Shown here in pieces: positions 1 to 26,194 of a stretch of DNA of 26,194 bases (its first letter is position 1; the number at the start of each line of letters is the position of its first letter). The stretch is from Segatella copri. Lineage in GTDB: Bacteria; Spirochaetota; Spirochaetia; Sphaerochaetales; Sphaerochaetaceae. Where the stretch lies: positions 8,750 through 34,943 of the forward strand of contig CAVDPO010000154.1 in assembly GCA_963610855.1 (NCBI GenBank). Reading direction: 5' to 3'. Position numbers and translations under genes: made by a program. The notes beneath the pieces were generated by a model, which did not search any database, was not told the origin of the DNA, and saw only the letters and a program-made list of their open reading frames with translations.

Positions 1-190
1 CTCCAGGGGGATCTGGAACAAGGTTTAGAATACTCATTGCAGTAGTTGTCTTACCTGCGCCAGTTTCTCCTACAAGTCCCAAAGTTCTTTCTTTTCCAAT
101 ACTAAAAGAAATTCCATTTACAGCTCTTACGATTCCGTCTTCTGTTTCATATCGAACGACAAGATCTTTTACTTCAATTATATTTTCCAT
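1..190 (-). CDS. oppD: Oligopeptide/dipeptide ABC transporter ATP-binding subunit (OppD/DppD-like), 5' part only; runs off the window edge
   Basis: Not in the ORF track. Manual translation from ATG at 190: [63 protein letters not shown], with Walker [14 protein letters not shown] upstream; directly downstream of the permease genes. Confidence 0.92.
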
Positions 191-201
191 ATTGCCGTCC
201 T

Positions 202-1104
202 TTATTTTTTAAGTTTAGGGTCCATAGCATCTCTAAGACCATCACCAAGAAGGTTTAGAGCAAGAACCGTGAACATAATTGCGAGTCCTGGGAATAAGCA
301 CATCCATCCAGATGAGCGAATATAAGAACGACCGTCTGAGAGCATAGCTCCCCATTCTGGAGTAGGAGGGGATATACCAACACCCAAGAAGCTAAGTGAA
401 GATGCAGAAATAATATTAGAACCTACTCTAAGAGTTACCTGAACAATAATTGGAGAAAGACAGTTTGGAAGAATATGTTTTAATATAATCTTCCAAGTAG
501 GTAGTCCAATTGCTCTTCCAGCTTCAATATATTCCTGATCTCTTACAGTCATAATTGAAGCTCTTGCAATTCTAGCAAACCCGGCAAACGAGCCCAAGGC
601 CATTGCAATCAACAGGTTTACCATACTCGTACCCAAAAGTGATACAACAACAACTGCCAACATAATATAAGGAATAGAGTAGAAAATATCTGTTGCTCTC
701 ATTATGAGGTTATCAATAAATCCACCGTAATAGCCAGCAATGGCGCCAAAGAAAAGCCCTACTACAAGCCCCAAAGCCGTTGCTCCAAAACTTATGAACA
801 GTGAATATTTTGCGCCGTAAAGAACACGAGCAAAAATATCACGTCCCATGTTATCTGTTCCAAAAATATGTTCTTTACATGGTGCAAGGAATCTATCTTT
901 TGACATTGAGATAATGTCTTTATCGTAATCGTAAATAAAACTGGCAAGAGTAGTCGCAAGAATTAAAAGAATAAGGAACGCAGCTCCAAGCATAGCGCCC
1001 TTGTTCTTTCTAAGTCTTCTCCAAGTTTCTTGAGCCAAAGACCTTCCACGATACGCAATCTCTCCGTTTGGAGTTATTTCATAGTTATCTTTTTTCTTTT
1101 TCAT
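202..1104 (-). CDS. oppC: Peptide ABC transporter permease (OppC/DppC-like)
   Basis: [22 protein letters not shown] loop ([19 protein letters not shown]), PEWGAML and [11 protein letters not shown]. Start moved to MKKKK (1104), just after the oppB stop, to avoid the 68-nt overlap of the track ORF. Confidence 0.93.
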
Positions 1105-1108
1105 AGCA

Positions 1109-2044
1109 TCAACCCTTTCCTGAATACTGAGCTTTGATTCTAGGGTCGCAGAAGGCATAAATAATATCGACAACAAGGTTAATTAATGCCATGACGACAC
1201 AGCACAGAATAATTGACCCCGTAACCATTGGTGTGTCTCGTTTATTAATAGAGTCGACAACAAGTCTTCCAATTCCTGGCCATCCAAAAACGGTCTCAGC
1301 AAGTGCAGAACCTGTCATAACAAAGCTAAACTGCATTCCAATTGCAGTTACTATAGGAATCATTGCGTTTCTTAGTCCGTGATTGTAAATAACACGTCTG
1401 CGAGAAGCGCCTTTTGCTTTTGCAGTTGTCATATAGTCCTGTCGAAGAACGTCAAGCATAGCACTTCTTGTTGTTCTAGTAAGAAGAGCTGCAAGACTTA
1501 ATCCAACAGTAATAGCAGGAAGAATTAGGTATCTAATGCCACCTGTTCCTCCGCTAGGTAACCATCCAAGTTTAAGTGAGAACAAAATAATAAGCATAAG
1601 ACCAAGCCAAAAGTTAGGCATTGAAACTCCAAATAGTGCAGCAACTGTTGCAAGAGTGTCTTTCCAAGTGTTCTCATGAAGAGCTGTATAAATTCCTAAT
1701 GGAACAGAAATTATACTCGCAAATATAAGGGCAGTACCCCCTAAAATAAGTGTCATGTGTAAGCGGCCCATAAACGTTTTGAATACGTCTTGCCCGCTAA
1801 TATAAGATGTCCCCATATCTCCTGTAAGGATACCTCCTACATAACGAAAGTATCTCACAAAGAAAGGATCATTAAATCCCATCTCTTCCCTAAGTTGCTG
1901 TCTTTGTTCGTACGTAGCATTTTCAGGAAGAAGTTGGTCTGCAGGGTCTCCTCCTGCAAGATCCATTGCCCAAAATATAAGCAATGAAGTGACTAGCAAG
2001 GTTGGAATAATGATTATCAACCTTTTAAGTATGTATTTAATCAT
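1109..2044 (-). CDS. oppB: Peptide ABC transporter permease (OppB/DppB-like)
   Basis: MIKYILKRL N-terminus, GDPA, SMPNFWLG, EAA loop (DYMTTAKAKG) and ETVFGWPGIG. Confidence 0.94.
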   Translation of the reverse strand: MIKYILKRLIIIIPTLLVTSLLIFWAMDLAGGDPADQLLPENATYEQRQQLREEMGFNDPFFVRYFRYVGGILTGDMGTSYISGQDVFKTFMGRLHMTLILGGTALIFASIISVPLGIYTALHENTWKDTLATVAALFGVSMPNFWLGLMLIILFSLKLGWLPSGGTGGIRYLILPAITVGLSLAALLTRTTRSAMLDVLRQDYMTTAKAKGASRRRVIYNHGLRNAMIPIVTAIGMQFSFVMTGSALAETVFGWPGIGRLVVDSINKRDTPMVTGSIILCCVVMALINLVVDIIYAFCDPRIKAQYSGKG

Positions 2045-2076
2045 GCTTTTTACGTTCCCGGTTTAATGAAATTAGC

Positions 2077-2106
2077 ATGGAAGAACCGATTTCTCGGTTC
2101 TTCCAT
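2077..2106 (-). terminator. Perfect 13-bp hairpin between the binding-protein and permease genes (partial terminator or mRNA-stabilising stem)
   Basis: ATGGAAGAACCGA (2077-2089) / TCGGTTCTTCCAT (2094-2106); GAAA tetraloop on the - strand; no long U-tract follows. Confidence 0.7.
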
Positions 2107-2129
2107 AAATTTAAGCGTAATAAATAAAA

Positions 2130-3698
2130 TTACAGCTCAATGTAAGCAAGGGACCAGTCATGAGCACCACCACCCTGGAGGTACTGACCTTTAAGGCCCT
2201 TGTTATAAGCGATAACTAGATCTGGAACATAAAGAGGAATTTGTGGAACGAGTTCTACAAGATAGTTCTGAAGGTCATGAGAATACTGTAAGCGTAACTC
2301 TGGATTCTTCTCTGTGAGAACTTTATCAGCCATTTCGTCTACGTAAGAATCCTTAAGCTGGTGATAGTTTGTAGGATAATTTGTATAGAAGATTTCTCTG
2401 TAAGTCTCGTCAACACGTGCAGCAATGTTCCATCTCCACAGGAAGAGTTCTTGGTGTCCATTAGCACACTCTGTCTTGAGAGTTGCTTGGTCCATAGACT
2501 TAATTACTACGTTAATTCCAATTTCCTTCAAGTTAGCCTGAATAATAGGAGCTATAGTCTTGTAAGGGTTGTCTGTTGCAGCTGTAAGCTCAAGTGTAAG
2601 CTCGCCTGGCTTGTATCCAGCTTCTGCTAAGAGTTTCTTTGCTCTCTCAACATCATAAGCATATCCACCTTCAACTTCGTCGTTGTCAAGGAATGACCAT
2701 GCGCCTCTGTTAAGGATTGAAGTCTGCCACTGTCCTCTACCTTCAAGAACAATGTCTACAATTGCCTGTTTGTCAATAGCACAAGAGATAGCTTGTCTGA
2801 GTTTCTTGTTTGTAATCTTTTCAACGTTGAAGCCCATGTAGAACAATCTTGTTCCAGCCTGTGTATGAACTGTAATGTTTTTGTCTTCTGCCAAGAATTT
2901 AAGGTCAGTTGTAGGTGGGTCAATACAAACATCAATTTCTCCGTTCTGGAGAGCAATTGCGCGCTGTGAATCTTCAAGAAGGAATTTGTAAGTGATTTCT
3001 TTTGCTTTTGGCATTGCATCTTTATTCCAATAATCTTCAACAGCTTCGTATGTTACATACTGTCCATTCTTCCATTCTTTGAACTTGAAAGGACCAGATC
3101 CAATAAGCCATGGCTCTGAGTTGTTAGGATCTTCATAAGCAGCCTTGCTTTGAATACAAAGAGGATAACCTGTAAGGCTATAGATAAGTTCATTACTGTA
3201 TGCACTTGTCTCAATTTCAACTGTGTATTCATCAAGAGCCTTAACTCCAACAATAAGTCCCAATGTTCCAGAAACTCTTGAAATGTTTGTATCTGGGGAC
3301 TTTGCTCTGTTAAGAGTAAACTCTACGTCATACGCTGTAACAGGAGTCTTGTTAGCATCATTAAAGTGAGCATTGCGAACAAGGTGGAATACGAGGTGTG
3401 TATCATCTACCCATTCCCATGACTCTGCCAGTTCAGGTTTTACTTCATAACCATTGTTTCCATCTGTCCAAATAAGTCTCTCGTGAGAAAGAGCAAAACA
3501 GTTATTGTTAATTTGGTCGTTTTGCATCATTGGGTTTTGAGTGTTGATTTCCTGAGCAACACCAATTACAAGAGTGTCTTTAATCTTTGGGCCACTAGAA
3601 GCGGTTGTTGTGCTAGAAGAAGCTTCCTTGCCTCCATTTGCGAAAACACAGGTCAAAGTCATCATTGCAATGAGCATAAGAGCTAATGTTTTTTTCAT
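2130..3698 (-). CDS. oppA: Family 5 extracellular solute-binding protein (OppA/DppA-like)
   Basis: Signal peptide ending VFANGGKE, PELAESWEW, PVTAYDVEFT, IGSGPFKFKEW and LRQAISCAIDKQAI; GGAGG RBS upstream. Confidence 0.93.
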   Translation of the reverse strand: MKKTLALMLIAMMTLTCVFANGGKEASSSTTTASSGPKIKDTLVIGVAQEINTQNPMMQNDQINNNCFALSHERLIWTDGNNGYEVKPELAESWEWVDDTHLVFHLVRNAHFNDANKTPVTAYDVEFTLNRAKSPDTNISRVSGTLGLIVGVKALDEYTVEIETSAYSNELIYSLTGYPLCIQSKAAYEDPNNSEPWLIGSGPFKFKEWKNGQYVTYEAVEDYWNKDAMPKAKEITYKFLLEDSQRAIALQNGEIDVCIDPPTTDLKFLAEDKNITVHTQAGTRLFYMGFNVEKITNKKLRQAISCAIDKQAIVDIVLEGRGQWQTSILNRGAWSFLDNDEVEGGYAYDVERAKKLLAEAGYKPGELTLELTAATDNPYKTIAPIIQANLKEIGINVVIKSMDQATLKTECANGHQELFLWRWNIAARVDETYREIFYTNYPTNYHQLKDSYVDEMADKVLTEKNPELRLQYSHDLQNYLVELVPQIPLYVPDLVIAYNKGLKGQYLQGGGAHDWSLAYIEL

Positions 3699-3840
3699 TT
3701 TTTCCCTCCGTTTTGGTTTTAAGAGAACAAAAATATGTTCTCAACGGACATGATTGTAACATACATAGATGAAATTTTGGGAAAAAAGTAGTAAAATTAG
3801 AGTAAAAAAATAGCAAAGGTGAAAAAAGCCTTATAGAGCC

Positions 3841-4020
3841 ATGATTTACAACAGTTGTATTAATAAAGAAGAAAAGCAAGAAAAAGATACTAAAGCAGAA
3901 CAACGCACTGACACAAAAAACAGCAAGGAAGGTGGAACCTACTGCTGTATGGAGTGTGGAAAACGTTTTGCAACCCACGGAGCTTACATTTTACACCTAA
4001 AAGAAGAACATGCAATTTAA
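3841..4020 (+). CDS. Small (59 aa) protein with a single classical C2H2 zinc finger
   Basis: Absent from the ORF track (shorter than every listed ORF). Translation: MIYNSCINKEEKQEKDTKAEQRTDTKNSKEGGTYCCMECGKRFATHGAYILHLKEEHAI. C36-x2-C39-x3-F-x8-H52-x4-H57 fits the classical C2H2 pattern. It fills an otherwise empty 420-nt intergenic gap. The RBS is weak. Confidence 0.75.
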   Translation: MIYNSCINKEEKQEKDTKAEQRTDTKNSKEGGTYCCMECGKRFATHGAYILHLKEEHAI

Positions 4021-4069
4021 GTTTCTATAGAGGGCCAATTCTTGTAGAGTTTTTGTAAAACAGCTTTTG

Positions 4070-4098
4070 TTGCCAGCTCCATTTTTCTGTGTTAAATT
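4070..4098 (+). promoter_or_regulatory. Putative sigma70 promoter for the DUF2188 gene
   Basis: TTGCCA-17 nt-TAAATT with a TG extension, followed by GGAGG and ATG at 4120. Confidence 0.55.
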
Positions 4099-4119
4099 AG
4101 CACATGGAGGGTTCAATCT

Positions 4120-4425
4120 ATGGCAACCAAAAAAGATAAAAAAGCTCCCAAAAAGGAAGTTGTAGTAGAAACTGAAGCAAAAAAAGAACCAAAAGATGTA
4201 CATGAGCTTCTTTGGGTTCAAGAAAAAGGCTGGGGCGTAAAGCGTCAAGGAAGTGAGAAAGTCATTAAATATTTTAAGACCAAACTTGAAGCAACTGAAT
4301 ATATTGTACAAGTTAGTGGCAACCAAGGAACAAGAGTTGTTATTCACCTTAAAAACGGAAAGTTCCAAAAGTTTGATAATGCTATGAGAGCTCTCTCTTA
4401 TGCAAAAGAAGATAAAGAAGAATAA
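4120..4425 (+). CDS. DUF2188-family protein with a Lys/Glu-rich N-terminus
   Basis: GWGVKRQGSEKVIKYFKTKLEA...VVIHLKNGKFQ resembles the DUF2188 pattern (W-x-VK..G..F.T..EA..IH..G..Q); strong GGAGG RBS. Confidence 0.75.
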   Translation: MATKKDKKAPKKEVVVETEAKKEPKDVHELLWVQEKGWGVKRQGSEKVIKYFKTKLEATEYIVQVSGNQGTRVVIHLKNGKFQKFDNAMRALSYAKEDKEE

Positions 4426-4475
4426 ACTTCCTACAAAGGTTTTTGTAAAACCTCAAAGATAAAAAATTTTTTAGA

Positions 4476-4524
4476 GACCACTGAGAATTTTTGCTTAATG
4501 AGAGGTTCACAGTGGTTTTTATTT
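4476..4524 (+). terminator. Possible intrinsic terminator after the DUF2188 gene
   Basis: ACCACTG (4477-4483) / CAGTGGT (4510-4516), with an imperfect inner stem, followed by TTTTATTT. Confidence 0.45.
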
Positions 4525-4548
4525 ACACAAACCGCTATTATTCAAATT

Positions 4549-5157
4549 ATGAAAACAATACTTAGAATTTTAATAATACTTGATTTTGCAGCTGTAGTGT
4601 TTATTCCAAACATTTATCTATCTCGCTCAATAATGATCCCAATGTTTGCAGTAATGATTGGCCTTGTTGTTCTTTATTGGTTTGCAATGTTTTGGGTAAG
4701 TAAAAAAGATGCCGTAAAAGTGCTGAAGAAAGACCCCATTTTTGATATTTTTGCAGGAAAAATTCCAACAGATCCATCTGCAGATCTAACAAGAGGCCGT
4801 CTTTGCATTGTAGACGACACATTAAAACTCTTACAACGTAATGATGATAAAGAAAGAAAAAATGCACCATGCAAAGAAGTTTGGTCATTAAAAACTAAAG
4901 AAATAACATCCCTTGGCTTTGGAAAAGTTCTTCCAGCCCGCAAAGGTCTTATCATTTATATGGGAGATGATGAAGTCAAATTCACTTGCTCAAAAATAAC
5001 TAAGCAAAAAGAAGAATTGTATAAAGCTCTGGGATGGAATTTAGAATTATTGAAAGCTCAGCAAGAGAAACAGCAAAACGACAGCCAAATCATAGAAACA
5101 AAAACCCATGAAAAAGAAGAACACCAAAAGGTAGTGCAAAATGAAAACCAACAATGA
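4549..5157 (+). CDS. Hypothetical membrane protein (two N-terminal TM helices, soluble beta-rich domain, Q/E/K-rich tail)
   Basis: Hydrophobic segments at the N-terminus. Start moved to MKTILR (4549) because the track's upstream extension overlaps the terminator-like hairpin. Overlaps the next gene by 17 nt. Confidence 0.75.
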   Translation: MKTILRILIILDFAAVVFIPNIYLSRSIMIPMFAVMIGLVVLYWFAMFWVSKKDAVKVLKKDPIFDIFAGKIPTDPSADLTRGRLCIVDDTLKLLQRNDDKERKNAPCKEVWSLKTKEITSLGFGKVLPARKGLIIYMGDDEVKFTCSKITKQKEELYKALGWNLELLKAQQEKQQNDSQIIETKTHEKEEHQKVVQNENQQ

Positions 5158-5662
5158 GCCAAATAATTCAATTAGAATTATCACCACAGGTGGTACTTTT
5201 GACAAACTCTATGATGAAATTCGAGGCGAACTAACTTTCAAAGACTCTCATCTACCACGAATACTAGAGCAATCTCGTTGCACAATAAAAACTAACGTTG
5301 AAAACTGCCTTGCAATAGACAGCCTTTACATGACACAAGAACACAGGCTCAAAATAGCAAAAGCTTGCCTAGAAAGCCCAGAAGATAGAATTGTCGTAAT
5401 CCATGGGACCGATACCATGGTAGACACCGCAAAAGTAATTGCAAAAGAACTTGGAGATAATCCTCAAAAAACTATTGTACTCACTGGTGCAATGGTTCCG
5501 TATGCACTTGAAAGCTCAGACTCTGTATTTAATCTTGGTTGTGCAATAATGGCAGTACAACTTAAAAAAAGCGGAGTCTACGTTTGCATGTGTGGCCAAA
5601 TTTTTAACTACGACAATGTACGAAAAAACAAAGAAAAAGGCATTTTTGAAAAACTAAACTAG
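5141..5662 (+). CDS. Short-chain L-asparaginase (N-terminal catalytic domain only)
   Basis: Both class 1 asparaginase Thr motifs are present (ITTGGTF and IHGTDTM), plus IVLTGAM; 173 aa. Confidence 0.85.
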   Translation: MKTNNEPNNSIRIITTGGTFDKLYDEIRGELTFKDSHLPRILEQSRCTIKTNVENCLAIDSLYMTQEHRLKIAKACLESPEDRIVVIHGTDTMVDTAKVIAKELGDNPQKTIVLTGAMVPYALESSDSVFNLGCAIMAVQLKKSGVYVCMCGQIFNYDNVRKNKEKGIFEKLN

Positions 5663-5750
5663 AAACTACACAAAGAAGCAAAGCCACACTAAAAAACAGT
5701 TCCTAAGTTTCACAAACGCCATTTACACTTTTTCTCTTTGTCTTTTACTC

Positions 5751-6386
5751 TTAACCTTTCACAATATCAATAATTGTCTTTGCACTTGAAATTGTACCAC
5801 TTTCTCCTTTGTTAAAACCAAAACCCCAATCAACACAAATGCAATCACAACCAGCCAAAGAAGCACCATCTTTATCTATAGTAGTATCGCCAACCAAAAC
5901 ACTCTGAGACGGCGTTACACCCATTTTCTCAAAACCTTTCTTCAAAAGGCCTGCCTTTGTAGCCTCTCCTGCAAGATCCAAACCTAGCATTTGGTCAAAA
6001 AGATTTACAATACCAAAATGCGTACACATTTCAATAACAAGGTCTTCATTCTTCATAGACGCAACAGCAAGCTTACAACCCATAGACTTCAAAGTTTTGA
6101 GAGTATCTACAATTCCAGGATAAAAAGAAGCTAAAAACCTACCCTCTTTTTCATAATAAATCCGGTACTGTCTCACAAGCTCTTTTACAATATCATCATC
6201 TTTGACACCAAAAGTTATCCTAAAACAGTCCCCAATAGGAGGCCCAATAAAAGAGCGCCAAACAGTATGCTCTTCATCAATTGGAAGTCCAAGTTTTTCC
6301 ATTGCATAACGCCCACCGGCATAAATGCCCGTAGATGTATCCATTAAAGTCCCATCAAAATCAAAAAAAACAGCCTTATATCTCAC
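5751..6386 (-). CDS. HAD-superfamily hydrolase (phosphoglycolate phosphatase/5'-nucleotidase-like)
   Basis: Motif I FDFDGTL, FIGPP cap, motif II VAS, Lys in TKA and motif IV VGDTTID. Confidence 0.9.
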   Translation of the reverse strand: MRYKAVFFDFDGTLMDTSTGIYAGGRYAMEKLGLPIDEEHTVWRSFIGPPIGDCFRITFGVKDDDIVKELVRQYRIYYEKEGRFLASFYPGIVDTLKTLKSMGCKLAVASMKNEDLVIEMCTHFGIVNLFDQMLGLDLAGEATKAGLLKKGFEKMGVTPSQSVLVGDTTIDKDGASLAGCDCICVDWGFGFNKGESGTISSAKTIIDIVKG

Positions 6387-7879
6387 TCATCACCCCTTTG
6401 TGCAATAGCAAGACCCATTTTTTCAACGACCTTCCATTGCCACGAAGAGAACACAAATTTTGTAATCTTATTATAAAGAGCACTCTCCAACACGCCATTT
6501 TCATTCAAATAAAGCTCAACAGAATGCCAAACATCACGCTTTTTTGCATACATGAGAGCGCCAATATGCTCCTTTCTTTGGATTTCAAGCATGGGGTCTT
6601 TTGACAACCTAAACACACAGACCGATATTGCCGTACTAGGAATTACAAGCACTTTATCACGCCCGTCATCTTTACAGGCACAAACAGCTTTATCAATCAT
6701 AGTAGAAAGCTCAACTCTTTGAACATCATCACAACTGTCAACATACGAAGTAAATGGATTTGGACTTCCAAATGCCTTCAACACAATATCCAAGACCCCT
6801 ATACTTGTGCTCTCGTTTTGTAGTTTTAGTTCTGGCACAGGTGCCATTTCTTGTTTTGGTTCTTGTATAAGCGCAGGCTCAACTTCTTGCTCCATCTCCA
6901 AAGAAGGTTCAACATTTGGCTTTATCTCTTGCTCCAAAATAGGATCACTTGACCTCTCAAGTTCCGGCTCTGCCACCGGCACCACCTCTAGATCCTCAAA
7001 GCAATCAAAAAGAGATTTTTCTTCATACGGGTCGCTCTCTTTATTGCAAGAAAACTCATTCTCACAAGAGACTTTGCTTTCACAAGGCTCTTCATTCTCC
7101 ACAGGAGAAAGAACAGCTAACATTTCACGAATATTTACAAGACTAAACCGTGTTACAAAACCATAATACCGCCCAGAATATTTAATAAATGGAGTTTCAA
7201 GATATTTTACAGAACTTCCAATAACACCATATGGCGAATCTTCTAAGACTTCCACAGATGAATACAAAAGAGATAAAAACTCACAAATAGACTCGTCTAA
7301 CGTACTTGTTTCTTGAACATCATAGCCCGCAAAGCCACAAGTAGTAGAATTTTCTGCATCAATTAAAGAAAAAAAGCTATTGTTTACATTTTCGTCATTA
7401 CAAACATTGACTAAATTTTCATTAGGAAAAACCTTAGAGTATAACTCACATCTAAGAGAAAACATACCATCAAGAGATGTCTTTCCCGTAGCTCTCTCTA
7501 AGAGCACACAATAATCAATATATCGCATTGTTGCTTTAAGATTTTCAATCATAAGACGGTGTAAATTACGGCAAGTTTTAGCCAACATTGAAGTCTCTTC
7601 ATCTAACGGTAAAAAATAGGCTTCTTTTTGGAACGCCATTGCGTGTAAAAACACAATAAGACAATCAGTAGCTTTTTTAGAAAAATTGTCATTGCCAAAA
7701 GAAAGATTGTGTTGATTTACATATTTTAGAGCACAAGCAATATTTACATTCAAAGCTTCTTTAACAAGCTCTTTTTTGTATAGCTCAAGATAAGAACTCT
7801 GCTGACTAATATTTTTTTGAAGCTTCTCAACAGAGATATTTGTCATCTCGTTCAAGTCCCATGAAAGATAGCAATCCAT
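6383..7879 (-). CDS. Hypothetical protein with a central acidic Glu/Pro-rich low-complexity linker
   Basis: 498-aa ORF with GGAG RBS; 4-nt ATGA-type overlap with the HAD gene; no family recognised with confidence. Confidence 0.75.
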   Translation of the reverse strand: MDCYLSWDLNEMTNISVEKLQKNISQQSSYLELYKKELVKEALNVNIACALKYVNQHNLSFGNDNFSKKATDCLIVFLHAMAFQKEAYFLPLDEETSMLAKTCRNLHRLMIENLKATMRYIDYCVLLERATGKTSLDGMFSLRCELYSKVFPNENLVNVCNDENVNNSFFSLIDAENSTTCGFAGYDVQETSTLDESICEFLSLLYSSVEVLEDSPYGVIGSSVKYLETPFIKYSGRYYGFVTRFSLVNIREMLAVLSPVENEEPCESKVSCENEFSCNKESDPYEEKSLFDCFEDLEVVPVAEPELERSSDPILEQEIKPNVEPSLEMEQEVEPALIQEPKQEMAPVPELKLQNESTSIGVLDIVLKAFGSPNPFTSYVDSCDDVQRVELSTMIDKAVCACKDDGRDKVLVIPSTAISVCVFRLSKDPMLEIQRKEHIGALMYAKKRDVWHSVELYLNENGVLESALYNKITKFVFSSWQWKVVEKMGLAIAQRGDE

Positions 7880-7907
7880 CTCAAACTCCCAGTCTTTTAG
7901 CTTCTAT

Positions 7908-9101
7908 TTAGCTTCTATTATTATAAGCTTTAAGCCCCTCTTCTAAACATTTACATGCACGAGCTAAATCGTCAACATTCAAAACATAAGCAATTCGCAC
8001 TTCATTTTTTCCAAGACCAGAGGTTTCATAAAAACCCTCTGCCGGAGCAAGCATAACAGTCTCATTGTTATATGAAAAATCTTTAAGCATAAAAGTTGCA
8101 AAATCTTCTGCATCTTCAACAGGAAGTTTTGCAATAAGATAAAAAGCTCCTTTTGGTTTTGCACATTTAACACCTGGAATTTTCCTTAATGCTTCTACGA
8201 TAAAATCACGCCTTTTTTCATATTCCTTATGAACTTCATCCATGTAATCTTGTGGAGCACTTAGGGCAGCCAAAGCTGCATACTGTTCAACAGAAGGAGG
8301 ACAAAGCCTTGCTTGGCTTAATTTCAAAGTCTCTCTTATAACATTTTTGTTACGGCTTACAATTGCACCAACTCTAGCACCACACATTGAAAAACGTTTT
8401 GAGAAACTGTCTACGCAAATAACTCTGTCTGCATAATTTGTATACTTGAGAATACTTGTAAAAACTTCGCCGTCGTAACAAAACTCCCTGTAAACTTCAT
8501 CTACTATTAAAAACAAATCATGCTTAACGCAAATGTCTAAGATTGTTTTATATTCTTGAGGTGTATACACATGTCCTGTTGGGTTGTTAGGACTGCAAAG
8601 AAGAATTGCCATTGTCTTTTTTGTAATCTTAGACTCAATAACCTCTAAAGGTGGTAGTACAAAACCATTGTCAAAAACACTTGTAACAGGAACAATTTTT
8701 ACATTTGCCATACCAGCAAAAGAGTGCACATTTGTGTAATAAGGCTCTGGAACTATAATCTCGTCATCTGGGTCACATAATGTCATAAAAGAAAAAAGCA
8801 ATGCTTCAGAACCACCAGTTGTAATTAGTATATCACTTGCTTCAACATCTACGCCAAGACGCTTGTAATATTGAACAAGACCTTGCCTTAAAGGCATGTC
8901 TCCGTCACTTTCTCCATAAGAGATAATTCCATACGGGTAGTTGTGAACAGCATCTATTGCAACTTGAGGAGTTTTAATGTCAGGCTGACCAATATTCAAA
9001 TGGTAAACTTTTATACCTTTTGCTTTTGCTTGTATGGCATAAGGAGACAGCCTTCTAATAGGAGATGCTTGAAAACCTCTTATTCTTGCCGATATTTCCA
9101 T
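7908..9101 (-). CDS. PLP-dependent class I/II aminotransferase (aspartate aminotransferase-like)
   Basis: LNIGQPD, TTGGSEAL, SPNNPTG, DEVY, SFSKRFSMCGARVG (PLP lysine) and PKGAFY. Confidence 0.93.
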   Translation of the reverse strand: MEISARIRGFQASPIRRLSPYAIQAKAKGIKVYHLNIGQPDIKTPQVAIDAVHNYPYGIISYGESDGDMPLRQGLVQYYKRLGVDVEASDILITTGGSEALLFSFMTLCDPDDEIIVPEPYYTNVHSFAGMANVKIVPVTSVFDNGFVLPPLEVIESKITKKTMAILLCSPNNPTGHVYTPQEYKTILDICVKHDLFLIVDEVYREFCYDGEVFTSILKYTNYADRVICVDSFSKRFSMCGARVGAIVSRNKNVIRETLKLSQARLCPPSVEQYAALAALSAPQDYMDEVHKEYEKRRDFIVEALRKIPGVKCAKPKGAFYLIAKLPVEDAEDFATFMLKDFSYNNETVMLAPAEGFYETSGLGKNEVRIAYVLNVDDLARACKCLEEGLKAYNNRS

Positions 9102-9127
9102 TTATGAGACTCCTCCTAATTTTGTAT

Positions 9128-10405
9128 TCAGTTTTGGAACAACTCTCCCTGTTTCTTGGTTGCTGCACTTTGACTGTTGTCAACGAGTTTTTGAACAATT
9201 TTTCTATTATCCAAAAGTGGGCTTATGGCTCTTCCATGATGTAGGCGGCTAATTACTCTAGCGAAAAGCTCGCTAGTATCGGCCTGTATAAACCATTGTT
9301 TGGACAAGAGATCGTCCCCATGGTATACAGCGTTTGTGCCAATTACGTAATCAAAAACGCCCTCTGCATGAGCTTGGTCAAACGTCTCGACTGCATTGCC
9401 ATTGAAGAAAGGAAGGCTCGTGATGCAAATGATTTTCTTTGCGCCCATGTTGCGCAGCGTTTTCATAGCAATAAGCATTGTCCCACCAGAGGCCAACATG
9501 TCATCAGCAATTAGAACTGTCTTGTTTGCAACATCTCCCAAAAGGCTAATATTCTTTATGTTCGTGTTCTTTGCACCCGTTGTGACTATTGAGTAATCTC
9601 TTTCCTTATAAAGCATTGCAAGTGGTCTGTGAAGAACTTGAGCATAAAACTTGTTTCGTGCAACAGCTCCAGTGTCAGGCGATACAACAGTCAAATCAGG
9701 GTCCGATATATCAATAATTTTCTTAAGCTCCACAAGAATTTGGTATGAAGCATGAAGGCTCTCCAAATGTAGAGAGCTAAAGCAATTTTCAATTTCTTTA
9801 CAGTGGATATCAAGTGTAATTATTCTTTCAACTCCAAGGCTCTCGCACATTCTACCAAATACTGCTGCAGAGAGCGCCTCTCTAGAACTCTTTTTGTGCT
9901 GTCTTGCATACGGATACGTTGGAAGTACAAGTGTAACACTTTCTGCTCCCGCCAAATTAACAGCATTAACGAGTGTAAAAAGCATCATTATGTGGTCATT
10001 TATTGAAAAACTTATTGGCTCATCATAGCCAGACATCTTAAGAGGTGTGTTGTTTGTAACGTCATATATAATAAAGAGTCTCATGCCACGGACAGGCTCA
10101 AGGATTTCTGATTTAACTTCTCCGTTTAGAAACCTTGTGTATTTTACTGGAATTTCAAGATTTGGGCACTGATATGAGAGAGGAACCTTTCCTGATGGGA
10201 TTTTTTTACTTCCCAAATCCTCAATGAAACTCACGTCCCTAAGCACTTTTTCCTCTGGGATTTCATACCTCACTGCAAGGTTCTTTGCAAGCTTGTCGTA
10301 ACGCTCAATGTAAAGTCTTCTCAAATGCTTTACAACCTTACCTGAAAGGTACTCTGACCCTAAGCCTGTGATAACACCAAGCTTATTTGGTTTTATGATG
10401 CTCAT
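9128..10405 (-). CDS. prs: Ribose-phosphate pyrophosphokinase (long form)
   Basis: RFLNGEVK, YPYARQHK, TLDIH, VVSPDTGAV and PRPP-binding loop IADDMLASGGT. Start moved to MSIIKP (10405), behind AAGGAG. Confidence 0.92.
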   Translation of the reverse strand: MSIIKPNKLGVITGLGSEYLSGKVVKHLRRLYIERYDKLAKNLAVRYEIPEEKVLRDVSFIEDLGSKKIPSGKVPLSYQCPNLEIPVKYTRFLNGEVKSEILEPVRGMRLFIIYDVTNNTPLKMSGYDEPISFSINDHIMMLFTLVNAVNLAGAESVTLVLPTYPYARQHKKSSREALSAAVFGRMCESLGVERIITLDIHCKEIENCFSSLHLESLHASYQILVELKKIIDISDPDLTVVSPDTGAVARNKFYAQVLHRPLAMLYKERDYSIVTTGAKNTNIKNISLLGDVANKTVLIADDMLASGGTMLIAMKTLRNMGAKKIICITSLPFFNGNAVETFDQAHAEGVFDYVIGTNAVYHGDDLLSKQWFIQADTSELFARVISRLHHGRAISPLLDNRKIVQKLVDNSQSAATKKQGELFQN

Positions 10406-10519
10406 AAAGACTCCTTGAAACAGAAGATAATATACACAAACACTGTTACACTTATCTTCTGTTCCTAAATCCAGACACGACCTTACTCTTTCACTAGAGA
10501 TAGCCGTACTGCTGAACAC

Positions 10520-10549
10520 ATTATATTAACAGAGCGCCAAAAGTATCAA
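10520..10549 (-). promoter_or_regulatory. Putative sigma70 promoter of the prs-aminotransferase-hypothetical-HAD operon
   Basis: TTGATA-18 nt-TATAAT on the - strand, about 115 nt upstream of the prs ATG. Confidence 0.6.
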
Positions 10550-10557
10550 TACAATTT

Positions 10558-11553
10558 CTAAGGCTTGTATGGTTCTGAAGTATTTGCGCTACCAAATGTT
10601 GCACCTCCTGAGCAAGTTATATACCAGTCGTTACATGTATTTGTGTCTGCTGTAACAATGTTGGCGCCTGTTATTTTCCTTGCCATTGAGCGGGTTGCTG
10701 TAGAATAAGAAGAATCAATAGCATGAGCCTTCCAAAAGCCTCCATTTATCACCCACAATGCTCTGTCTCGTGCTTTGGACGTGCCAAAACCGTCCATGCT
10801 TTCGCCAAAATCGGAATAAATTACTGCGTCAAGAATTGTTGCACCGGGAGAGGGCGAGTTTGCAAGTACCAACGTGCCATTGTTATCAGATGGGTTTTTT
10901 TGTGTGACAAAGGCAAAATTGAGCCCGTCTCCTTTCACATTCTCAGCCGGAAAATCCTCTTTCACCCACCAAAGCACAATGTACGTGCCACTACTGACGG
11001 TGATGTCGGGGAAAATGTACTTTGCGTCATAATCGTCAGGCGTGCCGCAATAAAGAGTTACACCTGCAAGAGAACCGCCGGTTAGAGCATATAATTCAGT
11101 TTTGTCGGGATTGCGAGCATCTCGTTTGGTTGTAAACTCATTTATGATGAGATTTGGCACATTAGGATTGTAGCCCCACACACCCACAGAAAACCCCGTC
11201 GAATTGCCATAATAATCTTGAACTCGCCCCTCCAAGATAGCTTCTTGTCCCGCTGGTAGACTTGCATTGAGCGTAACATAGACCGCTTTCCCGTCTGCTC
11301 TAGCTACGAATGTCCCAAAAGAGTTTCCATAAACTCTAACTGGTTCATTGAAGTCTATTCTTACTATTGAACTTGCAACAGAGCTTACTTTTAGTAGCAC
11401 CGGTGGCTCGTTGTCCTTATCCAAGAAAACATTTATAAACGCTAGGCGCTCCTCTGGTTGCGTACAGGCAATAAAAAGCCCTAGTGTTGTTACAATGGCT
11501 ACAAATACAATAGCTACAACAACTAAAAATTTCTTTTTTTGTATCTTTTCCAT
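10558..11553 (-). CDS. Putative lipoprotein with an Ig-like segment and a lamin-tail domain (LTD)
   Basis: Basic N-terminus, hydrophobic core and FIAC lipobox-like Cys; PPVLL..RIDFNEPV Ig-like strands; LTD-like LIINEF..DKTELY..SLAGVTL..YIFP..GTYIVL; GGAGG RBS. Confidence 0.7.
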   Translation of the reverse strand: MEKIQKKKFLVVVAIVFVAIVTTLGLFIACTQPEERLAFINVFLDKDNEPPVLLKVSSVASSIVRIDFNEPVRVYGNSFGTFVARADGKAVYVTLNASLPAGQEAILEGRVQDYYGNSTGFSVGVWGYNPNVPNLIINEFTTKRDARNPDKTELYALTGGSLAGVTLYCGTPDDYDAKYIFPDITVSSGTYIVLWWVKEDFPAENVKGDGLNFAFVTQKNPSDNNGTLVLANSPSPGATILDAVIYSDFGESMDGFGTSKARDRALWVINGGFWKAHAIDSSYSTATRSMARKITGANIVTADTNTCNDWYITCSGGATFGSANTSEPYKP

Positions 11554-11570
11554 TCTTTTAATCCTCCTGT

Positions 11571-11781
11571 ATCCTGAGAGTGTCTTTTAAGCCCCAAGTG
11601 TTTTTTGTTCCTCGTAGGTTGTATTCTTCTCGAGTGCCGTTTACTCCTATGCCAAGGTTTTCAAAAACCTCTTACAAGGTCTTACATAGGATAAGTACAA
11701 AAAAGGTGCACTTTTCATTCACAGGTACTGAGGTTCTTTTAAGAACGGGATTATTTAAGGGGTTTCGCTTGTAAAAGGGAT
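11571..11781. ncRNA. Candidate long rod-shaped structured RNA (6S-like architecture, unverified)
   Basis: Seven or more collinear nested helices found by eye (see findings). The + strand is favoured by extra G-U pairs. No promoter identified. Confidence 0.3.
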
Positions 11782-11823
11782 GGGCTGCCAGGTGGTCAAC
11801 GACCTAGGTACTGGCAGCCCTTT
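11782..11823. terminator. GC-rich hairpin, probable terminator (of the DUF5655 gene and/or a + strand RNA)
   Basis: GGGCTGCCAG (11782-11791) / CTGGCAGCCC (11811-11820), a perfect 10-bp stem with an inner GGTC/GACC helix; short T-runs on both strands. Confidence 0.6.
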
Positions 11824-11852
11824 GGAAAAGAAAAAAAGGTTTTATTGGGGGT

Positions 11853-12245
11853 TTATGCTCTTCTCAGATAACTGAGTTTAGAGTATTCATACGATTGTCT
11901 AATCCAACTCTTGAGTTCTGCGTCAATATTGGCATTGGAATAGATAGATACATGGTAGACATAAGACCCATTAGGAACGGGACGAATTGTCTTTTCAATC
12001 CTTGGATTTGAAATTCGTTTTCTATTTGTAAAAGCCACTGTAAAAAGAGCAGCGGTATCAACATCTTCAGAAGGAAGAGAAATATAAGCAAAGCCAATTG
12101 AAGTTCTAAAAGATATTACAGAATCTTGGACAGCAATTTTTGCATCAGGACAAAACTCGCTTATATATGTCTTGAGATTTTCAAAGACTTCATACGCTTT
12201 TGAATTACCATCAAAAAAAGCTTTTGCTTTATCTTCTCCAGACAT
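11853..12245 (-). CDS. DUF5655-like hypothetical protein
   Basis: 130 aa; ISFR..FAYI, ISNPRIEK, YVYHVSI and IDAELKSWIRQSYE resemble DUF5655/YjbR-like proteins; GAGGAGG RBS. Confidence 0.7.
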   Translation of the reverse strand: MSGEDKAKAFFDGNSKAYEVFENLKTYISEFCPDAKIAVQDSVISFRTSIGFAYISLPSEDVDTAALFTVAFTNRKRISNPRIEKTIRPVPNGSYVYHVSIYSNANIDAELKSWIRQSYEYSKLSYLRRA

Positions 12246-12279
12246 TGGCTTTCCTCCTCTTTTTTTAGTTTACATCTTG

Positions 12280-12309
12280 ATTATAAAAGCTATGGTGAAA
12301 TTTTGTCAA
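12280..12309 (-). promoter_or_regulatory. Consensus sigma70 promoter for the DUF5655 gene
   Basis: Exact TTGACA-18 nt-TATAAT on the - strand. Confidence 0.75.
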
Positions 12310-12559
12310 TTCCTTATATAGCAAAAAGTTACAAGATTTTTTACTTATACATTTTCTATATAACTCCACTAGGGAAAGCACATTAAAATCGGTCTAAAAT
12401 AATTTTACTTCTTAAAGATTTCAATGAGTTTCAATACGTGCGTTTTTCGTGCATCTTTGTCGTCTTGCCAACGTAAAATTTTTTGAAAAATCTTTTCTAT
12501 TGAAAAGTCTTTGCAAAAACCTTTTGCAAAAAAACCTGTACATAGTCCTGAGCTTTTTC

Positions 12560-12587
12560 TTGACTACCCCCCCCTGCCATATAAAAT
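12560..12587 (+). promoter_or_regulatory. Putative sigma70 promoter for the P13-like gene, with a C8 tract in the spacer
   Basis: TTGACT-16 nt (ACCCCCCCCTGCCATA)-TAAAAT. Confidence 0.55.
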
Positions 12588-12710
12588 TGGACACAACGCG
12601 GGCACCAAGACTTAACGCACACCAAGACGTAAGGCATGGCGTAAGGCCAAGTGTCAGAGCGGAAATGTCAACTAGAGGAGTGTGCGCTCGCACGGAGGGG
12701 GAAATAAGTT

Positions 12711-13286
12711 ATGAAAAAAATGCTTCTTTTATTTATCATTATTTCAATGGTAATTCCTAGCGTTTTTGCAGCTAAGTTAAGCTCAAAAGCACAAAGTGAA
12801 ATCCTTGTTTTTACGGATATGGCTACTACAATGGATGCTAACCAAAAAATGCTTTTCTATAACCAGAATAAGAAAGGCATGACAGCTCCACTTTTACTGA
12901 ATATTTTTCTAGGATGCGGTATTGGTTCATATGTTGCTGGGGATACAACAGGGGGAACCATTGGACTTGTAGGAGAACTTGGTTCTGCAGCGCTTTTTTA
13001 TGTTGGATATATAACTGCGGAAAAAGGCATCATTGCTAGAGGTGAGGATGGTAGTGCAACAGAATGGACTGAAGATTTTGATAGAGGAGCTATAATTTCC
13101 TATGCTAGCTTGGCTGCTTTGGCAGCGGTTAGAATATATGAAATAGTTCGCGCTTGTACTTATACATCAGAATATAATAGGCAATTGAGTAATGCTCTGT
13201 ATTCATCACCTATTCAAGTTGGATTTGCTCCTATTCTTGAAAACAATGAGATGAAACTCTCTTTGTCTGCAAAAGTATCATTCTAA
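12711..13286 (+). CDS. Borrelia P13-family (porin-like) membrane protein
   Basis: Signal peptide ending VFA; KMLFYNQNKK..PLLLNIFLGCGIGSYVAGDTTGG resembles the P13 core (PFLLNLFLGFGIGSFxQGD); C-terminal alternating strand ending in Phe; GGAGGGGG RBS. Confidence 0.75.
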   Translation: MKKMLLLFIIISMVIPSVFAAKLSSKAQSEILVFTDMATTMDANQKMLFYNQNKKGMTAPLLLNIFLGCGIGSYVAGDTTGGTIGLVGELGSAALFYVGYITAEKGIIARGEDGSATEWTEDFDRGAIISYASLAALAAVRIYEIVRACTYTSEYNRQLSNALYSSPIQVGFAPILENNEMKLSLSAKVSF

Positions 13287-13324
13287 GAATTCTACGTTCT
13301 AAAAATTCTAAAAACACAAAAAGA

Positions 13325-13423
13325 GGCTGTAACAAAAGTCTGATTTTATTTCTAAAATTCGTGTTACAGCCACTTAAAATGAAGGGAGTGAATTCAAAAC
13401 ATTGAGTTTTGTTACACTCCCTT
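13325..13423. repeat. Two related inverted repeats between the convergent P13-like and fba genes (bidirectional terminator/REP-like)
   Basis: GGCTGTAACA (13325-13334) / TGTTACAGCC (13362-13371) and AAGGGAGTG (13382-13390) / CACTCCCTT (13415-13423); shared TGTAACA(AAA) core. Confidence 0.65.
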
Positions 13424-13457
13424 TGTACTCTATAACTCTATAAAAAACTAAATAGTA

Positions 13458-14450
13458 TTAAGCTTTGCCAGCTGAACCAAGAACATCACGGTTCTTATGT
13501 GCATACATCTCTTTTAGAGCTTCACGAGCAGGCCCAAGATATTTTCTTGGATCGAATACTTCAGGATGCTCATCCAAGACTCTTCTAATTGTTCCTGTCA
13601 TTGCAAGTCTACCATCGCTATCAATGTTAATCTTACAAACAGCACTCTTAGCTGCCTGTCTAAGCTGTTCTTCTGGAATACCAACACTATCTTTGAGTTT
13701 TCCACCATGCTCATTTATCATCTTTACATATTCTTGAGGAACAGAAGAAGAACCATGAAGAACAATTGGAAAACCTGGAAGTTTCTTTTCAATCTCTGCA
13801 AGAATGTCAAAACGAAGTGGAGGTGGAATAAGAATACCATCTGCATTACGAGTGCACTGGTCTGGGGTAAACTTATTTGCACCATGGCTTGTTCCAATAG
13901 AAATAGCAAGAGAATCAACACCAGTTTTTGAAACAAAGTCAATAACTTCAGAAGGCTGAGTATAATGTGACTGAGCAGCGGAAACTTCATCTTCAATTCC
14001 TGCAAGAACACCAAGTTCGCCTTCAACAGTAACATCGAACTTATGTGCATACTCTACAACTTTTTTTGTAAGAGCAACATTCTCATCATAAGGAAGATGT
14101 GAACCATCAATCATGACAGAAGAAAATCCGTTGTCAATACATTCTTTACAAGTCTCAAAGCTATCGCCGTGGTCAAGGTGAAGAACAACTGGAATATCAT
14201 AGCCAAGTTCATGAGCATATTCTGTTGCGCCCCTTGCCATGTTTCTAAGCAAGTTAATATTTGCATAATCTCTTGCGCCTTTTGAAACCTGAAGAATTAC
14301 AGGTGATTTTGTCTCTACGCAAGCCATAATGATAGCCTGAAGCTGCTCCATGTTGTTAAAATTGTATGCAGGAATGGCATACCCGCCCTTGATTGCCTTG
14401 GCGAACATATCACGGGTATTCACCAGCCCTAAATCTTTATAAGATGTCAT
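13458..14450 (-). CDS. fba: Fructose-1,6-bisphosphate aldolase, class II
   Basis: VLHLDHG, SSVMIDGS, VEGELG, IGTSHG, VLHGSS, KINIDSD and FDPRKYL. Confidence 0.97.
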   Translation of the reverse strand: MTSYKDLGLVNTRDMFAKAIKGGYAIPAYNFNNMEQLQAIIMACVETKSPVILQVSKGARDYANINLLRNMARGATEYAHELGYDIPVVLHLDHGDSFETCKECIDNGFSSVMIDGSHLPYDENVALTKKVVEYAHKFDVTVEGELGVLAGIEDEVSAAQSHYTQPSEVIDFVSKTGVDSLAISIGTSHGANKFTPDQCTRNADGILIPPPLRFDILAEIEKKLPGFPIVLHGSSSVPQEYVKMINEHGGKLKDSVGIPEEQLRQAAKSAVCKINIDSDGRLAMTGTIRRVLDEHPEVFDPRKYLGPAREALKEMYAHKNRDVLGSAGKA

Positions 14451-14471
14451 TAGGTAATCTCCTATGTTGCA

Positions 14472-14501
14472 ATATTATCGATTGTAATGCCTAAACGTCA
14501 A
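14472..14501 (-). promoter_or_regulatory. Putative sigma70 promoter of fba
   Basis: TTGACG-18 nt-TAATAT on the - strand, followed by the AGGAG RBS. Confidence 0.45.
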
Positions 14502-14614
14502 CAAAACACAAAATCTTATGCAACAATAGCATAACCACATTGCGTAATATAAAATAGCAAAACGCATGTATACCACATGAAAAGTCACACTTCTTGCGAA
14601 CATTCACACATTGC

Positions 14615-14643
14615 TTGACTTCCTACCCCCAAGGTTCTAAAGT
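14615..14643 (+). promoter_or_regulatory. Putative sigma70 promoter positioned for a leaderless transcript
   Basis: TTGACT-17 nt-TAAAGT, 7 nt before ATG at 14651. Confidence 0.5.
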
Positions 14644-14650
14644 TTTGCTC

Positions 14651-15529
14651 ATGAGCATCAAGGACAAAAAGCGACGAAAACGCCACCCAATATTCAAAAC
14701 CTTACTTGTAATTGCACTCGCATTTGCACTATTCTTGGCTGTTTTCTTCCTATTTGCACCACGCTTTGTCATCATTTCTGACTCAGCTTGGTCTCTTGTC
14801 ATGCCCTACGAGGAATTTGTACGCATGGGCATGAATTTAGCATTCAAATGGCATCGCTTAAAAATAATAGAGGCCGATTCCGCTATCCTCTCGACTGCTC
14901 AAGAACTAGAAACCTTTATTACTGACCTCTCCAAAAACAAAAAAGTTTCGTGTGTGTTGTTTGGCCCAATAGCCTCATCACAAATTACAAAATACAACAT
15001 AGATGCATCTACTATACTAAGGAACTCTGTTGTGTACGGAGTAAATAGTAATCAAAGCGAACTTTTTGATATAACGCTTTGCATAAACCCTCAAAGTGGC
15101 TGGAAAGAAGCCAGCACAGCAGTTGCAAAAGAAAATAATTCAATACCACAAAATGTTGCATTAGTGACCGATACCTCCGGTACCGCATACAAAGAGGCTA
15201 TTGTTTCACAGTTTGCTTCCAATATGATAACAGAGTACATAAACGAAAATGAAAACAGGCTCTTTATTTCAAATACAATAAATGAAATGAACAAACTTAA
15301 TACTGTCCTTGCTTTTTGCCCTCATTTGAAAGATTTTTACATGGTCTTTTCGCAAGATAATACTATTTCATGGGTCGTAGATTATAAGTACTCAACAACA
15401 GTACCAAAGAAACAGTTATACGGTATTGTGTTGCCAAATCTCTCTGGGTTTGCAAAAACAGCAATTTTAGAAAAGCCTCAAACAAAACAAGTTCTACAAT
15501 TAGATTACAAATACAACAAAGGTTTTTGA
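14651..15529 (+). CDS. Hypothetical protein with a basic N-terminus and a single TM anchor
   Basis: MSIKDKKRRKRH followed by a hydrophobic helix and an alpha/beta soluble region. Start moved to ATG 14651. Confidence 0.75.
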   Translation: MSIKDKKRRKRHPIFKTLLVIALAFALFLAVFFLFAPRFVIISDSAWSLVMPYEEFVRMGMNLAFKWHRLKIIEADSAILSTAQELETFITDLSKNKKVSCVLFGPIASSQITKYNIDASTILRNSVVYGVNSNQSELFDITLCINPQSGWKEASTAVAKENNSIPQNVALVTDTSGTAYKEAIVSQFASNMITEYINENENRLFISNTINEMNKLNTVLAFCPHLKDFYMVFSQDNTISWVVDYKYSTTVPKKQLYGIVLPNLSGFAKTAILEKPQTKQVLQLDYKYNKGF

Positions 15530-15539
15530 AAAATAAAAA

Positions 15540-16205
15540 ATGAAAGATGAAAAATACTTTGAAACTATCTTTGAAGAATTTACAAATGCATTGAATACAA
15601 AAGGAAAAACACTTCCAGCTGTTTCACTTGTAGCTGTAGAAAAACAAGACCCTTTTAGCGTGCTTATATCTACCATAATATCGCTTCGTACAAAAGATGA
15701 TGTAACGCTTAAAGCATCACAAAGGCTACTAGAGAAAGCTCCTAATGCAAAAGAAATGCTCAAAATAAGTGAAAAAGAAATAGCAAATCTCATTTACCCT
15801 ACAGGTTTTTATAAAAGAAAAGCCTCTCAAATTAAAAAAGTTTCTCAAATTTTAGTAGAAAAATACAATGGGAAAGTTCCTAACACTGTAGATGAACTTT
15901 TAAGCCTTCCCGGTGTTGGCATAAAAACAGCAAATCTTACTCTTAATCTTGGGTTTGGAATTGACGCAATATGTGTAGATTGCCATGTACACCAAATTTC
16001 AAATAGATTGGGTTGGATACAAACTAAAACACCAGAAGAAAGTGAAAAAGCCCTTATGCCAATAATGCCAAAAAGGTTTTGGATTCCATTAAATGAACTT
16101 CTTGTATCTTATGGCCAAGAAATATGTACTAGCGTAAGCCCAAAATGTTCAATGTGTCCACAAAACAATTTTTGCCCAAAAGTTGGTGTTACAAAGCACC
16201 GTTAG
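15540..16205 (+). CDS. nth: Endonuclease III (HhH-GPD DNA glycosylase with 4Fe-4S cluster)
   Basis: PFSVLISTIISLRTKD, LLSLPGVGIKTAN HhH, VDCHV and C-x6-C-x2-C-x5-C FCL motif. Confidence 0.95.
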   Translation: MKDEKYFETIFEEFTNALNTKGKTLPAVSLVAVEKQDPFSVLISTIISLRTKDDVTLKASQRLLEKAPNAKEMLKISEKEIANLIYPTGFYKRKASQIKKVSQILVEKYNGKVPNTVDELLSLPGVGIKTANLTLNLGFGIDAICVDCHVHQISNRLGWIQTKTPEESEKALMPIMPKRFWIPLNELLVSYGQEICTSVSPKCSMCPQNNFCPKVGVTKHR

Positions 16206-16253
16206 CACTAATAAAAAGAGGAAACAAACTAGAGTTTCTTTGCAAAAACCTCG

Positions 16254-17105
16254 CTATATTAAAACACTCAAGAAACACAAAAAGTTCTCAAGGACTTTTT
16301 CCTTTAACATATCTAAAGAAAGTCCAAGAGTCTCAGAAACACATTCATAAGTATTCACAATGAGAGAAGGATTGTTAATCTTGCCTCTACATGGAACGGG
16401 AGCAAGATAAGGAGAATCGGTTTCAAGAAGTAGACGATTTAGAGGAACCTCTTTTAAGACTTCCCTAAGTTCTCTATTTGACTTATATGTAACGTTTCCT
16501 GCAAAACTAATATAAAACCCACGTTCTAAAGAGGCTTCCATTAGTTTTCTATCTCCACTAAAACAGTGGATAATACCACCTTTAGGAGGAGCCATCTTTT
16601 TTATAATGCTTGTTGTATCATAAGAAGCATCTCTATTATGGATTAAAACAGGAGCACCAAAAGATGAAGCTAATTTCATTTGTTCTTCAAAAAGGAAAAA
16701 CTGTTTTTCTTTAGTGCCATACTTCCAGTAGTAATCAAGGCCTATTTCTCCAACAATTCTTATTTTATACCGCTCTATATTAGTTTTTAGGACATTAAGT
16801 TCCTTTTGAAGAACATCAAAAGATTTTACAACATTACCACTTGCTTCAACTTCTAAAGCCTCCCCATTTGAACCTTCTCTTGCTCCAGCCTCCCAAGGGC
16901 CCATTGCTCCAGAGATTTGTATTAAAGGAAAACCTTTTAGAAGGGAAACTCTTTGCTCTATATCATCACAAGAACAGCCAGCATCTATACCGCCCATAAA
17001 ACCATTTTGAAATAAACTAGAAAATAAGGAGCCTGTATCTATGCCTCTTTCTTCCATGTAATGAGTATGAAAATGAGAATCAATTATATCTTTGTATTCT
17101 GTCAT
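16254..17105 (-). CDS. tatD: TatD-family metal-dependent nuclease
   Basis: [28 protein letters not shown] and [11 protein letters not shown]. Confidence 0.92.
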
Positions 17106-18370
17106 TGAGCTATGAGTTCTATGCTCTTACCTGAAGCATCAAAGAAAGTAGGATTTCCCTTTTTAAGGATACAAGAACTATCTACAACAATTTTTGTAAT
17201 ATCTTTATAAGAAGGGACATCATACATTAGGCTCATCATTGTATCTTCTACAATACTTCTAAGTCCTCTAGCTCCTGTCTTTTGGTCGTATGCTGTTTGA
17301 GCTATTTGATGTATTGCATCTTGTGTAAATTCAAGCTCAACTCCATCAAGCTTCATAGTAGCAACATATTGGCCAAGTATTGAGTTTTTTGGCTCTGTAA
17401 GTATTCTTTCAAGATCTTCAACTCTTAAGTTATTTAGTGCAACATGAACTGGAAGTCGTCCAATAAACTCTGGAATAAGTCCAAACTTTATTAAGTCGTC
17501 AGGAAGAACATTCTCATAAAGAACTTCTAAGTCTTTTTCTCTTGTATCTACAATGTTCTTTCCAAAACCCATTGAGGAAGAGTACATTCTTTTTTCTATG
17601 ATTTTATCTAATCCAACAAAAGCGCCACCGCAAATGAATAAGATATTTTTTGTGTCTATCTTTATCATCTCTTGATTAGGATGCTTTCTTCCTCCTTGAG
17701 GAGGAACACTTGCAACAGTTCCTTCAATGATTTTCAAAAGAGCCTGTTGTACACCCTCACCAGATACATCTCTTGTTATTGAAACGTTCTCGCCTTTTTT
17801 CGCAATCTTATCTACTTCATCAAGAAAAATAATCCCGTGCTCTGCTCTAGACACATCGTCATCGGCTGCCTGAATAAGTTTAAGAAGAATGTTCTCAACA
17901 TCTTCACCAACATAGCCAGCCTCTGTAATTGTGGTGGCATCTGCAATTGCAAATGGAACACTTAATTTTCGAGCAAGTGTTCTTGCAAGAAGAGTTTTTC
18001 CAGTACCAGTTGGACCCATTATGAGAATGTTGGATTTATCCAATTCTACATTATTTTCTTTTTCAACCTTATCTTGGAATTTAATTCTCTTGTAATGGTT
18101 GTAAACAGCAACACTTAATACTTTTTTTGCTTTATCTTGGCCAATTACATATTTATCGAGGTATTCTTTAAGCTCATGAGGAGTTGGAAGAACTTCTGGA
18201 AGGTCAGAATTCTCTTCATTTTCACTTGGTATATCATAATCGCCCATTAATATATCATTACATCTATCAATGCAACTTTCGCATATATTTATCCCATTTG
18301 GGCCTTGAATCATTTTTCTATTTGAGCTTCCACAAAAGGAGCAATATTTGGTGTTCTTTCCAAATGCCAT
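17102..18370 (-). CDS. clpX: ATP-dependent Clp protease ATP-binding subunit ClpX
   Basis: C4 zinc-binding domain (CSFC..ICESC), [39 protein letters not shown] and TGARGLRSI. Confidence 0.98.
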
Positions 18371-18395
18371 CTTAAATTGCCCTCTCTTTTTTTAA

Positions 18396-18992
18396 TCAAT
18401 TTCTAACAAGAACAGTATCAACAATTCCATATTCAACAGCTTCACTGGCTGTCATAAAGAAATCTCTTTCAATATCCGCTGCAACTCTTTCTTCACTTTG
18501 CTTTGTATGTTTTACAAGGTAATCAATAGAAAGCTTCTTTAGCCTAAGTATTTCTTTTGCATGGATGGCAATGTCAGACGATTGTCCCTGCACTCCACCC
18601 CAAGGCTGATGAATCATTACTCTAGATGATGGGAGTATAAACCTCTTTTCGTTTGCACCTCCAGCCAAAATTAATGCAGCCATTGATGCAGCTTGCCCCA
18701 TACAAATAGTTGAGACATCGGCCCTAAGATATTGCATAGTATCATAAATAGCTAAGCCAGCTGTGACACTTCCCCCAGGAGAGTTTATATAAAGGTTTAT
18801 ATCTTTTTTTGGGTCTTCTGACTCAAGGAAAAGAAGTTGGGCCACGACAAGATCTGCTTTTGCATCGTCTATTTCCCCATCAAGAAAAATAATTCTTTCT
18901 TTAAGGAGTCTACTATATATGTCATATGCTCTCTCGTTTTGCCCATTGCTTTCAACGACAGTTGGCACTAAATATGATGCAACATCTCTCAT
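18396..18992 (-). CDS. clpP: ATP-dependent Clp protease proteolytic subunit
   Basis: [22 protein letters not shown], catalytic Ser in AASM, His in MIHQP and Asp in ERDFFM. Confidence 0.98.
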
Positions 18993-19016
18993 GGCCTCTT
19001 CCTCTCTAAAACTTCT

Positions 19017-20405
19017 TTAGTTTTCAGCGTTCTTAGCCTTTTTCTTTGTTGTTTTTGCAGGCGCTTCTGATTTCTCAGCATCACTTGCCTTGTCAGAATT
19101 CTTCTTTTCGACAGCCTTAAAAGTATTGTTCTCAAGTATGTAATTTCTTGCTTTGACAAACTTTATATCGTCTTCTGCATACATCTTAAATGCATCATAG
19201 TTAGGATTATCCTTTGTCATATCAGAAGCATACTTTTTGAGCTCTGTCTCAAGTTCTTCGTCTGTTACAGTAAAGTTCTGCTCTTCTTTAACTTGTTCAA
19301 TGATGAGCTGAGCTTTAATATCGTGCTCTGTATGAGTGCGTCTTGCATCCATGAACTCTTGCTTGCCCCCACCATTAGCTTTCATGAACTTTTCAACATC
19401 TTCTTCACTCATGCCAAATCTTTGGACAAGATTTTTCCAATCTTGCTCAAGCTGTGCCTCAATCATGCTCTTTGGAACAACAATTGTAGTCTTTTCAAGA
19501 AGAGCCTCTAAGGCTGCTTCCATTTTTCTAGCATTATTTTCTTCTTCAGCACTTGCTTCTAAGTTCTTTCTTGTTGCATCTTTGAGGTCTTTGACTGTCT
19601 TGTACTCTTCTTTGACATCTTGTGCAAACTCATCATCAAGTTCTGGGAGCTCTCTAACTTTGACTTCTTTAATGACAACTTTGACTTTAATACTCTTGCC
19701 AAGATAATCAGTTCCCATTCCACTGTCATCACCATAAGTCTTTTCAATGACTTTTTCGTCTCCTTTTGAAAGGCCTATGACGTCATTATCGAGCTTATAG
19801 AAATTGTATGAGCTACCTACTGTGAAAGTAAAATCATCCCTTTTGGTATTTGCTAGCTCGCTACCATTAGCATCAAGCTCTACATAATCCATTGTTACGA
19901 TGTCACCGTCTGCAATTTTGCCAGACTTAGCAATAACCATGGCATTCTGCTGTCTAAGTTTTTCAATTTCATCATCAACCTGCTTGTCTGTGATTTTGAC
20001 TTCCTCATACTCAAATTTAAGACCTTTGTATTCAGGAAGTTTTACTTCTGGAAGTACATCATAGATAACGCTATACGTGATATCTGTGTTAGCTTTGAAT
20101 GGTAAAAGAGTTTCTTCATTCTGGAGAACAGGTGTACTATAAGGAAGTGGACGATCTTTTGCATCCATGTCTTTGTAGGAATCCTTGAGATTTTCTTCCA
20201 TGAGTCTAAAAGTTATCTCCTCGCGGATTGCATCTCCATACTTGCTTTCAATGAGTGATACAGGAGCTTTTCCTGGTCTAAAGCCTTTCATTGTAAGCTT
20301 TTTTGCATAATCCTTTATGGACTTTGCGTACTCTTCTTCAATCCTCTTAGACTCAAGCGTAAGTGTTAGCTCAACTGAGGAGTTCTCAAGTTTCTTGATT
20401 TCCAT
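19017..20405 (-). CDS. tig: Trigger factor
   Basis: Ribosome-binding loop GFRPGKAP and LPELDDEFA; canonical tig-clpP-clpX order. Start moved to MEIKKL (20405), behind GAGG. Confidence 0.96.
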   Translation of the reverse strand: MEIKKLENSSVELTLTLESKRIEEEYAKSIKDYAKKLTMKGFRPGKAPVSLIESKYGDAIREEITFRLMEENLKDSYKDMDAKDRPLPYSTPVLQNEETLLPFKANTDITYSVIYDVLPEVKLPEYKGLKFEYEEVKITDKQVDDEIEKLRQQNAMVIAKSGKIADGDIVTMDYVELDANGSELANTKRDDFTFTVGSSYNFYKLDNDVIGLSKGDEKVIEKTYGDDSGMGTDYLGKSIKVKVVIKEVKVRELPELDDEFAQDVKEEYKTVKDLKDATRKNLEASAEEENNARKMEAALEALLEKTTIVVPKSMIEAQLEQDWKNLVQRFGMSEEDVEKFMKANGGGKQEFMDARRTHTEHDIKAQLIIEQVKEEQNFTVTDEELETELKKYASDMTKDNPNYDAFKMYAEDDIKFVKARNYILENNTFKAVEKKNSDKASDAEKSEAPAKTTKKKAKNAEN

Positions 20406-20593
20406 TTTATTCCTCTCATAAACTGAAATATAATCAATAATTTGCAACTAAACTGCCAACAAAGTTGTCTTCAAAAAAGTCATAACGATCGTTGCCAAAT
20501 TAATATAAAGAAAAATGCAAAATAATTCTAGCCTTTCCAATAAAAGTACCATATTATATGGCAAACTGAGGGCAACACTAAGAATAACATGCT

Positions 20594-21073
20594 ATGAAAA
20601 ACAACCAAATCAAAACAAACGCAATGAGAATACTGGATAAAAATGGTGTTCAATATACAACGTTGACATACGAAGTTGACCAAGAGCACTTAGATGCTGT
20701 TCATGTAGCAAACTCGTTAGGATTAAATTTAGAGCAAGTTTTCAAGACTATCGTAATGTCAAATCAAGATAATGAGCTTTTTGTTTTTTGCGTGCCAGCT
20801 CTTTTTGACATTAGCCTTAAAAAGGCAAAAGAACTTACTCATTCAAAAAGCCTTGACCTTCTTCATTTGGATTTACTTCAAAAATATACGGGCTATATTA
20901 GAGGTGGTTGCTCTCCTCTTGGTATGATTCACTCGTATCCCACTTTCATAGAAGAACTCGCAACATTGGAAGATTACATTTATGTAAGTGGGGGCCTTAG
21001 AGGTGTTCAAATATGCTTAACGCCTCAAGACCTTTGCCACTGTTGTAATGGCACTTTTGCCTCATTTACTTAA
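20594..21073 (+). CDS. ybaK: Cys-tRNA(Pro) deacylase, YbaK/EbsC family
   Basis: KTNAMRILD, QVFKTIV, TGYIRGGCSPLG and VSGGLRG. Confidence 0.92.
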   Translation: MKNNQIKTNAMRILDKNGVQYTTLTYEVDQEHLDAVHVANSLGLNLEQVFKTIVMSNQDNELFVFCVPALFDISLKKAKELTHSKSLDLLHLDLLQKYTGYIRGGCSPLGMIHSYPTFIEELATLEDYIYVSGGLRGVQICLTPQDLCHCCNGTFASFT

Positions 21074-21207
21074 GCGCCTCATGCGTCTACTTTTGCGCAT
21101 GTGAGCCCACACAATCACACATGCGCCCACCTACTTCCACATAAACCTACACAAGAAGCCATAAACCAGTGGAAAAAAGAAGTTCAAGCCGTTAAGATAA
21201 CAACATC

Positions 21208-23934
21208 ATGAGCTATTTACATGCAAATATAGAACAAACAAATAAAATCACATTTTTTTGGAATAGGAAGGACAACTTACAAAATAGTGATATATGGGTT
21301 TGGTGGAAAGGAAAAGCCGGCAAAGGTTATGAATTACACCCTTGTGAATATGGCGCACAATGTACGATTAATGTCCCCAAAAACATAGATTGCGTTGGTT
21401 TTATCGTGAGAACTAACTGCTCAGACCCTTGTGGAACAAAATGGGGAACAGCACACAAAGATTGGGACCAAGATAGAAAAACCTTAATTGATGCCTCAAA
21501 TGTTAAAATTTACCTAAGAAGCGGAGACGGCAATCAGTACCATAGCCTAGACAATGGGAAAACACTAGAACCTATAAAAACATTCTCTTTTGCAGAGATA
21601 ATAGACCGCAATAAAATTCGTTTTCATGTTTCACCTTGTCCAAGTGCAGATTTTTTTGACATAAATGACCCTGACAGTATAAAAGTTCAAAACAGTGCAA
21701 AAACCACAGTTAGGACAAACAACCAAGACAGTACAAACAGCTCTAATGAAAACAACAAAAAAGTTAAAGTCATAGATAGCAATGGTAATGCACTTGAAAT
21801 AAAAACCTTATACCTTGAAAGTTCAAATGGCGCAGCAAACGTTGCAAACATAGCAAGCAGACAAAACTCTTCTTTTTCAAGTTTTCCCTCTGTAAATACT
21901 TCAGCAAATTCTTCAACTGGGATAATAGAGCTAAAAGACAATTTAGACATTTCTCAATATTACACTGTTGAGCTTGATAGCTATGGCAAAAAAGGAGTAG
22001 TTCCCACACAAGTCTTTGATAGCCCTTGGTTTATTGAAAATTATACTTATAATGGCAATGACTTAGGCTCAAAAGTCCAAGAAAATGGAGCAACAGTTTT
22101 CAAAATTTGGGCACCTACAGCACAAAAAGTTGAGCTCAATTTGTTTGAAAATAGCCATGATAGTGTCCCGTTTAAGACACAGGCGCTAGAAAAATCTCAA
22201 AAAGGTGTTTGGCAAGCTACTGTAAACTGTGCTTCTAGAACTTATTACACGTATTCAATTACAACAGCACTTGGCAAAAAAGAAACAGCAGACCCTTATG
22301 CAGTAGCCGCCGGTGTCAATGGAAACCATTCCATGGTAATTGACATGAAAGAAACAAATCCTAGCGGTTTTGAACAAGACACTTATAAGAAGGACATTTC
22401 TTCCTATTCTAACGCTGTAGTATGGGAAATTCATGTTAGAGACTTCTCAAATAAGAACCCACTGTCCAAATATCCAGGAAAGTATTTAGCATTTACAGAA
22501 GAAAACCAAAAAATTCAAATTGGCGAAAACGAAATACCTGTAGGCCTTGAACATATAAAAAACTTGGGAATAACGCATGTTCAGTTAAACCCAGTATTTG
22601 ATTTTGCAACAGTAGATGAAAGTAGAGACCTACCACAATTTAATTGGGGTTACGACCCACAAAATTTCAACGTTCCAGAAGGCAGCTTTTCTACAGACCC
22701 TTATCATGGAGAAGTAAGGATTAACGAGTTCAAGAGAATGGTAAAAACCCTTCATGACAATAATATTGGTGTTATCATGGATGTTGTTTACAACCACACT
22801 TACGATACAAACTCAAGTTTTAACAAGACAGTTCCATACTATTACTACCGATATAACTCAAATGGAGAAAACTCCAACGGAAGTGGTTGCGGAAACGAAA
22901 CAGCTTCCCAAAGATACATGGTTCGCAAATTTATTATAGACAGCATACGCTTTTGGGCTACTGAATACCACATTGATGGTTTTAGATTTGATCTCATGGC
23001 AATCCACGACATAGATACAATGCAAGAAGTAGAAAAAACATTGCACGAGATAAATCCACATGCTCTTTTATATGGTGAAGGCTGGGCGGGTGGCTCGTGC
23101 GCACTAGATTCAAGCCTTCTTGCAACACAAAACAATATATCCCGCATACAAGCAAGCCCCAAAGCTATTGGCGCTGTAGCTGTATTTAATGATGTAATTA
23201 GAGACGGCCTCAAAGGCAATGTTTTTGAAGTTCAATCACGCGGATACATCAACAACGGAGCCAATTACGAAAATGCAAACAAAGTATGCTTTGGCCTTAA
23301 AGGAGGCGTTGGAACCCACAAAATTCATTGGAAAGTTGACAATGCAATGGTTGTAAACTACTTAAGTAGCCACGACAACAACACATTATGGGACAAATTA
23401 AAACTCTCAAATATCAACTCAACGAAACACGAACTCTTGCAAATGAATAAGCTAGGAGCTACATGCGTGCTAATTTCCAAAGGAATATCCTTTATGTTAG
23501 CCGGAGAAGAAATGCTCAGGAGCAAAAACGGCGACGGCAATAGCTACAATTCAAGTGATGAAATCAATAACTTAGATTGGAAAACCTTTGTACAAGATAA
23601 AGACAGCCAAGACATGATAATGTGGTATAAAAATCTAATTGAAATGCGAATGGAAAATTCATTTATAAGAAATTGCTACGCCTCATGTAACATAATTGAA
23701 TGCAACATGATAGAAGTCTTTTACCACAAAGAAAATAGCTTACAAGGCTATGCAATAATTAACCCCAATGATTATGCCTTACGCCACACACTTCCACATG
23801 GCAAATGGAAACCTCTTCTTATTGGAGACAAATTTTTCAAGACCAAGAGCCTTGTAGGAAGCAACCTATCATGCATAGAAGGAATGATAGAAGTTCCAGC
23901 AAAAGCTGTTATTCTTGTCTCTTTTGCTGTATAA
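21208..23934 (+). CDS. pulA: Type I pullulanase (GH13) with a CBM41-like N-terminus and CBM48
   Basis: FNWGYDP, MDVVYNH, DGFRFDLM (nucleophile), YGEGW (acid/base) and SHDN; FKIWAPTA CBM48; IWVW..VGFIVR..KD CBM41-like; no signal peptide. Confidence 0.92.
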   Translation: MSYLHANIEQTNKITFFWNRKDNLQNSDIWVWWKGKAGKGYELHPCEYGAQCTINVPKNIDCVGFIVRTNCSDPCGTKWGTAHKDWDQDRKTLIDASNVKIYLRSGDGNQYHSLDNGKTLEPIKTFSFAEIIDRNKIRFHVSPCPSADFFDINDPDSIKVQNSAKTTVRTNNQDSTNSSNENNKKVKVIDSNGNALEIKTLYLESSNGAANVANIASRQNSSFSSFPSVNTSANSSTGIIELKDNLDISQYYTVELDSYGKKGVVPTQVFDSPWFIENYTYNGNDLGSKVQENGATVFKIWAPTAQKVELNLFENSHDSVPFKTQALEKSQKGVWQATVNCASRTYYTYSITTALGKKETADPYAVAAGVNGNHSMVIDMKETNPSGFEQDTYKKDISSYSNAVVWEIHVRDFSNKNPLSKYPGKYLAFTEENQKIQIGENEIPVGLEHIKNLGITHVQLNPVFDFATVDESRDLPQFNWGYDPQNFNVPEGSFSTDPYHGEVRINEFKRMVKTLHDNNIGVIMDVVYNHTYDTNSSFNKTVPYYYYRYNSNGENSNGSGCGNETASQRYMVRKFIIDSIRFWATEYHIDGFRFDLMAIHDIDTMQEVEKTLHEINPHALLYGEGWAGGSCALDSSLLATQNNISRIQASPKAIGAVAVFNDVIRDGLKGNVFEVQSRGYINNGANYENANKVCFGLKGGVGTHKIHWKVDNAMVVNYLSSHDNNTLWDKLKLSNINSTKHELLQMNKLGATCVLISKGISFMLAGEEMLRSKNGDGNSYNSSDEINNLDWKTFVQDKDSQDMIMWYKNLIEMRMENSFIRNCYASCNIIECNMIEVFYHKENSLQGYAIINPNDYALRHTLPHGKWKPLLIGDKFFKTKSLVGSNLSCIEGMIEVPAKAVILVSFAV

Positions 23935-23978
23935 TTTAAGCAATGAGGTTTTTGTAAAAATATTAAAGAGGTACTAAA

Positions 23979-24701
23979 ATGAAAAGAAGAATTATTGAAA
24001 TCAATCAAGATAAATGCAACGGATGTGGCGCTTGTGCTGCAGCATGCCATGAAGGTGCAATTGCAATGGTAAACGGCAAAGCAAAACTCATGAGAGATGA
24101 CTATTGTGATGGCTTAGGAGACTGTTTGCCGGCATGCCCCACACAAGCTATTTCTTTTATTGATAGAGAAGCTCTAGCTTATGACGAGAAAGCAGTTTTA
24201 GAGAACAAACAAAAGAAAATGCAAGAAAAAATGCAAAAAGAAGGTAACACTCTTCCTTGCGGATGCCCCGGAACACAATCTAAAGAAATCAAACATGAAG
24301 AATGTAATTGCCACGAAGAGTGCCATACAGAACAAGTGAGCCGTCTTATGCAGTGGCCAGTACAAATAAAACTTGTTCCAGTAAATGCTCCTTATTTTGA
24401 TGGTGCAAAACTGCTTATTGCTGCTGACTGTACTGCTTATGCTTATGCAGCATTCCATGAAAAATTCATCAAAGGACATATCACACTTGTAGGATGTCCA
24501 AAACTTGATAGTGTAGATTACTCAGAAAAACTAACAAGCATTATTAGCCTCAATGACATAAAGAGCGTAACTATCGTGCGCATGGAAGTTCCCTGTTGTG
24601 GAGGCTTAGAACTTGCAACAAAGACAGCTTTGCAAAAAAGCGGCAAGTTTATTCCTTGGCAAGTCGTTACAATCTCAACAGATGGCAAAATTTTAGACTA
24701 A
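23979..24701 (+). CDS. 4Fe-4S ferredoxin-domain iron-sulfur protein
   Basis: CNGCGACAAACH and CDGLGDCLPACP, plus CGCPG, QWPVQ, ADC, GCPKLD and MEVPCCGG; GAGG RBS. Confidence 0.88.
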   Translation: MKRRIIEINQDKCNGCGACAAACHEGAIAMVNGKAKLMRDDYCDGLGDCLPACPTQAISFIDREALAYDEKAVLENKQKKMQEKMQKEGNTLPCGCPGTQSKEIKHEECNCHEECHTEQVSRLMQWPVQIKLVPVNAPYFDGAKLLIAADCTAYAYAAFHEKFIKGHITLVGCPKLDSVDYSEKLTSIISLNDIKSVTIVRMEVPCCGGLELATKTALQKSGKFIPWQVVTISTDGKILD

Positions 24702-24749
24702 TTTTAGGGATTTCGCAAAACCTAAAAATGTAAAAATATACGAAGTTTT

Positions 24750-24801
24750 TTTGTATTTTTATGCAAAACTAATTGACTGTAAATCTTAAAATCAATATTG
24801 T
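24750..24801 (+). promoter_or_regulatory. ARG-box-like operator next to a putative sigma70 promoter
   Basis: TGTATTTTTATGCA (24752-24765) fits TGNATWWWWATNCA; TTGACT (24773-24778)-17 nt-TATTGT (24796-24801). Confidence 0.5.
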
Positions 24802-24896
24802 ACTCAAAGCAAAGAAACTACCTTTAAGAATTCCTTAAAGGTGGATCTTTAATTCTACGCAGAGGCTCTCAAAAACCTCTTTATGAAGGATTTAAT

Positions 24897-25661
24897 ATGA
24901 AAAAAACACTATCTATTATCTTAATTTTGGCTTTTTTCGTAACTTTTTCCTGTTTTGCACAAGGAAATAAGGAAAATTCATCAGTCGTAAATAAAGAATA
25001 TGTCGTTGCCGCATCTTGTGATTATCCGCCTCTTGAGTACATAGACGACAATGGAAATATAGTTGGCTATGAAATGGAATTAATAAGAGAAATTGCTAGT
25101 GAGATGGGAATAAAAATAAAAATCGTAAATGTTTCATTTGATGGAATTATTGCAGGGATACAAGGAAAGCAGTATGACATAGGAGCATCGGGCTTAACAA
25201 TTACAGAAGAAAGAAAAACCACGTGCGATTTTTCTACCCCAATTCTCCAATTTTCCCTGTCAATTGTCACAAATAAAGATGAAAATCAAATTAAGAATGA
25301 AGATGATCTTGTTGGAAAACGAGTTGGCGTTCAGCTTGGAACAACTTGCCAATTTGCATGCGAAGATGCTGGCATAGATGTCAAAACTTATGACGAGGCA
25401 CCGTCTGCAATACTAGATCTTGCCAATGGAAATCTTGATGCAGTTGTTTTGGACAGCGTTGTTGCAAATGATTTTGTACTTTCCAATGACAGCTACTCAA
25501 AAGTTCTCAAAGTCGCAGGCTCTTTCCAAAATGCCGATGACATGGGTCTTGCCGTCATAAAAGGAAATTCCGCCCTACTTGGCATATTGAACGATGGAAT
25601 AACAAAGCTGGAGAAATCTGGCAAACTTGCAGAGCTCAAAGAAAAATATGGCTTAAACTAA
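24897..25661 (+). CDS. Polar/basic amino-acid ABC transporter substrate-binding protein (family 3)
   Basis: DYPPLEY, FDGIIAGI, ITEERK..DFS, RVGVQLGTT and LANGNLDAVVLD; signal peptide ending CFAQGNKE. Confidence 0.93.
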   Translation: MKKTLSIILILAFFVTFSCFAQGNKENSSVVNKEYVVAASCDYPPLEYIDDNGNIVGYEMELIREIASEMGIKIKIVNVSFDGIIAGIQGKQYDIGASGLTITEERKTTCDFSTPILQFSLSIVTNKDENQIKNEDDLVGKRVGVQLGTTCQFACEDAGIDVKTYDEAPSAILDLANGNLDAVVLDSVVANDFVLSNDSYSKVLKVAGSFQNADDMGLAVIKGNSALLGILNDGITKLEKSGKLAELKEKYGLN

Positions 25662-25723
25662 ACTTCACGTTCAAAAGTTTAACTTAGAAGTTCATAACAA
25701 ATGTTCGACTAAAGGTTCTCACA

Positions 25724-26194
25724 ATGGATAAAGACACTTCAAAAACAACAAAACCTCCTCAAACCGCCCTCCCTAAAGAGGAGGGCCAAGCTATAGAGGT
25801 TATAAAAATACGAAAATCTGTTGTTTCTACACCATTTCATTCAAATAAAAAAGACACTACAGTCATAACAATGACAGATGGCGTTCTCATCCCAAAGAAA
25901 AGCAATAAACACTTAGTAACATCTTGGCGCCTAACATTTTTTGGCTCAGTTTCCTTACTGGTTCTTCTTTGTTTTTACAAACCAAATACCTACTGGAAAA
26001 TCTTTAAGTATACAATTACCGGAGTTCCAACCACATTTGAATGCACAATATTTGCAATCATGGGAGCTATTGTAATAGGAACACTCACAGGAGTTGGGTC
26101 CTCGTCAAAAAACATAATAATTAAACAAATATGTGGGATTTATGTAGAACTAATCCGTGGCATACCTCTTTTAGTACAATTAATGTTCTTGTAC
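25724..26194 (+). CDS. Polar amino-acid ABC transporter permease, 5' part only; runs off the window edge
   Basis: Not in the ORF track. Open frame from ATG 25724 (alternative ATG 25871) to the edge, ending ...YVELIRGIPLLVQLMFLY, the HisM/GlnP-family RGxPLLVQL motif. Confidence 0.9.
   Translation, partial: MDKDTSKTTKPPQTALPKEEGQAIEVIKIRKSVVSTPFHSNKKDTTVITMTDGVLIPKKSNKHLVTSWRLTFFGSVSLLVLLCFYKPNTYWKIFKYTITGVPTTFECTIFAIMGAIVIGTLTGVGSSSKNIIIKQICGIYVELIRGIPLLVQLMFLY

Follow-up and report, generated by a model that had tools for sequence, protein, structure and literature searches.

A 59-residue protein with a single predicted classical C2H2 zinc finger, encoded in one clade of the Sphaerochaetaceae

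Classical C2H2 zinc fingers of the TFIIIA/Krueppel type (PF00096) have been called practically absent from bacteria, where a 2013 survey of UniProt counted 489 proteins, corresponding to 0.003% of the genes (PMC3541406). C2H2 proteins that bind DNA typically carry tandem arrays of fingers and use the helix positions −1, 2, 3, and 6 (PMC4330361), while those with few fingers add extensions for DNA binding (PMC3541406). The protein considered here is encoded at positions 3841 to 4020 (+) of a stretch of 26,194 nucleotides, analyzed as a whole and hereafter called the window, from a genome of the family Sphaerochaetaceae (G000). It resembles the classical fingers in the spacing of the ligands, in the aromatic residue before the first cysteine, in the core phenylalanine, and in the predicted fold. 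It differs from them in having one finger and no interfinger linker, a tyrosine for the core leucine, an extra invariant cysteine, a neutral charge, a bacterial host, and a profile score under the cut-off.

The nearest precedent for a protein of this size and layout is AFV1p06 (2LVH; Acidianus filamentous virus 1), an archaeal virus protein that also has 59 residues, one finger, disordered ends, a threonine at helix position −1, and a leucine at +6. It matches the modeled fold of the window finger with a Z score of 3.7 and an rmsd of 1.8 Å over 30 residues, and a profile search of solved structures gave no sequence relationship between the two. Unlike the window protein, AFV1p06 is described as using a glutamate for the fourth ligand, as having an additional strand and a positively charged helix face, and as binding DNA at micromolar levels, with basic residues at −2, +1, and +2 (PMC3541406). 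Among bacteria, Ros/MucR proteins (PF05443), the customary reference, share the Cys2His2 ligands, but they are described as having a spacer of 9 residues, a larger domain with a second helix, a length of about 142 aa, and an N-terminal oligomerization region (PMC9779718). The window protein has a spacer of 12 residues, 59 aa, and one predicted helix, and it ends two residues past the last histidine. Membership in Ros/MucR was rejected on the spacer and on the PF05443 score (15.6 bits versus 25.4, on linker residues 8 to 46), and the spacing is indeed classical, as had been proposed in an earlier note on this DNA. Finally, the one-domain zinc-finger microproteins of haloarchaea (C(P)XCG) are also stand-alone metal fingers of less than 70 aa that are easily missed in annotation, but they are described as carrying two Cys-pair motifs (PMC11241148), whereas the window protein has one Cys pair and two histidines.

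The glycines G31 and G32 precede the finger. A double-glycine leader precursor (TIGR01847) was nevertheless rejected, since NCBIfam gives no leader match and the distant relative P0007 lacks the GG. Double-glycine leaders end in the hydrophobic-spaced motif EL-x-x-V/I-x-GG. Another genome, G100, encodes a 71-aa ORF (L070:976-1188, +) in which a double-glycine bacteriocin-type leader (TIGR01847, 17.7 versus 15.7 bits) is followed by a classical C2H2 core, and whose product is possibly an exported zinc finger; profile search revealed no homology between this protein and the window finger protein. Matches to the TIGR01847 leader numbered 17 in G100 and 6 in G098 (loci including L162 to L175), with highly variable cores, and a C2H2 core was present in 1 of the 11 distinct leader precursors read. 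A different arrangement was seen at L076, L093, and L083 (in G151, G078, and G270, respectively), which encode proteins of 83 to 105 aa with two tandem finger-like repeats of the form aromatic-x-C-x2-C-x3-F ... H-x-C-P-R-H. The ligand set of these repeats may be Cys3His, and L076 passes the thresholds of zf-C2H2_4 (33 bits versus 27) and zf-C2H2 (26.3 versus 25.2).

The window ORF runs from ATG3841 to TAA4020 and translates to 59 aa. It starts with the motif M-I-Y-N-x-C-I, which includes Cys6 (3841 to 3864, +), was recognized in alignments, and is missing in P0007. The motif is followed by a charged linker (3865 to 3918, +), predicted to be disordered, whose length varies among orthologs by in-frame indels only (1, 3, and 9 codons). 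The finger itself spans Y34 to H57 (3940 to 4011, +) and has the form Y34-C35-C36-x2-C39-x3-F43-x5-Y49-x2-H52-x4-H57, in which 12 residues separate C39 from H52; the hidden ORF and its classical spacing are thus as the earlier note had claimed. The putative ligands C36, C39, H52, and H57 fit the pattern C-x2-4-C-x12-H-x3-5-H and are invariant in the seven aligned sequences, as is the extra cysteine, C35. Tyr49 stands where classical fingers have the core leucine, and all three core positions (Y34, F43, and Y49) are aromatic and invariant in the aligned family.

PF00096 was the best Pfam match of the protein (E = 0.00087), with a score of 20.1 bits against a gathering cut-off of 25.2. Scores in the family were 20.1, 20.0, 18.3, and 17.3 bits, all under the cut-off, and P0007 gave no match. 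The finger is therefore filed under the classical fold class and not as a curated member of PF00096, so that the zf-C2H2 assignment suggested earlier held as the best match and fell short of the threshold. A strict pattern of the finger matched only this ORF among 2,808,582 residues of the six-frame translated genome, and nothing in five residue shuffles. A loose PS00028-like pattern had 8 matches at 7 places in the genome versus 1 to 6 per shuffle and is thus no evidence on its own.

Orthologs were found at the same site in 2 of 26 congeners, G013 (78% identical) and G004 (73%), both assembled separately from G000. Across the three genomes, 29 of the 33 residues encoded by codons 27 to 59 are invariant, and 18 of the 22 variable codons are silent in the frame of the finger. 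The other five frames had 0 to 2 silent codons, except for one antisense frame (11 of 20), which is interrupted by stops in all three genomes; a conserved antisense ORF was rejected. Variable columns of the finger fell 3, 1, and 16 times on codon positions 1, 2, and 3, respectively, and the pairwise dN/dS was 0.00 to 0.09 (Fisher P = 3e−4 to 2e−12). The flanking DNA aligns poorly among the three carriers, yet all three share the ATG, the stop codon, and the frame. We rejected an internal start at M37, since it would remove C36 and since codons 27 to 36 are also under selection. Judging from these comparisons of syntenic orthologs, the ORF is a genuine gene under purifying selection, which is concentrated on the finger, with a linker free to vary in length and charge. 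The dN/dS below 1, the invariance of C36, C39, F43, H52, and H57, and the intact frame with Cys and His kept in close relatives all agree with what the earlier note had expected of a real gene.

That note had also warned of a weak ribosome binding site, and by eye none of the three carriers showed a Shine-Dalgarno-like sequence at the expected distance. A candidate sigma-70-type promoter lies at 3769 to 3797 (+), a weak call based on a 9/12 match to the consensus in a region with 6 promoter-like sites (3.2 ± 1.8 in shuffles), and by eye the alignment shows a similar element at the corresponding position of G013 and G004. The lack of a Shine-Dalgarno site, together with the fact that the loose pattern arises several times per genome by chance, would fit an ORF that is not a gene at all and represents a chance intergenic motif, a pseudogene, or eukaryotic contamination. 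We regard this as scarcely credible, given the shared position of the ORF in three genomes that were assembled separately, the codon-position pattern of the finger, a host-typical codon use (exceeding that of 76% of 784 long ORFs), and a GC content of 0.37, equal to that of the genome. The dS of the finger gene ranged from 0.75 to saturation, far above the 0.37 of the neighboring DUF2188 gene (one pair, shortened stretch), which perhaps results from weak codon selection at low expression.

AlphaFold2 modeled the whole protein with a pLDDT of 57.5, with a hairpin, a helix at residues 46 to 57, and values below 50 for residues 9 to 31. Residues 28 to 59 modeled alone reached a pLDDT of 85.2 and showed a hairpin plus a helix. 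The finger is thus predicted to adopt the beta-beta-alpha fold, and the N-terminal half is probably disordered, both as suggested in the earlier note. In fold searches of three libraries, nearly all top matches of the finger were C2H2 fingers, including Kaiso (6dfa; rmsd of 0.7 Å over 27 residues) and ZFAT ZF8 (2rv5; Z score of 4.1), and the H-x4-H finger of ADR1 (1paa) was among the solved classical fingers compared. None of the matches reached an E value of 0.001 or a Z score of 5. This was expected, since the finger has only about 30 residues. Zinc binding would follow from established knowledge of the C2H2 motif; among haloarchaeal microproteins, predicted zinc fingers are described as sometimes lacking a metal or binding a different one (PMC11241148).

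The finger gene was found in 3 of the 258 genomes of the host family (148 of them at least 90% complete), corresponding to 3 of 27 congeners. The carriers (G000, G013, and G004) form one side of a branch in a midpoint-rooted ClpX tree (support 100/99; 23 rows, with the partial G022 left out and G005 and G011 truncated). In ClpX clusters, congeners are labeled Sphaerochaetaceae bacterium, Sphaerochaeta sp., and Spirochaetales bacterium, labels from which the host family was assigned. Two further named contigs with the gene were not counted as genomes, since both collections hold one genome per species. A public contig with the gene from that same search (L021) is deposited as "Bacteroidaceae bacterium"; the gene was otherwise found only in the spirochaete clade, and the label may be wrong. 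The search of the family gave 12 matches at E ≤ 0.01, of which 3 were true; of the 9 dropped, 6 were copies of a C4 ribbon protein, 1 was a transposase, and 2 were ORFs with internal stops. PF00096 itself was too insensitive across the family, since it missed even the finger gene. The near-identical C4 zinc-ribbon ORFs of 60 to 75 aa (L053 to L058, in six genomes from two other genera of this family) are found next to transposase-like genes, in surroundings that are otherwise unrelated, as though moved on an insertion element. Among 401 genomes sampled from the phylum, 3 matched, and only G000 was true, the other two carrying stops.

Protein collections from metagenomes added P0002, P0003, P0051 to P0055, and P0078. 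A more distant pair, P0007/P0050 (49 aa, 44% identical, E = 1.2e−8 against the core profile), keeps the charged N-terminal half and 15 invariant columns between Y34 and H57, and lacks the N-terminal motif, C6, and H46. A search with the single sequence returned 3 proteins, and a widened profile found 4 among 1,100 candidates. The profile searched against 1.84 billion representatives gave 47 matches, of which 2 were short single-finger proteins (P0002 and P0007) and 45 were long proteins with multiple matching stretches. This search had no length limit, and no fused or longer forms of the family were seen; a search for longer forms, which is weak evidence on this point, gave two weak matches among 8,000, a ZNF protein from an animal and a protein of the C4 type, neither of them homologous. 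No homologs were found in viral contigs, phages, or plasmids, nor in two metagenome scans, one of which gave no match and the other 4 unrelated loci. Three matches in the Herpetosiphon group were rejected as chance matches inside a longer enzyme, and the PHROGs matches were all weak (best E = 0.0011) and led to families without a known function. Look-alikes in the ESM Atlas, small C2H2 clusters of which several are archaeal, came without alignments and serve as leads only. The family is very small, restricted to one clade, and new, although its fold class is already known and rare in bacteria. A literature search restricted to main texts, with poor coverage of subscription journals, revealed no description of this family or of a characterized stand-alone classical finger in bacteria. 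On sequence grounds, the proposal of a stand-alone micro zinc-finger protein in a spirochaete (59 aa, one finger, under selection, with orthologs in two congeners) is supported.

The start of the oppA-like gene for a peptide-binding protein (2130 to 3698, −; PF00496, E = 3.3e−84), the first gene of a divergent peptide ABC operon, lies 142 nt from the ATG of the finger gene. On the other side, the finger gene precedes by 99 nt a DUF2188 gene (4120 to 4425, +; PF09954, E = 1.4e−10), which adjoins it only in the carrier clade. In sequence scans, this gene showed its own candidate promoter (4070 to 4098, +, with an extended −10) and a strong Shine-Dalgarno sequence (4106 to 4111, +), suggesting a separate transcription unit. 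An imperfect inverted repeat with an 18-nt spacer lies upstream of oppA (3728 to 3757); it is preserved in G004 with a paired change, but the G013 version is imperfect. Counting both strands, the genome contains 28 occurrences of the pattern of this repeat. Further downstream, at 5141 to 5662 (+), a protein of 173 aa consists of an N-terminal asparaginase domain (PF00710) alone, a short form kept in all the congeners inspected.

Comparison with sister genomes revealed that window positions 1 to 4460 (right edge approximate) belong to an inserted block of about 9.8 kb that is specific to the carrier clade. The block spans about 3460 to 13210 of the contig (G000:C154), equivalent to about −5290 to 4460 of the window, which places its left edge about 5.3 kb to the left of the window. 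It was absent from the site in the five sister genomes examined (G010, G019, G006, G023, and G026). In the sisters, a 670-aa gene and a 202-aa membrane gene (at 4549 of the window) stand head to head at 104 to 160 nt, compared with 9,940 nt in G000, where the edges of the block align to two halves of the sister intergenic region. The block encodes a 229-aa gene product, an OPT-family transporter (PF03169), a phosphodiesterase/metalloenzyme (PF01663/PF01676), OppFDCBA, the finger, and the DUF2188 protein, and the gene order is the same in G013 and G004 as far as their contigs reach. No integrase or transposase was seen in the block, and its GC content is 0.36 to 0.39 throughout, so that a single event and several steps are indistinguishable. 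We infer that the finger gene reached this site by transfer in the ancestor of the three species, inside a block with peptide transporters.

The earlier note had proposed the opp operon or the DUF2188 gene as a partner of the finger. No finger homolog was found within 1.5 kb of DUF2188 at 19 other congeneric loci (18 informative and one at a contig edge); two of these loci gave chance pattern tags on antisense frames. Of the 27 genomes in the genus, 23 have DUF2188 genes, whose surroundings are ordinary and varied, and the query had no match in the nearest sisters G010, G019, and G006 (95, 96, and 51% complete, respectively). The DUF2188 protein is 66 to 94% identical in 21 other genomes of the genus, with varying neighbors, and elsewhere DUF2188 has been tied to defense loci (10.1101/2022.04.27.489752). 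Likewise, no finger homolog lay upstream of oppA orthologs at the 11 other loci examined (14 of 16 oppA-ortholog loci were examined in all, with L110 and L111 left out). The oppA orthologs of G001, G097, and G113, 71 to 78% identical, lack the finger gene, and those at 45 to 52% identity are mostly found beside a gene that by eye is LacI-like. Since orthologs of both genes occur elsewhere without the finger, neither proposed link is conserved, and the synteny sought with them is not kept outside the carrier clade. What stays of the proposed partnership is a possible link with opp, as both belong to the same inserted block in the clade.

The reading that we favor, at about even odds, is that the finger is a zinc-stabilized protein-binding module on a flexible tether. 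The C-terminal 26 residues would fold around one zinc ion held by C36, C39, H52, and H57. A conserved uncharged surface, formed by the helix residues T45, G47, Y49, L51, and L53, by C35 and M37 of the hairpin, and by the hydrophobic last residue, would face a partner protein; the variable linker would be a mere tether and the N-terminal motif a second, dispensable contact. That the exposed uncharged residues C35, M37, T45, G47, L51, and L53 are kept across 44% identity speaks for a specific surface, and the 15 invariant columns from Y34 to H57 exceed what zinc binding alone would require. The net charge of the finger was −1 to +1 in all nine family sequences, compared with a mean of +2.2 over 342 fingers of long multi-finger proteins selected by their likeness to the window finger, of which 9% were at or below 0. 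The N-terminal part has a net charge of −4 to +1, so that a basic flank is absent. This neutral charge, the single finger, and the lack of a basic flank argue against sequence-specific DNA binding, and together with the conserved exposed surface they favor protein binding. Single fingers that mediate dimerization are described in flies (PMC12774644), and the EEA1-Rab5A entry (3mjh), an example of a protein-binding single finger, was among the fold matches listed. On the other side of the balance, the DUF2188 and oppA loci examined revealed no conserved neighbor outside the carrier clade, and AFV1p06 binds DNA. The residues at helix positions −1, 2, 3, and 6 (T, G, A, and L, with E for A in P0007) are each common in the comparison fingers (50, 88, 52, and 30 of 342). 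The Pfam scores below the cut-off, the metal-free precedent of haloarchaea, and the missing Shine-Dalgarno sequence were also counted against this reading.

The other functions considered explain parts of the same evidence. Unlikely, in our view, is a sensor or buffer of metal or thiols, in which C6, C35, and H46 would act as a second, weak binding site for zinc or as a redox switch closing the N-terminal motif onto the finger. These three residues are invariant in the five core sequences, C35 is also kept in P0007/P0050, and a metalloenzyme-family gene (PF01663/PF01676) lies in the inserted block, but P0007/P0050 lack C6 and H46, the N-terminal part is not folded in the model, and no zinc-uptake gene is among the neighbors listed. 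Nucleic-acid binding, suggested in the earlier note, is disfavored by the charge of the finger and by the lack of a basic flank. Its DNA-binding form, a regulator of the divergent opp operon that would probably bind weakly or with a partner's help, as AFV1p06 might suggest, is quite improbable. It would explain the divergent arrangement at 142 nt from oppA, the common inserted block, and the conserved patches in the shared promoter region of the three genomes. It is difficult to reconcile with a neutral finger lacking a basic flank, with the close oppA orthologs that do without the finger and the more distant ones that mostly neighbor a LacI-like gene, and with a candidate inverted repeat that is imperfect in G013 and frequent in the genome.

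Fold neighbors of the finger include a 43-residue chain of the 70S ribosome entry of Thermococcus kodakarensis (6skg_Bo; Z score of 3.3) and fingers of an RNA-editing complex (9dei), as would be expected of an RNA-binding or ribosome-associated small protein. These scores tie with those of every other C2H2 finger, the pI of 5.4 to 8.4 is not that of a basic protein, and presence in 3 of 27 congeners does not suit a core ribosomal role, so that this function is very unlikely. A bolder extension of the protein-binding module, for which we see only a slim chance, is a zinc- or thiol-switched adaptor that has C6, C35, and H46 as spare ligands, arrived with the peptide-uptake island, and tunes this island posttranslationally; stand-alone fingers would then be a native, overlooked bacterial class acting via proteins and not DNA.

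The finger gene escapes both the ORF-length and the Pfam thresholds behind counts of bacterial C2H2 proteins such as that of 2013. Another genus of the Sphaerochaetaceae has a second classical finger, unrelated to this one, which suggests that bacterial fingers may be undercounted. The range of three species, the uncultured hosts, and neighbors that give no functional clue limit what can be drawn from this gene, which is a clean case under selection and small enough to make and assay. If the adaptor reading were true, the protein would stand as a characterized classical finger of bacteria whose partner is defined, and as a living model for the role of single fingers before DNA-reading arrays arose.
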